Positions 1 through 64,000 of a DNA stretch of 64,000 nucleotides are shown here, in pieces. The DNA comes from an archaeon. Its GTDB lineage: Archaea; Nanobdellota; Nanobdellia; Pacearchaeales; GW2011-AR1. Under the pieces are notes generated by a model. That model ran no database searches. It worked only from the letters and a program-made list of their open reading frames with translations, and was not told where the DNA came from. The DNA lies in the NCBI GenBank assembly GCA_024278335.1, contig JAJRTJ010000003.1, positions 11,586 to 75,585 on the forward strand, written 5' to 3'. The position numbers and the translations under genes were made by a program. Positions within the stretch are counted from its first letter, which is position 1; each line of letters opens with the position of its first letter.

Positions 1-1
1 A

Positions 2-1093
2 ATAGAAGAGAAGGGAATCTCTCATTTTATTGAACACCTTTTATACAAGGGAACCTCTTCAAGGTCTTCCCAGCAAATTGCAGGAGAGATTGAAAAAAAC
101 GGAGGGGAATTAAATGGATTTACTTCTGAATTAATCACTGCTTATTGGTGCAAAATGCCGTCTAATCATTTAAAAATTGCTCTTGATGTTTTAAGCGACT
201 TGATTAAAAATCCTTTGTTTAAAGAAGAGGATATTGAAAAAGAAAGAAAAGTTATTTTTGAGGAAATTAAAATGTATAAAGACAATCCCCGCCTGCATGT
301 TTTTGATGAGATTCAGAAACTGCTTTATGAAAAGCCCCTTGGGATGAGCTTGGCTGGGACTTTTAAGACAATGTCTTCTATTAATAAAAAGAAAATTTTA
401 AATTATTTTGAAAAAGCTTATTGCCCCTCTAACATGATTGTCTGTGTTGTAGGAGATTTTAAGGAAAAAGAAGTTTTTGGGTTTCTTGAAAAAACATTTG
501 AGAATAAAAAAGCAAAAGAGGATAAGATTGATGTTCAATTAAAAAATGGAGTCTTAATTGAAAAAAGAAAGGGGATTGACCAGGCAAACCTTGTTTTTGC
601 ATATCATGTTCCTCTGGCAAAGAATAAAAAAAGCTTTGCTGCGCAGGTCTTGAATACTCTTCTTGCAGGGGGAATGTCTTCTCGGTTGTTTATTGAAATC
701 AGAGAAAAAAGAAATCTTGCTTATGCTGTAAAAGGGGATTCTATAATTAACAAGTATTTTGCGTATAATTTAATTTATGTCGGAACAATGAAGGAAAATG
801 TTCAAGAAATAAGGGAGATTATTTTAAAGGAATTAGAGAAAATTACAAAGGATTTGTCTGAAAAAGAGTTAGAGGAAATTAAAGAACAGGTGATTGGGAA
901 TCATAAAATTCAAATGGAGGATTCCCAAGGCCAGATGGTTAACTTGCTTTTGCATGAAATTGATGGAGATGCAGAAACCCTCTATGATTTTGAAAAAAAT
1001 ATTTGTGCAGTTAAATTAAGAGATGTTAAGGATTTAGCAAAACATGCTTCAAAAAATTTTAGTTTTTTTGCGTTAGTTCCGGAGGAGAATTAG
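2..1093 (+). CDS. M16 (pitrilysin/insulinase) family zinc peptidase, 5' end outside the window
   Basis: The frame is open from base 2 and reads IEEKGISHFIEHLLYKG (inverted zincin HxxEH). Later motifs are GGMSSRLF.EIRE and AY. Confidence 0.92.
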   Translation: MEEKGISHFIEHLLYKGTSSRSSQQIAGEIEKNGGELNGFTSELITAYWCKMPSNHLKIALDVLSDLIKNPLFKEEDIEKERKVIFEEIKMYKDNPRLHVFDEIQKLLYEKPLGMSLAGTFKTMSSINKKKILNYFEKAYCPSNMIVCVVGDFKEKEVFGFLEKTFENKKAKEDKIDVQLKNGVLIEKRKGIDQANLVFAYHVPLAKNKKSFAAQVLNTLLAGGMSSRLFIEIREKRNLAYAVKGDSIINKYFAYNLIYVGTMKENVQEIREIILKELEKITKDLSEKELEEIKEQVIGNHKIQMEDSQGQMVNLLLHEIDGDAETLYDFEKNICAVKLRDVKDLAKHASKNFSFFALVPEEN

Positions 1094-1123
1094 TAGCAAA
1101 ATGTTTTTAAAGGGATTTTTCTT

Positions 1124-4100
1124 TTGGTGTTTATGAAAAGAGGAGTTTTTATTTTTTTAATTGTTTCTTTACTTGCAATTAGTTTTGTTTCTGCTGGTTG
1201 GTTTGATTGGGTTAAATCGACGGGGAAGGTTATTTCATCAGATTTAGGAATTTGCGAGAATGTTATCTCTAATGCCCAGGGAGAAGTAATAAGATGTATT
1301 GTAAATTCAAATAAAACAATTGATTTATCTCAAAAAAATAATTTTTATAAGTCAATTAAAAAATACAAAGAAGTTGTTCTTGAAGTAAGAGATTCTAACT
1401 TAATTTTAGAGAATACAAATTTTGATAAATGGACTAGGGCTCCTTTGCTGTCTTTTGTTCTTAATAATAGTCTCTTAGAATTAAAAAGCAAAAGAAATTC
1501 TAAATCTTTAAATTTAAAATTTTCAGGAGATATTGTTATAGAAAACAGCGTGATTATTTCTTCTTTATTAAGAGGAATAAATTCAATTATTGCAGGAAAA
1601 GATTTGATTATAAAAAATGTTGTTCTTAAAAATGTGCGAGGAAGTTTGGAATCAAGAGAAGGAGATGTTTTAATTGAAGATTCTTTTATTAAAGGAAATT
1701 CTAAAAAAGGAATAAGAGTTATTCAAGCGAAAAAAGGAGATGTAATTATTAAACATAGTGAGGTGGAGGATTTAGGGATTTTTCGCTCACTTAAAGGAGA
1801 TATTCTTATTGGGTGTGGTTCTAAAATTAATGTAAAATCTTTTGTTTTTGTTAATTGTTTTTTAGGAATGTCTGATTCTTTGCTTAAAATTAAAGGGAAA
1901 AAAAGGGCAACTATTCGAGGAGGATATGTTTTTGATGAAAATTCTTCTGTTAAGACTGATGGAAAAGACTTTAATCTTAAATTTTTAAAGGGAAAAACAA
2001 AAAGACTAGAACAATTTCCTTTTGAAACAGGGAGGGCCTTAAGCGAGGACTTTAAATATTCTAAATGTCCTTCTTTTTCAGAGCAAGAGTATATTGAAAA
2101 AACAGAGTGTTCTTCTTCTTTTAAAGAAAAAGAGGATAAGGAAACAGAGAGAGGAGAAGAATCAGAAAAAAATGATTTAATTATTAAAAGGGTTAATGTA
2201 ATAAGGGATGAAAAAGGGAGAGGGGTTTCTTTTGAATTGGAAATTATAAATAATGGATTGAAAAAAGAAATGTTTTATGATTCTTTTATGGAAATTTCTT
2301 GTTTACCCACAGAACAATATCCTAGTGGTTTTAAAGCAATTGAAGGAGATTTTTTTCCTAAGGAAGTTTCTCCTAAAGAAAAAGTTAAGGCAAAATTGGG
2401 GTCTTATTTAATTAATTCTTCAGAAGAATTAAATACAACTTGCACTTTTCAGGTAACTCTTTCTAAGAATAAATCTAATGTAAAAAGCAATTTTTTTACT
2501 GGTAAAATTTATTCAGCTCCAGAAAATTCTTGCACTGATAGTGATGGGGGAAATAATCCTTTAAAAAAAGGGACATTGACTTCTAAACTTTCTAATGGTA
2601 GTGTTTTGACTTTTTCTGATAAATGTGGAAGTAAATCTCAACTACAAGAATATTTTTGCAGTGAAAGTGTTTCGGGGGTTGGTTTATCGTGGACGAATTG
2701 TGATATAATGTATGGCAAGGAATTTATCTGTGAAGATGGGGCTTGTTCAGAGAAAGACGTTTCTGGAGAAGAAAAAGATTGTTTTGGATGCGAAATTGAT
2801 TTTGAGCCGGGATGTATTCCTTATGGAACGCGGATAGAAGAGAAGTTTTGTTCTTTTGAAACGGGGGGGGGAATGGGAGGAAAATTAATTCCCCAGAAAA
2901 ACGAGGGGGATTTTTGTGATAATAATTATGAATGTCTAAGCAATCTTTGTTCTTATGGAAAGTGTGTTGCAAGTCTTGATGCTTCTGAGGCAAGAAAAAT
3001 TGCTCAAGAAGAGGCTAAGAAAGAAGTTGGAGTTTTTAAAAAGTTTATTTGCGGAATTATAAGCATTTTTCCAGGAATTACTTATAAAGAATGTGTTTCT
3101 GGTTCTGATGAGGAAGAAATTTTCTTTGAGGATTCTTTTAGGGTTGATAAAATTGCAGACCGGTTTTATTTGGGGAAGTCTCTAAATTATCTTCAGACAT
3201 CTATCGACAGAGATGCCCTACCTAATGTCTTAAAAAAAGGAGAAGTGTCTATTGGAAGGAAGACTTATTCTTATACTCAAAAAATTTCAGAGTTAGGGAA
3301 TTTTTCTTTGCAACTATTTACTGATTCTGATTATCAAAGAAAAACTCCTACTATCGGGTTTAGGATTCGTCCAAATGAGCTTATTTTAAAATACGTTCTT
3401 GATTTTTCAAGAGATCTCCCGAGTTTGGATTCTCTTGTTGGCAAAGAAATTGAAATTCTTGGAAAAAAGTTTAAAGTTGAAAGTTACTCTCCTTTAGAAA
3501 AGGTTTTGGTTTTAGTAAATTCAAATAAGAGACTTATTTTGTCTACTGGGGGGGAGGAGTTGGTTGTAGAAAAAGATGGGAAATCCGAATTAAAAGATGA
3601 AGTCTATTCAGAGATTGTTTTCTCTGGACAAGATGGAAAAAGTGTTGACAAACTTATTATTACTTGGAATACGGAAGATGAACAATTTATAACTACAGAA
3701 AAGAGTTTAATCTTTCCTGGATTTGAATCTTTAGAAATTGCCTTTGAGGGATTGAATTATCTTTCTGAAGAAAAAACAACTTTAAATTTTAAGGGAGATG
3801 ATGTTATTGAGTTAGATATTCCAATAAAAAGCGGAATTGCTACAATTCATCTTGTTTATTCAAATAAAGGAGATCTCGAGGGTTTTGGGAGGGAAGCAAA
3901 TGAACGGTTGGCAGTTTCTTCTTCAAATGAACTTGAATTTATTGAAACCTCTATGGGGGGCAATTCTGACAAATTTTTTATTGCTTCTTGGAAAGGGGAT
4001 TATTTGATTCCTTCGGAGTCTTATCTTTTATTCGCATCTATTAAGAGGAGGGGTTCTTCAAAGGTGGTTGAAGTTAGAGACCTTGTTTCTGGAGAAAAGC

Positions 4101-4600
4101 TTTGTGAGGACAAAAGAGAGGGGGAGATTTGTTCTTTTGGGAACATTAAACTAAGAATAGACTCTATTTTTCTAAATGATACTTCTGAGAAGTCAGTTAT
4201 GTTTAAGGCAGAGGATCCTAAATTAAGTTTTAATAAAATTTATTCTCAAGAAGGATTGACTCTTTTATTGCCTTCATCTCTTGGAGGAAAAAGTGCAGTT
4301 CTTAAATTTTTAGAGGAAAATAGGAACGAAGAAGTTTCAAAAGGCAAGATCTTTCAAATTTTAGTCAAAATTAATGAAGACAATCAAATAGAAGCAAGAG
4401 TTGTTCCAGAAACAATAAGTTCTGGGTTAAAAGAGATTGACCGAGATTCTGAGAATAGGGTTGGAATGATTTATTCTCCTTTAGCTACAGAGGTTTATCA
4501 GCTTTTTTCTCAGAAAGATGGAAGGGGAAAAGTAAAAATAATTTACCACGGCAAAGAAGTCGTCGCTGATGTTTATATAAGAAGCCCTCAAAGCAAATAA
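1124..4600 (+). CDS. Large secreted modular surface protein with S-layer-like C-terminal half
   Basis: Signal peptide (…ISFVSA), repeated GD(V/I)(L/I)I beta-strand units, CTDSDGG Cys module, CxxNxECxSNxCxxGxC module and a long beta-rich C-terminus. Confidence 0.6.
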   Translation: MVFMKRGVFIFLIVSLLAISFVSAGWFDWVKSTGKVISSDLGICENVISNAQGEVIRCIVNSNKTIDLSQKNNFYKSIKKYKEVVLEVRDSNLILENTNFDKWTRAPLLSFVLNNSLLELKSKRNSKSLNLKFSGDIVIENSVIISSLLRGINSIIAGKDLIIKNVVLKNVRGSLESREGDVLIEDSFIKGNSKKGIRVIQAKKGDVIIKHSEVEDLGIFRSLKGDILIGCGSKINVKSFVFVNCFLGMSDSLLKIKGKKRATIRGGYVFDENSSVKTDGKDFNLKFLKGKTKRLEQFPFETGRALSEDFKYSKCPSFSEQEYIEKTECSSSFKEKEDKETERGEESEKNDLIIKRVNVIRDEKGRGVSFELEIINNGLKKEMFYDSFMEISCLPTEQYPSGFKAIEGDFFPKEVSPKEKVKAKLGSYLINSSEELNTTCTFQVTLSKNKSNVKSNFFTGKIYSAPENSCTDSDGGNNPLKKGTLTSKLSNGSVLTFSDKCGSKSQLQEYFCSESVSGVGLSWTNCDIMYGKEFICEDGACSEKDVSGEEKDCFGCEIDFEPGCIPYGTRIEEKFCSFETGGGMGGKLIPQKNEGDFCDNNYECLSNLCSYGKCVASLDASEARKIAQEEAKKEVGVFKKFICGIISIFPGITYKECVSGSDEEEIFFEDSFRVDKIADRFYLGKSLNYLQTSIDRDALPNVLKKGEVSIGRKTYSYTQKISELGNFSLQLFTDSDYQRKTPTIGFRIRPNELILKYVLDFSRDLPSLDSLVGKEIEILGKKFKVESYSPLEKVLVLVNSNKRLILSTGGEELVVEKDGKSELKDEVYSEIVFSGQDGKSVDKLIITWNTEDEQFITTEKSLIFPGFESLEIAFEGLNYLSEEKTTLNFKGDDVIELDIPIKSGIATIHLVYSNKGDLEGFGREANERLAVSSSNELEFIETSMGGNSDKFFIASWKGDYLIPSESYLLFASIKRRGSSKVVEVRDLVSGEKLCEDKREGEICSFGNIKLRIDSIFLNDTSEKSVMFKAEDPKLSFNKIYSQEGLTLLLPSSLGGKSAVLKFLEENRNEEVSKGKIFQILVKINEDNQIEARVVPETISSGLKEIDRDSENRVGMIYSPLATEVYQLFSQKDGRGKVKIIYHGKEVVADVYIRSPQSK

Positions 4601-4630
4601 TCTTAAAAACCTCTTCTCTTATTATTTTTT

Positions 4631-5389
4631 ATGACAGAAATCATTAAAGTTCCGTTTATTAATGGGCTTGGAAAAACCAAGGGATGTGAGAAAACTCCTG
4701 AAAAATTAGTAGAAAGAGATGCTTTTGAGATAAAGATTAATTTAGATGACCCTGAGGCTTCTATGAAAGAGATTTATCAAAAAGCTTTTGATTTAATGAA
4801 GAAAGAAGAGAAGGCTGTTTTTGTCGGCGGAGACCATTCAATTAGTTATGCTTTAACAAGGGCTTTTTTTGATTTTTGTGAGAGTTCTTCTAAAGAACCT
4901 TGTTTAATTGTTTTTGACGCTCATGCAGACCTTATGCCTGTTGTTGATAAAAAATTCCCTACACATGAGGAATGGTTAAGGCAATTAGTTGAAGATAGAT
5001 TTCCTTGTAAAAATATTTTAATTGTTGGAGAAAGAAGCTCTTGGGTTAGTGAGTTGGATTTTTTAAAGAAAAAGCAAATACGAGTTTTGACTGTTGAAGA
5101 ATTTTGCAAGAATTTAGAAGATGCCTGCGATACTTTAATGGAGTTTTCTTTTGGAAAAGAGCTTTATGTTTCTATTGATATTGATGCTATTGATCCTGCT
5201 TTTGCTCCTGCAACAGGATATTGTGAGCCAGGAGGGCTTTCTAGTTCAGATTTTCTTTATTTAATCAGAAGAATGAATAAAATGAAGAACCTTAAAGCAA
5301 TTGACCTTGTTGAAATTAATTCAAAAAAGGAAGATGAAGGAGAAAAAACATTGAGATTGGGAGAGAAAATTTTAGAGGGGTTTTTATGA
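4631..5389 (+). CDS. Arginase/agmatinase family ureohydrolase
   Basis: GGDHS, DAHAD and SIDIDAIDPAFAPATG metal-binding motifs. Confidence 0.92.
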   Translation: MTEIIKVPFINGLGKTKGCEKTPEKLVERDAFEIKINLDDPEASMKEIYQKAFDLMKKEEKAVFVGGDHSISYALTRAFFDFCESSSKEPCLIVFDAHADLMPVVDKKFPTHEEWLRQLVEDRFPCKNILIVGERSSWVSELDFLKKKQIRVLTVEEFCKNLEDACDTLMEFSFGKELYVSIDIDAIDPAFAPATGYCEPGGLSSSDFLYLIRRMNKMKNLKAIDLVEINSKKEDEGEKTLRLGEKILEGFL

Positions 5390-5907
5390 GAGTTTTTATT
5401 TCAATAAATTTGCCTCAGAAGGTCACTGAAAAAATTAAACTAATTCAAGAAAAGCTTCCTGATTTTTTCGGTAAAAAGACTCAAGAAAAGAATTTACATT
5501 TAACTTTAAAATTTTTAGGAGAGATTGATGAAAAAGAGTTAGAGGAAATTAAAGAAAAATTAAAAGAGATAAATTTTTCGAAAATCAAATGCACACTTGA
5601 TTCTATTGGAGTTTTTTCTGAAGATTTTATTCGTATTGTCTGGCTTCATTTAAGTGGGGCAGAGGAGCTTCAAAGAGAAATTGATAAAAAGCTTCAAGGT
5701 TTTTTTAAAAAAGAGAAAAGATTTATGAGCCATATTACAATTGCAAGAGTTAAAAAAATAAAAAACAAGGAAAAGTTTTTAGATGAGTTAAAGAAAATTA
5801 AATTTAATGAGATTCAATATATTGCCGAGAGTTTTTATTTAATGAAATCTGATTTAAAAAACACTGGAGCAGTTCATATGCCTCTTGCAGAATTTAAATT
5901 AAGGTGA
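5386..5907 (+). CDS. thpR: RNA 2',3'-cyclic phosphodiesterase (2H family)
   Basis: MRVFISI start and two HxT motifs (HLTLKFLG, HITIAR). Confidence 0.93.
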   Translation: MRVFISINLPQKVTEKIKLIQEKLPDFFGKKTQEKNLHLTLKFLGEIDEKELEEIKEKLKEINFSKIKCTLDSIGVFSEDFIRIVWLHLSGAEELQREIDKKLQGFFKKEKRFMSHITIARVKKIKNKEKFLDELKKIKFNEIQYIAESFYLMKSDLKNTGAVHMPLAEFKLR

Positions 5908-5993
5908 GAAATATAATTAAAAAAGAAAACAAAGTTTTATATAATTATTGTATTCTTTAATATATATTTTAGAGTATATATGTTTAAATACAG

Positions 5994-6308
5994 GTGTTTT
6001 GTTTTAACATTTTAGTGGGATTGCAAAAATATTACAAGGCTGTTTCAAGGTTATCCCGCTTTTATTCTTCTTATGGGCTTTGTAAATTAGAGAGAAATTT
6101 TTATTGGTTTTTTTCTGAAGGTTTTGATGCAATAGAAAAAGAAGCAATAAGGGAGTGTGTTTTAGGGGGGTTTTTGAGAATGCAAAATCAACAAAGGGCG
6201 AGTTCTCGGGTTTTTGGAAGGTTTGGATTAGAAAAAGAAATTGAGCTTGCTCATCAAATTAAAGAGGAGGTGGCTTGCAAAAGAATTTTAAAAAAACGCA
6301 TAGCTTAG
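5994..6308 (+). CDS. Hypothetical protein
   Basis: 104-aa ORF filling an intergenic gap, with no recognisable motif. Confidence 0.35.
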   Translation: MFCFNILVGLQKYYKAVSRLSRFYSSYGLCKLERNFYWFFSEGFDAIEKEAIRECVLGGFLRMQNQQRASSRVFGRFGLEKEIELAHQIKEEVACKRILKKRIA

Positions 6309-6413
6309 AAAATTTTAAAAGGTATTTTTATAATGAAATAGAAAAATGAGATTCTATTGGTCTTTCCTCTGATCTGACAGGCATTATTCTGAGAGCAAAT
6401 TTCTTTTTAATTT

Positions 6414-7097
6414 TTAATATTCTTTTTCCAAAAGCTTGAAAATTTCTGCTTTTTTACCCAAAATTTCTTGAAGCTGGTCTTGAGAAGCATTAAAGATATT
6501 TCTTAATGTTTTGAATTTTTCTAAAAGTTTTTTTGCATTTTTTGGGCCAATTCCTTTAAAACTCTCGACAACAAATTGCATTTGTTCTTTTGGAGAAAGA
6601 TTTCTTTTTGTTATTTGAAAAGAGTTTTCTGTTTGTTTCTTTTTTGAGAGTATTGAAAGGTAGATTGCAGTGTCTTGAGGGTTTTTAGAAAAAACAATTG
6701 GAATATTATATTTAAGAAGGATTGAAAGAAGAAAACCCCTAATAGCATTTGAGTTTATTCCTTCTGGCGATTCGTTGTAAAGTTCTTGTTCTTCAAGTCC
6801 TTCAATTATTAGTAAACGTTTTTTGTATTGTTGCAGTTCTTCAAGTTGTTTTACTAATCTTTTATTTATCATCGAAGAAAGGAAATCTGAAACAGTTTTT
6901 CTTTCAATTGCAATTCCTTTGAGAATGTAATCTGCGACTTTTAGTTCTTTGAATTCTATTTCAAATCCAAGTCTGATTAATGAAGAAGGAACAAGAGAAT
7001 TTCTCTCTCTATAATCTATTTGTATTTTGATTTTTGGCTCAGAGGATTTGGTTGGGGGTTCTTTTGATTTTTGTGAGAAAATATTGTGAAATGTCAT
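6414..7097 (-). CDS. ERCC4/XPF-family structure-specific nuclease with HhH (Hef nuclease half)
   Basis: DYRE, ADY, ERKTxxD and HhH GIGPKNA motifs. Confidence 0.93.
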   Translation of the reverse strand: MTFHNIFSQKSKEPPTKSSEPKIKIQIDYRERNSLVPSSLIRLGFEIEFKELKVADYILKGIAIERKTVSDFLSSMINKRLVKQLEELQQYKKRLLIIEGLEEQELYNESPEGINSNAIRGFLLSILLKYNIPIVFSKNPQDTAIYLSILSKKKQTENSFQITKRNLSPKEQMQFVVESFKGIGPKNAKKLLEKFKTLRNIFNASQDQLQEILGKKAEIFKLLEKEY

Positions 7098-8656
7098 AAC
7101 CTCTCCTGCTTCTCTTTAGTTGTGAATTTTCCTGAAGCTAAATCTTTTTTAATGCTTTCAATTGATTTTTTCATCTTTTTTTCTCTTGCACGAGAAACAT
7201 AGTAAAATGTTTCATCTCTAGTCCCTTTTGTAATTAACATGATGACTTTTCCCTTTACTAACCGAGCAGTTCTTCCTGCTCTTTGGATTTTCCTTATTGC
7301 AGAGGGAATTGGCTCGTAAAATATCACGGCATTGACTTCAGGAATGTCTAATCCTTCTTCTGCAATTGAAGTTGCAACAAGAACATTGATTTTTCCTTCT
7401 GAAAAATCTACTATCATTCTTCTTTGTTCTTTTTGATTTAGCCCTGTTGTTGAATTTCCAGAGGTTCTTTTTGCCTGCCCGACAAAAACTTTAGATTTTA
7501 TGCCTTTTATTTTATTTAAGAAATCAGAAATTGCACTTGCACTGTCTCTAAATTGCGTGAAAATTATTATCTTTGAATTTTGGTTTGAATTAAATTCTTT
7601 TTGTATTACTTCTTTTAGTTTTTCTATTTTTGGATGCTCTTTGTTTTTTGCAAGAAGCTCATTTGAAGCAGTATAAATAAAATTAAATTCTGGTTTAGAA
7701 ACCAATCTCATAACCCCCTTGCTTTTTTTATCTGCGGATTCTTTAAACAGCTTTTTTAAATAAAGATTAAAGCTTTGAATGGTTTGGGTTTCTAATAGTT
7801 CAAGAGCATGCTGTAATTTTATTGCTTGTGCGCAGGCAGAAGCTCCTAAGAAGTAGTTAAAGTTTTTGTTTCCTCTTGAGATTGTTGCCATAATTTTTTT
7901 TTGAAGTTCAATTAACCCTGTTTTAGAACTTGGTCCCCAAAGGACCTTTCTTCTTTTAAGCTCTTCTACATATTGTTCAAAAAGCTTTTTTGTAACATGC
8001 TGTATTTCTACCATCTCTGAAGGAAAATCTACTTTTATTTTTTCTATTTCTAATTCCTGCAGATAGGGTGCAACATCTGGGCTGTCCCTATCCCTTAGTT
8101 CTACATCTTCAATGCAGAGATTTTTACAAATATCTTTTATTTTGCTTGCTTCACTTCCAGGAGAAGCAGTAAGACCGATTATTCTTGGGTTTTTTGACTG
8201 CGAGCGGTATTTTTGAGCGACAAAATTATAGGAATAATTTTTAACACAGCGGTGAGCTTCATCTTCAATTAAAAGGCAGACATCTTCTAATGAATAAAGA
8301 TTTTTTTTAAGGTCATTTCCTACACATTGGGGGGTGGAAAAAATTATGTCTGCAGTTTCCCATATTTTTTTTCTTTGCATTGCAGGAACTTTTCCTGTAA
8401 AGATCTGCATATCTGCAAAAAGTTCTGGAAGAAATTTTTTAAATGAATTATAGTGCTGATCAACAAGAGGTTTTGTTGGAGCAAGAAAAACTACCTTTTC
8501 TCCCGGGAATTGCTTCATTCTTTCTATAACAACCATTAGTGCTATAAGAGTTTTTCCTAATCCTGTTGGAAGAACAACTAAGCAGTTTTTTTCTAAGCAA
8601 GTTTTTGCTATTTCTTCTTGATATTTTCTGGGGGTTATTTTTTGTAGAAATTCCAT
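7094..8656 (-). CDS. Hef/FANCM/Mph1-like SF2 helicase
   Basis: LPTGLGKT, DEAH, TAS, EEGLDIP and QRAGRTAR motifs. Confidence 0.93.
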   Translation of the reverse strand: MEFLQKITPRKYQEEIAKTCLEKNCLVVLPTGLGKTLIALMVVIERMKQFPGEKVVFLAPTKPLVDQHYNSFKKFLPELFADMQIFTGKVPAMQRKKIWETADIIFSTPQCVGNDLKKNLYSLEDVCLLIEDEAHRCVKNYSYNFVAQKYRSQSKNPRIIGLTASPGSEASKIKDICKNLCIEDVELRDRDSPDVAPYLQELEIEKIKVDFPSEMVEIQHVTKKLFEQYVEELKRRKVLWGPSSKTGLIELQKKIMATISRGNKNFNYFLGASACAQAIKLQHALELLETQTIQSFNLYLKKLFKESADKKSKGVMRLVSKPEFNFIYTASNELLAKNKEHPKIEKLKEVIQKEFNSNQNSKIIIFTQFRDSASAISDFLNKIKGIKSKVFVGQAKRTSGNSTTGLNQKEQRRMIVDFSEGKINVLVATSIAEEGLDIPEVNAVIFYEPIPSAIRKIQRAGRTARLVKGKVIMLITKGTRDETFYYVSRAREKKMKKSIESIKKDLASGKFTTKEKQERL

Positions 8657-8672
8657 TATGTTTTAAGAAAAG

Positions 8673-9299
8673 CTAAATTAACAACACTGCATAAAGCAAG
8701 GCAATTAATGTGATTGCTGCGATTGCGCACCAAAATTCAAATTTTGCAAAAAAGATTTTGTTTCCGTCTAAATCTGAAAGAGGGATTATGTTAAAAACTG
8801 CATAATAAATATTAAATTTTGCGAATAAAGGAAAACCTAAGAGATATGCAAGAAACGCAATAAATAGATTTGCCAAAACCCCTGTTGCTGCTATATTTCC
8901 TATTTCTTCTTCGGAGATTTCTGAAAATTTATATAGTCCGTGTCTTTTTGCTGCTCTGTAAACTTTGCCCTTTATGTCAAAAACAAGGGCTGCCATCCAG
9001 ACAAATGCACCTTGAGTTAAAGCCCAAAGAAACAAGGGAAGAATCATTCCTGCTTGAATTGGCTTGGGGAATTTTTGATGTGGTTTAAATCCAAATCTTT
9101 GAACAGTCCAGGAAACATGCTCTATTTCTGTTTCAAGGTAATATGCTCTTATTTTTTTTGCAAAAATATTAATTAATATAATTGAAAAGATTAGAAGAGA
9201 AGAGTGAACAAGTTTTTCTAAACTTTGAAGAGAGCTTAAGCAAATGCCTAAAATAAGAGAAATTAAGATTATTGAGCCCACTTCTTTTTTTGTAAACAT
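8673..9299 (-). CDS. Site-2 protease (M50)-like membrane protein lacking HExxH
   Basis: Multi-TM, with G.IAA.G and NIIPLSDLDG (NxxPxxxLDG). No HExxH. Confidence 0.7.
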   Translation of the reverse strand: MFTKKEVGSIILISLILGICLSSLQSLEKLVHSSLLIFSIILINIFAKKIRAYYLETEIEHVSWTVQRFGFKPHQKFPKPIQAGMILPLFLWALTQGAFVWMAALVFDIKGKVYRAAKRHGLYKFSEISEEEIGNIAATGVLANLFIAFLAYLLGFPLFAKFNIYYAVFNIIPLSDLDGNKIFFAKFEFWCAIAAITLIALLYAVLLI

Positions 9300-9425
9300 C
9301 TTAAATCAAGCAAAAAGATTTTTTTAAAGTTTGTTGTTTCTGTTTATTATTTTATAAAAACTTATTGGGGATTATAAGCGTTTGCTTGACGAAATATTTA
9401 TAAACAACTTTGGTTTTAAGAAGCT

Positions 9426-9713
9426 ATGAGAGTTAAAAAAATTTCAGAGGTAATTGGAACAAAGGTATATACTGATTCAGGAGATTTTTTTGGAGAGGTT
9501 GAAGAAGTTAATCTTTTAGATAATAAAATAGATGGATGGAGGATTAAGGTTAATGGGCAGGTGGTTTCTCTTATTGGAGGAGCTCGCGGGGTTATTGTTC
9601 CTCATCAATTTGTCAAGGCAGTAAGCGACATTTTTATAATTAATAAGGCAGCTCTTCCGAGCCAAAATATTGGGATGGATGAAGATGGAGAGGCGCCTGA
9701 AGAGTTAATTTAA
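9426..9713 (+). CDS. PRC-barrel protein (CdpB-like archaeal division protein)
   Basis: SEVIGTKVYTDSGDFFGEVEEV…VIVP…VKAVSDIFII is the PRC-barrel pattern. Confidence 0.85.
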   Translation: MRVKKISEVIGTKVYTDSGDFFGEVEEVNLLDNKIDGWRIKVNGQVVSLIGGARGVIVPHQFVKAVSDIFIINKAALPSQNIGMDEDGEAPEELI

Positions 9714-9714
9714 A

Positions 9715-10254
9715 ATGACTGAAGCAACAACAATTTTTCAACATCCTCTTGCAACAGGGTTTATTTACCCTTTTTTTCTGGTGTTTACAATTCTTTTTGC
9801 TATTTTAGAAAAGACAAAACTGTTAGGAGACGGAAAAACACAAATTAATGCAATTGTTGCATTTGTTGTTGGGCTTGTTTTTATAAGTGTTTCTTCTCCA
9901 AAAGAGATTGTTGCCAATTTAGTTCTTTTTTTAACAGTTGCAATTATTGTTGCATTTGTGGCAATGGTTTTATGGGGGTTTGTTACTGGAGGAGAGCCAA
10001 AACTTTTGATGGGCAAGGATTCAAATTGGGTAACCTGGACTATTGGGGGAATAATTGCTTTGGGAGTAATTATTGCAGTTATTTGGGCAACTGGATTAAA
10101 TGTAGGAATTTTTGAAAAATTATTTAATCAAAGTTGGAGCAAAACTTTTTGGACAAATTTAATATTTATTGTGGTTGTTGCAGCTGCATTAGCTGTTGTT
10201 GTTAAGGGCGGAGGAAAAAGTGGCGGAGGAGGGGGCGGAAACAATAGCGATTAA
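9715..10254 (+). CDS. Multi-pass membrane protein (paralog family A)
   Basis: About 5 TM segments; motif PFFLVFTILFAILEK…INAIVAFVVGL. Confidence 0.75.
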   Translation: MTEATTIFQHPLATGFIYPFFLVFTILFAILEKTKLLGDGKTQINAIVAFVVGLVFISVSSPKEIVANLVLFLTVAIIVAFVAMVLWGFVTGGEPKLLMGKDSNWVTWTIGGIIALGVIIAVIWATGLNVGIFEKLFNQSWSKTFWTNLIFIVVVAAALAVVVKGGGKSGGGGGGNNSD

Positions 10255-10296
10255 ATTAATCCAAAGTTATATAAATAAAAAAAAGATGGTAATAAT

Positions 10297-10875
10297 ATGA
10301 TAGAAAAAATACTTTTTATGGCAGTTACAGGAGGAAATTTTTATCGCGGAGGAGTAATGGGGGATTTTTTTCAGCAACTTGAAGACTTTGGTGTTTTTGA
10401 ATATATGCTTCCTTTTTTGATTATTTTTGCTCTTATTTATGGAGTTTTGTCTTCTATGAAGATGTTCAAGGAGAATCCGGGAGTAAATGGGGTTATTGCT
10501 TTTGCAGTTGGATTAATGGCTTTGCAAGTTGATTTTGTTCCAAGATTTTTTTCAGAAGTTTTCCCAAGGTTTGGAATTGGATTAACAATAATCCTTTTGC
10601 TCCTTATTTTAACTGGATTTTTTATCCCTTATGAGCAGACATGGATTTCTTGGGTTTATTTTGGTATTGGAGCAGTAATCTTGATTATTGTTTTAATTAG
10701 TGCTTCTGGCTCTTTGTATTGGTCTGGAGCTGATTGGTGGTATAATAATTGGGGACTTGTTGCAGCAGTTGTAGTAATGCTTATTGCACTGGCAATTATT
10801 GTTGGAGGCTCTAAAGAAGGAAGTAGCAGCCATAAATCTGCTTTAACAGATTTTATTAAGAAGATTTCTGAATAA
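10297..10875 (+). CDS. Multi-pass membrane protein (paralog family A)
   Basis: About 5 TM segments; motif PFLIIFALIYGVL…VNGVIAFAVGL. Tandem paralog of 9715..10254. Confidence 0.75.
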   Translation: MIEKILFMAVTGGNFYRGGVMGDFFQQLEDFGVFEYMLPFLIIFALIYGVLSSMKMFKENPGVNGVIAFAVGLMALQVDFVPRFFSEVFPRFGIGLTIILLLLILTGFFIPYEQTWISWVYFGIGAVILIIVLISASGSLYWSGADWWYNNWGLVAAVVVMLIALAIIVGGSKEGSSSHKSALTDFIKKISE

Positions 10876-10895
10876 ATTTTTTAAAAATTAAAAAA

Positions 10896-11570
10896 CTATT
10901 TTTTAGAAGAAGTGTGAGAAGAAGTTCTATGTTTGACTATTTTTGAAAAAGAATTTTGCATCATTGACATTTCATTTTTTATCCCTGCAATATTGCTTCC
11001 ATAAGAGCCTATTTTTTCTAATATTTCTATTTGAAGCTTGTCAAAGTGCTTTTCTATTCTTTTTAATCTTTCATCAATATTTTCTATTTTTACTTTTGTT
11101 AAATTCATAAATTCATTTAATTTTGAGAGCTGTAATTCAATTGGCTTTATTTTTTCTGAAAATGCTTGTTCTGCTATTTCTACAAATGCTTGGCTGTCAT
11201 ATCCTGAGCTGTATTCTTCATATCCTTGCTGGGGATAATACTCTTCGCCATATTGGGTTTGCTGGGTTAATGGTTCTTGAGGCGCGAGTTCTTGAGAAGG
11301 AGCAGATTGTTGTGGGGGTTGCGCAGTTTCTGGATTTTCTGCTGTTAAAGGCGCATTTGCTTGAGGAACAGAGGCATCACCCTGAGTAATTGAGGGCTGC
11401 ATTTCTTGGTTTTCCATTGGAGCTCCAGTCACTGCACTTTTTATATTTGATTGGCTAATTGCTTCTTGAATTTCTTTAGGAGAAACTCCTTGTTGTTGAA
11501 GTTGCGCAACTATCTGCTCGTCACTCATTCCTTGATTTCTTAATTGCGATACTTGTTCTAGTGCACCCAT
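10896..11570 (-). CDS. Hypothetical protein: small N-terminal helical domain, Q/P-rich linker, C-terminal coiled coil
   Basis: Sequence composition; transcribed divergently from the pilus ATPase. Confidence 0.7.
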   Translation of the reverse strand: MGALEQVSQLRNQGMSDEQIVAQLQQQGVSPKEIQEAISQSNIKSAVTGAPMENQEMQPSITQGDASVPQANAPLTAENPETAQPPQQSAPSQELAPQEPLTQQTQYGEEYYPQQGYEEYSSGYDSQAFVEIAEQAFSEKIKPIELQLSKLNEFMNLTKVKIENIDERLKRIEKHFDKLQIEILEKIGSYGSNIAGIKNEMSMMQNSFSKIVKHRTSSHTSSKK

Positions 11571-11573
11571 CTT

Positions 11574-11670
11574 AAAACAACCTAAGCGGTTTTTTTATAT
11601 TTTCCCTTCTTGTTCATGCTAAGCGATGTTTTTCTTAGCCTCTTGCGACATCGCGAAAAACAACCTAAGC
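11574..11670. repeat. 14-bp direct repeat flanking a predicted H-type pseudoknot
   Basis: AAAACAACCTAAGC at 11574-11587 and 11657-11670. Interleaved pairings: GCTAAG(11618-23)/CTTAGC(11634-39) and CGATGT(11624-29)/ACATCG(11648-53). Confidence 0.6.
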
Positions 11671-11705
11671 ACCCTAAAGGGCGTAAACGGTTTTTATTTT
11701 ATAAT

Positions 11706-12014
11706 TTATGGCTGAAACATTTTTATTTGTTTTTTTAAAAGTTCAACCTCTTCTTTTGTTGCAAATTTTGAAAACTCTTTTGATGCCATTTCCAAAAAAG
11801 ACTTTATTCTTTCCATTGTTTGATTTAAAATTTCTATGTCTTTTTTTATTTCTAAAAGGTCTTTTTGGTTTTTTTCTTTTAGTTCAATAAGGTTTTGTCC
11901 AAGAAGCATTGTCTTTTCTTGCAAAAGCCTCTGCCTATTTTCTATTTCCTGCATTTTCCAAAGAAAATTATTTTCATATCCTGAAGAAATGTCTTGTTGT
12001 TGAACCTCTTCCAT
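11706..12014 (-). CDS. Coiled-coil hypothetical protein
   Basis: 102-aa ORF with a heptad-like pattern; TATA-like TTTAAA upstream on the minus strand. Confidence 0.7.
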   Translation of the reverse strand: MEEVQQQDISSGYENNFLWKMQEIENRQRLLQEKTMLLGQNLIELKEKNQKDLLEIKKDIEILNQTMERIKSFLEMASKEFSKFATKEEVELLKKQIKMFQP

Positions 12015-12132
12015 TCTTTTTCTAAGAGAAATGGGTTTAAATTTGTTTCTATGTTTTTAAGGATTATCCGGGGATTAATTTCTTATTATTTTTTAGCACA
12101 AAATCTTTAAACTTAAATCCCTTTTTTTAAAA

Positions 12133-14418
12133 ATGGAGTTTGAAAAAGGGGCAAAGCTGTATTCTTATAAAATTCAGCGTGAAGAGGGAGAAGATGTGCT
12201 TTATGTTAATTATCAAGGTGCAGAATTTGTTCCAAATTTAGCTGATTCTCCTGAAGTAATGGAGAGAACAATTGACGCTTTAATTGAAAATCCAAATGTT
12301 TCCAGAATTGTTTTTGTTCAGCAAAAAAATTATAGTTATGGCTTTGAGGCAACTTCTCTTCTTTTGGAGATTGCGCAATTTTATTTGCTTTTAATGAAAC
12401 AAGAAAAAATTCTTTCTCAAAAAAAATTGGTTTCTAATCTTACAGATTTATTTTCTCAAAGATATAATGAACTTTTTTCTTTTTTGTATTTATTGAAAAG
12501 AGACCCTCTTGCAGCTTATTTTGAATTAAAGAGGATTTTATTTCAGGCAAGAGCTGTTTTGGAAAAAGCAGATGAACCAATGAGGTTTGATTTTCAGAAT
12601 TATGTTGGACTTTTAGAAAAAATTTTAGAATTATTTGAAAAAACTAAGATTGTTGAAAAATCAAAAGAACTTTTAAAAAAAGAGAATTTTCGTGGAAGAG
12701 ATATTTATTATTCTCTTTTTAAGCCAGACATTATTCCTAATTTTACCTTTACCCGGCTTGTTTCTGCGCTTCCAGAAGATGCAGAGATTTTAGACCAGTA
12801 TAAAATAATGCAAGGAGATTCTGACATTTCTTCTGTAACAATTCTTAAAAAACCTGGAGAGTCAAAGTTAATTTATCATTTAAGTCCTCCTGAGAATTCT
12901 ATTCCTGAAGAATATGATTCTCTCTTAAATATGGCAAGGGAAGTTTTAATTCAGCATCAGCCTAAGGCAGAGGAGTTTACAGATACTGAAAGAATAAGGC
13001 AGGTTTTTTTTAATATTGCAAGAGACCTTTTGCAAGACCTTTCTCAAAACCAGGGGATAAATTTAGATTATTCTGATTTAAACAAGCTCTCTGCTATTTT
13101 AGTGAGGCATACAATTGGATTTGGATTAATTGAAGTTTTATTGCAAGACAAAAATCTGCAGGATATTGTTTTAAATGCTCCTATTTCTCAAAATAATATT
13201 TTTATAAGGCACCAAAAGCATGGAGAGTGTGTTACAAATATAATTCCAAGTGTTGAGGATGGGAGTTCATGGGCTGCAAAGTTTAGAGTTATTTCTGGAC
13301 GGCCTTTAGATGAGGCAAACCCTATTTTAGACACTCAGTTTGCTATTGACTCTATTAATTCAAGAATTGCAGTTATTCAAAGACCTCTTTCTCCAGACGG
13401 AATTGCTTATGCAATTAGAAGACATAGGGAGGAGCCATGGACTTTACCCTTGTTTGTTGAAAATAAAATGATTAATCCTTTTGCAGCAGGCTTGTTGAGT
13501 TTTTTGATTGATGGGTCAAGGACATTGCTTGTTGCAGGAACAAGGTCTTCTGGAAAAACTTCGCTTCTTGGAAGCTTGTTGCTTGAAATTGTTCCAAAGC
13601 ACAGGATTATTGTAATTGAAGATTCTTTAGAACTTCCTGTTGATGCTCTAAGAAAATTAAGCTATAATATTCAGAGAATGAAGGTAAGATCTGCTTTATT
13701 AAAAAGTGATGCAGAGGTTTCTGCTGACGATGGAATTAGGACATCCCTTCGTTTAGGAGACAGTTGTTTAATTATTGGAGAAGTTAGGAGTGTTGAGGCA
13801 AAGGCTCTTTATGAAGCAATGAGAATTGGGGCGCTGGCAAATGTTGTAGCGGGGACAATTCACGGAGCAGACCCTTATGGGGTTTTTGACAGGGTTGTTA
13901 ATGATTTAGAGGTTCCTGCAACTTCTTTTAAGGCAACAGACATTATTGTTGTCTGCAATCCAATAAAAACTCCAGACGGGCTTCATTTTGAAAGAAGGGT
14001 ATTACAAATAACTGAGGTAAGAAAGCATTGGAAGGAAGACCCTTCTCAAGAAGCAGGATTTGTTGACTTAATGAAATATAATGTTGAAAAAGATGAATTA
14101 GAGCCGACTGATGCTTTGATTAATGGAGACAGCGAAGTGATTAAAGAAATTGCTTCTCGCGTCAAGGGTTGGGCAGGCAACTGGGATGCTATTTATGACA
14201 ATATTTTATTAAGAGCAAAGATTCAAAAAGAACTGGTTGATGTTTCAAGAAAAACTAAAAACCCTAAAATTCTTGAAGCAGAATTTAATTCTCTTTCAAA
14301 TTATATGTTCCATGAAATTTCTGATGAAGTGACTCAAGAAATTGGCATTCCTCTGAGCAAAGAAGTTTTTCCTCGCTGGAAAAAATGGCTGGATGAAGAA
14401 GTAAAGAAGAGAGGATGA
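12133..14418 (+). CDS. Type IV pilus/secretion assembly ATPase (VirB11/TadA/ArlI family)
   Basis: Walker A GTRSSGKT, Asp box IED..EL, Walker B IIGEVR and His box GTIH. Confidence 0.95.
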   Translation: MEFEKGAKLYSYKIQREEGEDVLYVNYQGAEFVPNLADSPEVMERTIDALIENPNVSRIVFVQQKNYSYGFEATSLLLEIAQFYLLLMKQEKILSQKKLVSNLTDLFSQRYNELFSFLYLLKRDPLAAYFELKRILFQARAVLEKADEPMRFDFQNYVGLLEKILELFEKTKIVEKSKELLKKENFRGRDIYYSLFKPDIIPNFTFTRLVSALPEDAEILDQYKIMQGDSDISSVTILKKPGESKLIYHLSPPENSIPEEYDSLLNMAREVLIQHQPKAEEFTDTERIRQVFFNIARDLLQDLSQNQGINLDYSDLNKLSAILVRHTIGFGLIEVLLQDKNLQDIVLNAPISQNNIFIRHQKHGECVTNIIPSVEDGSSWAAKFRVISGRPLDEANPILDTQFAIDSINSRIAVIQRPLSPDGIAYAIRRHREEPWTLPLFVENKMINPFAAGLLSFLIDGSRTLLVAGTRSSGKTSLLGSLLLEIVPKHRIIVIEDSLELPVDALRKLSYNIQRMKVRSALLKSDAEVSADDGIRTSLRLGDSCLIIGEVRSVEAKALYEAMRIGALANVVAGTIHGADPYGVFDRVVNDLEVPATSFKATDIIVVCNPIKTPDGLHFERRVLQITEVRKHWKEDPSQEAGFVDLMKYNVEKDELEPTDALINGDSEVIKEIASRVKGWAGNWDAIYDNILLRAKIQKELVDVSRKTKNPKILEAEFNSLSNYMFHEISDEVTQEIGIPLSKEVFPRWKKWLDEEVKKRG

Positions 14419-14500
14419 TGTTTTTGGGAAAGGGGAGGGAAAGAGGGTTTTTATAAAGGTTTATTAATAGTATTTTATTACTTGTTCTTAGTAAATTTAT

Positions 14501-16669
14501 TTGCAAAAGATGGTAAGTGCAAAAGAGATTCTCAATAAATATGGGCAGGAAATTGAAAAAAAAATAGAGACAAATTCTGTTGAAGTTGGGGATTATAGTC
14601 AGGAGTATCAAAAGTTTAAGGCAGAGATGGCTCCAGAGCTTTCTCGCTATGAAAAATGGTGCCATAGCCTTGGAAGTTTGATTAAACTAAAACCTTCTAA
14701 AAAAGATGAAGCAGAAGTTCAGAAATTTATTAATATTGCTCATTTAAATATTGAACCTTGGCAAGCCTTAACTCTTTCAATTATGACCTTGGTTTTGGTT
14801 TTTCTTTTAGCTATTTTTGGCTCTTTTGCAGTTGTGGTGTGGAATAATTTTGACTTCAACACTTTTCCTTTTTTGTTCTTTTTTCTTTTTCTTGTTTTTG
14901 GATTTGCCTTATTTGTTTTTGTCAATAGATACCCAAAACGCCTTGCAAATAAATGGAGATTAAAGGCAAGTAGTCAAATGGTGCCTGCGATTTTATATGT
15001 TGTAGTTTATATGAGGCATACTCCGAATTTGGAAAAAGCAATAGCCTTTGCATCAGAGCATCTTCCCCCCCCTCTCTCACTTGATTTTAAAAAGGTTTTT
15101 TATAATTTGGAAATTGGAAAATTTTCTTCAATTAAAGAAAGTTTAGATGATTATTTAGAAACTTGGAGAGATTATTCTCCTGAATTTATTGAGGCATTTC
15201 ATTTAATTGAAAGCAGTTTATTTGAGCCAGACAATTCCCGCAGGGTTGATATCTTAGAAAAATCTTTGCAGGTTGTTTTAGAGGGGGTTTATGATAAAAT
15301 GCTGAAATTTGTTCATAATGTCAAGAGCCCTCTTACAAATGTTTATATGCTGGGCGTGGTTCTTCCAACTTTGGCTCTTGCTCTTTTGCCTTTGGCTTCT
15401 TCAATGCTTAAGGGAGCGCTTCTTCCTACCCATGTTTTTTTAATTTTCAATCTTCTTGTGCCGTTTTTTGTTTTTTATTTAGTTGACAAGATTTTATTTT
15501 TAAGGCCTGGGGGGCATGGAGAAACTTCTTTGTTAGAGAGAAATCCTCATTATTACAAGTATAAAAGCAAGACTCCTTATATCAAGGCTTTTTTAATCGC
15601 ATTTCCTTTGATTTTACTGGCTTTGATTCCTCTTATTTTTCAATTTACTCCTTTGCCAGAATATCTTGGTTTGCAAAAAGATTATACTTTTTCTGAATTA
15701 GGATTTGGATTTTTTGAAAATGAGAAAATTTTTGATTTTAGGATTTTGGGTAATGGGGACATCACCGGGCCTTTTGGAATAGTTGCATTAATTTTAAGCA
15801 TGTTTTTTCCTCTGGGAATTGCGCTGTTTTTTTCCATTGCATATTTAGGAAAAACTAAAGATTTGATTAAGGAAAGGGAAGCAACAAGTGCTCTTGAAGA
15901 AGAGTTTAACAGCTCTTTATTTCAGTTAGGGAATAGATTGGGAAATGGCACTCCTCCGGAGCTTGTTTTTGGAAAAGTTGCTGAGTCTGCAAAAGGATTA
16001 AAGACAGAGGATTTTTTCAGAAAGGTTAATTACAATATCCAGCAAATGGGAATGAGTGTTGAAAGGGCTATTTTTGATCCTTCTCGGGGAGCCTTGATTT
16101 ATTATCCTTCTGAGCTTATTTCTACAAGCATGAAAATTTTAATAGAGTCTTCTAAAAAAGGATTAAAGATTGCAGCAATTAGTTTGATGAGCATCTCAGA
16201 GTATGTTAAGAACATGAAAAAAATTAGTGCAAGGCTTAAGGATATGCTTGCTGAGATTATTTCAGATATGAAAAGCAACATGGTTTTTTTGGCTCCTTTA
16301 CTCTCAGGAATTGTTATTGGCCTTGCTTCAATGATTGTCACTATTTTAAGCAAACTTGAACTTTCTGTTGTTGCTCAGCAAACACAAGGAGGAGGAATGG
16401 GAAGCTTTGTTTCGCTTTTGGATATTTTTAGTGTTGAAACTGCAATACCTCCATATTATCTTCAGATGATTGTTGGAATTTATCTTATTCAGATTATTTT
16501 TATTTTAACCGGAGCGTTAGTAACAATTGATTCTGGAGAAGACAAATTAGAAGAGACAAATAAAAAAGCAAAAAATCTTTTTAGAGGGGTTGGAATTTAT
16601 TTTGTTATTGCGTTTATTGCTTCTGTTTCATTATATTTCTTGGCTTCAATAGTTTTAACTGGTTTGTAG
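14501..16669 (+). CDS. Type IV pilus membrane platform protein (TadB/C-ArlJ-like, two T2SSF-type units); probable start 14510
   Basis: Two cytoplasmic helical domains, each followed by TM bundles; directly downstream of the ATPase. Confidence 0.85.
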   Translation: MQKMVSAKEILNKYGQEIEKKIETNSVEVGDYSQEYQKFKAEMAPELSRYEKWCHSLGSLIKLKPSKKDEAEVQKFINIAHLNIEPWQALTLSIMTLVLVFLLAIFGSFAVVVWNNFDFNTFPFLFFFLFLVFGFALFVFVNRYPKRLANKWRLKASSQMVPAILYVVVYMRHTPNLEKAIAFASEHLPPPLSLDFKKVFYNLEIGKFSSIKESLDDYLETWRDYSPEFIEAFHLIESSLFEPDNSRRVDILEKSLQVVLEGVYDKMLKFVHNVKSPLTNVYMLGVVLPTLALALLPLASSMLKGALLPTHVFLIFNLLVPFFVFYLVDKILFLRPGGHGETSLLERNPHYYKYKSKTPYIKAFLIAFPLILLALIPLIFQFTPLPEYLGLQKDYTFSELGFGFFENEKIFDFRILGNGDITGPFGIVALILSMFFPLGIALFFSIAYLGKTKDLIKEREATSALEEEFNSSLFQLGNRLGNGTPPELVFGKVAESAKGLKTEDFFRKVNYNIQQMGMSVERAIFDPSRGALIYYPSELISTSMKILIESSKKGLKIAAISLMSISEYVKNMKKISARLKDMLAEIISDMKSNMVFLAPLLSGIVIGLASMIVTILSKLELSVVAQQTQGGGMGSFVSLLDIFSVETAIPPYYLQMIVGIYLIQIIFILTGALVTIDSGEDKLEETNKKAKNLFRGVGIYFVIAFIASVSLYFLASIVLTGL

Positions 16670-16716
16670 TTTGAAATTTACGTTAAGTTTATTAATTCTT
16701 TTTTTCTTTTTGAAAT

Positions 16717-16899
16717 ATGAAATTAAAGAGGAGAAAATTGTTCTTTTCAAAAACCCGCGGGCAGGGGATAGAGCTTATTGTTTGGACTGCTCTTGCTTTG
16801 ATTATTGCAGTTATTGTAATTGGAATAATGATTTATAATAAAGGCGGAATGATTGGGGCAATTGAAAAAATAAAAAATATTTTTCGCTTTGGAAGATAA
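16717..16899 (+). CDS. Minimal (Flp-like) pilin with class III signal peptide
   Basis: Basic leader …KTRG/QGIELIVW followed by one hydrophobic helix; has its own TATA-like box. Confidence 0.8.
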   Translation: MKLKRRKLFFSKTRGQGIELIVWTALALIIAVIVIGIMIYNKGGMIGAIEKIKNIFRFGR

Positions 16900-17829
16900 A
16901 TGAAAATAAAAATTTTTAACAAAAATGCAGAGCTTGTTCAGACAAAGACAGTTATAATTATTTTAGCAGTTCTTGCTCTTATTTCTGCTGTTATTTTTAT
17001 TATGCAGATTGATTTATTTGGGTATATTAAAAATCTTCCGAGTTTTGGAGAAGTTAGGTCTGGGGAAGAATCAGTTGAATTAGAGGATATTGCTTCAAAT
17101 GCAGGATGTGAAAATTATATTGGAGGGATTGACAATGTCCCTCTTTCAGAATATTTTTCTTCAAAAGATTTGAGGAAGTTTTATCTTGCTGGCAAGGGAA
17201 AGAGCAGAGATTTTATTGTTAGTATGGAAACTTCTTTAGCAGGTCCTGCTTTGCGTTATCTTTATGGAGGGGAGGATTCTTTTGACAAGTATATTGTAAT
17301 TGGAGTTTTTGATAAATCAATGAATCGGTTTAGAGTAGCAGAGGATTTTAAGGACTTGTGCACAGACTTTGCTTTAAAAGATGTTCCTTTAGTTAAAATA
17401 AATTCCATTAATATCCAAAATTATGAAAAAGAGGTTTATTCCTTTTCCAATAAGCCAAAAAGTTGTGCTTTTTTAGATTTGCTTCATGGAGCAATTATTT
17501 TTGGTGAAAGAGTTTTGTGCAAAACAAATGCAGAAATACAATCAATTTCTTCTAAAACTGCAACAAATTTAATTAGGAAAAAAAATCAACAATCTTCCTA
17601 AATTATCTAAAGATAATTCTCCTGAGAAAAATCTAGAAATTGCCATTCAAATGGCAGAAGTTTTAAAGGGTTCATATTCTCAGAATAAAGAATTTGTTGA
17701 TAATTTAGCAAGAGAAGGGTTTTTCACTAAAGAAGAATTTGATGAAATTAATGGATGGGGAGAGAAGAAGACATGGATTATGTTAAAAATCTTTTAATTG
17801 AGAAAAAAGAGAATATTGGAGAATTATAG
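16900..17829 (+). CDS. Pilin-like protein, apparently frameshifted near its C-terminus (ORF as read ends at 17601)
   Basis: KNA/ELV cleavage-type motif plus hydrophobic helix. Coding-like sequence continues in the +1 frame after the A8 run at 17578-17585. Confidence 0.65.
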
Positions 17830-17836
17830 GCTACTT

Positions 17837-19243
17837 TTATCTTATATTTTTTGGGCTTACTTTTTGATAAGTTATTTTGTTGATGGGCTTTTCTGATGAA
17901 TAAGGACCAAAGACTAAATAAAAATTTTTCTCTCTTGAATCAAATTTTCTTGCAAAAACAATAACTGCTCTTTTTTTCTCTATTTCTTCAAAAGACATTC
18001 CCATTTGCCTTCTTTTTTCAATTTCATTTTTCCAGCTTTCTCTGTATTTTGGGATATCTTTTGGAACTTTTCTTGGGATTAAAAAAATACCGTCTGTTAA
18101 AACATTCCATGAAAGATATCCTCTCCCCATTTCTCCATCTAAGAAGGGTTTTGTTGTGTTGAGATATAGGTTATTAATATGTGATTTAAAGAAACCAGGG
18201 TTTTGGATCATTAGTTCATATCCTAATATCCATGCTTTTAGCTTAGCATTCCTTTTAATACCAAGCGCGTTCCTAACATAGTAGGGCTTTTTTTCTTGGT
18301 CTAAATCAACCAATACAATGTAGGGAGTAGGCAATTCTCTTAAATTAATTTCTCTTATTGGGCCTTTTTTTATCATCTCTTTTGCCCATTCTTCTTTTGG
18401 TTCTTCTTTTAATTCAAAAAGCTCTTCTATCGAGACAGTATTCCCAGGCTTTGTTATTTTTTTACTCCCTTTATCTTTTAAAGGAATTCTCTCAATTATT
18501 TTTGGAGTGTAAAAAGTTTCTCCTCCTGCATTTAATCCAATTTGGACTGCAAGATAAGGGAGATGTTCTGAATCTTGGGAATTTATTTCAAAAGACCACT
18601 CTCTTTTATATGGGGCTTGCGCCCATTTGCTTGAAGGAGGGTTGTGGTTATTTATGCGAGTAATTTCAGCTTCAGGAATTTGAGTTATTTTTTCTAAGTT
18701 TTTTGCATTTCTTCTTTCTTGTCTGCTTAGTTCCCATGAGGCAAGGGCCTTAATTGCTTGCCGGGCTACAGGATTAATTCCTAAAAGAGAAAGAGTTTTT
18801 TCAATTCCTGCTTTCCCCCCCTCCATCATTAAAACAGTTGTTTTGTCTTTCCCATAAGGGATTCCTTTAACTGGCTCTAAGGAAGGAGCTAGATAAAGGG
18901 TTTGGCTCGTTGGAATTATTTGCGTATCTTTGGGATGGATTACTGCAATATTTGGGCCAGATAAATTCGCAAGATCATTTGAGACAACTCTTTTTGCATA
19001 TTCTTTTCTTGGATTTGGAGAATTCTTTATTTTTTCAAAATCTGTTTTTTGAGTTGCAGTTATTGTGACTTTGTTTTCATCTAAGTCTCCGGTGATTTCA
19101 ACAACTCTTGGGCAGTTGTTTATATTTAGAGTAAATTGTTTTTTGAGAAATTGTTCTGCATGAGAAAAGCCAGACATTAAAAGAGAGAGGGCAAGGGTTG
19201 TTTGCATTCCTAATCTTTGCAAGAGGTTTTGCCTTTTTTGCAT
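17837..19243 (-). CDS. Secreted hypothetical protein (probable start 19243, not 19330)
   Basis: MQKRQNLLQRLGMQTTLALSLLMSGFSHA/E resembles a Sec signal peptide; TTTATAAA-type box upstream. Confidence 0.65.
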   Translation of the reverse strand: MQKRQNLLQRLGMQTTLALSLLMSGFSHAEQFLKKQFTLNINNCPRVVEITGDLDENKVTITATQKTDFEKIKNSPNPRKEYAKRVVSNDLANLSGPNIAVIHPKDTQIIPTSQTLYLAPSLEPVKGIPYGKDKTTVLMMEGGKAGIEKTLSLLGINPVARQAIKALASWELSRQERRNAKNLEKITQIPEAEITRINNHNPPSSKWAQAPYKREWSFEINSQDSEHLPYLAVQIGLNAGGETFYTPKIIERIPLKDKGSKKITKPGNTVSIEELFELKEEPKEEWAKEMIKKGPIREINLRELPTPYIVLVDLDQEKKPYYVRNALGIKRNAKLKAWILGYELMIQNPGFFKSHINNLYLNTTKPFLDGEMGRGYLSWNVLTDGIFLIPRKVPKDIPKYRESWKNEIEKRRQMGMSFEEIEKKRAVIVFARKFDSREKNFYLVFGPYSSEKPINKITYQKVSPKNIR

Positions 19244-19324
19244 AAAAACTAAAGGGGATTGCGTTTTATAAAAATTGTTCTTTAAAATAGTAGGTTTTAT
19301 AATATTTAGTTTATTGGATTTTTT

Positions 19325-19897
19325 ATGCAAAAAAAAGGTGAGCTGACAACAGAAGAATTAATTAAGATTATTTTTGCAGTTATAGGAATTTTGATTTTAA
19401 TCCCTTTTGGAATTAAGATTGCAAATATTTTAACTTATAAATATGAGTTAAAACAGGCTGAAGAGAGTTTGAATAAGATTGTTTTTTCTATTGAAAAAGC
19501 AGAAAAATTAGAAGAAGATGCAGAGGTGTTTGTTCATTCTCCAAGGGAGTGGTGGATAATTGCCTGGCCTTACAAAGATTTTAAATATAATGGTCAAAGC
19601 AAGCCTCTCTCTTGCAAGGGAGAATATTGTGTTTGTATTTGTCCGATTCCTTCTTTTTCTTCAAAAGAAAGTTCTTTTCTTGAATGCGAGTCTCGAGGAA
19701 TCTGTCGAGAATCCGATAAGCTAGTTAAAACAATTTATGATGCTCCCCCCTCTACTTTTGGAGCTAAGGTTTGGAAGAAAATTGCCATTTGGAGAGGAAA
19801 GGATGTCAAGAATATTCCCCTCAATATTGGGAGTCTTTTGAATTTGAAGATTTCCTTGAAAGAAAAAGACCAGATACAAATAATTAGAATAAATTAA
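19325..19897 (+). CDS. Pilin-like protein, class III signal peptide
   Basis: MQKKG/ELTTEE plus hydrophobic helix; Cys-rich globular domain. Confidence 0.85.
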   Translation: MQKKGELTTEELIKIIFAVIGILILIPFGIKIANILTYKYELKQAEESLNKIVFSIEKAEKLEEDAEVFVHSPREWWIIAWPYKDFKYNGQSKPLSCKGEYCVCICPIPSFSSKESSFLECESRGICRESDKLVKTIYDAPPSTFGAKVWKKIAIWRGKDVKNIPLNIGSLLNLKISLKEKDQIQIIRIN

Positions 19898-19909
19898 TTT
19901 TCTTTGCTA

Positions 19910-20539
19910 TTATTTGGATATCTTTTTTATTTTTATTCTAGGAGAGCAATGCGTTTTTTCTTGTTGTTCATAAAAAAAGGCATAGTAGTCTCCTTCGTTA
20001 GTTTTTACAATTCTTCTTAATCCTACAACATAAGGAACAAAATAGTCTTTTTCTATTTTTTTTGTTTCTTGTTGGTATTTCTCCACGTCTTTTTGTCCAG
20101 AGATAGAGGGGTTTTTTTCAAAAGTAATAAAGGCTTGGGTGACTTCCTCCTCTTCTAATGCAAAGAGGAATTCTGTTTCCTTTTTCTCTCCACTAAGAAG
20201 AAAAACCGCATCATATCCTTGGCCATACAAGTCCTGGAATAATTTTTTTATCTGAGACATTTTTTTGACTTTTGGAAATTTTTGGTGGGAGATTAAATTT
20301 CCTGTTTCTAAATCAAGATATGCAAGAGTGCCTTCTTTGGGGTTATATGTTTTTGGATCAATACAATCAGCTAAATTAATTTCCTCCCAACTATTTGAAT
20401 CTCCGGGCGGTTCTTTATACAGCTCTCTTTTTTGTTCAAGAGAGGGTTTTGAGTCTTCTTGGGTGCAGGAAGTGTTTAAAAAGACGGGTGCGGAAACAAG
20501 GAATGACAGAAGTAATTTCCTAACTAAACTTTTTCTCAT
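19910..20539 (-). CDS. Putative lipoprotein, hypothetical
   Basis: Basic N-terminus, hydrophobic stretch and lipobox-like NTS/C. Confidence 0.6.
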   Translation of the reverse strand: MRKSLVRKLLLSFLVSAPVFLNTSCTQEDSKPSLEQKRELYKEPPGDSNSWEEINLADCIDPKTYNPKEGTLAYLDLETGNLISHQKFPKVKKMSQIKKLFQDLYGQGYDAVFLLSGEKKETEFLFALEEEEVTQAFITFEKNPSISGQKDVEKYQQETKKIEKDYFVPYVVGLRRIVKTNEGDYYAFFYEQQEKTHCSPRIKIKKISK

Positions 20540-20616
20540 TTTTTTAATAGGTTTTTACTCTTTAAAAAAATTGTTGTCTTGCAAATATTTATTAACTCTT
20601 TTTAATAATTTGTTTT

Positions 20617-20727
20617 ATGGAGAAAAAAGGGGAATTAGAAGAAATGATAAAGATTATTTTATGGATTGCTTTTGCTGTTATTGGAATTTATATAATTAAA
20701 TTGATTTTTGATGGTTTTATAAGATGA
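20617..20727 (+). CDS. 36-aa minimal pilin (not in the ORF track)
   Basis: MEKKG/ELEEMIKIILWIAFAVIGIYIIKLIFDGFIR*. TTTATTAA box upstream; the stop overlaps the next start (ATGA). Confidence 0.85.
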   Translation: MEKKGELEEMIKIILWIAFAVIGIYIIKLIFDGFIR

Positions 20728-21764
20728 GTTGGTCAAAAAATGCAGAGATTTCTACTTCAATGATTATGGGGATTGTTCTTTTAATTTTAGGGGCGGTTTT
20801 GATTTTTCTTGTTTATTCAACTATTGATTGGGGGGGGATAAGCAACAGGGAAGTCTGTCATGCTTCTGTAATGATGAGGGGTTCTATACCTAAAATTGCA
20901 GATTCTAGGAAAGTAGTGCCTTTAAATTGTATTGCAGAGAAATTTTGTATTGGGGGGGAGTGCAAAAAAGATTTGTCTAAAGAAGAGGACTTTGTAAAAG
21001 TAAAAGTTAAAAATGTTAAAGAAATTGAGGAATTTATTTCTCAGGAAATTTTAGATTGCTGGACAATGATGGGGGAGGGAAAAATTTCATTATATTCAGA
21101 TGTTTTGGCAGAAAAAGGATTTGGAATAAAATCTCCGCACTGCCTTATTTGCTCAAAGATATTTTTTGATGAAGAGACATTAAAAGAAAAAGGGATTAAT
21201 CTAGAAGAGGTGGATCTTTTTAATTATATGATTTCTCATAAACCAAAAGGAATAGATAAAACATATTATGAATCCTTGGGGGGAAAAGTTGATGCAAATT
21301 TTTTGGCTAGTTTTAAAAGATTTGGAAGAGGAGGTTCTTTAGAGGAATTAAGTGGGATTCGCACTGAAGATTATGAGGAAGTGAAAGTTCAAAATCCTTC
21401 AGACCCAATGGCAATTGTTTTTAGCCAGATTTTTACTCCAACAAAAGGAGCTGTTTTTGGCAATGATTTAAAGATTATTGCAGTTGGAGCAGTTGGGACA
21501 GGAGCGTTTTTTGGGCCAACTGTTTTAATGAAAGGAACATCTGCTGTTTCTTTTGGAGCTGCTATTTGGGCCACTATTATTGGTTCAGTGACTCTTGGGG
21601 TGCAGATGGGGTTTACAGAGCATAATCGTTATTTAACTGCAGGGTATTGCGGGGTAGTTGCTTCAGGAGAAAAAGCAAAACAAGGATGCAGTATTGTGCA
21701 GGCAATTCCTTATAAAGAAGAAGAATTAAAAAAGCGATGCGGATATTTTGAAGGGGTTTCATAA
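20724..21764 (+). CDS. Pilin-like protein, class III signal peptide
   Basis: KNA/EIS plus hydrophobic helix; several Cys; an internal Gly/Ala-rich hydrophobic hairpin. Confidence 0.82.
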   Translation: MSWSKNAEISTSMIMGIVLLILGAVLIFLVYSTIDWGGISNREVCHASVMMRGSIPKIADSRKVVPLNCIAEKFCIGGECKKDLSKEEDFVKVKVKNVKEIEEFISQEILDCWTMMGEGKISLYSDVLAEKGFGIKSPHCLICSKIFFDEETLKEKGINLEEVDLFNYMISHKPKGIDKTYYESLGGKVDANFLASFKRFGRGGSLEELSGIRTEDYEEVKVQNPSDPMAIVFSQIFTPTKGAVFGNDLKIIAVGAVGTGAFFGPTVLMKGTSAVSFGAAIWATIIGSVTLGVQMGFTEHNRYLTAGYCGVVASGEKAKQGCSIVQAIPYKEEELKKRCGYFEGVS

Positions 21765-21833
21765 TAAAAAGAACCTCTCTCCCTTGCAGAGAAAATCGCA
21801 AAGTTTTATAATACAGATTCTTTTATTTAGGCT

Positions 21834-22217
21834 ATGAAAAAAAGAGGAGAAATTACCTTGCCTTTTTTGATTTTTTTAGTTCTTACTGTTATTTTTCTTG
21901 TCATACTTTTTTATTTTGTCTATGCTGCGTCTTCAGGAGCATTTATTTATGAACAAATTTATGCAAAAAAAATTGCACTTGCTATCGATTCCTCTGTTCC
22001 TGAAACAGAAATCTTTCTTGATGTTGGTTCTGCCTTAGAAACTGCAAAAAAATCAAAAACAGAGCCAAAGTTTATCATTGATGACAAAAAAGGAATTGTT
22101 TTTGTCTCTCTTGGAAGCAGAAAGGGCTTTAGTTACCCTTTTTTTTCAAATTATTCTGTATCTTCTGAAATTTATGCTAAAACCCATAATTTAAAATTAG
22201 TGGTGAAAGAAAAATGA
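21834..22217 (+). CDS. Pilin-like protein, class III signal peptide
   Basis: MKKRG/EIT plus hydrophobic helix. Confidence 0.85.
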   Translation: MKKRGEITLPFLIFLVLTVIFLVILFYFVYAASSGAFIYEQIYAKKIALAIDSSVPETEIFLDVGSALETAKKSKTEPKFIIDDKKGIVFVSLGSRKGFSYPFFSNYSVSSEIYAKTHNLKLVVKEK

Positions 22218-22723
22218 TTTTAGGGAAAAAAGCAGGAGAGAAGATTCTTTCTATTTGGTGGTTTGCTGTTTTGGTTTTTATTGCAGCAGGAATTCTTTCA
22301 GGAGTTTTTATGTTTTATAATTTAGAAGGAGATGTAAGATTGCTTCATGCTAAGATTCTTAATGAAAAAGTTTTTGACTGTATTGAGGAAAATGGGTTTC
22401 TTGTTGATGGCTGGATGTCTGCAGATAGAGGTTTGGCAAAAAAAATGTTTAGGGAAAAATGTAAATTTAGAGCAAGTCCAGATGTTTATATCCGGCTGAC
22501 CATTGGCAATAGTCCTCAAGAGCTTGTATTTGGCGGGCTTTCTATGAAAGAAGACTGCAAACTGCGTCTTGATGGAAAGACAAAATTGTCAAAATATTTT
22601 CCTCAGTGTTATGAAGAAAAAAGAAACCTTATTTATTTTAAATCTGGAGAAAGGAAAATTATTGATGTTGAAGTTCTTGTTGGAATTAAATCTTTGGGAG
22701 AGAGAACAGGGAAATTAAAATGA
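22214..22723 (+). CDS. Pilin-like protein, class III signal peptide
   Basis: KKAGEK plus hydrophobic helix; ATGA-coupled to its neighbours. Confidence 0.8.
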   Translation: MILGKKAGEKILSIWWFAVLVFIAAGILSGVFMFYNLEGDVRLLHAKILNEKVFDCIEENGFLVDGWMSADRGLAKKMFREKCKFRASPDVYIRLTIGNSPQELVFGGLSMKEDCKLRLDGKTKLSKYFPQCYEEKRNLIYFKSGERKIIDVEVLVGIKSLGERTGKLK

Positions 22724-23256
22724 TTTTTAAAAAAGCCCAGCTTGCAGACACCTTGCACTGGATTCCTGCAGTAATTATTATTTTCTTAATAATAATTCTT
22801 TTTCTTTTTTTTGCAGGGATAATGACTGGAGAGAGGATTATTAAAGGAAACAAAAATGTTTTGAATACAAATCTTGCACAAGGGGCTTTAAATTCTTATT
22901 TTGAATTAAAGAATTTTTTAGAAGCTCCTGTTGGAAATGGGCAGAATATTATGAAAGATTATGTTTTTTTATGGGCAATGTCTGTTAGAGAAAGAAATCC
23001 CGATTCAAAGAAATTGGAGGGATTTATAGATAATTGGGCAAAGCAAACTTTTTTTGGAGGAGAGCTGATTCTTGAATATGGTGGAGTTAAAATCATTAAA
23101 CAACTAAATGGAAGATTAAAGGAAAACGCAGAAATTAAAATTCCTTTTTTAGATTCTTCAATTAGCGTTAAAATTGAAAAAATGTCAGAGGAAGATGAAG
23201 CAAGCAGGAAAATTGGAGAGGCGTTTAGTGAATTAGGAAATGTTGGAGGTATTTAG
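22720..23256 (+). CDS. Pilin-like protein, class III signal peptide
   Basis: KKA/QL plus hydrophobic helix. Confidence 0.85.
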   Translation: MIFKKAQLADTLHWIPAVIIIFLIIILFLFFAGIMTGERIIKGNKNVLNTNLAQGALNSYFELKNFLEAPVGNGQNIMKDYVFLWAMSVRERNPDSKKLEGFIDNWAKQTFFGGELILEYGGVKIIKQLNGRLKENAEIKIPFLDSSISVKIEKMSEEDEASRKIGEAFSELGNVGGI

Positions 23257-24054
23257 ATGAAAAATAAAAAAGGCTCGCAAAGTTTGGCAATTGTTTTTTT
23301 AGTTATAGCAACACTTGTTTTGTCGGGATATACTTTGTTTAGATTTAATGTTGGCTCTTCTTTTATTCAAGAATCTTTTGACTCTTTCTCTGTTTTTGAA
23401 GAGGAGAATCAAGGATTAACTTCTTTGAAAGAAATTTTTTATTTAACTGGAGAAAGCCTTGTTGCTGAAGAATATGAGAAATTTGCACAGCAAGGAGGAT
23501 ATATTAATGGAAAAAGAATTATCAAGGGGCAGGCTTATCCTGGCTTTACGGGGGTCTGGGATGATTCTCGTATCAGCAAAGATTTTTCTCCTTTGCTTGA
23601 TTCAGCATTTAAGCAAAGAGGCAGGGAATTTAATCTTTTAAATGCAGATAAATTAAATAAAGAAATAGGAATCTGGTTTGAAAAAGATTTGAAAATTGAT
23701 TATTCTTTTGGAAAGATTTTTGTCAAATTTCCTCAAGACAAGCCAAAAGCAAGCCTTTCTGAAGAAATCGTTGTCAGAAGAATCTCTCCTTTGATTGTTG
23801 AATATGATTTAAGAAAAATTGGACTGCACGGATTTAAAGAAATTTTTTCTGCAAAAGAAAAATGCTCTGCTCAAAAATCTGAGAGAGAAATTCAGGATTG
23901 TTTTAATGAGGAGTTGTTTAATTTTAATGTTGTTTGCAGGGATTTTGTCTGGGAAAATGGAAAAGCAAAATCTTTTGTTGTAGAGATTGAATCTAAGAGG
24001 GAATTTTTTATTCAAAACCAAATGAGAAAAATCAAGTTTGGGTTTGTGAAATAG
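23257..24054 (+). CDS. Pilin-like protein, class III signal peptide
   Basis: KKG/SQS plus hydrophobic helix. Confidence 0.8.
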   Translation: MKNKKGSQSLAIVFLVIATLVLSGYTLFRFNVGSSFIQESFDSFSVFEEENQGLTSLKEIFYLTGESLVAEEYEKFAQQGGYINGKRIIKGQAYPGFTGVWDDSRISKDFSPLLDSAFKQRGREFNLLNADKLNKEIGIWFEKDLKIDYSFGKIFVKFPQDKPKASLSEEIVVRRISPLIVEYDLRKIGLHGFKEIFSAKEKCSAQKSEREIQDCFNEELFNFNVVCRDFVWENGKAKSFVVEIESKREFFIQNQMRKIKFGFVK

Positions 24055-24091
24055 AGGAAACATTTAAAAATAAAAAAGTGTTAAATAAAAC

Positions 24092-24559
24092 ATGAAAAAG
24101 ATGGTTGATAAGAGGGCTCAAACTCAATGGGAGATTACTGGCTGGATTTTGGCTCTTTTGATTTTAGTTGCAGTTGGGATAATTGTTTATTATTTTATGC
24201 AATCTACTGGGGATATTACTGATAATATGATTAAAAAAGCAGAAGTAATTGCACAAACTTGTTCTGGATTGGCTTCACCTGAATTTGTTAATTCTTATTG
24301 TTTGCAGTTAAGGGAAATTGATAAAAAGCGGTATGTTACGTGTTATAGTTTGACTGATAAATCAAATCGGGATTATGAAGAGTTTGGAATATATATTCCT
24401 GATTCAGATGTTATGAACTCTGAATGTGCAAATCCCGAGGTTTCTGCAGCGCTTAAAAAAGTTGCTATTTTAAAATGCAAGGAATTGAAAAAAGAAACTT
24501 CTACAGATGTTTTTATTGCAGGAAAGACTTGTAATAAATGGGGGGGGGCAAGACCCTAG
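24092..24559 (+). CDS. Pilin-like protein, class III signal peptide
   Basis: KRA/QTQWE (Glu at +5) plus hydrophobic helix; several Cys; has its own promoter box. Confidence 0.87.
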   Translation: MKKMVDKRAQTQWEITGWILALLILVAVGIIVYYFMQSTGDITDNMIKKAEVIAQTCSGLASPEFVNSYCLQLREIDKKRYVTCYSLTDKSNRDYEEFGIYIPDSDVMNSECANPEVSAALKKVAILKCKELKKETSTDVFIAGKTCNKWGGARP

Positions 24560-24905
24560 AGAAAAGGTAGGGGGAGAAAGTATATAAGGGAACAGGTGGT
24601 ATTTCCGCTCAAAAATAGAACTTTCTTAAATCAGAAATTATTCAAATTTACAATTTTAATTTTGAAAAAAGAAATTTGCAATTTTTGGTTTTGTCTTTTA
24701 ACAGATGAAGATTCTTTCACAAATTATTTAAATTCTAATCCCCTTTATTATTTATGGCACGAGGGGATTCTGAAAGACGCAATAAGAAAAAAGACAAAAA
24801 GAGGGAAAAGAAAAAACATCCTTATAAAAAAGGCGGGAAATATAGAAGCACGAGTATTAAGGCATAGACAGATAGTTTTTTAATTAGTTCTGCTTTTTAG
24901 TAAAT

Positions 24906-25748
24906 ATGTTTGCAATAGAGGTGATGGTTTTAATTATTCTTGGATTGATTTGGATAGTTTTTGCTTCAATTGAGGATTTAAAAACAAAAGAAGTTGCAGA
25001 CTGGCTTAATTTTTCTTTGATTATTTTTGCGCTGGGGTTTAGGTTTTTTTGGAGTTTGTTTGCTTCTGAAAATTTTATGTTTTTTTATCAGGGATTAGCT
25101 GGGTTGGGAATTTTTTTTATTTTAGGAAATTTATTTTATTATTCGCGAATGTTTGCTGGAGGAGATGCAAAATTAATGATTGCCCTTGGACCAATACTTG
25201 CATTTTCAGAATCTTTTGCTGTTAATGTTAAAATCTTTGCAAGCTTTATTTTTGTTTTCTTTTTTATTGGGGCAGTTTATGGATTAGTTGGGAGTTTTGT
25301 TTTAATGACTAAAAATTGGAGGGAATTTAAAAAAGAGTTTAAAAAGCAGTTTAATAAATTTAGAAGCAGGGCTTTTTTAACTATGGTTCTTGGACTGGTT
25401 TTAATGATTGGAGGATTTGTGATTTTGGAATTTTTGTTTTTTGGTGTTTTTGTTTTTCTTTTGCCTTTGCTTTTTGTTTTTGCCAAGGCAGTTGATTTGG
25501 CTGGAATGGTTAAGGAAATTCCAGCTTCTCAGTTGAGGGAAGGCGACTGGATTTTTAAGGGAATTAAGATTGGAGAAAAAATGATTAAATCTAAATGGGA
25601 TGGAGTTAATAGAGAAGAGGTTGAGTTAATAAAGAGATATAGGAAAAAAATCAAGATTAGGGAAGGAATTCCATTTGTGCCTGTTTTTTTGTTTAGTTAT
25701 CTGGTTTTGTTATTTTTGATTGAAACAGATTTTTGGAAATTGTTTTGA
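24906..25748 (+). CDS. Prepilin peptidase (A24, PibD/FlaK-like)
   Basis: ASIEDLK and GGDAKL aspartate motifs, C-terminal IPFVP, multi-TM. Confidence 0.93.
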   Translation: MFAIEVMVLIILGLIWIVFASIEDLKTKEVADWLNFSLIIFALGFRFFWSLFASENFMFFYQGLAGLGIFFILGNLFYYSRMFAGGDAKLMIALGPILAFSESFAVNVKIFASFIFVFFFIGAVYGLVGSFVLMTKNWREFKKEFKKQFNKFRSRAFLTMVLGLVLMIGGFVILEFLFFGVFVFLLPLLFVFAKAVDLAGMVKEIPASQLREGDWIFKGIKIGEKMIKSKWDGVNREEVELIKRYRKKIKIREGIPFVPVFLFSYLVLLFLIETDFWKLF

Positions 25749-25755
25749 GAATTAG

Positions 25756-26427
25756 TTAAGGAATTCTTTTTGGAAGCCAGATTTTTTGTTTTTTAGAATC
25801 TTTTTTCAAAGAAGTTTTTTTAACTGGTTTTTTTCTTGGCTTTGTTTTTAATTTTTCCTGAAGTTGTTTTAATTCTTTTTCTTGGGCTTTTGTTCTTTGA
25901 GAATCTGGAGCTTCATTTTCATGAATTGGAAGAACATTTAAGATTTCATGCCCAAAAAGATTTTCAGAGTAAATCTTAACTTCTTTTGGCTTGAATTTTG
26001 TTTTTATTTTTTTAGCAATTTTTTTAGCAAGAGTGAATGCAGTTGGAGGAAGTTTTTCAGAGGATTTTATGTGCTCTTTTGGGACAATTAAGACATGGGC
26101 TTTTGAGATTGGATTAATCTCCAACACAGCAATTGAATCTTTGTTTTCATCTATTTTGTAAGAGGGAATTTGCTGATTAATAATTGAACAAAAAATACAT
26201 TGCTGGGCAGGAGAAGGGGCAGGGGAGTCTTGAGGGGGGGAGTTTTGGGAGGACTGGTTTTCTGAAATTTGAATTAATTTGTTTTGGATAAGAAATTGCT
26301 CAAACTGCTCGTCAGACATTGATTTTAGCTGTTTTATTGCAAGAGCCTGCTTGTCTTTTGGAAAGGTTGCCTTTATTTGTCTGATTAATTGTTTTTTTAT
26401 CTGGGGTATTTGGGATTTTGGTATCAT
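25756..26427 (-). CDS. HIT family protein with N-terminal extension
   Basis: CIFC, INPISKAHVLIVPKEH; the histidine triad is degenerate (HEILN). Confidence 0.85.
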   Translation of the reverse strand: MIPKSQIPQIKKQLIRQIKATFPKDKQALAIKQLKSMSDEQFEQFLIQNKLIQISENQSSQNSPPQDSPAPSPAQQCIFCSIINQQIPSYKIDENKDSIAVLEINPISKAHVLIVPKEHIKSSEKLPPTAFTLAKKIAKKIKTKFKPKEVKIYSENLFGHEILNVLPIHENEAPDSQRTKAQEKELKQLQEKLKTKPRKKPVKKTSLKKDSKKQKIWLPKRIP

Positions 26428-26828
26428 TTTATGAGTAATTTAGTTAAGATGTTTTCTAGTTTTTTAATTATTTGGATAAAAAACTTTTCATTATTTTTTA
26501 AGTAGGAGGGGGAGGTTTCTTTTCCATAGTAACCACTATTGTTTCTTTTTATCCTTAATTCATTTATTAAGAAATGTTCTTGAGAATTTAATATTTCTTT
26601 TTTATGTAATTCTTTGATTAGTTCTTTGTGTGCGTTTGTTCCAATTGTTTTAAATCCATAGCAATATCCTATTGCAGTTAATAATTCCTTAATTATTTCA
26701 TAGTAGTTTTCGCAGATTATTGAAGGAAAATTTGATTGTTTAATGAATTTGAAAGATTCTTTTCTTTTTGTTATTATTTTTTTCATTGATTTGGCTCTTT
26801 CTTTGTCTGGAGAGATTTTGAGTATCAT
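26424..26828 (-). CDS. HEPN-domain protein (toxin of MNT-HEPN pair 1)
   Basis: Helical; LRIKRNNSGYYG motif; ATGA-coupled to the MNT gene. Confidence 0.8.
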   Translation of the reverse strand: MILKISPDKERAKSMKKIITKRKESFKFIKQSNFPSIICENYYEIIKELLTAIGYCYGFKTIGTNAHKELIKELHKKEILNSQEHFLINELRIKRNNSGYYGKETSPSYLKNNEKFFIQIIKKLENILTKLLIK

Positions 26829-27346
26829 AGTATTTTTAAATATCCCTTTAAAATTATTCCATTTATTAAATTATTTTTTAACTCTTTTGGAATGTTTTTT
26901 AATTCATCTTGAAATAATTGGATTTCTTGGGAAAATTTTTCTTGATATTTTGAGATATTTATTTTTTTCTTTTTTCCAATTATGAATACATCAATATCTG
27001 ATTGTTCTGTTGCTTCGCCTTTTGCATAACTTCCAAATAAAATAATTGCTTCTGGAGAGAGGGTATCCCAAAGATAGTCAATAAGCCCTGATTTGAATAA
27101 TTCATATTGGATAGAGATTTTTTGAAATAGTTTAAATTCTTTTTTATCTATTATTGCTTGATATTTTGGAATTTTTTCATAATAAAATGTTTGAATAAGT
27201 TTCTTTTTTTCAAGTTCTTTTAAGTGTCTTTTAACTGCTGTTGGAGAGAGATTTATTTCTCTTGCTATTTGTCTTAATCCAAATTCTTTTGTGGGGTTCT
27301 CTAAAAATATTTTTAATACCTTATAAGTGTTATTTTTTTCAAACAT
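26825..27346 (-). CDS. wHTH + minimal nucleotidyltransferase (MNT antitoxin 1)
   Basis: GLRQIAREINLSPTAVKRHL HTH; LFGSYAKG…SDIDV. Confidence 0.9.
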   Translation of the reverse strand: MFEKNNTYKVLKIFLENPTKEFGLRQIAREINLSPTAVKRHLKELEKKKLIQTFYYEKIPKYQAIIDKKEFKLFQKISIQYELFKSGLIDYLWDTLSPEAIILFGSYAKGEATEQSDIDVFIIGKKKKINISKYQEKFSQEIQLFQDELKNIPKELKNNLINGIILKGYLKIL

Positions 27347-27468
27347 ATGTTCTTTTTAGTTTACAAGTGTTTTTAAATGTTTACATTTATTTTTTTTGGA
27401 ATTTTTACTTTTGATTTGAGCAATGATTTGTTTTTTTATTTGAGGGATTTGAGATTTTGGTAACATGT

Positions 27469-27984
27469 TCATATTCCCGCGCCTGCATTAACATAATGAG
27501 ATTTTTCTTTTTTCAAAGATTTATTCAGGCTTTTATCAAAAATAAATGCTAAAAGAGAAATTAAGAAAAATCCTATAAGGATGTTGCTGTCTGCTTCCGG
27601 AGATTTTTTATTTATAAAATAAATTCCAAAAATAAAGTAGCCTGCAATAAAAATTCTCCTTATTGTAGATGTGATTTTAAGCTGATGAATAAAAACAAGC
27701 ATAATAAAAAAAGGAATTAATAAAAGTATTAACATCCCAAAATAGCTGTAAGACAACAACAAAGGGGCAATTTGATTTTTTGTTAAATAAAATGTTGAAA
27801 GAATGGAAATTGCAAGTGCAAGTATTGCAGGAATTCCTGAGTTGTTTTTTCCAAAGAACTGTCCTTTTTTTAAAATTGAAAATACAATAATAAAAACCAG
27901 AAAAAAAAGCGCAATATAAATAACTGCTTCTTGGTTGTCTTGAAAAAGATATTGAAGATTATAAAATCCTTGTTCAAATCCCAT
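27469..27984 (-). CDS. Multi-pass membrane protein (paralog family A)
   Basis: FFLVFIIVFSILKK…IPAILALAISIL, similar to 9715 and 10297. Confidence 0.7.
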   Translation of the reverse strand: MGFEQGFYNLQYLFQDNQEAVIYIALFFLVFIIVFSILKKGQFFGKNNSGIPAILALAISILSTFYLTKNQIAPLLLSYSYFGMLILLLIPFFIMLVFIHQLKITSTIRRIFIAGYFIFGIYFINKKSPEADSNILIGFFLISLLAFIFDKSLNKSLKKEKSHYVNAGAGI

Positions 27985-28030
27985 GAATTGTTTTATAAAA
28001 GGTTGTTTATATATTTTTTCTTAAGAGTCA

Positions 28031-28120
28031 TTACAAAGGTAATAGCTTTTGGTTACATTTGTAATAGAAAGATTTATAAATGTTTGTTACTAATGTAATT
28101 ATATAAATTTACTTTTGTAA
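28031..28120 (+). promoter_or_regulatory. BRE/TATA promoter flanked by four TTAC-N4-GTAA palindromes
   Basis: Palindromes start at 28031, 28053, 28087 and 28109; GAAAGATTTATAAA at 28067-28080. Confidence 0.75.
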
Positions 28121-28121
28121 T

Positions 28122-28526
28122 ATGAGAATTGAGCAACACAAAGAAGCTTATGAAGAACATTTGAAAAATATTTTTAAGAGTATTGAAGATGGAATAGAAG
28201 AAAACCAGAGAAATTTAGGATTTAATATTTCTCAAGGTTCTGTAGAATTGTTTGCTATTTTTTTGCACCAATTGCATTTAATTGAAGGTTCTGGAGATCA
28301 GTTTGACCATCGGATTTTTAAGAATAAAAATTTAATTGATGAAAAATTATTTTTTGATTTTCCTTTAAAAGAAAAGATTTTAGGATTAATGAGAGAGATT
28401 GAATCAGAGAGAAATGTTTTGTGTTATGGTTCTCGTAAACCCCTGAAAAGAGTAGAGAAAATGGTTGAAAATTTTAATAAATTAAAGGACATTATTGGAG
28501 GTGTTTTGAATGATAAAAAGAAATGA
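28122..28526 (+). CDS. HEPN-like protein (pair 2)
   Basis: ESERNVLCYG motif; overlaps the MNT gene. Confidence 0.7.
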   Translation: MRIEQHKEAYEEHLKNIFKSIEDGIEENQRNLGFNISQGSVELFAIFLHQLHLIEGSGDQFDHRIFKNKNLIDEKLFFDFPLKEKILGLMREIESERNVLCYGSRKPLKRVEKMVENFNKLKDIIGGVLNDKKK

Positions 28527-29124
28527 GATGATTGCTTATGCAATGGATTTTTGTTCTTATCTTGTATCTAAAATTGGAGAAATAGAGAAGATCATCTTGC
28601 ATGGTTCTGTTGCCCGAGGGGATTTTAATAAAGATTCGGATATTGATTTATTCATTGATATTCCGGACATCTCTCTTAAAAATAAAATAATTAAATTAAA
28701 AGATTCTTATTTGGAGACAGAGGCATTTAAAAGATGGAAATTAAAAGGGATTATTAACGAACTTTCTGTTATTGTCGGGAAGCTTGATTCTTCTGAGTGG
28801 GATAATCTGAAAAGAGCTATAGCAAATACAGGGATTGTTCTTTTTTCTAAATATGAAACAGAAGTCAAGGGTCTTGCTCAATATTCTATTTTTGTTTTTG
28901 AAAATATAAAACCAGATTCAAAAAGAATTTCTGTTTATAGAAAATTATTTGGGTTTAAATCAAAAGAAAAAAGTTTTCTTGGAATGATTAAGGAGTTAAA
29001 TGGATTAAGGTTGGGTAAAGGTGTTTTTGCGGTTCCAATAAAAAATTCTTTAAAAATTAAAGATTATTTTAAAGAAAAGAAGGTTAAATTTCAGATTTAT
29101 GATGTTTGGTCAGATAACTTTTAG
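28510..29124 (+). CDS. MNT nucleotidyltransferase with extra C-terminal alpha/beta domain (pair 2)
   Basis: LHGSVARG…SDIDL; no N-terminal HTH; the C-terminal domain looks Cas2/PaaX-like (inference). Confidence 0.85.
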   Translation: MIKRNEMIAYAMDFCSYLVSKIGEIEKIILHGSVARGDFNKDSDIDLFIDIPDISLKNKIIKLKDSYLETEAFKRWKLKGIINELSVIVGKLDSSEWDNLKRAIANTGIVLFSKYETEVKGLAQYSIFVFENIKPDSKRISVYRKLFGFKSKEKSFLGMIKELNGLRLGKGVFAVPIKNSLKIKDYFKEKKVKFQIYDVWSDNF

Positions 29125-29217
29125 TAGTAGTTTATTTTTTCTTCTCATTGAGGCATAATCTCCTCTGTATGGTTCTGGACCAGAAATATTTATAAAGAGT
29201 TTTTCCCTTTTGAAAAT

Positions 29218-29949
29218 ATGAATAAGAGTGTGAAGATTTTAGGCTTGTTTTTAATTGGCTTGTTTTTTGCAAGTTTAGTTGTTAATAGTATTGGGGTTGT
29301 TAGTGCTGAGGATCCTTCTCAGAACAACAAAATTGAAGGTTTCCTTCAAAAAATTGTAGATCTTTTAGAGGAAAAACTAAACCCTTCTTCTGAATCCAAA
29401 GGCTTTTATATTTTTGCGAAGTTTCTGTTTATTCTTTTAATTGTTTTATTTGTTAATTCTGCTATTGATTTAACTGGTTTGGCGGGGAGCAATAAATGGG
29501 CTTCTTGGGTAATTTCTCTAATTTTTGGTATTCTTGCTTTTTGGAGAATTGAGCAAAAAACAATCATTGGGATTTTAACTGGTTATGAAGCTTTTGGCGT
29601 TGCTTTTTCTACCTTTTTGCCCTTTATTTTCTTGGTGGTCATTCTTTTGAATCTGTTTGAAAAAAATCCCCGGATGGCAAGATTTTTGAATGTTCCTTTA
29701 ACGATTGGATTTATTGTATTTCTTGGTTGGAGATGGACGATTGTCTGGGGAAAGGTAGGGAATTTTGGCTGGGCATATTTCATTACAATTGTTTTTTCTA
29801 TTCTTTGGCTTTTTTTTGCTCCTTTTATTATGAAGCAATGGGATAAGGAAGGACATCAGCAGTTAATTGGAGATTATAAAAAACTTGTTGGTCTTGCTTC
29901 TGCAAAGATCAGAGCAGATGCGAGTGTTGTGGGGGGAGGAGATTCTTAG
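29218..29949 (+). CDS. Multi-pass membrane protein with signal peptide (family A-related)
   Basis: …VVSA signal, about 5 TM segments. Confidence 0.75.
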   Translation: MNKSVKILGLFLIGLFFASLVVNSIGVVSAEDPSQNNKIEGFLQKIVDLLEEKLNPSSESKGFYIFAKFLFILLIVLFVNSAIDLTGLAGSNKWASWVISLIFGILAFWRIEQKTIIGILTGYEAFGVAFSTFLPFIFLVVILLNLFEKNPRMARFLNVPLTIGFIVFLGWRWTIVWGKVGNFGWAYFITIVFSILWLFFAPFIMKQWDKEGHQQLIGDYKKLVGLASAKIRADASVVGGGDS

Positions 29950-30039
29950 ATAGTGCAATTTCCTTTTAAATTCTCCATGGGGGTTTACCCCGTAGCTCTG
30001 CTGCGATAAAGTTAATAGTTTGAATAACTAAGTTATTTA

Positions 30040-30450
30040 ATGAAAGTTCGTAAAGCTTCTCATTGTTCTTATGGAACAAGGTATCATTTAGTTTTTGTAG
30101 TTAAGTATAGAAAAAATTTGATCAATGACGAAATGTTTGGTTAGATGAAAAATGTTTGTAAGGGAATTTAGGAGAGATATTTTATTTAGTTTGAAGCCAT
30201 TGGCCACGAAAATAATCATTTTCATTTAATTATTGAAGTCGCTCCAAGACATTCTCCTTTTAGAATTATTCAAATTTGTAAAAGTATTTTAGCAAAATAA
30301 ATATTCAAACGTTTCCCAAAGGTTAAAGATGAACTTTGGGGAGGAGAATTTTGGACTGGTGGAGGTTACGTTGATACTGTTGGTGATAGAAGAGCGTTGA
30401 CTGCCGTAAAGAATTATGTGTTAAGCCAAGGAGAGACGATAAGAAACTAA
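30040..30450 (+). pseudogene. tnpA: IS200/IS605 TnpA (Y1 HUH transposase) pseudogene
   Basis: YHLVFVVKYRK, HFH, LWGGEFW and KNYVLSQ, with in-frame stops at 30142, 30169, 30187 and 30298. Degenerate end sequences near 29988 and 30474. Confidence 0.92.
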
Positions 30451-30593
30451 ACTAGTTATGAATTTTAGTTTATATCCCCCAAGTTCTGTTGCGATTGGGT
30501 TGTTGATTAATGAGACATTTCTCCCAAAATATTTTAAAAACTCTTGCTTCTTATTGATTTTATGAAAAAGGTTTTAGTGATTTTTATTTCTTA

Positions 30594-30628
30594 GAAACAT
30601 TTATAAACTATTGTTATTAATATAACAA
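30594..30628 (+). promoter_or_regulatory. BRE/TATA plus palindromic operator of MNT-HEPN pair 3
   Basis: GAAACATTTATAAA followed by TTGTTAT-TAAT-ATAACAA (30611-30628) just before the ATG. Confidence 0.7.
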
Positions 30629-30629
30629 C

Positions 30630-31181
30630 ATGGTTGAAAAAATAACAAAATGGTCGTATTTGGAACCTTTACTTTTTAAAAGGGATTTTATTCATTTGGC
30701 AGAGATTTCTAAGAAAATTGGAAAAAACCATAGTGTTGTAAGGAAGTATTTGAATTATTTTGAAGAACAAGGAATTATTAAAAAGAAAAAACTTGGGAGA
30801 ATGAGTTTATATAAATTTAATTTAGAAAATTTTTTAATTATTGAGGTTATTTCTTTAGTGGAAAAAGAGAGAGTGGTCTTTTCAGCAGAAGATTTGATTT
30901 TAAGGGAGCTTATTGGTGCTTTACAGGCGTTTATAAACTTAAAAATTGTTCTTTTTGGCTCTTTTGTTGAAAATCCAAGAAAAGCAAAAGATATAGATTT
31001 GCTGGTCGTGGGGAAATGTGATGAAGAAAGTATTAAAAATATTGGGAAAAAAATAGGCAAGAAGATTCATTTAATTGCTGTTAAAAATTTAGGGGAGGTT
31101 AGCGATTCATTAAAAGAGGAGATAAAGGGAAAACATTTAATATTAAATGGTGTGGAAGAGATTATAAAATGGTTAATTTAG
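30630..31181 (+). CDS. wHTH + MNT antitoxin (pair 3)
   Basis: HLAEISKKIGKNHSVVRKYL HTH; LFGSF…DIDL. Confidence 0.88.
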   Translation: MVEKITKWSYLEPLLFKRDFIHLAEISKKIGKNHSVVRKYLNYFEEQGIIKKKKLGRMSLYKFNLENFLIIEVISLVEKERVVFSAEDLILRELIGALQAFINLKIVLFGSFVENPRKAKDIDLLVVGKCDEESIKNIGKKIGKKIHLIAVKNLGEVSDSLKEEIKGKHLILNGVEEIIKWLI

Positions 31182-31636
31182 ATTGGTGTAAAAAACAAGA
31201 AAAGGGAATTAAATTAATTGAGCCAAATGATAACCTTTCTAAAGAGTATTTAAGTAATGCAGAAGAGACCTTGGATGTTTTAAAAAGATTGAAAGGAAAA
31301 TCAAACATGTGGCTGGCAACGTCTAAATATTATTTTGAATACTTCTGCGTTTATTCTATTTTTATGAAATTAGGAATTAAGTGTGAAATTCATGACTGCA
31401 CAATAGAACTTTGCAGGCTTTTGTCTTCTTTGGAGATTATTCCAGTTGATTTTTATAAATTGTTGAAAAAGGACAAAGAATTAAGAATTGATAATCAATA
31501 TTATCTTAAGAATAAAAAAGTTGAAATTGACTTTGAAGAATTAACTACTTTTTTGTTAAAAACAAAAGATATTTTAATTAAATTAAGTTTGGATAAAATA
31601 AAAGAGGTTCGGGAAAAAATAAAAAATGAAAACTAA
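31169..31636 (+). CDS. HEPN-domain protein (pair 3)
   Basis: YL.NAEE, YY..YF, EIHDC and LRIDNQYY motifs. Confidence 0.85.
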   Translation: MVNLDWCKKQEKGIKLIEPNDNLSKEYLSNAEETLDVLKRLKGKSNMWLATSKYYFEYFCVYSIFMKLGIKCEIHDCTIELCRLLSSLEIIPVDFYKLLKKDKELRIDNQYYLKNKKVEIDFEELTTFLLKTKDILIKLSLDKIKEVREKIKNEN

Positions 31637-32339
31637 AATCTTATTGATTTTCTTATTTGGATTATTACTAATAAATTCTTTTTATTTTATTTATGCAGGA
31701 AATCCTTTAGGAGATGTTGATGATAAAATTGAAAAAATTGAAAGTGCAAAAGATAAAGTTGATGAATTAGGGCAACAAACAAGAGATGAGAGATTTTGGA
31801 ATGAAAAATGGGAATATCTTGGGAAAGAGTATCCAAAATTATTGTTGAGAAGTCCTTTTGTTAGAGCAATCAATTCTTTTTTAAGCAGGTTTTCAATGGT
31901 CTTTAGGATTTTATTTGGCATGGATTATTCTTTGTCTTTGATTTTATTTTTTGTAGTTGTTTTCTGGATTTGGACTTTGTTTACTTTGTGGGGCATTATC
32001 AAGGCAAGCGGAATTGTTGGAGAGAAATTTAATTTTATTGCAAGTTTATTAATTGTAATTGTTTTAGCTCAGCTTAAATTTTTTGAAAATTTGGTTATCT
32101 TTTTAGGGAATCTGGTTTTTGCACCTCAATATGCTTGGACGAGATTTTTAGTTTTTATAATGGTGTGTTTGGGATTTATTTTCTTAAATATTGGCGATAA
32201 GAGATTAATGAAATTTCTTGAAGAGAGGAAAGAAAAAAAGCAGAGAAGGACTTCAGCATTTTTGAGATTAATTAATTATCGGAGGGAAAAGGCAATTGAG
32301 GAGTCTTCTCGGGCAGGAGACAGACTTAGTCTTTTTTAA
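31626..32339 (+). CDS. Membrane protein with signal peptide (family A-related)
   Basis: Signal peptide plus at least 3 TM segments; overlaps the HEPN stop. Confidence 0.7.
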   Translation: MKTKILLIFLFGLLLINSFYFIYAGNPLGDVDDKIEKIESAKDKVDELGQQTRDERFWNEKWEYLGKEYPKLLLRSPFVRAINSFLSRFSMVFRILFGMDYSLSLILFFVVVFWIWTLFTLWGIIKASGIVGEKFNFIASLLIVIVLAQLKFFENLVIFLGNLVFAPQYAWTRFLVFIMVCLGFIFLNIGDKRLMKFLEERKEKKQRRTSAFLRLINYRREKAIEESSRAGDRLSLF

Positions 32340-33000
32340 TTTGTTTGGAGAAAATTTTTGCAAGAGCATAACCGGTTCCGATTCTTATTCCTTCATAATG
32401 TGCTTTGGCGAGTTTTCCCGATTCCTTAAGGGATTCTTTAAAATAGTTTAGGATAAAAAGCATAATTATCCCCAAAACAATCCCAAATCCTGTCCAAAAT
32501 ACTCCAATTTTTTCTGGTATTTTAAAAACATCTGCGAGTGCCTGCCATGAAATAAGTCCTTTTTCAATTCCTCCCGCCATACTAATCAAGAGAGTGATTA
32601 TTACTGTCCCTGCCCATTTCCTAAGAGGGGTTTCAAAAAATGGAATAATTGAAAGAATGTTTTCTAAAATTAAAATCATTAAAATAAATAAGGCAATTAA
32701 AACAATGAATCTGGAAAAGCTTAATGTTTCTTCTGGATTTAATCCAAGTAATTTTTTAATTGGTTTTTGTATATTTTCTGGAAGAGGTATTTCTTCTGTA
32801 AATGGATTTTTGGTCTTTTTTATATTTTCTAAATCTTCTTTTAGGTTTGCGGGTTTTGAATTTTCTTCTGGATTTGCTGTATCTGGAATTTCATTTAAAT
32901 CCTTGGCAGTAGAAGAGTATTCTTCTTGAGCTAAAGCGAAAAACGAATTTCCTAAAATTAGTAGGAGGATTATTGTAAGGGTCGCCACTCTTTTTTTCAT
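32326..33000 (-). CDS. Membrane protein with signal peptide (family A-related)
   Basis: ALA/Q signal cleavage site and 3 TM segments. Confidence 0.7.
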   Translation of the reverse strand: MKKRVATLTIILLLILGNSFFALAQEEYSSTAKDLNEIPDTANPEENSKPANLKEDLENIKKTKNPFTEEIPLPENIQKPIKKLLGLNPEETLSFSRFIVLIALFILMILILENILSIIPFFETPLRKWAGTVIITLLISMAGGIEKGLISWQALADVFKIPEKIGVFWTGFGIVLGIIMLFILNYFKESLKESGKLAKAHYEGIRIGTGYALAKIFSKQIKKD

Positions 33001-33036
33001 AATTATTAAAAGAGAGGTTTTCTTTTAAATGTTATC

Positions 33037-33309
33037 TTAACCAAAAGCCCTACGCATATCTGCGATTTCTACAGAAGAAATGTTTTCAAGTTTTTCAATT
33101 TCCTGTTGGATTGGGTCAAGCTCTTTACTTTCATCTAAATCAAAACCTGCTTTAATTGCCTTTAATCCAAATGCAATTGGCTCTTCTTCAAATCTAATTT
33201 CTTCAGCTTCTACTTTTTCAAGAATCTCTTTAATTTTTTCTTTTAGTTCTTCTAGATTTGTATCTGGAGAATCTGGCATTATTTTATAGGTTATTAACAT
33301 AGTCCCCAT
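33037..33309 (-). CDS. ef1b: Elongation factor 1-beta
   Basis: KIMPDSP and EEEPIAFGLKA motifs. Confidence 0.95.
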   Translation of the reverse strand: MGTMLITYKIMPDSPDTNLEELKEKIKEILEKVEAEEIRFEEEPIAFGLKAIKAGFDLDESKELDPIQQEIEKLENISSVEIADMRRAFG

Positions 33310-33423
33310 TGCAATTAAAGTAAAAATTGCTTTTTAAAGTTTCTTGTGAAAATTTTTAATAATCTAAAAGTTATGGCAGTTCAATAGCACAATTCTTAAA
33401 AACACTTGAATTTTTGTTTGTGC

Positions 33424-34377
33424 ATGACAGGTGATAATTATACTAAGATTCTTGAGAGAATTGCCAAAGCAGCTAATCTTGAAGTTGAGGAAATTGAGCG
33501 AAGGGTTGAGGCAAAAAGGGCAAAACTTTCTGGCTTGATTTCTCGTGAAGGTGCGGCGCAAGTTATTGCTGCAGAGTTGGGGATTAATTTTGATAATGAA
33601 AAATTAAAATTAGATGAACTGCTTCCAGGAATGAGAAAAGTAAATGTTTCTGGAAAGATAATCACTCTTTTTCCTGTCAGAGAGTTTACAACTAAAAAAG
33701 GAGACCAAGGAAAAGTCTGCAATTTTATTCTTGCAGACGATACTTCAAATGTAAAAGTTGTGCTGTGGGATACAAACCATATTGCTTTAATTGAAAAAGG
33801 AGAGGTGAAAGAGGGTTCTGTTGTTGATATTGAAAATGCAAGTGTAAGGGACAATGAAATTCATTTAGGAAGTTTTTCTGAATTCAAGCTTTCTTCAGAG
33901 AGTTTTGATAATGTTGTAACTGAGAGGGTTGTTAAGGAAAAAACTCTTGCAGAAGCAGGAGCAAATGAGATGATTAAAACAAGGTCTTTTATTGTCCAGT
34001 CTTTTGAGCCGAGATTTTTTAATGTTTGTCCGCAATGTAAAAAAAAGGTTTTGGCTTCTGAAGACGGGGCTACTTTTAATTGTGCAGAGCATGGGCAGGT
34101 TCCTCCTGAAAAAAGAGCTTTAGTTAATATTGTGCTTGATGATGGAACAGAGACAATACGGGCAGTTGTTTTTCATGACAATCTTCAGACATTAGGCTTA
34201 ACAGATTTTGAAAATCAAGAACTTCTTGCCCAACAAAGAGAAAATCTCTTGGGAAAAGAAATGGTTTTTTCTGGAAATGTTAGAATGAATCGGTTTTTTA
34301 ATAATCCAGAATTAATTATTGATACAATTCAGGAAGTTGATTTAGACAGTCTTGTTAATGAACTTGAGAAGAATTAA
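33424..34377 (+). CDS. rpa: Replication protein A (OB folds + Zn ribbon); probable start 33424
   Basis: GLISREGAA N-terminal domain, DDTS…VVLWD, CPQC…CAEHG and DDGT. Confidence 0.9.
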   Translation: MTGDNYTKILERIAKAANLEVEEIERRVEAKRAKLSGLISREGAAQVIAAELGINFDNEKLKLDELLPGMRKVNVSGKIITLFPVREFTTKKGDQGKVCNFILADDTSNVKVVLWDTNHIALIEKGEVKEGSVVDIENASVRDNEIHLGSFSEFKLSSESFDNVVTERVVKEKTLAEAGANEMIKTRSFIVQSFEPRFFNVCPQCKKKVLASEDGATFNCAEHGQVPPEKRALVNIVLDDGTETIRAVVFHDNLQTLGLTDFENQELLAQQRENLLGKEMVFSGNVRMNRFFNNPELIIDTIQEVDLDSLVNELEKN

Positions 34378-34389
34378 TAAAAAGTTAAA

Positions 34390-34848
34390 ATGCTGAATAA
34401 AACACACCTTGTAATCACAATTTTTTTTATTCTGGTTTTTTTGCCATTGGTGACTTACAAAACTTCTTTTGTAATTGTTGCCTTAATTGCAACTTTAATT
34501 CCAGATTTTGACAGCAAATTTTCTTCTACTGGCAAACATTTTTTATTAAGGCCTTTTCAATTTTTTCTTAAGCACAGGGATATTTTGCACAGCTTTAGTT
34601 TTGCAATTCTTTTAACCTTGTTTTTTGTTTTATTTTTTCCAATTTTTTCTTTTGGATTTTTTGTGGGATATGTTTCTCATCTTATAGCAGATAGTTTTAC
34701 TATTTGGGGAATTAAGCCGTTTTATCCTTCTAAGAAAATTGTTTCAGGCAAGATTCAAACTGGAGGAAAATTAGAATCAGTTCTTTTTGGAACTTTTGTT
34801 ATTGTTGATTTATCCCTTCTTGTGGCGTATTTGATGAAAATGTTTTGA
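34390..34848 (+). CDS. YdjM-family membrane metal-dependent hydrolase
   Basis: TH, PDFD, HRDILHS and SHLIAD motifs. Confidence 0.88.
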   Translation: MLNKTHLVITIFFILVFLPLVTYKTSFVIVALIATLIPDFDSKFSSTGKHFLLRPFQFFLKHRDILHSFSFAILLTLFFVLFFPIFSFGFFVGYVSHLIADSFTIWGIKPFYPSKKIVSGKIQTGGKLESVLFGTFVIVDLSLLVAYLMKMF

Positions 34849-34901
34849 AATATGTTTTTTAGAAGTATAATCTTTATAAAAGAAGAGATTTTGGATATTA
34901 T

Positions 34902-35927
34902 ATGGTTGATAAATCTGATGCTGAAAAAGTTAAAAAAGCTGTCTCTGGGCAAAAAGAGGTGGGAGAAAAAGAAAGTAAAAAAGAGCCGGAGTTAACTGAT
35001 TTGCCGGGAATTGGGCCTGCTGTTGCTGCTAAGCTTGAAGCAGGAGGGATTTTTGATTTAATGAGTCTTGCTGTTACAAGTCCGGCTACTTTGTCAGATG
35101 TTGCAGGTATTGGTGCAGCTGTTGCAAGAAAAGCAATTCAAGCTGCAAGAGACTTGCTTGAATTAGGATTTCAAGACGGCACAGAGTATGCTAAAAAAAG
35201 AGCAGATGTTGCCAACATTACTACTGGGAGCAAGGCTTTTGATGATTTGCTTGGTGGAAAAGGAATTGAAACAAGAGCAATTACTGAAGCTTTTGGAGCT
35301 TATGGTTCTGGAAAGACCCAGCTTGGATTGACTCTTGCTGTAAATGCTCAGCTTCCTGTTGAAAAAGGGGGAGCTTTTGGAAAAACTGTTTTTATTGATA
35401 CTGAAGGAACTTTTAGACCTCAAAGAATTAAACAAATTTCAGAAGGAATGGGAGCAAATCCTGAGAAAGTCTTAAAAAACATTCTTGTTGCAAGGGCTTT
35501 TAATTCAGACCACCAGATGCTTTTGCTGGAAAAAGTTGGAGAGATGATTAAATCTGGAGAGCCAATTAAGCTTTTGATTATTGATTCTTTAACTGCACAT
35601 TTTAGGGCAGAATTTTCTGGCAGAGGTCAGCTTGCAGATAGGCAACAGAAATTAAACAGATATATGCATGATTTAATGAAGCTTGCAGAATCAAATAATC
35701 TTGCAGTTTATGTAACTAATCAGGTAATGGCAAATCCTGCTCAATTGTTTGGAGATCCAACAACTGCTATTGGAGGAAATATTGTGGGGCATGCTTCTAC
35801 TTATAGAATTTATTTAAGAAGAGGAAAGCAAGGTTCAAGAGTTGCAAAATTAGTTGACAGCCCAAATCTTCCAGATAATGAAACTGTTTTTTGGGTTACA
35901 GAAAAAGGAGTTTGTGATGAAAAATAA
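34902..35927 (+). CDS. radA: DNA repair recombinase RadA
   Basis: N-terminal HhH, GAYGSGKTQ, IDTEGTFRP and GRGQLADRQQKL. Confidence 0.97.
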   Translation: MVDKSDAEKVKKAVSGQKEVGEKESKKEPELTDLPGIGPAVAAKLEAGGIFDLMSLAVTSPATLSDVAGIGAAVARKAIQAARDLLELGFQDGTEYAKKRADVANITTGSKAFDDLLGGKGIETRAITEAFGAYGSGKTQLGLTLAVNAQLPVEKGGAFGKTVFIDTEGTFRPQRIKQISEGMGANPEKVLKNILVARAFNSDHQMLLLEKVGEMIKSGEPIKLLIIDSLTAHFRAEFSGRGQLADRQQKLNRYMHDLMKLAESNNLAVYVTNQVMANPAQLFGDPTTAIGGNIVGHASTYRIYLRRGKQGSRVAKLVDSPNLPDNETVFWVTEKGVCDEK

Positions 35928-35929
35928 AA

Positions 35930-36463
35930 ATGGGAGGAAGGGAAGTAGATTATTGGTTGGGTTTTTGTGCAAGGGAGAAAGAAAAAAAAGAGAAAAAAAT
36001 AGTGAATTGGGGAGAGGAGCATGGTGCAGGGATTGAAGAAACTGCTCAAAGAGTAGAAAGAAAAGATTGGTGTGGGGGAACAGAAGTTGAAGGATATATC
36101 TTGGATAAAGAAATAATTAAAGATAAAAGGGAGGGTTTATCGGGAATTTTTGATAAAATTGGCGATTATTTTGTTGCCGGAGCTTTTAGAGTTTTTGTTT
36201 TGCCTATTGCTATTGCAGGCGGATTAATAGAAAAATCTGAAAGGGTAATGAACGGGTTCTTTGGCTACACCTCTCCTCACAGGCACATTAGCATAAGACA
36301 GGCTAAGAAATATTTGAGAGAGGAATATAATTTTTATCTTGATAAAGAAACGGGGGCGGGTTTTTTTGCTGACCCCTCTCAAACAAAAGTTGGAAGAAAA
36401 ATTTCTTCTTGTTCTGGTTGTGCAGAAGTTTATGATAATGTAAAAAAAGAAAGGGCAAACTAG
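35930..36463 (+). CDS. Hypothetical protein
   Basis: 177-aa ORF directly after radA, with no recognised motif. Confidence 0.55.
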   Translation: MGGREVDYWLGFCAREKEKKEKKIVNWGEEHGAGIEETAQRVERKDWCGGTEVEGYILDKEIIKDKREGLSGIFDKIGDYFVAGAFRVFVLPIAIAGGLIEKSERVMNGFFGYTSPHRHISIRQAKKYLREEYNFYLDKETGAGFFADPSQTKVGRKISSCSGCAEVYDNVKKERAN

Positions 36464-36469
36464 CAGGTT

Positions 36470-36988
36470 TTATTTTTTATTTATTTCTTCAATAATGTCT
36501 TCAGAGCCCTCATTAACTTGTTCAAATTCTTTTAATGCAAGTTCTTCTGGTTTAAACCAAAGGGCGATTTCTTTTTCAGCATTTTCTGGAGAATCAGAGC
36601 AGTGCATGACGTTTTCCATTACATTTGTTTTGCTGTTTATTCTTCCATATTTTCCTCTTATTGATGTTGGGTCTGCTTTTTCAGGATTTGTCTCTCCTGC
36701 AAGTTTTCTTACCTTTTGAATTGCATTTTCTCCTGCATAAACAAGAGCCAAAACCCTTGGAGTATTGTGGTGCTTGCCAGTTATATAATCCATTACTGCT
36801 TTAAAAATCTCTGGCTTTTTCTTTTTTAATTCTGCATAGTGTTTTTCTGCAAGGGTTTTTTCTACATTAACAACTTTTGCTGCGACAATTTTAAGCTCTG
36901 TTTCAGAAAGTTTAGTAATTATGTTTCCTGTTAAGCTTTTAACTAATCCGTCTGGCTTAATTAATACAAGTGTTTTTTCGCATTTCAT
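36470..36988 (-). CDS. ndk: Nucleoside diphosphate kinase
   Basis: TLVLIKPDG, GETNP…SIRG and NVMHCSDS. Confidence 0.95.
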   Translation of the reverse strand: MKCEKTLVLIKPDGLVKSLTGNIITKLSETELKIVAAKVVNVEKTLAEKHYAELKKKKPEIFKAVMDYITGKHHNTPRVLALVYAGENAIQKVRKLAGETNPEKADPTSIRGKYGRINSKTNVMENVMHCSDSPENAEKEIALWFKPEELALKEFEQVNEGSEDIIEEINKK

Positions 36989-37072
36989 ATTTTTGCAAAT
37001 TTTTAAGGGTTTAAAAGATTATTGTTTCTTGCTTTACTAAAGGTTTTTAATTTATCCTTTTCTTTTGTTTTT

Positions 37073-38335
37073 ATGGTCAATAGGGATTGGATGATTGCAG
37101 ATTTACATATTCACTCAAGGTTTTCAAGGGCTTGCAGTAAAGAATTAAATATACCTAATTTAGTAAAATGGGCGAGAATAAAGGGACTTGGGATTTTGGG
37201 AACGGGAGATTTTACTCATCCTGTTTGGATAGAGGAGCTAAAGGAGAATTTAAAGAATAATGAAAAAGGAATTTATTTTTATGAAGATGCAAAAGGAAGG
37301 TTTCCATTCATTCTTTCTGGAGAGATTTCTTTAATTTATACTGAAAAAGAGAAAGGAAGAAGGGTGCATCTTGTTTTGCTTGTTCCAAGTATTGAAACAG
37401 CAGAAAAAATTAATTCTTATCTGGATGCTAAGGGAAGAAGAGATTATGATGGAAGGCCTATTTTTAAAATTTCTTTAGAAGATTTTACTCAAGACATGAT
37501 GCAGATTTCAAGAGCAATTGAAATAATTCCTGCACACATTTGGACTCCTTGGTTTGGGGTGCTTGGAAGCAAGGGAGGATATGATTCTCTGACAGAAGCG
37601 TTTGGAAAGCAAGTTGAAAACATTCATGCAATTGAAACAGGAATTTCAAGTAATCCTGAAATGAACTGGAGAATTAGGGATTTGGATAATAAAGCGATTG
37701 TTAGTTTTTCAGATTCTCATAGTTTTTGGCCTTGGAGGCTTGGCAGAGAAGCAACTATTTTTAAAAAAACAGATTCTTATTTTGAAATTATTGAGCAGAT
37801 TAGAAAAAAGAGTTTTATTGGAACTATTGAAACAGACCCTGCTTATGGGAAATATCATTGGGATGGCCACCGGCTTTGCAGTTTTTCATGTAGTCCAGAA
37901 AAAACAAAAGAATTAAACAATATTTGTCCAAAATGCAAGAATCCTTTGACTATTGGGGTGGAGGCAAGGGTTGTGGAACTTGCAGAAAAAACAAGACCAG
38001 AAGGATTTTATCCTGAACAAGCGAAAAAATTTTATTCTTTGCTTCCTTTGCATGAATTAATCTCTTTTTGGAAAAAAAGCGGAGTAAACAGCAAAGGAGT
38101 CTGGGATGTTTTTAATCTTTTAATTAAAAATTTTGAAAATGAATTTAATGTTTTATTAGATGTTCCAGAACAAGAACTCGCAAAAATTCTTGAAGCAAGT
38201 TTGGCTGATTTGATTGTTAAAAATCGCGAAGGAAAAATAAAAATCAAACCCGGCTATGACGGAGTTTATGGCGAGGTTGAGTTGGAAGATATTGAAGAAA
38301 AAAATGACAAGTCTGGGCAAATGACTTTAATTTGA
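37073..38335 (+). CDS. Endonuclease Q family PHP-domain protein; probable start 37073
   Basis: DLHIHSRFSRA, GTGDFTHP, PAHIWTPW, SDSHS, GKYHWDGHRLC and CPKC. Confidence 0.9.
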   Translation: MVNRDWMIADLHIHSRFSRACSKELNIPNLVKWARIKGLGILGTGDFTHPVWIEELKENLKNNEKGIYFYEDAKGRFPFILSGEISLIYTEKEKGRRVHLVLLVPSIETAEKINSYLDAKGRRDYDGRPIFKISLEDFTQDMMQISRAIEIIPAHIWTPWFGVLGSKGGYDSLTEAFGKQVENIHAIETGISSNPEMNWRIRDLDNKAIVSFSDSHSFWPWRLGREATIFKKTDSYFEIIEQIRKKSFIGTIETDPAYGKYHWDGHRLCSFSCSPEKTKELNNICPKCKNPLTIGVEARVVELAEKTRPEGFYPEQAKKFYSLLPLHELISFWKKSGVNSKGVWDVFNLLIKNFENEFNVLLDVPEQELAKILEASLADLIVKNREGKIKIKPGYDGVYGEVELEDIEEKNDKSGQMTLI

Positions 38336-38458
38336 TTTTGGAGCATCCCTGATTTTTATGAATTTGTAATGTGCGTCTTTTAGTTTTTTATTGGGTTGTT
38401 TTTTTATTGTGTAAACTTTTTCTCCTTTAGAATTGATGAAGTATTTTAGTTTAGTCAT
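38327..38458 (-). CDS. nop10: Nop10-like protein, 43 aa, Cys-free (not in the ORF track)
   Basis: MTKLKYFINSKGEKVYTIKK…AHYKF; located downstream of aIF2-alpha, the usual nop10 position. Confidence 0.7.
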   Translation of the reverse strand: MTKLKYFINSKGEKVYTIKKQPNKKLKDAHYKFIKIRDAPKSN

Positions 38459-38492
38459 TTTTATATTAATTAAAATTCTTGGATATTGAAGA

Positions 38493-38921
38493 TTATTTTA
38501 AATTCATTATATATTCTTTTAATTGCGGATGAAAAGAGGTTGTGAAATGTTTTTCAAGCTCTTCTGGAGAAACCCATTTTATTTCTTTAAAATCATATCC
38601 TGCTTTTTCTTTCCCCCCTGTTTTTTCACAAAGATAATAAATTAAAAGAAGCTCGTCTTTTTCATTAGGGATTCTTGCAAAAATTGTTCCAAGATTTGCA
38701 ATTTCCAGTCCTGTTTCTTCTTTTATTTCCCTTTCCAAGGCCTTTTCTAATGGCTCTCCATATTCTGGTTTTCCTCCAGGAAAAGCCCAAGTCAATTCTT
38801 TTATGTGCGGGTCATTTTCTCTTCTTCCAATTAGAATTTTTCTTTTTTCTGGGTCAAAAATAACTCCCAATAAAACAACTGTAAAAACTCCTTTTTTATA
38901 ATTTTTTTTAATTGTTTCCAT
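38493..38921 (-). CDS. NUDIX hydrolase
   Basis: PGGKPEYGEPLEKALEREIKEETGL Nudix box. Confidence 0.95.
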   Translation of the reverse strand: METIKKNYKKGVFTVVLLGVIFDPEKRKILIGRRENDPHIKELTWAFPGGKPEYGEPLEKALEREIKEETGLEIANLGTIFARIPNEKDELLLIYYLCEKTGGKEKAGYDFKEIKWVSPEELEKHFTTSFHPQLKEYIMNLK

Positions 38922-38999
38922 ATAATAATGTTTTTGGCAGGTTTTTTAAGCTTTTGGGAATTTTATTTGTATGTAAAAGAACAATTATTTGGCGATGCC

Positions 39000-39707
39000 T
39001 TATTCTTGTTTAAGGGAAATTTCAATATTTTTGCCTTTTGATTGTTTTTTTAATTTTTCTACAATATTTTGGATTTTATTATCTGCTTGTTTTAAATTAT
39101 CTCCTGCAACCTTTATTGAATATTTTCCTGCACTAAGGTATTTGATTTCTGCTTCTTTTATTGAAGACAAGAGGTCTTTTATTATTTCTATTCCATTTGG
39201 TTCAAGAGAACTTATTCTTAATTCTTTTTTTATTTCTGCTTTTTTTGTTTTTTGAGAGTTAAGTATGTTTAAGATTTTTTCAGCATCAGATTTATCAACA
39301 ATTTTTTTCAGATTTTCTGGATTTTTCTTTGTTTCTTCAAGAAATTCATATAAAGGCATTTCTTCTTCTACTTTTTGTATAGCTTGTTTTGCTTTCTCTT
39401 CTCCTAAAATTGTTTTGAGAATGCTTGTGTAGCTTTTTTCCTGTTTTGCCTGCTCTAATCTTTCTTTTTTTTCTTTAAGAGTGACTCTTCTTAAAGAAAG
39501 TTCTATGTTTTTTCCATAAATTCTCAAAACTTTGCAGACAATTTTCTTTTTTGGAACTACATATTCTCGTAAATTCCTGATTCTTCCTGGAGCAATTTCA
39601 CTTACAACAATACTTCCTTCTCCATTTCCTTCAATTGTTACAAAAACTGTTGTTCCAACTATTTTTTCAACAGTGCAAAGAACAATGTCTCCTTCTTGCA
39701 ATTCCAT
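39000..39707 (-). CDS. eif2a: Translation initiation factor 2 subunit alpha
   Basis: S1 domain with SEIAPGRIRNLR and ELSLRRV. Confidence 0.92.
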   Translation of the reverse strand: MELQEGDIVLCTVEKIVGTTVFVTIEGNGEGSIVVSEIAPGRIRNLREYVVPKKKIVCKVLRIYGKNIELSLRRVTLKEKKERLEQAKQEKSYTSILKTILGEEKAKQAIQKVEEEMPLYEFLEETKKNPENLKKIVDKSDAEKILNILNSQKTKKAEIKKELRISSLEPNGIEIIKDLLSSIKEAEIKYLSAGKYSIKVAGDNLKQADNKIQNIVEKLKKQSKGKNIEISLKQE

Positions 39708-39751
39708 AAAATAGCAAGAAAAAGTTTACTTAAAAAGGTTTTGAGGCTTGA

Positions 39752-41086
39752 TTAAACTTTTATTGTTTCAACTTCAAAGTTTCTTTTTAAGCACTTTGTG
39801 AATATTTCTTCTTGTTCTTTTGAAATCAAACATCCTGCTGCGTGCTCATGCCCTCCAACCTCCCCTCCTCCGATTTCTTGGATAACTCTGCTAAGAATCT
39901 GCCGAACATTTCTTCCTTTTCCTCCCACATTTCTTGCAGAGATTTTTATCTTGTCTTCTCTATATGCCATTGTTGTGATAACCGTTCCTTGCTCATATGC
40001 TGGAGAATTTGATAAGATGCTTGCAAGAGTGCCAATAATTGTGTCTTTTATTTGGTCTTTTGCGTTTATTATTACAAATTGTTTTCCTTTAATTTTTGCA
40101 TTTTCTTTAATGTAGTTTAATCCAGATAAAATGTTCTGCCTGTATTTAACATGAATTGATTCTGCTTTTTTTCTTGCTTTTGGGACTTCCATACAAAACA
40201 TTAATGCAGTGGAGGGTTCATCCATTCTTGAGCAAGCATTTATCTTTGCACTCAATTCCCTTGCATCTTCAAGTTTGTTGAATTGTTTAATTAAGAAAAT
40301 ATCTCCAATCAGCTCTTCATTTTTTGAAGTTCTTAACATGATTGCAGTAACTATTTTTGACATTTCTTCTGGAGTTAGTTCAAGGATGCTTTTGTATTTT
40401 CCATTTTTTGGGGTTAATCCGCACTCTCTTAAAAGCTCCAAGACTCCTTTGACATCTCCAGTTACTCCCGGGATATAGGGATTTGAGGAATATTCAAGTG
40501 TTCTGTTAATTGGCCTTGTTGAGGGGTAAATTAAAATTCCTTTTTTTCTTTTTATTTCCCCATCATTTAAAATGTCATGATTTAATTTATCAATTTCTTT
40601 TTCTAATAAGTCTCCCACCATTCCAAGAACTGCGAATTTTGCAAATTCTTTGTTTGAAGCATTCAATTGCTTTGCAAAAAGATAGGTTAGTCCTGAAGAG
40701 CTTATTTTTTGTTTTTGGTCTAATTCTGGGTTTATCATGTTTATTTTTCCTATTTTTTTGTCTGGAAGTTCGTGGTGGTCTATAATAAAAATGTCTGGCG
40801 TGTTTAGTTCCCGGAGTTCTTTTAAACTTCCTGAAGCCAAATCTAAAAAAAGAATCAGTTTGTTTTTTGGAAGAGTTTTTATAAATTCTTTTTCAAGACT
40901 TTTTAAGATTTTTACACTAAATTTTATTTTTTCTTTTTTTAGTGCCTTTATTGCAATACTTGCTGAAGAAATCCCGTCTGTATCAAAATGACTTATTATC
41001 AGGATTTCTTTTTTTTGCAGTGCTTGAACAAATTTTTCTGTAAACGACACTACTTGCTCTTCTAAATTGTTCCCCCTTTTTTCCAT
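39752..41086 (-). CDS. DHH/DHHA1 RecJ-like phosphoesterase
   Basis: SHFDTDG, DHH and GGGEVGGHEHAAG; follows rps15 as is usual in archaea. Confidence 0.9.
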   Translation of the reverse strand: MEKRGNNLEEQVVSFTEKFVQALQKKEILIISHFDTDGISSASIAIKALKKEKIKFSVKILKSLEKEFIKTLPKNKLILFLDLASGSLKELRELNTPDIFIIDHHELPDKKIGKINMINPELDQKQKISSSGLTYLFAKQLNASNKEFAKFAVLGMVGDLLEKEIDKLNHDILNDGEIKRKKGILIYPSTRPINRTLEYSSNPYIPGVTGDVKGVLELLRECGLTPKNGKYKSILELTPEEMSKIVTAIMLRTSKNEELIGDIFLIKQFNKLEDARELSAKINACSRMDEPSTALMFCMEVPKARKKAESIHVKYRQNILSGLNYIKENAKIKGKQFVIINAKDQIKDTIIGTLASILSNSPAYEQGTVITTMAYREDKIKISARNVGGKGRNVRQILSRVIQEIGGGEVGGHEHAAGCLISKEQEEIFTKCLKRNFEVETIKV

Positions 41087-41100
41087 AGTAGAATTTGGAT

Positions 41101-41427
41101 TTATTCTGCCTTGTGATAAATCTTAAGCTTTCTTAAATGCGAGAAAATCCTGTCCCGCTCTCTCATTGCTCTTTTATCTTGCTTGTTTTTTTCAAAATGT
41201 GCAGTAATTCTTGATAATTTTGCTTCAACGTTCTTTAAATCGGGGTTTATATAAAGCCCTTTTTCTTTTAGAATTTGAGAGATTTTTTTATTAAATTCTT
41301 TTGGATGTATTCTTTTTTGTCTCAAACTTTCTCCGATTTTTTCTGCAGTTAATCCTTCTTTTGCTAACTTTAAGACTTCTTTCTCATATTCTGCTTGTGT
41401 CGGTTTTTTTGTCTTTTCTTCTGCCAT
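41101..41427 (-). CDS. rps15: 30S ribosomal protein uS15 (short form)
   Basis: LAKEG…IGESLR and HFEKNKQDK motifs. Confidence 0.88.
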   Translation of the reverse strand: MAEEKTKKPTQAEYEKEVLKLAKEGLTAEKIGESLRQKRIHPKEFNKKISQILKEKGLYINPDLKNVEAKLSRITAHFEKNKQDKRAMRERDRIFSHLRKLKIYHKAE

Positions 41428-41545
41428 GTTAATTTGTTGTAAAGTTGTCTTTTAAATCTTACGTCTGGCTTGTTTTTTAATACTTTGTATTGGATTTTGG
41501 TAGTTACAAGGAAAGGTATTTAAATTTGGTTTATGTTTTTTAAGT

Positions 41546-42343
41546 ATGGGCAAAATAATTGGGGTGGTTAGTTTAAAAGGCGGTGTTGGAAAGACCTCTA
41601 CTGTTGTTGAGCTGGGGTATGCTATTGCAAGTTTTGGGAAAAAAGTTTTGTTAGTAGATGGAAATTTATCTGCTCCAAATCTCGGACTGTATTTTAATGT
41701 TCTTGAGCCAGAAATTACTCTGCATCATGTTTTAGCAAGAAAAGCACATCCTTCTGATGCAGTTTATGAGTTAGATAAAAACATTGACATTATGCCTGCT
41801 TCTCTTTTTTTTAGAGGAGAATTTAATTCTTTAAAATTAAAAGAAAAATTAAGGCTATTAAGAAGAAAATATGATTATATTCTGCTTGATTCTTCCCCCT
41901 CTTTAAATGAAGAAACCCTTGCAGTTATGCTTGCTTCAGATATAATTTTGGTTGTGACAACTCCAGACCATGTTACTCTTGGGACAACGATTAAAGCAGT
42001 AAAAAAAGCCAGGCAAAGAGGTGCTCCGATTAAGGGAATTGTTTTAAATAAGGTTCATGATAAGGATTTTGAATTGTCTTTGTCTGATATAGAAAATGTT
42101 TTAGGAATTCCTGTTTTGGCAGTTATAAGATATAATCTTGATTTGCTTAAATCCCTTTCTGAATTTAATTCTTTAGTTAATACTAAACCAAAAGTAAAAG
42201 AGAGCCATGAATATAAAATTCTCGCAGCAACATTAATTGGAGAAAAATACAAGAAGCCATTCAGCTTAAAGAAGTTTTTTTCTATTGCTCCCAAGAAAGA
42301 AGAGATTAATAGAACAATTTATTATGAACAGGTTTTTGGGTAA
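41546..42343 (+). CDS. MinD/ParA-family ATPase
   Basis: Deviant Walker A KGGVGKT; VLLVDG; DSSP. Confidence 0.9.
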   Translation: MGKIIGVVSLKGGVGKTSTVVELGYAIASFGKKVLLVDGNLSAPNLGLYFNVLEPEITLHHVLARKAHPSDAVYELDKNIDIMPASLFFRGEFNSLKLKEKLRLLRRKYDYILLDSSPSLNEETLAVMLASDIILVVTTPDHVTLGTTIKAVKKARQRGAPIKGIVLNKVHDKDFELSLSDIENVLGIPVLAVIRYNLDLLKSLSEFNSLVNTKPKVKESHEYKILAATLIGEKYKKPFSLKKFFSIAPKKEEINRTIYYEQVFG

Positions 42344-42383
42344 TTAGATAGTTTTAAAAATAATTTGAATTTTTCTTTATTAA

Positions 42384-42456
42384 AGCCCTGTAGTATAGCG
42401 GTCAAATATCCTGCCCTTTGGAGGCAGTGACCCAGGTTCGAATCCTGGCAGGGCTA
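42384..42456 (+). tRNA. tRNA-Gln(UUG)
   Basis: AGCCCTG/CAGGGCT acceptor stem, CTGCC-CTTTGGA-GGCAG anticodon arm and GGTTCGAATCC T arm. Confidence 0.96.
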
Positions 42457-42494
42457 TTTCATAACATATATAAAGCTTTTTTCTAATTTTTTAT

Positions 42495-43280
42495 ATGGAA
42501 AAAGAATCTTATCATACTCATACAACTATTTCCGATGGAAAACTTTCTCCAAGAGAGTTAATTGAATTTGCCATTAAAAAAGGGTTTAAAACCCTTGCAA
42601 TAACTGATCATTACTCCCGCCCACCAAAAGTAGATGCATCTGGGTGGAGTAGCGGGTTTTATACGGAAAGTCATTATCTTCAATTAAAAAAATTAAAAAA
42701 AGAGTATAAAGATAAAATCTGCATTTTAATTGGGGCAGAATTTGAGTGGTATTCCAGTAAAAAAGGGTGGTTATTCGCAGAAGTTGATAAAAGAGATTAT
42801 GATATAAAAATAATTTCTGTTCATCAAATACCTGTTAATGGAAAATATTATCCAATTAATTATTCTGAAGAAACCTTTGATGAGGTCTTGGATCTTTTAG
42901 GCGGGGACATAAAAAAACTGGTGGTTATTTACTACAACGCTTTAAGAGAAGCAATTAATAGTAAGAAGTTTGATATTGTCGGTCATTTTGATGTAATAAA
43001 AAGTCTTAATGGAAATTCAAAATATTTTTCTGAGAAGGCTGGCTGGTATAGAGAAGAGGTTATCAGGACTTTGAATGTTCTTGGGGAGAGTGGTATGAAA
43101 ATGGAGATTCATTTACAGGGATTTCTTCGGGCCTGCAAGGAACAATGGCCGAGCAAATGGATTATTGAAGAGGCAAGAAAAAGGGGAATCAGGTTTGTTG
43201 TTGGAACTGATGCTCATGGGAGATTTGATTTGGACTACAATTGCGAAGAAATAGAAAAAATAATTGGGGAAAATGTTTAG
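42495..43280 (+). CDS. PHP-family phosphatase (HisJ/HisK-like)
   Basis: HTHT..SDG, ITDH, GHFD and GTDAH. Confidence 0.88.
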   Translation: MEKESYHTHTTISDGKLSPRELIEFAIKKGFKTLAITDHYSRPPKVDASGWSSGFYTESHYLQLKKLKKEYKDKICILIGAEFEWYSSKKGWLFAEVDKRDYDIKIISVHQIPVNGKYYPINYSEETFDEVLDLLGGDIKKLVVIYYNALREAINSKKFDIVGHFDVIKSLNGNSKYFSEKAGWYREEVIRTLNVLGESGMKMEIHLQGFLRACKEQWPSKWIIEEARKRGIRFVVGTDAHGRFDLDYNCEEIEKIIGENV

Positions 43281-43288
43281 GGTTTTGT

Positions 43289-43978
43289 TTAATGCTTATA
43301 CTTCCCTCTTCTTTCTACAATCTTTAATCTTTCTAAAACTTTCTTTGCTTCTGTTGGCTCAATAGAAAGATATCCTTTTTCAAATTCTTTGAAAAGTTCC
43401 TGCCAGTTTTGAAAATGTTTTGCTTCAAGTGCTTGTTTTAGTAAATGAATGTCTACTGCCTTGTTTTCATATTTTCCATTTTGAAATCCAAGTCCGAAAT
43501 CTATGAAATAAAGGGAACCAAAGTTTCCCTTTATCAAACCCTCCTTTGAATTAGGGTCATGCCTGATAACTTTATCTTCTACCCAAATCATATTGCTTGT
43601 CGTTAAATCTCCGTGAATGATATTTGCTTGATGAAGTTTTGAAACAGATTCTCCAATTTGTTTTAAGATTTGTTTTTGTTTGTTTAACTCAATGTTATTT
43701 AATTCTTGGGAAAGTTTCTTTCCTTTGATAAAATCCATTTTAATTTTGGCTTCTTGTTCAAAAATTTCTTGAACTTTTGGAGCAGGGATTATTTTTCTTG
43801 CTTTTTCTAAAATTTTTGCTTCTGCTCTTGTTCTTCTTGTTCTGATTTTTGAATCTATTTCTGAAAGCCGATATGATTTTGGAATTCTTTTTTTGAGAAT
43901 AAAATTATCTTGCTGTTCAATTATTGCTTCTGCTCCTTGTGCGAGAATCTTGGTTTTGAGTTTCATCTTTGACTCCAA
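43289..43978 (-). CDS. bud32: KEOPS kinase Bud32
   Basis: QGAEA, HGDLTTSN, IDFGLG and C-terminal RRGKY. Confidence 0.93.
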   Translation of the reverse strand: MESKMKLKTKILAQGAEAIIEQQDNFILKKRIPKSYRLSEIDSKIRTRRTRAEAKILEKARKIIPAPKVQEIFEQEAKIKMDFIKGKKLSQELNNIELNKQKQILKQIGESVSKLHQANIIHGDLTTSNMIWVEDKVIRHDPNSKEGLIKGNFGSLYFIDFGLGFQNGKYENKAVDIHLLKQALEAKHFQNWQELFKEFEKGYLSIEPTEAKKVLERLKIVERRGKYKH

Positions 43979-44298
43979 ATTTCAGTTAGATATAAGTCGT
44001 GGGTTAATCCTCCCTGAGTTACTGGAGATTTATATTTACATATTTCATAGGCCCTAGAATTAAATTTAAGTTGTATGCCTTCCATTTCTTCCCATGATTC
44101 TGCTGTTTTTGGAATCGGAGTTTCAACCAATAATTCTGATTGCTTTGGGACAAAAACCAATTCACCTTTTTTCTCTGGAATTACTTCTCCTTCATGAGCA
44201 AGAGGTGCTTTTATTGTAGTTCCCCTTTTGGCTTCTTCTACTTCTTCCATTGTAACCATCCAATATAAATCTCCATTATTACAAGTATTTGGCTCCAT
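43963..44298 (-). CDS. Hypothetical protein
   Basis: 111-aa ORF tightly packed between srp54 and bud32. Confidence 0.6.
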   Translation of the reverse strand: MEPNTCNNGDLYWMVTMEEVEEAKRGTTIKAPLAHEGEVIPEKKGELVFVPKQSELLVETPIPKTAESWEEMEGIQLKFNSRAYEICKYKSPVTQGGLTHDLYLTEIWSQR

Positions 44299-44301
44299 TT
44301 T

Positions 44302-45669
44302 TTAAAACCTCATTTGTTTTTTCTTTCCAAATTTTCTTGCAAGTTTCATTAGTTGTTTTTGGTCAAGTCCTTTTGAGATGTCTATTGAAGAACTTTGCTT
44401 AACTAAATCAGAAAGCATTTTGTATTGTTTGAGCAGGGAGCGAACTTCAGATGTTTTTGTTCCTGAACCATTTGCAATTCTTCTAATTCTTGAAGTCTGT
44501 TTTTCAAGAAGCTCTGGATTTTCTTTTTCTTTTTTAGTCATTGATTTAATAATATGTTCCCATTTAGCAATTTTTTCTTGCTGTTGTTCCATTATGCCTT
44601 CAGGGATTTTAGCACTTCCCATTCCAGGAATCATTGATTTGAGTTTATCAAATCCCCCAAGAGAATTCATTGATTTAACTTGTTCAACGACATCTTCAAG
44701 AGTTAGTTTTCCTTGTTCAAGTCTTTTCTGCATCTCTTTTTGCTCATCTTCATTTGTTATGGATTTTATTTTGTTGATTAAGACTTCAAGGTCTCCCATT
44801 CCAAGAAGACGCGATAAAAATGATTCTGGATTAAACTCTTCAATGTCGTTTATTTTTTCCCCTGTTGTGATAAAGTAAACTCCTGCTTTGGTTTCTGCAC
44901 AGGCAGTTAGTGCCCCCCCTGCTTTTGCAGAAGAGTCCATTCTGGTGATTATTACCCCTGTAATGTCTAAGGCTTCTTTAAATTGTGAGGCTTGAGTTTT
45001 TGCAGCTTGTCCAATATCTGCAGGCATAACTAGGATTGTTTCAGTTGGTTTGATTTTTTTCTCGAGGTCTTTGATTTCTTTAACTAATTCTTTATCTAAG
45101 GCGTGTCTTCCTGCTGTGTCTATTAAAACAAGGTCAAATTCTTTTAGCTCTTTTTCAAAAGATTTCCATGTTTTTAGAGCATTATTTTCTTTTTCATTAA
45201 TAAAGTATGAAAGTTTGTTTTTTTCTGCAAGTTGTTTAATTTGTTGTTTTGCTGCAGGCCTATGGACATCTAATCCAACAAGTGCTACCTTTTTTCCTCT
45301 TTTTGAAAACCAGTTTCCTATTTTTGCAATTGTGGTAGTTTTTCCTGCACCATATAGTCCAATGAGCATTATTCTGTTTTGGCCTTTTTTGAGTTCAAGT
45401 TTTTGCTCTTTTCCCAAGATGCTTAAAAGTTCATCATGAAGGAGTTTAATGATGTGCTCTTTTTTTTCAATTTCTTTTATTTTTTCATCAAATGCAGCTT
45501 TTTTGATTTTATCTGATAACTTTTTTATAAGAAGGATATCTACATCTGCTTCAATAAGTGCTCTTTGCAGGTCTTTTACAATTGTATTAACTAGGTTTTT
45601 GTCTAAAAAAATGGCATTCGCTATTTTATCTTTTGTTTTTTTAAGTGTTGCTCCTAATTTTTCTAACAT
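44302..45669 (-). CDS. srp54: Signal recognition particle protein SRP54
   Basis: GLYGAGKTT, DTAGRH and a Met-rich M domain with RIANGSG. Confidence 0.97.
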   Translation of the reverse strand: MLEKLGATLKKTKDKIANAIFLDKNLVNTIVKDLQRALIEADVDILLIKKLSDKIKKAAFDEKIKEIEKKEHIIKLLHDELLSILGKEQKLELKKGQNRIMLIGLYGAGKTTTIAKIGNWFSKRGKKVALVGLDVHRPAAKQQIKQLAEKNKLSYFINEKENNALKTWKSFEKELKEFDLVLIDTAGRHALDKELVKEIKDLEKKIKPTETILVMPADIGQAAKTQASQFKEALDITGVIITRMDSSAKAGGALTACAETKAGVYFITTGEKINDIEEFNPESFLSRLLGMGDLEVLINKIKSITNEDEQKEMQKRLEQGKLTLEDVVEQVKSMNSLGGFDKLKSMIPGMGSAKIPEGIMEQQQEKIAKWEHIIKSMTKKEKENPELLEKQTSRIRRIANGSGTKTSEVRSLLKQYKMLSDLVKQSSSIDISKGLDQKQLMKLARKFGKKKQMRF

Positions 45670-45717
45670 GTTTTTAGAAGTCTAAGGGGGATTATTAAGT
45701 TTTTGGGTTTTGGAAAA

Positions 45718-46878
45718 TTACAGCCCCAACTTCTTAATAAAATCTTTTTTATTAAATTCTTCAAGCTTGTCGTATTCTTGTCCTGTTCCGAGATAAATAA
45801 TTGGTTTGTTTGTAACTTGGCCTACTGAAAGTGCTGTCCCCCCCTTTTCATCAATGTCTGCTTTGCTGAGAATAATTGCATCTATTTCCACTGCTTCATT
45901 AAATGCCTTTGCTTGTTCTGTTGAGTCGTTTCCAGAGATACTTTCTCCTACAAAGATTTTGAGATTTGGCTTGCAAACTCTGGCGATTTTTTTTATTTCT
46001 TGCATCAGGTTCTTGTCCGTATACATCCTTCCAGCAGTATCTATGAGAACTACGTCGATGTTGTGTTTTTTTGCATATTGGATTGCATCAAATCCTACTG
46101 AGGCAGGGTCTGAACCATATTCATGAGCAATAACTGGAATTTTTAATTTTTCTCCATGAGTTTTTAATTGGTCAATTGCAGCTGCTCGAAAAGTATCTGC
46201 TGCAGCCAGAACAGATTTAAGTTTTTTCTTTTTTAATTTATGAGCAAGTTTTGCGAGGGTCGTTGTTTTTCCAGACCCATTGATTCCACAAAAAAGAATA
46301 ACATATGGTTTTCCTTCTTGTTTTAAGGAGGCAATTTCTTCAACAAGATTAAATGGTTCAATTAAAACTTCTTCAATTGTTTTTTTAAGAGATTCGCTAA
46401 TCTCCTTTTCCAGTTCTTGTTTTTCAATTTCTTTTCCAACAATTTTTTGCTTGAGCGGTTCTATAATTTTGTCTGAAACCCCAAGAGCAACATTATTTTC
46501 AAGCAAAATCATTTCTAATTCTTCAGAATATTCTTCAAAATCTTTTTCACTAATTATTGTATGTGAAAACTTTTCCTTTAGCTTTGAGAAAAATCCTTTT
46601 TTTTCAGGAGATTCTTGTTCTTGAGAGGGCGATTTTTTTTCAAGTTCTTTTTTTATTTCTTCAAGTTTTTCTGTGTCTGGGGTTCTTACCCCGGTTATAG
46701 CAATTGAATCTAGTTTAAGAGGAATTTCTATTTCTTTGATATCTTCTTTTTTGCCTTTTTTTGGTGTTTTTGTTTTCTTGGGTTTTTCTTTTAATTTTTT
46801 CTCACTCTCTTCTATTGCCTTTTCCTTATGGACTTTCTTTGTCCATTTCTTTATTTTATCTTTTAAAAACTTGAACAT
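45718..46878 (-). CDS. ftsY: SRP receptor FtsY
   Basis: GINGSGKTT, DTFRAAA, DTAGR and GQEYD. Confidence 0.97.
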   Translation of the reverse strand: MFKFLKDKIKKWTKKVHKEKAIEESEKKLKEKPKKTKTPKKGKKEDIKEIEIPLKLDSIAITGVRTPDTEKLEEIKKELEKKSPSQEQESPEKKGFFSKLKEKFSHTIISEKDFEEYSEELEMILLENNVALGVSDKIIEPLKQKIVGKEIEKQELEKEISESLKKTIEEVLIEPFNLVEEIASLKQEGKPYVILFCGINGSGKTTTLAKLAHKLKKKKLKSVLAAADTFRAAAIDQLKTHGEKLKIPVIAHEYGSDPASVGFDAIQYAKKHNIDVVLIDTAGRMYTDKNLMQEIKKIARVCKPNLKIFVGESISGNDSTEQAKAFNEAVEIDAIILSKADIDEKGGTALSVGQVTNKPIIYLGTGQEYDKLEEFNKKDFIKKLGL

Positions 46879-46998
46879 CTTAATTTTTCTTTGATTTCTT
46901 TGCTTTTATTCTTTACTAATATCTTGCATTGTTACCTTAAAGGTTGGTGAGGAATAAAAAATAGAAAGATTGAAATATCTTCAGACTATAAGATTTTT

Positions 46999-48245
46999 AT
47001 GGTAGAAAAACAATCTAAAAACAACAAAAAGATAGAGAAAGTTGAAAAGAAAAGTAAAGATATTAAGAAGTGGGTAGAAAAAGAGATAATAATAAGGGAA
47101 TGGTTTGGGAAAGGAAAATTATCAGTAAGTATCACTAAACCTTATGATGAAAAAAATGATCCAAGTAAAAAGATTAGTTTATTTAAAGGGTGGATTAATA
47201 AGGAAAATCAATCCCCCGTACCAAACATAATAAACAAGGGTAAAGCATTTTATAATAAGCAAAAGTTTACTATAAAAAACTATGACGATTTAGTTGGAAT
47301 ATTGGAAGCGATACAAGAATGTGCTAAAGAATTGGGTTGGGAAGTTGAAGAGACTATTTCTACAATATATAGCAATAAAAAATTAACAAGTCAATAACAG
47401 ATTTAATTGAAAAGAGTCCCGAATCTGGATTAAAGATATTAAAAGCATTTTCTGATGAGATTAAAAAGAAAGGAAAAATTGATGAAAAAGATTTATATTT
47501 ATTCAACAATTTAATGGAAGTTATTTTTGATACAAAAAATAGTGTTGAATTAAAAAGAAAAGAAGAATTAAGAGATTTAATCCCAAAATTAAGTGAAGAG
47601 GATCCAAATGCTCTTGAAGTTTTTAATAAATTAATTGATGACTGGTATTTGGAAGACATTAACACTTACACATTGGCTTTAACAAATCGTATTTCTAGGA
47701 TTGACGAATTTGGAGATTTAATTACAAATGAAAAAGCATATGAAACAAAGAGGAAAGATAAAATCAACTCTGTCCATGCCTTCTTAGAAAAGAATTTCTG
47801 GATTATTGATAAAGATTATAGATTAATTTCAAGTGATGTCACAATTAAAAAATTAGTTCAAAAAGATTTAGAGAAAAAAGATAAAAGCCAAGAGAAAAAG
47901 AGACCTGATTTTGTCTTTATGAGTTCTAAAGATAATTCTGTTTTGGTAGTAGTCGAAATTAAAAGGCCAAGTCATAAATTAAAAATAGAGGATGGAAATC
48001 AATTAATGAACTATCGTTCTCTTTTAGAAGAATATTTGAGTAAAAGATTCAAAATCTTTAAAGGGTTTCTGATTGGAAACAAATTAGATAGCACTTTAGA
48101 AAGGAATAAAAAAGGATGGAGCGAGATAAAAGTCAAGACATATTCAGAGATCATTAAGGAAGTTCGTGGAGAATATGAAGAACATTTAAAGGCATTAACA
48201 GAAAAGAAAGATATTCATTTAAAATCTAAGAAACAAAAGAATTGA
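46999..48245 (+). CDS. Frameshifted ~415-aa protein with C-terminal PD-(D/E)xK nuclease (ORFs 46999..47397 and 47514..48245 joined)
   Basis: The second frame opens at 47379, inside the A6 run at 47377-47382. Nuclease motifs are HAFLEKNFW, RPDF, VVVEIKRP and QLMNY. Confidence 0.75.
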
Positions 48246-49162
48246 TTCTTGCTCATCTTAATCAACTCCAACCACTTATTATTTTCTTTCAATTCCAAAT
48301 CAGTAGCCAATTCATAAGGACATCTCCCTATTGCCTGATGTTTCCTTATGAAATTATAGTAAATTTCAATTCCTTTCATTATTGCTTGTGCAGATTCCAA
48401 ACTTCCATGAAAACCCCTAAATGTCTTAGTCCTTTCCCTTATTGAATTATGCAACCTCTCAATAAACAGATTAAATCCTTCTCCTTTTGAAGCATTAACT
48501 TTGTTATGAATTATTGTATATCTTCCTTTCTTGTTGTCATAACCCCAAGTTTTTTTAACAACATTTTCATAAGCAGTTAAGCCGTCTGTTGTAATTGTTG
48601 TTACATAACCTTCTGTTTTGTATTTGACTTTTCTCAAAACTTCTTTAATTTCTGTTTTTTCTCTTTTCTTAACATATTTTGAGGCAACCATGAAACGAGT
48701 ATGAACATCAATAGAATCAATAAACCAATCTTTGCAGACTCCTTTTTTCTTGTGTTCTTCTCTCCTATGATATTCCATTTCATCTATTTGAATCTCCTGT
48801 CCTGTTTTTACTTTTAGTTTATCTGTAAATTTGCTTATCATTTTTGAATATTTTACAACCCACTTATAGATGGATTTATGGCTTGAATTATGGGGGTAAA
48901 ATGCTTGAAAATGCTCCTGCACTTTTCTTGTTGAAACCCCTTTATAGAATAAATCAATTGCACAAGTTATTTTATTTGGATGATTTCTCATTCTGAAAAA
49001 TCCATCATCAATTGTAAAAGTCTTGTTACATTCTTTACATTTGTATCTTTGAATTAATCCTCTGTTTTGTGTTTTTCTTTTTGTCCATTTTATTACACTA
49101 CTGCTTTTACAATTAGGGCAAATCTTTTTAACTTCTGCTTTCTTATTTTTATTGTTATTCAT
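48215..49162 (-). CDS. IS6-family-like DDE transposase with N-terminal Zn ribbon
   Basis: CPNC…RYKCKEC, an HTH, and IQIDE / ITTDG / IERLHN; the frame is intact. Confidence 0.9.
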   Translation of the reverse strand: MNNNKNKKAEVKKICPNCKSSSVIKWTKRKTQNRGLIQRYKCKECNKTFTIDDGFFRMRNHPNKITCAIDLFYKGVSTRKVQEHFQAFYPHNSSHKSIYKWVVKYSKMISKFTDKLKVKTGQEIQIDEMEYHRREEHKKKGVCKDWFIDSIDVHTRFMVASKYVKKREKTEIKEVLRKVKYKTEGYVTTITTDGLTAYENVVKKTWGYDNKKGRYTIIHNKVNASKGEGFNLFIERLHNSIRERTKTFRGFHGSLESAQAIMKGIEIYYNFIRKHQAIGRCPYELATDLELKENNKWLELIKMSKNQFFCFLDFK

Positions 49163-49215
49163 TTTGTCGTGGATAACAAAGAGGGGTGTTCGCGCACCCT
49201 TCTTCTCTCTATTAT

Positions 49216-49283
49216 TATATACCTATTAGGTATATAGCCTTTATAAATATTTCTATTATTGAGTATATAAGATTAGGTATATA
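49216..49283. promoter_or_regulatory. Palindromic operator(s) in the divergent transposase/zinc-ribbon promoter
   Basis: TATATACCTA-T-TAGGTATATA at 49216-49236; the half-site ATTAGGTATATA recurs at 49272-49283; TTTATAAA boxes on both strands. Confidence 0.65.
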
Positions 49284-49320
49284 TCAAAAGGTTTATAAAT
49301 AACAAAGACATTATTTTGTT

Positions 49321-49500
49321 ATGGGAAAGAAAGAAGAGGAATTTGGATATAATGTTTTTATTAAGGGAAATAGATGTTATAGGTGCGGACATAAATGGGT
49401 TCAAAGAGAAAATGATAAACCGCGCATATGCCCAAAATGTAAATCTCCTTATTGGGATAAACCAAAGACTAAATTTGTAAAAGAAGATAAGAGAAAATGA
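49321..49500 (+). CDS. 59-aa zinc-ribbon protein (not in the ORF track)
   Basis: CYRCGHKW…PRICPKCKSPYWD; ATGA overlap with the next gene. Confidence 0.88.
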   Translation: MGKKEEEFGYNVFIKGNRCYRCGHKWVQRENDKPRICPKCKSPYWDKPKTKFVKEDKRK

Positions 49501-49760
49501 ATAAACAAGAAGAAATTTTAGAATTAAAAAAACTATACTTAATCCAATTTGAAAAATTTGAAACAAAAGTTTTTCTTTCATGGTTAACTATTTTTTTTGG
49601 AGTGTTTATTGCATGGATATATGGGAAGGTTAATGGCTCGCTTGTAATAATACTTGCGCTATTTACAATGCTTTTAGACGGAATAATTGAGTTATGGAGA
49701 AAGAAATCATTTAATATAGTTATAAATGAAATAAAAGAAGAAAATCTTGGAGAAATTTAA
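49497..49760 (+). CDS. Small 2-TM membrane protein
   Basis: Two hydrophobic helices; translationally coupled to the zinc-ribbon gene. Confidence 0.7.
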   Translation: MNKQEEILELKKLYLIQFEKFETKVFLSWLTIFFGVFIAWIYGKVNGSLVIILALFTMLLDGIIELWRKKSFNIVINEIKEENLGEI

Positions 49761-50802
49761 AATGAAAACAGAACACAAAATAATTTTTGGTGATGCAAGA
49801 AACATGAGGGAGTTAAAAGATGAAAGTGTAGATTTAATGATAACTTCCCCCCCTTATCCAATGATTCAAATGTGGGACGAGATGTTTGGAAAACAAAACC
49901 CCGAGATTACTAAATCATTAAGAGAAGAAAACGGAGAAAAAGCTTTTGAGTTAATGCATCAAGAGCTGGATAAAGTTTGGAATGAAACTTTTAGAGTTTT
50001 AAAAAATGGAGGAATTGCATGTATAAATATTGGTGATGCAACGAGAACACTTAAGAGAGTTTTCCAAATTTATACAAATCACGCAAGAATACTAAATCAT
50101 TGTTTAAAATTAGGATTTCATGCCCTACCAGAAATACTTTGGATTAAAGAAACAAATAAACCCGATAAGTTTATGGGTTCTGGAATGTTGCCTGTTGGGG
50201 CTTATGTTACTTTAGAGCATGAACATATTTTAATCTTAAGAAAAGATGGAAAAAGAAAATTCACGAAACCGGAGCAAAGAGCAAATAGGCAAAAAAGTGC
50301 TTTCTTTTGGGAAGAAAGAAACATCTGGTTTTCTGATAAATGGAAAGATATAAATGGGGTTTTTCAAAAATTAAATGACACGAAATTAAGAGAAAGAAGC
50401 GCGGCCTATCCCCCAGAACTCACTTATAGATTAATAAGCATGTTTTCTGTTCAGGAAGACTTAGTTTTAGACCCTTTTTTAGGAACAGGAACAACAACTT
50501 TTGGAGCTATGGCTTGTGGAAGAAATAGCGTCGGTTATGAAATAGACCTTAATTTTAAGGGGCATATAGAGAACAAATTAATGCAAGTTAAAGAGCCTGC
50601 AAATAAGTTTGTAGAATTACGATTAAAAAAACATAAGGAATTTGTTAAAAAAAGAGAGCAGGAAAAGGGAAAACTAAAGTATTACAATAAAAATTACGGT
50701 TTTCCTGTTATGACAAGACAAGAAATTAATTTACATATTCCAAAAATAAAAGAGGTTAGAAAAGTTAAAGAAAATTTATTTGGAGTGGAGCACGAATTTT
50801 AA
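49747..50802 (+). CDS. Beta-class N4-cytosine/N6-adenine DNA methyltransferase
   Basis: Motif IV TSPPY precedes motif I DPFLGTGTT. Confidence 0.93.
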   Translation: MEKFKMKTEHKIIFGDARNMRELKDESVDLMITSPPYPMIQMWDEMFGKQNPEITKSLREENGEKAFELMHQELDKVWNETFRVLKNGGIACINIGDATRTLKRVFQIYTNHARILNHCLKLGFHALPEILWIKETNKPDKFMGSGMLPVGAYVTLEHEHILILRKDGKRKFTKPEQRANRQKSAFFWEERNIWFSDKWKDINGVFQKLNDTKLRERSAAYPPELTYRLISMFSVQEDLVLDPFLGTGTTTFGAMACGRNSVGYEIDLNFKGHIENKLMQVKEPANKFVELRLKKHKEFVKKREQEKGKLKYYNKNYGFPVMTRQEINLHIPKIKEVRKVKENLFGVEHEF

Positions 50803-51539
50803 TCTATATTCAAGTAATTTTTTATTTCTTTGATTATCTCTTCTTCGTGTTTAAATTTACCCTTTTTATCTGAATAAATTGTTATAACTTTTCCATCATA
50901 TTTCGATTGTGCATTTTTATTATGTGCATCTATTAAGGGGGTTCCTCTAGAATTAGAGGGTTTTATCTGCACTCCTATTTTCTTTTTTCCATCATCAGAA
51001 AATATCTCTCTATCAATTCCCATCTTAGTATCAACATCCCCTTCTGTTTTGATTATCTTCTTAACTCCAATTTTTTTTAATTTTTCAACAACCGCATTTT
51101 CTGTTTTAATTATCCCTTCCCAGGTATTATCAAGAACATATTGTTTTATACATTCTTGACAATCGCTTAAATCTATTTTACCTAACACTTCTAAGGCTTT
51201 GTTTAATCTTTCTATTTCTTCTGGTATCCATTCAAATAACTTTTTACCCTTTTCCTTTAATTCTTCTTCTGTTCTTCCATATTTTTTATTTATAGATGAA
51301 ATAAACTTTTTTAGTGCTGTTTTTTTCATTTCTTTAGATTGTTTTTCAATTAAATTTTTTCTTATTTCTCCAGATTTTAAATAGAAATCTTCCCATTCAC
51401 TTTTTTCCTTAAAGTTATCACTCAATATTAAATCTGTAACTTGTCCTACAGAATTAGGTCCGCATAATCTGTGCCTTTCCACTATCGGGTTTAATACCCT
51501 TTCTTTTTCTCTAGGAATCCTCTTTTTACTTTCACTCAT
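50799..51539 (-). CDS. Putative type II restriction endonuclease (MjaI-family-like)
   Basis: GPNSVGQVTDLI…EWEDFY N-terminus and ID…GVQIKP catalytic-type motif; convergent with the MTase. Confidence 0.72.
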   Translation of the reverse strand: MSESKKRIPREKERVLNPIVERHRLCGPNSVGQVTDLILSDNFKEKSEWEDFYLKSGEIRKNLIEKQSKEMKKTALKKFISSINKKYGRTEEELKEKGKKLFEWIPEEIERLNKALEVLGKIDLSDCQECIKQYVLDNTWEGIIKTENAVVEKLKKIGVKKIIKTEGDVDTKMGIDREIFSDDGKKKIGVQIKPSNSRGTPLIDAHNKNAQSKYDGKVITIYSDKKGKFKHEEEIIKEIKNYLNID

Positions 51540-51663
51540 AAATTTTTTAATAAAAAGAAATTTAAAAAGCTATCTACCAACCGCTAAGGTAACAATGCAC
51601 TAATATCTAAATTTTTATAAACTTGTATTTATGTTTTATTTAAACTAAACTTAGTTTAGTATT

Positions 51664-52908
51664 TTGAAAATGAAGGGGATTTTAATTATTCTTGATGGTC
51701 TTGGAGACAGGCCAAATGTTCAACTTAAAGGAAAAACTCCTCTTGAGACAGCAGATACTCCAAATCTTGATTTTTTTGCTTCTCGCGGAGAAATGGGATA
51801 TATGTATCCTGTAAAGCCAGATTTTATCCCTGAATCTGACGAGGCAATTATTTCTATTTTTGGAAATGAGCTTATATCAAGCACAAGGGGACAGTTAGAG
51901 GCAAAAGGTGCAGAGGTTAAATTAAAGAGGGGGGATTTGGCATTGCGCGTTAATTTTGCAACAATTAATCCTCAGTCTGGGAAAATTCTTGATAGGAGGG
52001 CTGGAAGAACACTGACAACTGAGGAAGCTCAGGAATTAGCAAATGCAATAAATGAAATTGAAATGCCTTTTGGCTTTGTTTTTGAACCAACAGTGCAACA
52101 TCGGGCAGTGCTTGTTTTTAGGGGGGGATTTTCAGATAATATTTCTGGAAATGATTTAATATATTCTCAAGGGAAAGTTAAAATAACTGACCAAGTTTCT
52201 CGTTGTCTTGCTCTTGATGAAGATGAAAATACAATCTATACTGCAAGTGTTGTTAATGATTTTCTTGAAAAAGTTAGAGAAGTTTTAGAAAATCATCCTG
52301 TTAATCAGGAGAGAATTAAAAGAGGCTTGCTTCCTGCAAATTATCTTCTTGTTCGAGGAGCAGGAATTGAAGCTCCTAAATTAAAACAATATAAAAAATG
52401 GATTGGGTTAGGATATATGCCTCTTGAAAGAGGATTTATTAAGGCTTCTGGAATGAAACTTTATGATTTTGAGTATCCTTCCCTTAGAAAACTTGATGCC
52501 TATGAAAACCTTTATGCAGGATTAAGAAAAGCATGCAAGTATGCGATTAAAATGATTAAGAAAAACTACAAGTCTAAAGATTATGCTTATATTCATATAA
52601 AAGAGACGGATTTGCCTGGCCATGACAATAAGCCCTTTGAAAAAAAAGAGATGATTGAATATGTTGACAGGACTTTATTTAAATTTTTAAGGAGATTTGC
52701 TCCTTCAAAGCAGATTAATCTTGTTGTTACTGCAGACCATTCTACACCTTGCAGTTTTAAGTCTCATTCTGCGGACCCTGTTCCTGTTTTGTTTTATAAC
52801 AATTCAATTTTAAAAGAAAAACATTTTGGAGAAAAACAGGCAAGAGTGGGTTCATTAAGGAAAATTATTGGAAAAGAGCTGTTTAAGAAGGTTGGATTTG
52901 CGAAATAA
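51664..52908 (+). CDS. apgM: 2,3-BPG-independent phosphoglycerate mutase (archaeal type)
   Basis: LDGLGD, TPLE.A.TPNLD, PESD, DRRAGR and TADHSTP. Confidence 0.94.
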   Translation: MKMKGILIILDGLGDRPNVQLKGKTPLETADTPNLDFFASRGEMGYMYPVKPDFIPESDEAIISIFGNELISSTRGQLEAKGAEVKLKRGDLALRVNFATINPQSGKILDRRAGRTLTTEEAQELANAINEIEMPFGFVFEPTVQHRAVLVFRGGFSDNISGNDLIYSQGKVKITDQVSRCLALDEDENTIYTASVVNDFLEKVREVLENHPVNQERIKRGLLPANYLLVRGAGIEAPKLKQYKKWIGLGYMPLERGFIKASGMKLYDFEYPSLRKLDAYENLYAGLRKACKYAIKMIKKNYKSKDYAYIHIKETDLPGHDNKPFEKKEMIEYVDRTLFKFLRRFAPSKQINLVVTADHSTPCSFKSHSADPVPVLFYNNSILKEKHFGEKQARVGSLRKIIGKELFKKVGFAK

Positions 52909-52971
52909 TTTTTTAAAAGAATTTTTTAAAAATAATTCTATATCTTTGACTTACGCAATCATTAAAAACAA

Positions 52972-53544
52972 ATGAGTGTTTCTTTGTATATGATAACTTA
53001 TAATGATATTTATGAAGCAGCGAGAAGGGAACGATATACTGAACAACTTCAGCCGATTCCTAAAAATTTTGTTTTAGAGGTTTCTACTTATCTTCAGGAA
53101 AAGAAAGCAATGTCTGAAGGAGAAGACCAGTTTTCAGACAGCAATTTAAAAACAAAAAAACAACTGGAGAATGCAATTACCTTATTTAAGGAATTAATGC
53201 TTCGTAGAAGAAAGAAAATTCTGAATTTAGTTTTGATTGCAGCAGAAACAGGAATTTCAAAACAGGACTTTGAAAATATGCTTACGATTGAAAAAGAGCT
53301 CTTTGAAAATTTTATGAAATGCATTGATGTTTCAGATAAAAAATTAAATGAACTCCTGAATGGCGGGGAGGATTCTTCTTTAGATAAAAATGATTTAATT
53401 GTTTTTAATAAAGATGTTGAAGAATTTGTTGGGCTTGATGGGGAGACAATTGGTCCATTTGATGCAGGGCAAATTGCAAATATTCCAAAAGAAATAGCAA
53501 AAATTCTTGTTGAAGATAAAAAAGCAGAGTATGTTATTGAGTAA
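52972..53544 (+). CDS. GINS subunit (Gins15/51-like)
   Basis: Helical A domain with RRRKKI, then B domain FVGLDG..IGPF..G..A.IP. Confidence 0.82.
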   Translation: MSVSLYMITYNDIYEAARRERYTEQLQPIPKNFVLEVSTYLQEKKAMSEGEDQFSDSNLKTKKQLENAITLFKELMLRRRKKILNLVLIAAETGISKQDFENMLTIEKELFENFMKCIDVSDKKLNELLNGGEDSSLDKNDLIVFNKDVEEFVGLDGETIGPFDAGQIANIPKEIAKILVEDKKAEYVIE

Positions 53545-53599
53545 AAACCTTCTTTTAAGATAATTTTATTAAGTCTTTTTTGTTTTTATACTTATTAAA

Positions 53600-54580
53600 A
53601 TGACAAAAGAAAAAGAAGTATTGAAGAAATATTTTTTTATTGGAGCAGTTTTTGCAATTATTTTTTTAGCTTATTTGGTTATGAGGGATTTTTTAGTGGT
53701 TCTCTTATCTTCATTTATCCTCGCTTATTTAATGCGTCCTCTTGACTTAATGCTTGCAAAAAAATTTTCAAGAAAGCTTTCAGCCCTGCTGTCTGTTTTA
53801 CTGGTATTGGTTATCTTAGGATTAATTATTTATTTTTCAGTCGGGTCTTTGATTTTTCAAGCAGGAGAGTTTGCAACAAAGGAAAATGCTGATTTACTAA
53901 TTCAGAAAATTTCTCATATTAAATATTTTGATTTAATTGAAGAGCAGATTAATTTAATAATTCCTTGGATTGGAAATTTTGTTGCAGATTTATTTGGTAT
54001 TTTTTTATCTTCTGTTTTCCCTTTATTGTTTAAGATTTTTGTTGCTTTTTTTATTGCTTATTATATTCTTATAGATTGGGAATTTCTTACAGCAAAAGCA
54101 AAGAAGCTTTTTCCTTTTAAGCGCAGAGATTTGATTTTTAAAAATTTTGAATCTACTTCTAAAAATATTATTTTTGGAACATTTCTTGTGGCAATAATTG
54201 AATTTGTTGTCGCTTTTGCTGTCTTGTCTTTTTTAAAGGTGCCTTTTGCTGTCCTGCTTTCTTTTTTTATCTCTATTTTGGCATTTATTCCTTTAGTTGG
54301 GCCTGCATTAATTTTAATCCCAATGTTTTTAGTTTATTTTTTCCAAGAAAAGTATTTTGAATTTGTGGTTATTCTTGGTTTGTGGATTATTTTAAGTTAT
54401 TTTATTGATACTCTTTTGAGAATTTATATTCTTGGAAAGACCTCAAAGATACATCCTGTTGTTTTGCTTTTAGGAGTCGTTGGGGGTGTGCAGGTTTTTG
54501 GTCTTTTTGGATTTGTATTAGGTCCCCTTGTTTTGGGCTTGTTTATTGATATTCTTAAAAGAGAGGGTGAAAGGAAATAA
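53600..54580 (+). CDS. AI-2E family transporter
   Basis: Multi-TM; FIPLVGP, IHP and GGVQVFGLFGFVLGP. Confidence 0.9.
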   Translation: MTKEKEVLKKYFFIGAVFAIIFLAYLVMRDFLVVLLSSFILAYLMRPLDLMLAKKFSRKLSALLSVLLVLVILGLIIYFSVGSLIFQAGEFATKENADLLIQKISHIKYFDLIEEQINLIIPWIGNFVADLFGIFLSSVFPLLFKIFVAFFIAYYILIDWEFLTAKAKKLFPFKRRDLIFKNFESTSKNIIFGTFLVAIIEFVVAFAVLSFLKVPFAVLLSFFISILAFIPLVGPALILIPMFLVYFFQEKYFEFVVILGLWIILSYFIDTLLRIYILGKTSKIHPVVLLLGVVGGVQVFGLFGFVLGPLVLGLFIDILKREGERK

Positions 54581-54678
54581 AGGGCTTTTCACGAAAAAAG
54601 CAAGCCTGTGGAGGCTCAAAACCTTCTTACTGTTGTTTTGGCTAACCACATTTTTGCTAAAGAATATTTGAAACGCAA

Positions 54679-54800
54679 AGCCTGTGGAGGGACTCAAACC
54701 CCCGACCTACTGCTTTCTTACTTCCTTTGAAGGAAGAATGGGCGAAAGAAAACACTTTCGCACTTACAAGGCAGTTGCTCTATCACTGAGCTACACAGGC
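54679..54800 (-). tRNA. tRNA-Thr(UGU) with 50-nt intron at 37/38 (54715-54764)
   Basis: GCCTGTG/CACAGGC acceptor; ACTGC-CT-TGT-A|intron|A-GCAGT. C32-G35 pairs with intron TAAG to form a BHB-type helix. Confidence 0.92.
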
Positions 54801-54901
54801 GTAATGCCGTTCCTGTTTTATTCCAACGCAAATCAACGCAGTTATTTGCGTAGAGCTACACGAACAATATTATATTCATTAGAAACAGGTATTTTAAAGC
54901 T

Positions 54902-55555
54902 TTATTTTTCTGAAGATTCTTTTTCTTGTTTTGTGTTCTCTTTTTCTAACTCTTGTTTTTTTGGCTCTTTTGCTTTTTCTTCTTTTCCTGTTTCTTTTTC
55001 CTTTTTTTGAGCTTGGCTTTTTGTTTTTTCTTCGACTTTAATTGTTCTTATTTCACAACAGGAAAGAGGATAAATCTTCTTTAATATTTGAGAGAGGGTT
55101 TTTTGTAGTTTTCCAGAAAGAATGTCTTCAAAAATCTCTTGAGTTTTTTTCTTTTCAGAATATTTAATTAATTCTTCTCTGCACTTGTCTCTTAGTGCTT
55201 TTCTTACTGCTCTTGAAACTTTTTTTCTTGTTACTAAAAAAGGTTTTATTTTAATCAATGAATCTTGTGCTGGAGTTGAGAATGAATCTTCTACATAATT
55301 AGTCCCTTTTCTTACCATTCTTGATAAATAAAAATACATTAATTGTAATTTCCTTGGAACTAAAACTGCTTCATTATTGATTATTTCAATCTGTCCTTGC
55401 AAAATTGTTGCTTTTCCACGAAGAGTTCTTGTTAAATCATATCTGATGAATCTTCCCTTTAAATCTGCAATTTCAAATGCTCTTGCTTGAGTAACTTTTT
55501 TAATTATTGGGATTTGCACTTCAAAAAATTTCTTTTTTCTTTTTGCAATAGCCAT
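54902..55555 (-). CDS. rps3ae: 30S ribosomal protein eS1 (S3ae)
   Basis: YLSRMVRKG and KKIYPL..CEIR motifs. Confidence 0.9.
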   Translation of the reverse strand: MAIAKRKKKFFEVQIPIIKKVTQARAFEIADLKGRFIRYDLTRTLRGKATILQGQIEIINNEAVLVPRKLQLMYFYLSRMVRKGTNYVEDSFSTPAQDSLIKIKPFLVTRKKVSRAVRKALRDKCREELIKYSEKKKTQEIFEDILSGKLQKTLSQILKKIYPLSCCEIRTIKVEEKTKSQAQKKEKETGKEEKAKEPKKQELEKENTKQEKESSEK

Positions 55556-55556
55556 T

Positions 55557-55874
55557 TTATTCTTGTAGTTGTTTTCCTGCTCGTTTATTTCTTGTTGATT
55601 TTCTGTATTTAGATTTTTTGCATTCTTGACAGGTATACATTATGTTTGTTGATTTTGTTGTTTTTGATTTTCTTTTGAATTTTGAAACTGCTGGTTTAGA
55701 ATATTTTCCATGACTTCCAAGACCCCTATTACTTCCTCGGAGTTTGGCTCTTGCCAAAGAACCTCTTTTCAGAGCCCCTCTTTTTGCTCCTGTAGAGATT
55801 AATTTGATTTTTTGCTCTGTTTTTTTCTTACAATATGGACAATATCTGTTTGTTGTTTTTGGAATTTTTACCAT
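55557..55874 (-). CDS. rpl44e: 50S ribosomal protein eL42 (L44e)
   Basis: KIPK…YCPYCKK…KTTK…CQEC. Confidence 0.93.
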   Translation of the reverse strand: MVKIPKTTNRYCPYCKKKTEQKIKLISTGAKRGALKRGSLARAKLRGSNRGLGSHGKYSKPAVSKFKRKSKTTKSTNIMYTCQECKKSKYRKSTRNKRAGKQLQE

Positions 55875-55934
55875 GTTATTTATCTAAAATCTTGATTTAA
55901 AAAGGTTTTTATATTTCTGGTCCCGTAGTTAATT

Positions 55935-56207
55935 ATGAGAAGGGTGAAATTCAGGCAAAAAGGTCAGCAAAGGAAATTCCTACAAGAGGTTTTAAAAAAA
56001 GTTAATTGTCCCTCTCTTGGAGCTTTTGAACAATTTGGATTTGACATTCCTTATTCTACCCTGAAGAACTATTTTTCTGAACATAGATTATTGCCAGAGG
56101 ATTTTTTTAAAGAATTGTGTGATTTTGCAAAAATTATCCCAAAAAATATAGAATTTTTAAAAGATAATTGGGGGCAGATTAAAGGAGGGAAAAAGGGCAA
56201 AAAGTAA
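55935..56207 (+). CDS. Small HTH-like hypothetical protein
   Basis: IPYSTLKNYFSE HTH-like segment and NWGQIKGG tail; the stop abuts the 3' end of tRNA-Val. Confidence 0.65.
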   Translation: MRRVKFRQKGQQRKFLQEVLKKVNCPSLGAFEQFGFDIPYSTLKNYFSEHRLLPEDFFKELCDFAKIIPKNIEFLKDNWGQIKGGKKGKK

Positions 56208-56279
56208 TGGTCCTGCGCAGAATCGAACTGCGATTATTTCCACGTCAAGGAAACGTCTTAACCATTGGACTACAGGACC
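56208..56279 (-). tRNA. tRNA-Val(GAC)
   Basis: GGTCCTG/CAGGACC acceptor, TTTCC-TTGACGT-GGAAA anticodon arm and GTTCGATTC. Confidence 0.95.
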
Positions 56280-56400
56280 TTTTTGTCAACTATTTTCTGA
56301 AACTTATTTTAAAATAATTATTCTTAGTAACTAAGTAAGTTAGTAATTAATTAAGAAACATTTATATACTTATTTTCTTAATTTTTTTCAGGTGGTTAAA

Positions 56401-56535
56401 TTGAAAAAATATCTTTTGCTTATTGAAGATGAAATTCTTTGGGAAAAGTTTAAGTCTGTTATAGAAAAGGATATTAATAGCGAAATTATTGAATTAATTA
56501 AATCAAAAGTGTCTAAAAAAAGAAAAGATGAATAA
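56401..56535 (+). CDS. 44-aa ribbon-helix-helix-like protein (not in the ORF track; TTG start, or GTG at 56392)
   Basis: MKKYLLLIEDEILWEKFKSVIEKDINSEIIELIKSKV…; AGGTGG upstream; overlaps the next start. Confidence 0.68.
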   Translation: MKKYLLLIEDEILWEKFKSVIEKDINSEIIELIKSKVSKKRKDE

Positions 56536-58408
56536 ATTGTTTAAAAAAAGAGGACAAGTGACTATTTTTGTGATAATTGCAATTGTGCTTGTTGTTGCAG
56601 TTGGGGGATATTTTCTTGTGAAGGATACTTTTTCCTCTTCAGGGCTTCCTGTTGCATTTGAGCCAGTTTATAATTCTTTTTTAAGTTGTTTAGAAAAAGA
56701 AAGTGAATTAGGAATAAAAATCCTTGAAAGCCAGGGGGGATATATTGAGCCTCCAGAATTTGAAGCAGGCTCAGAGTATATGCCCTTTTCTTCAAGACTG
56801 CATTTTGCAGGAGCTTCTATTCCTTATTGGTATTATGTTTCAGGGAATAATATCCAAAAAGAGCAGGTTCCTTCTAAATCTTCAATGGAAAAACAACTAG
56901 CAGAGTTTATTAACCAAAGAATCAGCAATTGTGATTTTGAAAAATATTATGGAGAGGGATATGTAATTAGTTTTAGCAAAGCTGAAGCAGATGTTTCAAT
57001 TAAAGATGGGAGTGTGCAGGTCTCTTTAAAAATGCCTCTTGTTATTGAAAAAGCAGAAGAAAAATCAATAATAAATCGCCATAAAATTTCTGTGAAGTCT
57101 AATCTTGGTTCTCTTTATAATGATGCAAAAAGAATTTATGATTATCTTCAGTCTACTCTTTTTTTAGAGAATTTTGGAGTAGATATTTTAAGAAATTATG
57201 CTCCAGTTGACGGGGTTGAGATGACTTGTGCTCCAAAAGTGTGGAATGCTCAGGAAGTTTTTCAAAAGCTTCAATCTGCAATTCAGGCAAATACTTTGGC
57301 TTTAAAAGTTCAGGACGGGGCTTATAAATTAAAAAGCTCGGAGGAAAAATATTTTGTCATGGATATTGGTGTAAAAAATGAAGTTTATTTTCTTAACTCT
57401 CCAAATTGGTCTTATGGATTTGAGGTTATTCCAATTCAGAGAGGGGCAATGATTGCGAAGCCTGTTGGAAACCAGCCAGGAATGGGGGCAATTGGATTTT
57501 GTTATGTTCCTTATCATTTTGTTTATAGCATGAAATACCCTGTTCTTGTTCAGATAATGTCCGGAATTAACCGAAAACAAGGAAATGAAATTTTTCAATT
57601 TCCTTTTGCAGTAGTGGTTCAGGGAAATAAACCAAGAGAGCCTTTGGATGTTGAGGCTTCTGTTGATTACTCTCTTCCAGAAATTTGCGAACAGGCAAAT
57701 ACAGAAATTAATGTTAATGTAATGGATAATTCTTTAAGAGCTCTTGATGCAGAGGTCTCCTTTGAGTGTTTTGGAAGAATTTGCGATATTGGAAAAGTAA
57801 ATTCTGCAGAGCCTTTTTACGGGCTTTTTCCTCAATGTGTAAATGGAAAGATTCTTGTCAAGGCAGAGGGATATAAACCAGCAAGCAAGATTGTTTCTAC
57901 TGTTAATGAAGATGTTGTTGACATCTTCCTTGAAAAAGAATATGAGAAGGAAGTTAAGGTTAATCTTGGAGATCAGGAGTCAATTTTTGATGCAATTGTC
58001 ACTTTTGAATCAGAAGACGATTCTCAGACAATTATTTATCCAGAACAAAAGAAAGTCAAGCTTTCTCAAGGCCAGTATGAGATTCAGGTTTCTATTTATA
58101 GAAATACTTCTATTAAATTAGCAGAAAGTGTTACAACAGAGTGTATTGAAATTCCAAAAACCGGAATTGGGGCTTTGTTTGGAATGACTAAAAAGAAATG
58201 CTTTGAAGTTAAGATTCCTTCGCAGATTATTTCAAATGCAATTGCCGGAGGAGGAGTTCAGAAATATTATATCCTTGAATCTGAATTGCAAAATTCAAAT
58301 GTTATTGAAATAAATGCAAAGTCCCTTCCTTTGCCAAAAAGCTTAGAAGACTTGCAAAAGAATTATGATTTATATGAGGCAAGGGGGTTGGATATAAATT
58401 TTGTTTAA
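56528..58408 (+). CDS. Large pilin-like protein, class III signal peptide
   Basis: KKRG/QVTIFVIIAIVLVV; multiple Cys; Ig/PEGA-like C-terminal part. Confidence 0.85.
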   Translation: MNKLFKKRGQVTIFVIIAIVLVVAVGGYFLVKDTFSSSGLPVAFEPVYNSFLSCLEKESELGIKILESQGGYIEPPEFEAGSEYMPFSSRLHFAGASIPYWYYVSGNNIQKEQVPSKSSMEKQLAEFINQRISNCDFEKYYGEGYVISFSKAEADVSIKDGSVQVSLKMPLVIEKAEEKSIINRHKISVKSNLGSLYNDAKRIYDYLQSTLFLENFGVDILRNYAPVDGVEMTCAPKVWNAQEVFQKLQSAIQANTLALKVQDGAYKLKSSEEKYFVMDIGVKNEVYFLNSPNWSYGFEVIPIQRGAMIAKPVGNQPGMGAIGFCYVPYHFVYSMKYPVLVQIMSGINRKQGNEIFQFPFAVVVQGNKPREPLDVEASVDYSLPEICEQANTEINVNVMDNSLRALDAEVSFECFGRICDIGKVNSAEPFYGLFPQCVNGKILVKAEGYKPASKIVSTVNEDVVDIFLEKEYEKEVKVNLGDQESIFDAIVTFESEDDSQTIIYPEQKKVKLSQGQYEIQVSIYRNTSIKLAESVTTECIEIPKTGIGALFGMTKKKCFEVKIPSQIISNAIAGGGVQKYYILESELQNSNVIEINAKSLPLPKSLEDLQKNYDLYEARGLDINFV

Positions 58409-61400
58409 ATGAAAGATAAGAAAAATTATTTGGCGGGAATGGTTGTTTTAATAGTGCTTGGGCTGTCTTTTATTAGTGCTTATTCTTCTACGGGTTCATA
58501 TTATACTTATTCTAATCCTATTTATTCTAATTTAGCTCCAGGAGATTTAGGAGGGAGACTCCCTGACCAAGAGTGTAATGCAGGGCAGGATTTTTTATTG
58601 CAGCTTTCTCCTCTGGGATGCAGTCCTGCTGTTGTAAGGGCAGACCTTTTAGAAGAGCAGAATGTGCCGGTGTTTTGCCCAATTGCTGCAACAAAAATAA
58701 ATCCTTTAATTGATGTTGATGTTATAGAAGATATTTATTTTTCTGGGCAATATCCTAAGGAAGTTGCAGGAGTTGCTTTTTATCCTGCAAAGGCAGCATT
58801 AGGAACTGATGAAAATATCAACACTCCTGTTGATGCAAATGTAGGGTATGCAGTGATTGTTTTAAAAAGGCAGAAAAACAGCTCTGCTATTCCTGAATTT
58901 TTGAAATTTAATATGACCGCGAGATTAAGATATGATATTAAAAATGCTTTTGGAGTTGGACAGGCTAATTTTCTTGTCCCTGAAATGACTGACGAGGCTT
59001 GGGAGAGAAATTATATTTATTATTCTTTTTGGAATAAAAAAGGATTTTTGAAAACTGATTTAGTTGAAGAAAATACAGCAACTGTTTCTGTTTATGCTGA
59101 AAACAATTATAAATTAGGGACAGTGCATCTTCGTGCAGGAGAAACTTCAAGAAGAATTTCTATTCCTGATTGGGATTGTTATCTTGGAATTAATCTTAGA
59201 CTAAATGATGTTGTGAATCCAGACACTACAGCAAAATTAAGGGTTAATGCAGATGGAGTTCAAGTAAGAAAAGGGGGGAAATTTTTAGACAATAAATGCA
59301 GTGTTATTGAACTCAAAAAATACGGATTGTTTCAAGAAGCAGAAATTTCTTGCAGAGAGGATAACAAGCCAACAAGATTTTCTTTAATAATTAATCCAGA
59401 GGTTTCTTTGACTATTGATGAAAGTAAGGGGAGTTATCAAATTGGAGATAAATTGCCAATTAGTGATGGAAATAATGTTTATTATCTTGGATTCATTGGG
59501 GGATTTGAAAAATTAAAAAACGGCGAACTTATTGAAAGAGATGATTTAGAAAATTTATATGTTTTTATTTATAAAGTTCCTGTTTCTAATAATGCTGGAG
59601 ACAAGCTTGGTAGAGATAAGATTAAATATGTTGCAAATAAATATGAAGAAAAATTAGAGGCAGCAATTCGTAAAGGGAGAGAGCCTGAAGATGATGGGGG
59701 AGTTTGGGTAAAAGCAGGAGGGAGGGAATCTGTTGGGGGGAAACAGGTTGTTTTTAATGGATTTGCAGATGCAAATAATGAGCTGATTAATGAGGATTTT
59801 AAAGAAAATTATGAAAATGCATTAAAAGATTTTAGAGCTATTTTAGATAGTTATGCAAATATTAAAGAAAATGAAAAAACTTATGGGGAGCTTGCTTTAG
59901 AAGAAGCAATTGAAATTTCTAATATTGTTGAGCAAAGAAAAAAGGTTGTTGAGTTGTGCCAAGAGTTTGAGGAATTATACCCTAAGGTAAGTTTGCCGGG
60001 CATTTGCAGTAAACAGCTTCTTTTATCAAATGTAGGAAGCTCTGAAATAAGTGTTTTAATTAATGGAAAAACAAGTGTGATTTCTTTTGATGGGATTTTT
60101 GAACCAAGATTTGAAGATTATGGTGTTGTTGTTGATATTGATGGTGTTTCTTATTTTTTGAAAAAAGATGAAAAAGTGTTTTTAAAATCAGCAGGAGAAA
60201 AGATTAGTGATAAAGAGTATATTCAGTTAGTTGATTTAGATACAAGTCAAGCTAAATTTCAAATTAATTTTAAGAGCAGTAAAAGAATAGATGAGAAAGA
60301 AAAGATTGAAGAATATGTTAGCAGAGCTATTGTTGCTGAAAAAAACAAGATTGGTAGTTTTGGAACTTTGCATAATCTTTATGTTAGGGAGATTTATCTA
60401 AATAAAGTTGCAGATGTTTCTGTTTTGCCTAGTATTGAATATACTAATTCTGAGGCAAAGTTTGCTGTGGGTATTGGAATTGAAAAAAGAGCAATTGAGC
60501 TTTCTCCTGCATGGACTAAAAAGAAAATTAATCAGTTGAATAAGACAATTGCAAAGTGGGGAGATAGGTCAGAGAAACTTGGAATGATGGTCAAGGGTTT
60601 GAAAGGCGCGTGTATTGGGGTTGGAACTTCGCTTATGGTTAAGAATTTTTTCTCTGGGTTAAGCGGGGAAAGTATTGCAAGAAAAGATGTAATGAATAAG
60701 CACTGGAAGCAGGAGTGTGCAAGAAGAGTTGAGGAAGGGGAGTTTAAGTATCTGGATGTTTGTTATTTGAAAAATGCAGATGAAATAGACAGGGATGTTG
60801 CGTTAGAGCAAAAAAAGATTAAAGAATATAATGAAAAAATGAAAATCTGGCAAGATAACTCAGATATAACTAAAAAGAATTTTTGGGGAGAAGATATTGT
60901 TGATGAAGAAAAGCTTTCAAAGAAATTTTTCCCTCAAGTGAGAAATAAATTAGCTGATTTTAGTGGGGGGAAATTTGTTAATCCAGAAAGACCTAATGAA
61001 GAGCCAATTGAATTAGGGAAAGGTTCTGCAGTTTATAATGCATTTGATATTTCTAAAATGTCAATTGAAGAAGCAAGAGAAATTGACTTGAATTTAGGGA
61101 TTATTAATGATAATTCTGCGAATGAGGGGCTGAAAAAAGCTTCTAAAAAAAGGCTTTATGAAATTCTTTCTGATATTAATAATAGAGAAGCACAAAATCA
61201 TCAAGTAGAAACTTTGGCAGAGTCTCTTAACATTCCACCTAGCGTGGTAGGAGTTATTGAAGAAAAAAATACTAAAACAATTAATTTAATGGGAAGTTAT
61301 CTTCCTCCAACGAATAAGCGAACTTCAGATTATGGAGGGGTTAAATTTGGCGAGAATATAAAAGGAATTTATGTTTTTCAAACAACGGGGGGGGGAGATG

Positions 61401-63541
61401 GAAGATATTTAGTTACATATGATGCTCAGGGAGTTGTTCAAAATACTTATAAGAAAAATGACGGGCAGTGGAAAGTGGTTGACAATGAGAATTCCAATCC
61501 CAATAAATTAAGATTTAAAATTTATTCTGAAAATTCTTATCATAATGAGTATAAATCTTCTTATGCATCATCTACTGGGCCTGTTGTTCGTTATTATGAG
61601 AGAGAGCCGTATAAAGGGCTTCCTGCTGTTGTTCCTTTTGATTTAAAAAATGGATGGTATGCTGCTACTCGTCAGGCTCTTCCTGTTTTAGGTAGGATTG
61701 GGGCTTATGATGATTCTGGAAGAGTTGTGAGTTTTTATGTGTGTAATGTTGGTAAAAATGGCAGAGAGGAATTTAAGATTACTGGAGATGATATTTGCCA
61801 GCAAATTAATACTGGAACAGGACAACCATATAATGTTTTTCCAGGTTTGTCTCCTTCTGAAGCTTCAAAAGTTATAAGGTGTGGGCAACAGGCAATTGAG
61901 CAAGCATCTAAGGCATATAGGAAGGGAATTAGTGGGAGAATCCCGATTAGAACAAGTTGTGGAAGCGCTTCTGTAAAAGTTGGCAAGCCTGCAATTGATG
62001 TGCCTGAGATTGAGTGCCAGGATATTATGTCTCCAAAGTCATGTGCTTTGTTGTTTAATGTATGCGACCCAGTGATTTGTCCTGCGAGCAGGTGTGATTT
62101 TGGCGGAAGCTTTCCTGTTCAAGACCCTGTGCAGTCTGGAATTATTGGAAGCTTGTTGCTTTGTTTGCCTAATTTTAAGGGATTTGGAGGGGATGTAGTT
62201 ATTCCAACTTGCTTAACTGGATTAAAAGCAGGAATTGACAGCCTGCTTTCTGTATTCCAATCTTATAGAGACTGCTTACAGCAAAATTTAGACAGCGGAG
62301 AAATGGTTGGAATCTGCGACGAGGTTTATAGTGTGCATCTTTGCGAGTTTTTTTGGAGGCAGGGGCTTCCTTTGGCAAAAGTTGCTATTCCAAAAATGTT
62401 TGAAATGCTGTTAGGCGGAGCTTCTCGCGGCGGAGGAGAGTATCAAACAGTCAGTGCTGCGTGGGAAAATGCAAAAGCTTCTGCAGATTATTTTACGGGT
62501 TATTATGCTGCAAATGCATGGAAGTCTTTTGCTGCACGAAGCCAGGATACAGAACAAGTCGGCTCTGAGGTATGCAAAAATTTTGCATCTGCAAATTATG
62601 GATTGAATTTAGACAAATTAACTGACCCCGATTCGCCTCCTCAATTTCATGGAAGATTTGATGAAATTCCATTTACAACTGCAACCAACCCTCCAACTTC
62701 TCAATATAAGGTGTTTTATCATATTTATGCTGGAAAAGACTCTCAAGTTTATTATAGGGTTTATTTAAAGGGAGATGTTGGAAGCTCATATTATCAAGAG
62801 GTTTCAGGAAACAGGCTTGTTGCTTCTGGATATATTAAAAAAGGCGACTATGCTTCAGAGACACTTGACTTTACTGCTCCTTCTGGATACAAAGAGCTAT
62901 GTATTAATGTTAATGGGCAGGAAGAGTGCGGGTTTAAGCAAGTTTCTACTTCAATGGCGATTAATTATGCAAAGGACTTTTATATGAAAGATATTGCAAG
63001 CCAAAAAAACATTAAAAGCGAGAAAGAGTGTGTTTCTGGAAAACCAAGTATTTATAGTGCCTTGAATCCAAATGTGCAAGAAGGGGCTTCTGAGATAATT
63101 GCTCCTGAGATTTATAAAAGAGGAATTATCAGAATCTGCGCAACAGAAAACCCTGGCAAAGGAACAGACCCTAAGGCAAACTTGGAAGGTTCAAGATGGG
63201 TGCAAGTTGGAGATTGCGGAACTCCAAAAATAAAGTGCTGGCTTGATACAAAGAGTGTGAAAAATGTAATCTATGATTTAAAGGTTGAAAATCAGACACT
63301 TCAAGATGTTCAAAATTATTATTTAAAAGTTTTAGACAAGCAAGGAAAATGGGAAAAACAAGAGTATGAAAGTTTTGTTAGTAAGTTAAAGGACGAAGGT
63401 CCTGGGGACAAAATAGCTTTAATTGATAAAAATATTGAAAATGTATTTTATAATAAACATAAAGCAAATTTGCTTTTAATTAGAGGGCAAGCCTATGCTG
63501 AGTTGGCTAAAAGGGGAAAGAGTGAGGAGGAAGAGGAATAA
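58409..63541 (+). CDS. Giant (1710 aa) secreted Cys-rich protein
   Basis: Signal peptide …SFISA; Cys-rich core such as FNVCDPVICPASRCDFGG; starts immediately after the pilin-like gene. Confidence 0.8.
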   Translation: MKDKKNYLAGMVVLIVLGLSFISAYSSTGSYYTYSNPIYSNLAPGDLGGRLPDQECNAGQDFLLQLSPLGCSPAVVRADLLEEQNVPVFCPIAATKINPLIDVDVIEDIYFSGQYPKEVAGVAFYPAKAALGTDENINTPVDANVGYAVIVLKRQKNSSAIPEFLKFNMTARLRYDIKNAFGVGQANFLVPEMTDEAWERNYIYYSFWNKKGFLKTDLVEENTATVSVYAENNYKLGTVHLRAGETSRRISIPDWDCYLGINLRLNDVVNPDTTAKLRVNADGVQVRKGGKFLDNKCSVIELKKYGLFQEAEISCREDNKPTRFSLIINPEVSLTIDESKGSYQIGDKLPISDGNNVYYLGFIGGFEKLKNGELIERDDLENLYVFIYKVPVSNNAGDKLGRDKIKYVANKYEEKLEAAIRKGREPEDDGGVWVKAGGRESVGGKQVVFNGFADANNELINEDFKENYENALKDFRAILDSYANIKENEKTYGELALEEAIEISNIVEQRKKVVELCQEFEELYPKVSLPGICSKQLLLSNVGSSEISVLINGKTSVISFDGIFEPRFEDYGVVVDIDGVSYFLKKDEKVFLKSAGEKISDKEYIQLVDLDTSQAKFQINFKSSKRIDEKEKIEEYVSRAIVAEKNKIGSFGTLHNLYVREIYLNKVADVSVLPSIEYTNSEAKFAVGIGIEKRAIELSPAWTKKKINQLNKTIAKWGDRSEKLGMMVKGLKGACIGVGTSLMVKNFFSGLSGESIARKDVMNKHWKQECARRVEEGEFKYLDVCYLKNADEIDRDVALEQKKIKEYNEKMKIWQDNSDITKKNFWGEDIVDEEKLSKKFFPQVRNKLADFSGGKFVNPERPNEEPIELGKGSAVYNAFDISKMSIEEAREIDLNLGIINDNSANEGLKKASKKRLYEILSDINNREAQNHQVETLAESLNIPPSVVGVIEEKNTKTINLMGSYLPPTNKRTSDYGGVKFGENIKGIYVFQTTGGGDGRYLVTYDAQGVVQNTYKKNDGQWKVVDNENSNPNKLRFKIYSENSYHNEYKSSYASSTGPVVRYYEREPYKGLPAVVPFDLKNGWYAATRQALPVLGRIGAYDDSGRVVSFYVCNVGKNGREEFKITGDDICQQINTGTGQPYNVFPGLSPSEASKVIRCGQQAIEQASKAYRKGISGRIPIRTSCGSASVKVGKPAIDVPEIECQDIMSPKSCALLFNVCDPVICPASRCDFGGSFPVQDPVQSGIIGSLLLCLPNFKGFGGDVVIPTCLTGLKAGIDSLLSVFQSYRDCLQQNLDSGEMVGICDEVYSVHLCEFFWRQGLPLAKVAIPKMFEMLLGGASRGGGEYQTVSAAWENAKASADYFTGYYAANAWKSFAARSQDTEQVGSEVCKNFASANYGLNLDKLTDPDSPPQFHGRFDEIPFTTATNPPTSQYKVFYHIYAGKDSQVYYRVYLKGDVGSSYYQEVSGNRLVASGYIKKGDYASETLDFTAPSGYKELCINVNGQEECGFKQVSTSMAINYAKDFYMKDIASQKNIKSEKECVSGKPSIYSALNPNVQEGASEIIAPEIYKRGIIRICATENPGKGTDPKANLEGSRWVQVGDCGTPKIKCWLDTKSVKNVIYDLKVENQTLQDVQNYYLKVLDKQGKWEKQEYESFVSKLKDEGPGDKIALIDKNIENVFYNKHKANLLLIRGQAYAELAKRGKSEEEEE

Positions 63542-63609
63542 AGAAAAATAAGGGGGATAATTCAGAGGGTTTTCTAAGGAAATGGCCTAAAGGCCTCAAA
63601 ACCCAGAAA

Positions 63610-63693
63610 TGAGGGCGGAAGGATTTGAACCCTCGCAGGCATTATGCCACTGGAGCCTAAATCCAGCCCGTTTGACCACTCCGGCACACCCTC
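63610..63693 (-). tRNA. tRNA-Leu(UAG)
   Basis: 84 nt; CTGGA-TTTAGGC-TCCAG anticodon arm; long variable arm; GGTTCAAATCC. Confidence 0.95.
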
Positions 63694-63771
63694 ATGAGAT
63701 TATGATAAAGCAGGTCTTTATTAAGTTTATTGGTTGTTGGTTTTTTAGAAATATAAGTTTTTAGTGTAAAT

Positions 63772-64000
63772 TTATTCTTTCTTTTTACTTTCTTTTTCTT
63801 TTGCTTTAATTTCTTCTTCAAGCTCTAATCTTTCAATTAATTCTTTGTATCTATTCCTTATTGTTACTTCTGTTATTCCCGCAATATCTGCAACTTCTCT
63901 TTGAGTCTTTTTTTCATCATTCATTAAAGCAGCGACATAAAGTGCTGCAGCTGCAATTCCTGCAGGCCCTCTTCCAGAGGTTAATTCTACCCTATTTGCA
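63772..64000 (-). CDS. tfb: Transcription initiation factor TFB, C-terminal fragment
   Basis: [15 protein letters not shown]…[24 protein letters not shown]. Confidence 0.96.

What the first reader, a model, noticed from the sequence alone, without database searches (positions are those of the whole stretch)
46916..51608. Single-transposase IS6-like transposon carrying a complete defence payload
Seen: 24-bp terminal inverted repeats (22/24 match, ends TGCA), a perfect 9-bp target duplication CTAATATCT and an intact central DDE transposase. Passenger genes lie on both sides: a PD-(D/E)xK nuclease on the left; a zinc ribbon, a 2-TM protein, a beta-class MTase and a MjaI-like endonuclease on the right. 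Known: classical IS6 elements are under 1 kb, carry only a transposase, usually end in GG and make 8-bp duplications; they move cargo as composite transposons. Inference: this is a recently inserted, non-composite 'defence transposon' of a DPANN archaeon, in which the R-M pair gives antiviral benefit and/or addiction. It is the strongest candidate for an undescribed system in the window.
Basis: partly seen in the sequence, partly recalled or inferred. Interest (0 to 1): 0.82.

Follow-up and report, generated by a model that had tools for sequence, protein, structure and literature searches.

The report
Promoter-seeking cargo transposon carrying restriction genes
A 4.7-kb jumping gene in a tiny DPANN archaeal genome carries its own restriction-modification system and belongs to a large, apparently undescribed transposon family that always carries passenger genes and lands exactly at the upstream edge of host gene promoters.

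Summary
A 4675-bp element (46925-51599) has 24-nt inverted ends (22/24) and a perfect 9-bp duplication. It lies between ftsY and apgM, which are direct neighbours in 19 of 24 relatives' loci.

It carries an intact zinc-ribbon DDE transposase. The best family match is IS6, but below NCBI's cut-off, with about 25% identity to clostridial ISCpe7. It also carries a divergent small zinc-ribbon gene, a 2-TM gene, a beta-class MTase and a MjaI-like endonuclease. The left "nuclease" is one roughly 420-aa gene broken by a frameshift.

The element belongs to a large Woese/Pacearchaeota family.
- I delimited 50 elements of 1.9-9.2 kb, each with a 9-bp duplication. None was cargo-free.
- The ends and the ZnR-transposase core are conserved, while the cargo is swapped.
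- 28-29 of 50 carry a DNA MTase or R-M genes. The others carry proteases, Fic, glycosyltransferases, an aaRS or Cas1.

New finding: in 45 of 50 elements the duplication abuts, to the base, the motif AAAnnTTTAWAWA. That motif sits at -34 of 136 of 506 host genes and is read here as BRE/TATA. The result was repeated in 13 of 18 metagenome elements. The family therefore inserts at the upstream edge of promoters.

I found no description in the papers searched.

The parts
46916..46924 (.). left copy of the 9-bp target-site duplication CTAATATCT
   Evidence: directly abuts the left inverted repeat
46925..46948 (+). terminal inverted repeat at the transposase-3' end of the element
   Evidence: fits the family consensus T-g-CATTGTTAC-n-TTAA-c-GG-t-TGgTA
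46965..46977 (+). BRE/TATA-like motif exactly 34 nt before the start of the left cargo gene
   Evidence: 10 of 11 informative positions; -34 is the genome-wide spacing
46999..47397 (+). N-terminal part (132 aa, no family hit) of the broken left cargo gene
   Evidence: 71% identical to residues 6-131 of P0122
47377..47382 (+). A6 run where the reading frame of the left cargo gene changes. It could be a mutation, an assembly error or slippage; these cannot be told apart here.
47379..48245 (+). C-terminal part (288-aa open frame) of the left cargo gene: a PD-(D/E)xK nuclease of HSDR_N type with a weak Shedu/SduA likeness
   Evidence: HSDR_N_2, E 3.4e-4, below cut-off; SduA E 3.7e-6, 24 bits
48215..49162 (-). 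transposase, 315 aa: N-terminal CxxC...CxxC zinc ribbon plus DDE domain
49184..49199 (-). GC-rich hairpin in the transposase 5' leader. It is followed by a stretch able to pair with codons 2-4.
   Evidence: z -4.58; 0 of 200 shuffles fold as well; hairpin in 25 of 25 leaders of this type, 18 different stem sequences
49240..49252 (-). BRE/TATA-like motif of the transposase gene, 90 nt before its ATG, implying a leader of about 56 nt
   Evidence: 11 of 11
49287..49299 (+). BRE/TATA-like motif 34 nt before the zinc-ribbon gene, likely the promoter of the ZnR-TM-MTase operon
   Evidence: 11 of 11
49321..49500 (+). small zinc-ribbon protein (59 aa), divergent from the transposase; a frequent core gene of the family
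   Evidence: 29 of 50 elements, always antisense and just upstream of the transposase
49497..49760 (+). 87-aa protein with two hydrophobic stretches, no family hit; absent from the closest element L051
49747..50802 (+). beta-class N4/N6 DNA methyltransferase (SPPY early, FLGTG late). The likely true start is the ATG at 49762.
   Evidence: (74% identical to the L051 MTase from M6 on)
50799..51539 (-). divergent MjaI-family restriction endonuclease, tail-to-tail with the MTase (4-nt overlap)
   Evidence: only 24% identical to the L051 MjaI-like enzyme; REase_II, 24 bits
51561..51573 (-). BRE/TATA-like motif 34 nt before the endonuclease start
   Evidence: 9 of 11
51576..51599 (-). terminal inverted repeat at the ZnR/transposase-5' end
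51600..51608 (.). right copy of the 9-bp target-site duplication
51609..51621 (+). host BRE/TATA-like motif AAATTTTTATAAA upstream of apgM, starting at the first base after the duplication; this is the target landmark
   Evidence: 11 of 11. The identical 13-mer is present in the empty ftsY-apgM spacer of 7 of 13 relatives examined.

Best explanation
The element is an autonomous, or very recently autonomous, single-transposase DNA transposon. It belongs to a large family in Woese-/Pacearchaeota (DPANN).

Anatomy of the family:
- Each end is a roughly 25-bp inverted repeat plus about 15 bp of subterminal sequence.
- The core is a zinc-ribbon DDE transposase, distantly IS6-like, usually with a small zinc-ribbon gene transcribed divergently from it.
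- There are two cargo slots: one between the end and the zinc-ribbon gene, the other between the transposase stop and the other end.

In this copy the upstream slot holds a type II R-M system: the operon ZnR-TM-MTase plus a convergent MjaI-like endonuclease with its own promoter. The downstream slot holds a frameshifted PD-(D/E)xK nuclease gene that is possibly Shedu-like.

Shown here:
- The element boundaries and the 9-bp duplication.
- The ancestral empty site in relatives.
- The modular family architecture.
- Insertion at single-base register against the upstream edge of a host BRE/TATA-like promoter motif. In this window that motif is the apgM promoter, and the 9-bp target was the spacer next to the divergent ftsY promoter region.

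Inferred:
- The transposase cuts both ends and joins them to a 9-bp staggered target, measuring position from the promoter motif.
- It does so either by reading the DNA directly or by touching TBP/TFB bound there.
- This leaves the host core promoter and genes intact, which suits a 0.6-Mb genome with very short spacers.
- The R-M cargo protects the host from foreign DNA and, through post-segregational killing, penalises loss of the element.
- The leader hairpin and the start-codon-enclosing stem keep transposase translation low.
For: Boundaries.

Empty site: in 19 of 24 relatives' apgM loci, ftsY is the divergent neighbour, with 209-452 bp between the aligned protein parts. The spacers measure 34-157 bp in the 13 relatives examined, and the same apgM motif is present. 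Removing the element and one duplication copy leaves 101 bp in the window.

Family size: 23 of 61 related genomes have the transposase. There are 228 relatives in species-representative genomes and 1505 protein clusters at E<=1e-5.

Delimited elements: 45 of 80 genome loci, plus the window and 4 others, give 50 elements of 1890-9244 bp, median 4097. The duplication length is specific: 49 TIR-plus-repeat pairs at 9 bp, against 12 at 8 bp, 1 at 10 bp and 2 after shuffling.

Modularity: DNA likeness between the window element and L051/L039/L038/L040 is limited to about 40 bp at the ends and the ZnR-transposase core. Only L051 also shares the MTase.

Cargo.

No cargo-free copy was found among 119 loci with enough flank to assess.

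Target:
- The motif scores >=9 of 11 at offset 0 in 47 of 100 half-sites, against at most 5 at any other offset. The background rate is 0.59% per position.
- 45 of 50 elements have it on at least one side. This counts L109, whose left flank was cut off but is visible.
- The same motif starts at exactly -34 of 136 of 506 genes in this genome.
- 38 of 46 motif flanks have an outward ORF within 150 nt (modal distance 34), against 19 of 50 other flanks.
- Repeated on metagenome contigs: 13 of 18 new elements, and 13 of 36 half-sites at offset 0 against at most 3 elsewhere.

Catalytic residues are conserved. Each transcription unit inside the element has its own -34 motif.
Against: - No second intact copy exists in this genome. 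There is only a decayed 1674-bp one, so current activity is not shown.
- No sequencing run could be listed to look for empty/occupied polymorphism.
- The two ends differ at 2 of 24 positions.
- The left cargo gene is frameshifted.
- The endonuclease matches its family weakly (55.9 bits in Pfam, 24 bits in PADLOC) and is only 24% identical to its counterpart in L051, although the MTases are 74% identical. A working R-M pair is therefore not shown.
- In the window the apgM start lies 55-61 nt from the motif, not 34.
- 5 of 50 elements show no motif at the junction.
- 35 of 80 genome loci and 59 of 80 metagenome loci gave no TIR-plus-duplication pair, mostly short or cut contigs. The census therefore covers only those that could be delimited.
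- The promoter identity of the motif rests on position statistics and recalled knowledge of archaeal BRE/TATA, not on mapped transcripts.
Confidence: 0.85

Rival explanations
1. Insertion is random, and the promoter-edge pattern is survivorship. In very compact genomes only insertions that spare genes and core promoters persist.
For: These genomes are tiny and gene-dense: 575 kb for this one, with spacers of 34-157 bp at this locus. Harmful insertions would be purged quickly. Only fixed insertions in assemblies were sampled.
Against: Selection would tolerate any position upstream of the BRE and any position between convergent gene ends. Yet 47 of 100 half-sites sit at one exact base offset, with 3 and 5 at the neighbouring offsets -1 and +1. 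The result was repeated in a second set.
Confidence: 0.07
2. An ordinary short IS (zinc-ribbon gene plus transposase) sits inside an older R-M island. The outer repeats would then be unrelated to it or be remnants of a composite transposon.
For: IS6 elements normally move cargo as pseudo-compound transposons (PMC7986276, passages read).
Against: - No second transposase copy and no internal family-type end occur in the element.
- The outer ends match the family consensus that accompanies this transposase whatever the cargo.
- The 9-bp duplication brackets the whole 4675 bp.
- Relatives have no genes between ftsY and apgM.
- L051 carries the same MTase and a MjaI-like pair with a 78%-identical transposase at a different site with its own duplication.
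Confidence: 0.03
3. The element is no longer mobile. It would be a fixed, decaying insertion whose transposase is kept for another reason or not yet lost, with the R-M pair acting only as an addiction module.
For: - A single intact copy in the genome.
- 2 mismatches between the ends.
- One frameshifted cargo gene.
- A diverged endonuclease.
Against: - The transposase is full length with all conserved catalytic and zinc-binding residues.
- The duplication is perfect.
- A 93%-identical transposase exists on a 4723-bp contig elsewhere.
- Many family members have perfect 20/20 ends.
Confidence: 0.08

Closest known systems
IS6 family, clade h (clostridial ISCpe7 type, with an N-terminal zinc finger)
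   Same: - Same transposase architecture: CxxC zinc ribbon, then the DDE domain with a basic residue 7 positions after the E.
- Best family models are IS6/IS240.
- tblastn aligns residues 15-286 to genes annotated 'IS6-like element ISCpe7 family transposase' at about 25% identity.
- One divergent family member (L032) has ends starting GGTTCTG. From recall, this resembles IS257-type ends.
   Different: - Below NCBI's IS6 cut-off (69.9 vs 125 bits), and 0 of 21 relatives are over it.
- 9-bp rather than 8-bp duplication.
- Ends mostly start T-x-CATTG rather than GG.
- Size is 1.9-9.2 kb with internal cargo, against 0.7-1.76 kb. Only one member, ISDsp3, is reported with a passenger gene (PMC7986276, passages).
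- A divergent small zinc-ribbon gene is present.
- The target is the promoter edge.
Transposon-like R-M units flanked by inverted repeats and short duplications (Furuta, Abe and Kobayashi 2010, PMC2853133)
   Same: R-M genes lie inside imperfect terminal inverted repeats with a short (8-bp) target duplication and an empty site in a relative (passages read).
   Different: Those are bacterial units, mostly without a linked active transposase. The authors state that no archaeal case survived their selection. They describe no family with a shared transposase and exchangeable cargo, and no promoter targeting.
Cargo-bearing IS ('tIS') and unit transposons with defence cargo, such as Tn7-like elements (recalled, not read here)
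   Same: One transposition module moves variable passenger genes, with defence systems prominent among them.
   Different: This family has a single DDE transposase and no TnsABC/TniQ-type machinery or resolvase. The family, host domain and target rule all differ.
Promoter-directed integration of eukaryotic retroelements (Ty3 at Pol III start sites, Ty1, Tf1; recalled, not read here)
   Same: Integration occurs at a fixed position relative to a transcription-initiation landmark, sparing coding sequence in a compact genome.
   Different: Those are retroelements with integrases tethered by known transcription factors.

Membership tests
IS6 family (ISfinder / NCBIfam sense) | Transposase reaches the curated IS6 model cut-off | tested here: not met
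   NF033587 scores 69.9 bits against a cut-off of 125. 0 of 21 related genomes are over the cut-off, while 4 control genomes are. Pfam DDE_Tnp_IS240 does pass: 38.3 vs 27.
IS6 family (ISfinder / NCBIfam sense) | 8-bp direct target repeats | tested here: not met
   The duplication is 9 bp in the window and in all 50 delimited elements, which were found by a 9-bp search. The same search gave 49 pairs at 9 bp against 12 at 8 bp.
IS6 family (ISfinder / NCBIfam sense) | Short element (0.7-0.9 kb, at most 1.76 kb) holding only the transposase gene | tested here: not met
   The window element is 4675 bp. The family spans 1890-9244 bp. No cargo-free copy was found in 119 assessable loci. Sizes for IS6 are from PMC7986276.
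IS6 family (ISfinder / NCBIfam sense) | Short conserved terminal repeats of IS6 type (about 14 bp, starting GG) | tested here: inconclusive
   The family consensus starts T-g-CATTGTTAC, and only L032 starts GGTTCTG. The review gives IR logos in figures and supplements that I could not see. The ends of the ISCpe7 copy that I fetched could not be fixed.
IS6 family (ISfinder / NCBIfam sense) | Replicative transposition through cointegrates | not testable with these tools
   A single copy with a duplication fits either a resolved cointegrate or a simple insertion.
IS6 clade h architecture | N-terminal CxxC zinc finger ahead of HTH and DDE | tested here: met
   C15, C18, C42 and C45 are invariant. 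NF050000 and NF048018 zinc-domain models are over their cut-offs. The alignment to ISCpe7 includes this region.
Type II restriction-modification system | DNA methyltransferase with catalytic (S/D)PPY and AdoMet-binding FxGxG motifs | tested here: met
   PF01555 123 bits. PADLOC MTase_II 502 bits over its full length. SPPY and FLGTG are visible in the translation. The motif meaning is recalled.
Type II restriction-modification system | Adjacent cognate endonuclease | tested here: inconclusive
   PF09568 RE_MjaI scores 55.9 bits, over its cut-off of 22.7. But PADLOC REase_II gives only 24 bits, and identity to the L051 enzyme is 24%. Activity and specificity (CTAG for MjaI, recalled) were not tested.
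Shedu (SduA) defence nuclease | DUF4263 PD-(D/E)xK domain in an intact single gene | tested here: not met
   Only a weak SduA match was found (E 3.7e-6, 24 bits). The gene is split by a frameshift.
Cargo-bearing IS (tIS) / unit transposon | Passenger genes inside one pair of ends with one transposase, bounded by a target duplication | tested here: met
Tn3-type unit transposon | Tn3 transposase, resolvase/res site, 5-bp duplication | tested here: not met
   No such Pfam or NCBIfam hits were found on any ORF. The duplication is 9 bp.

The most novel reading that the evidence does not exclude
The transpososome of this family does not merely prefer an A/T-rich sequence. It docks on the archaeal pre-initiation landmark, the TBP/TFB-bound BRE/TATA, and inserts at a fixed distance from it. 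That would be a prokaryotic counterpart of Ty3/Ty1-type promoter-tethered integration. It would make these obligately cargo-bearing elements the main safe-landing gene shuttle of ultra-small DPANN genomes, for R-M systems, surface proteins, glycosyltransferases and even an aaRS and Cas1. The one-sided motif fits an asymmetric protein landmark better than a symmetric DNA preference: only 3 of 50 elements have it on both flanks, it shows no strong orientation bias (25 vs 17), and it does not depend on the element's own zinc-ribbon gene (20 of 21 elements without it still have the motif).
Probability: 0.25. Interest if true: 0.9.

Novelty: new variant of a known kind. Interest (0 to 1): 0.76.

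Why it matters
DPANN archaea have some of the smallest cellular genomes, and how they gain and keep accessory genes is poorly understood. This element shows a concrete vehicle: a transposon family that always carries passengers, swaps them between close relatives, and lands where it does least harm, at the upstream edge of promoters.

Three points would interest specialists.
- An IS6-related lineage breaks the family's rules: internal cargo, a 9-bp duplication and an extra small zinc-ribbon gene.
- R-M systems of many types ride on one transposition module in archaea. This bears on the view of R-M as selfish mobile units.
- A DNA transposon shows base-precise promoter-edge targeting, which I found described nowhere in the papers searched.

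The target rule is directly testable. If it holds, it offers a way to map promoters in uncultivated archaea and a possible tool for safe-site insertion.

Tried and rejected
- Reversed-sequence control for the TIR-plus-duplication search. It gave the same counts as the real sequence, as it must by symmetry, so it is no control. I rely on the comparison between repeat lengths and on the shuffle.
- RNAalifold on a MAFFT alignment of 21 transposase leaders. It predicted no pairs because the variable stems were misaligned. The hairpin claim rests on per-sequence folding and stem finding, not on an alignment-based covariation test.
- Ends of a named IS6 relative. I fetched 3.8 kb around an ISCpe7 transposase on a Clostridium perfringens plasmid and could not fix its inverted repeats or duplication. 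The likeness of end sequences to IS6 therefore stays a recalled lead.
- Complex prediction of transposase with the zinc-ribbon protein: no verdict. It is not used either way.
- The look-up of sequencing runs for the locus: none was listed, so read laying was not used and site polymorphism could not be examined.
- Viral contigs: only 2 loci. In neither did the TIR-plus-duplication search give a family-type element, and their gene content was not examined.
- ESM Atlas for the zinc-ribbon protein: nearest clusters are unnamed 50-65-aa proteins, which is not informative.
- CTAG avoidance as a sign of MjaI-type restriction. CTAG O/E is 0.44, less extreme than GTAC (0.06) and GATC (0.20), so it says nothing specific about this element.
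- A loose regular expression for family ends in the genome gave mostly noise. Only the two elements and one possible solo end look real.
- Considered and rejected: a Tn3-like element, a composite transposon, and an R-M unit moving by long target duplication. See the rival explanations and membership test.
- Literature searches that found no description of this family or its target rule. Passages were read in PMC7986276, PMC2853133, PMC13343696 and PMC6563490. Supplements and ISfinder itself could not be consulted and may hold relevant entries.

Full report
**1. The observation**

The window holds a 4675-bp segment (46925-51599) with 24-nt terminal inverted repeats that match at 22 of 24 positions. 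The repeat occurs nowhere else in the window, with 0.00 expected in 100 shuffles. It occurs nowhere else in the 575-kb, four-contig genome at up to 3 mismatches.

CTAATATCT lies directly outside both repeats. Two copies of a 9-mer are not rare by themselves (20 of 100 shuffles). Their position against both ends is the signal.

**2. Gene content**

- Transposase, 48215-49162(-), 315 aa. It has a CxxC...CxxC zinc ribbon and a DDE domain. Pfam DDE_Tnp_IS240 scores 38.3 bits. NCBIfam IS6 scores 69.9 bits, below the 125-bit cut-off, and the next best models are IS481 and IS256.
- A 59-aa zinc-ribbon gene, 49321-49500(+), starts 158 bp from the transposase start and is transcribed divergently. It overlaps the start of an 87-aa gene with two hydrophobic stretches, which in turn overlaps the MTase gene.
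- MTase, 49747-50802(+): PF01555 123 bits, PADLOC MTase_II 502 bits.
- MjaI-family endonuclease, 50799-51539(-), tail-to-tail with the MTase: 55.9 bits against a cut-off of 22.7.
- On the other side of the transposase, the 132-aa and 243-aa ORFs are two frames of one gene. The second frame is open from 47379. The 371-aa protein P0122 aligns to both pieces at 71% and 84% identity. The frame changes in an A6 run at 47377-47382. The C-terminal part is a PD-(D/E)xK domain with weak HSDR_N_2 and SduA (Shedu) matches.

The payload is therefore a type II R-M pair plus a broken nuclease gene.

**3. Host and empty site**

All but one of the 80 best related loci in species-representative genomes are titled Woese-, Pace- or Nanoarchaeota or plain 'archaeon'. 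One is labelled 'bacterium'.

In 19 of 24 relatives' apgM loci, ftsY is the divergent neighbour, with 209-452 bp between the aligned protein parts. One further locus has it at 1166 bp, and four show no ftsY within the 1.5-kb flank. In the 13 relatives examined, the spacer between the two starts is 34-157 bp and holds no gene.

Removing the element and one duplication copy leaves 101 bp in the window. The insertion is therefore derived, and the R-M genes are not native to this locus.

**4. A family, not a singleton**

- 23 of 61 related genomes have the transposase.
- A scan of GTDB representatives gave 228 relatives.
- The protein database holds 1505 clusters at E<=1e-5, almost all unnamed.

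A script looked for a perfect 9-bp direct repeat abutting a >=15/20 inverted repeat that spans the transposase. It delimited 45 of 80 genome loci. With the window and four loci from the genome search, this gives 50 elements of 1890-9244 bp, median 4097.

The signal is specific to 9 bp: 49 pairs, against 12 at 8 bp, 1 at 10 bp, 3 at 11 bp, and 2 after shuffling. The remaining loci are mostly short or cut contigs.

The end consensus is T-g-CATTGTTAC-n-TTAA-c-GG-t-TGgTA.

Among 119 loci with enough flank, no family-type repeat pair bounds a cargo-free element of about 1.3 kb. The genome's own second copy (G000:C2:130246-131919) is a decayed 1674-bp element. It has its own duplication, a truncated transposase and an HsdS-like gene.

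**5. Modular anatomy**

The small zinc-ribbon gene is present in 29 of 50 elements: 27 free-standing and 2 fused to cargo. It is always antisense and immediately upstream of the transposase.

Where the transposase lies next to an end, the spacing is fixed. The distance from the end to the transposase start is 277-361 bp, and the zinc-ribbon gene fills this stretch where it is present. The distance from the transposase stop to the other end is 38-41 bp.

Cargo sits in one or both of two slots outside this core. DNA likeness between the window element and its closest relatives (transposases 76-84% identical) is confined to about 40 bp at the ends and the core. Only L051 also shares the MTase (79% at DNA level, 74% at protein level), and at a different site with its own duplication. 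Its MjaI-like enzyme is only 24% identical to the window's.

**6. Cargo census**

- Of 128 cargo ORFs from 40 elements not annotated earlier, Pfam finds N6_N4_Mtase in 11, C5 methylase in 3, N6_Mtase in 3 and D12 in 2.
- The same tally also finds MjaI and MvaI/BcnI endonucleases, Fic (3), radical SAM (3), Laminin_G_3 (3), SpoU, NUDIX and Cas1. In all, 98 families were hit.
- Local profile searches find a DNA MTase in 26 of 50 elements. Three type IIG-like fusions add to that. The total is 28-29 of 50.
- One further element holds a decayed MTase with PD-(D/E)xK and EVE genes.
- Non-defence cargo includes trypsin-like and SDH-type proteases, a PMT-type glycosyltransferase, a CDP-alcohol phosphatidyltransferase and a class I aaRS-like gene.

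R-M is therefore the commonest cargo, but it is not the only one.

**7. Target rule (new)**

Reading outward from each duplication, the first 13 host bases fit AAAnnTTTAWAWA (>=9 of 11 informative positions) in 47 of 100 half-sites. No other offset from -20 to +29 exceeds 5. The background rate is 0.59% per position.

Counting L109, whose flank was cut off but is visible, 45 of 50 elements have the motif on at least one side and 3 have it on both.

In the window's genome the same motif starts at exactly -34 from the start codon of 136 of 506 ORFs. Another 82 start at -35, -33 or -32. By recalled knowledge this is the position expected for the BRE/TATA of leaderless archaeal genes.

38 of 46 motif flanks have an outward ORF within 150 nt, with a modal distance of 34. 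Only 19 of 50 other flanks do.

The motif lies next to the transposase-5' end in 25 elements and next to the 3' end in 17. It is present in 20 of 21 elements lacking the zinc-ribbon gene. The element's own zinc-ribbon protein is therefore not required in cis.

The rule was formed on genome loci and then tested on metagenome contigs. There, 21 of 80 loci were delimited, 3 duplicated the first set, and 18 were new (one, L195, looks spurious). Of these, 13 of 18 have the motif at offset 0. Among half-sites, 13 of 36 are at offset 0 against at most 3 at any other offset.

In the window the motif is AAATTTTTATAAA at 51609-51621, the first base after the duplication (11 of 11). The identical 13-mer stands in the empty spacer of 7 of the 13 relatives.

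**8. Control elements inside the element**

The left cargo gene, the zinc-ribbon operon and the endonuclease each have the motif at exactly -34. The transposase has it at -90, which implies a leader of about 56 nt.

That leader holds a GC-rich hairpin (z -4.58). A hairpin at this place is found in 25 of 25 leaders of this type, with 18 different, fully paired stem sequences. In many of them the following bases can pair with codons 2-4.

A second type of element lacks the hairpin. It has direct repeats bracketing a -34 promoter.

I read the hairpin and stem as translational damping of the transposase. That is inference.

**9. Comparison with what is known**

The closest named relatives are IS6 elements of the zinc-finger clade (ISCpe7), at about 25% identity over residues 15-286.

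From passages of the IS6 review (PMC7986276): the family is 0.7-0.9 kb (a few members up to 1.76 kb), makes 8-bp repeats, and has a single member with a passenger gene. This family fails those criteria as well as the curated score cut-off.

Furuta et al. 2010 (PMC2853133, passages) described bacterial R-M units within inverted repeats and 8-bp duplications. No archaeal case survived their selection.

A 2026 survey of archaeal IS (PMC13343696, passages) does not use the word 'passenger', and shows 'cargo' only in its reference list in the passages seen.

Six full-text searches found nothing on this family or on promoter-edge targeting by an archaeal transposon. Supplements and ISfinder could not be consulted.

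**10. Verdict**

The element is one member of a large, apparently undescribed, obligately cargo-bearing, IS6-related transposon family of DPANN archaea. The family shows base-precise insertion at the upstream edge of promoters.

Noticed in passing
whole genome G000 (window included): Strong avoidance of some 4-bp palindromes. GTAC has 23 observed against 358 expected (O/E 0.06). GATC has O/E 0.20 and CTAG 0.44. This suggests long exposure to GTAC- and GATC-specific restriction.
   Followed up: partly
whole genome G000: The motif AAAnnTTTAWAWA starts at exactly -34 from 136 of 506 ORF starts. This implies that most genes are leaderless, with a very uniform BRE/TATA spacing.
   Followed up: yes
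G000:C2:130246-131919 (outside the window; L004 529-2202): A second, decayed family member of 1674 bp with its own 9-bp duplication AGGTTTTTG. It has a transposase truncated at 147 aa and a 277-aa HsdS-like gene (Methylase_S, E 5e-19).
   Followed up: partly
G000:C2:163414 (outside the window): A possible solitary family-type end (ACCATTGTTAATTCTACGG...) with no partner found.
   Followed up: no
L078 5220-6380; cargo set A2: Unexpected cargo in related elements: a class I aaRS-like gene (tRNA-synt_1b, E 3e-34) and one Cas1 (E 5e-75). I did not identify which element holds the Cas1.
   Followed up: no
L095 7261-7857; L061 7285-7887: In two elements the zinc-ribbon domain is fused to the N-terminus of a cargo protein, Fic in L095.
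   Followed up: no
L082, L073, L061, L095, L077, L116, L030, L109, L111, L071, L075 (transposase upstream regions): A second type of transposase promoter. There is no leader hairpin. Instead, 8-10-nt direct repeats bracket a consensus -34 BRE/TATA, like an operator pair. Nine of these eleven elements lack the zinc-ribbon gene, and in L061 and L095 it is fused to cargo.
   Followed up: no
window 49497-49760: The 87-aa two-TM gene between the zinc-ribbon gene and the MTase is absent from the otherwise collinear L051 element. It is a 258-bp insertion relative to L051.
   Followed up: no
P0001: The closest transposase (93% identical) sits on a 4723-bp contig, close to the size of this element. The contig may be the element assembled on its own.
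   Followed up: no
TSDs of 50 elements: A weak palindromic preference inside the 9-bp target, C-n-n-T-n-A-n-n-G. Positions 1 and 9 are at 38% and positions 4 and 6 at 55%. This is in addition to the one-sided promoter motif.
   Followed up: partly
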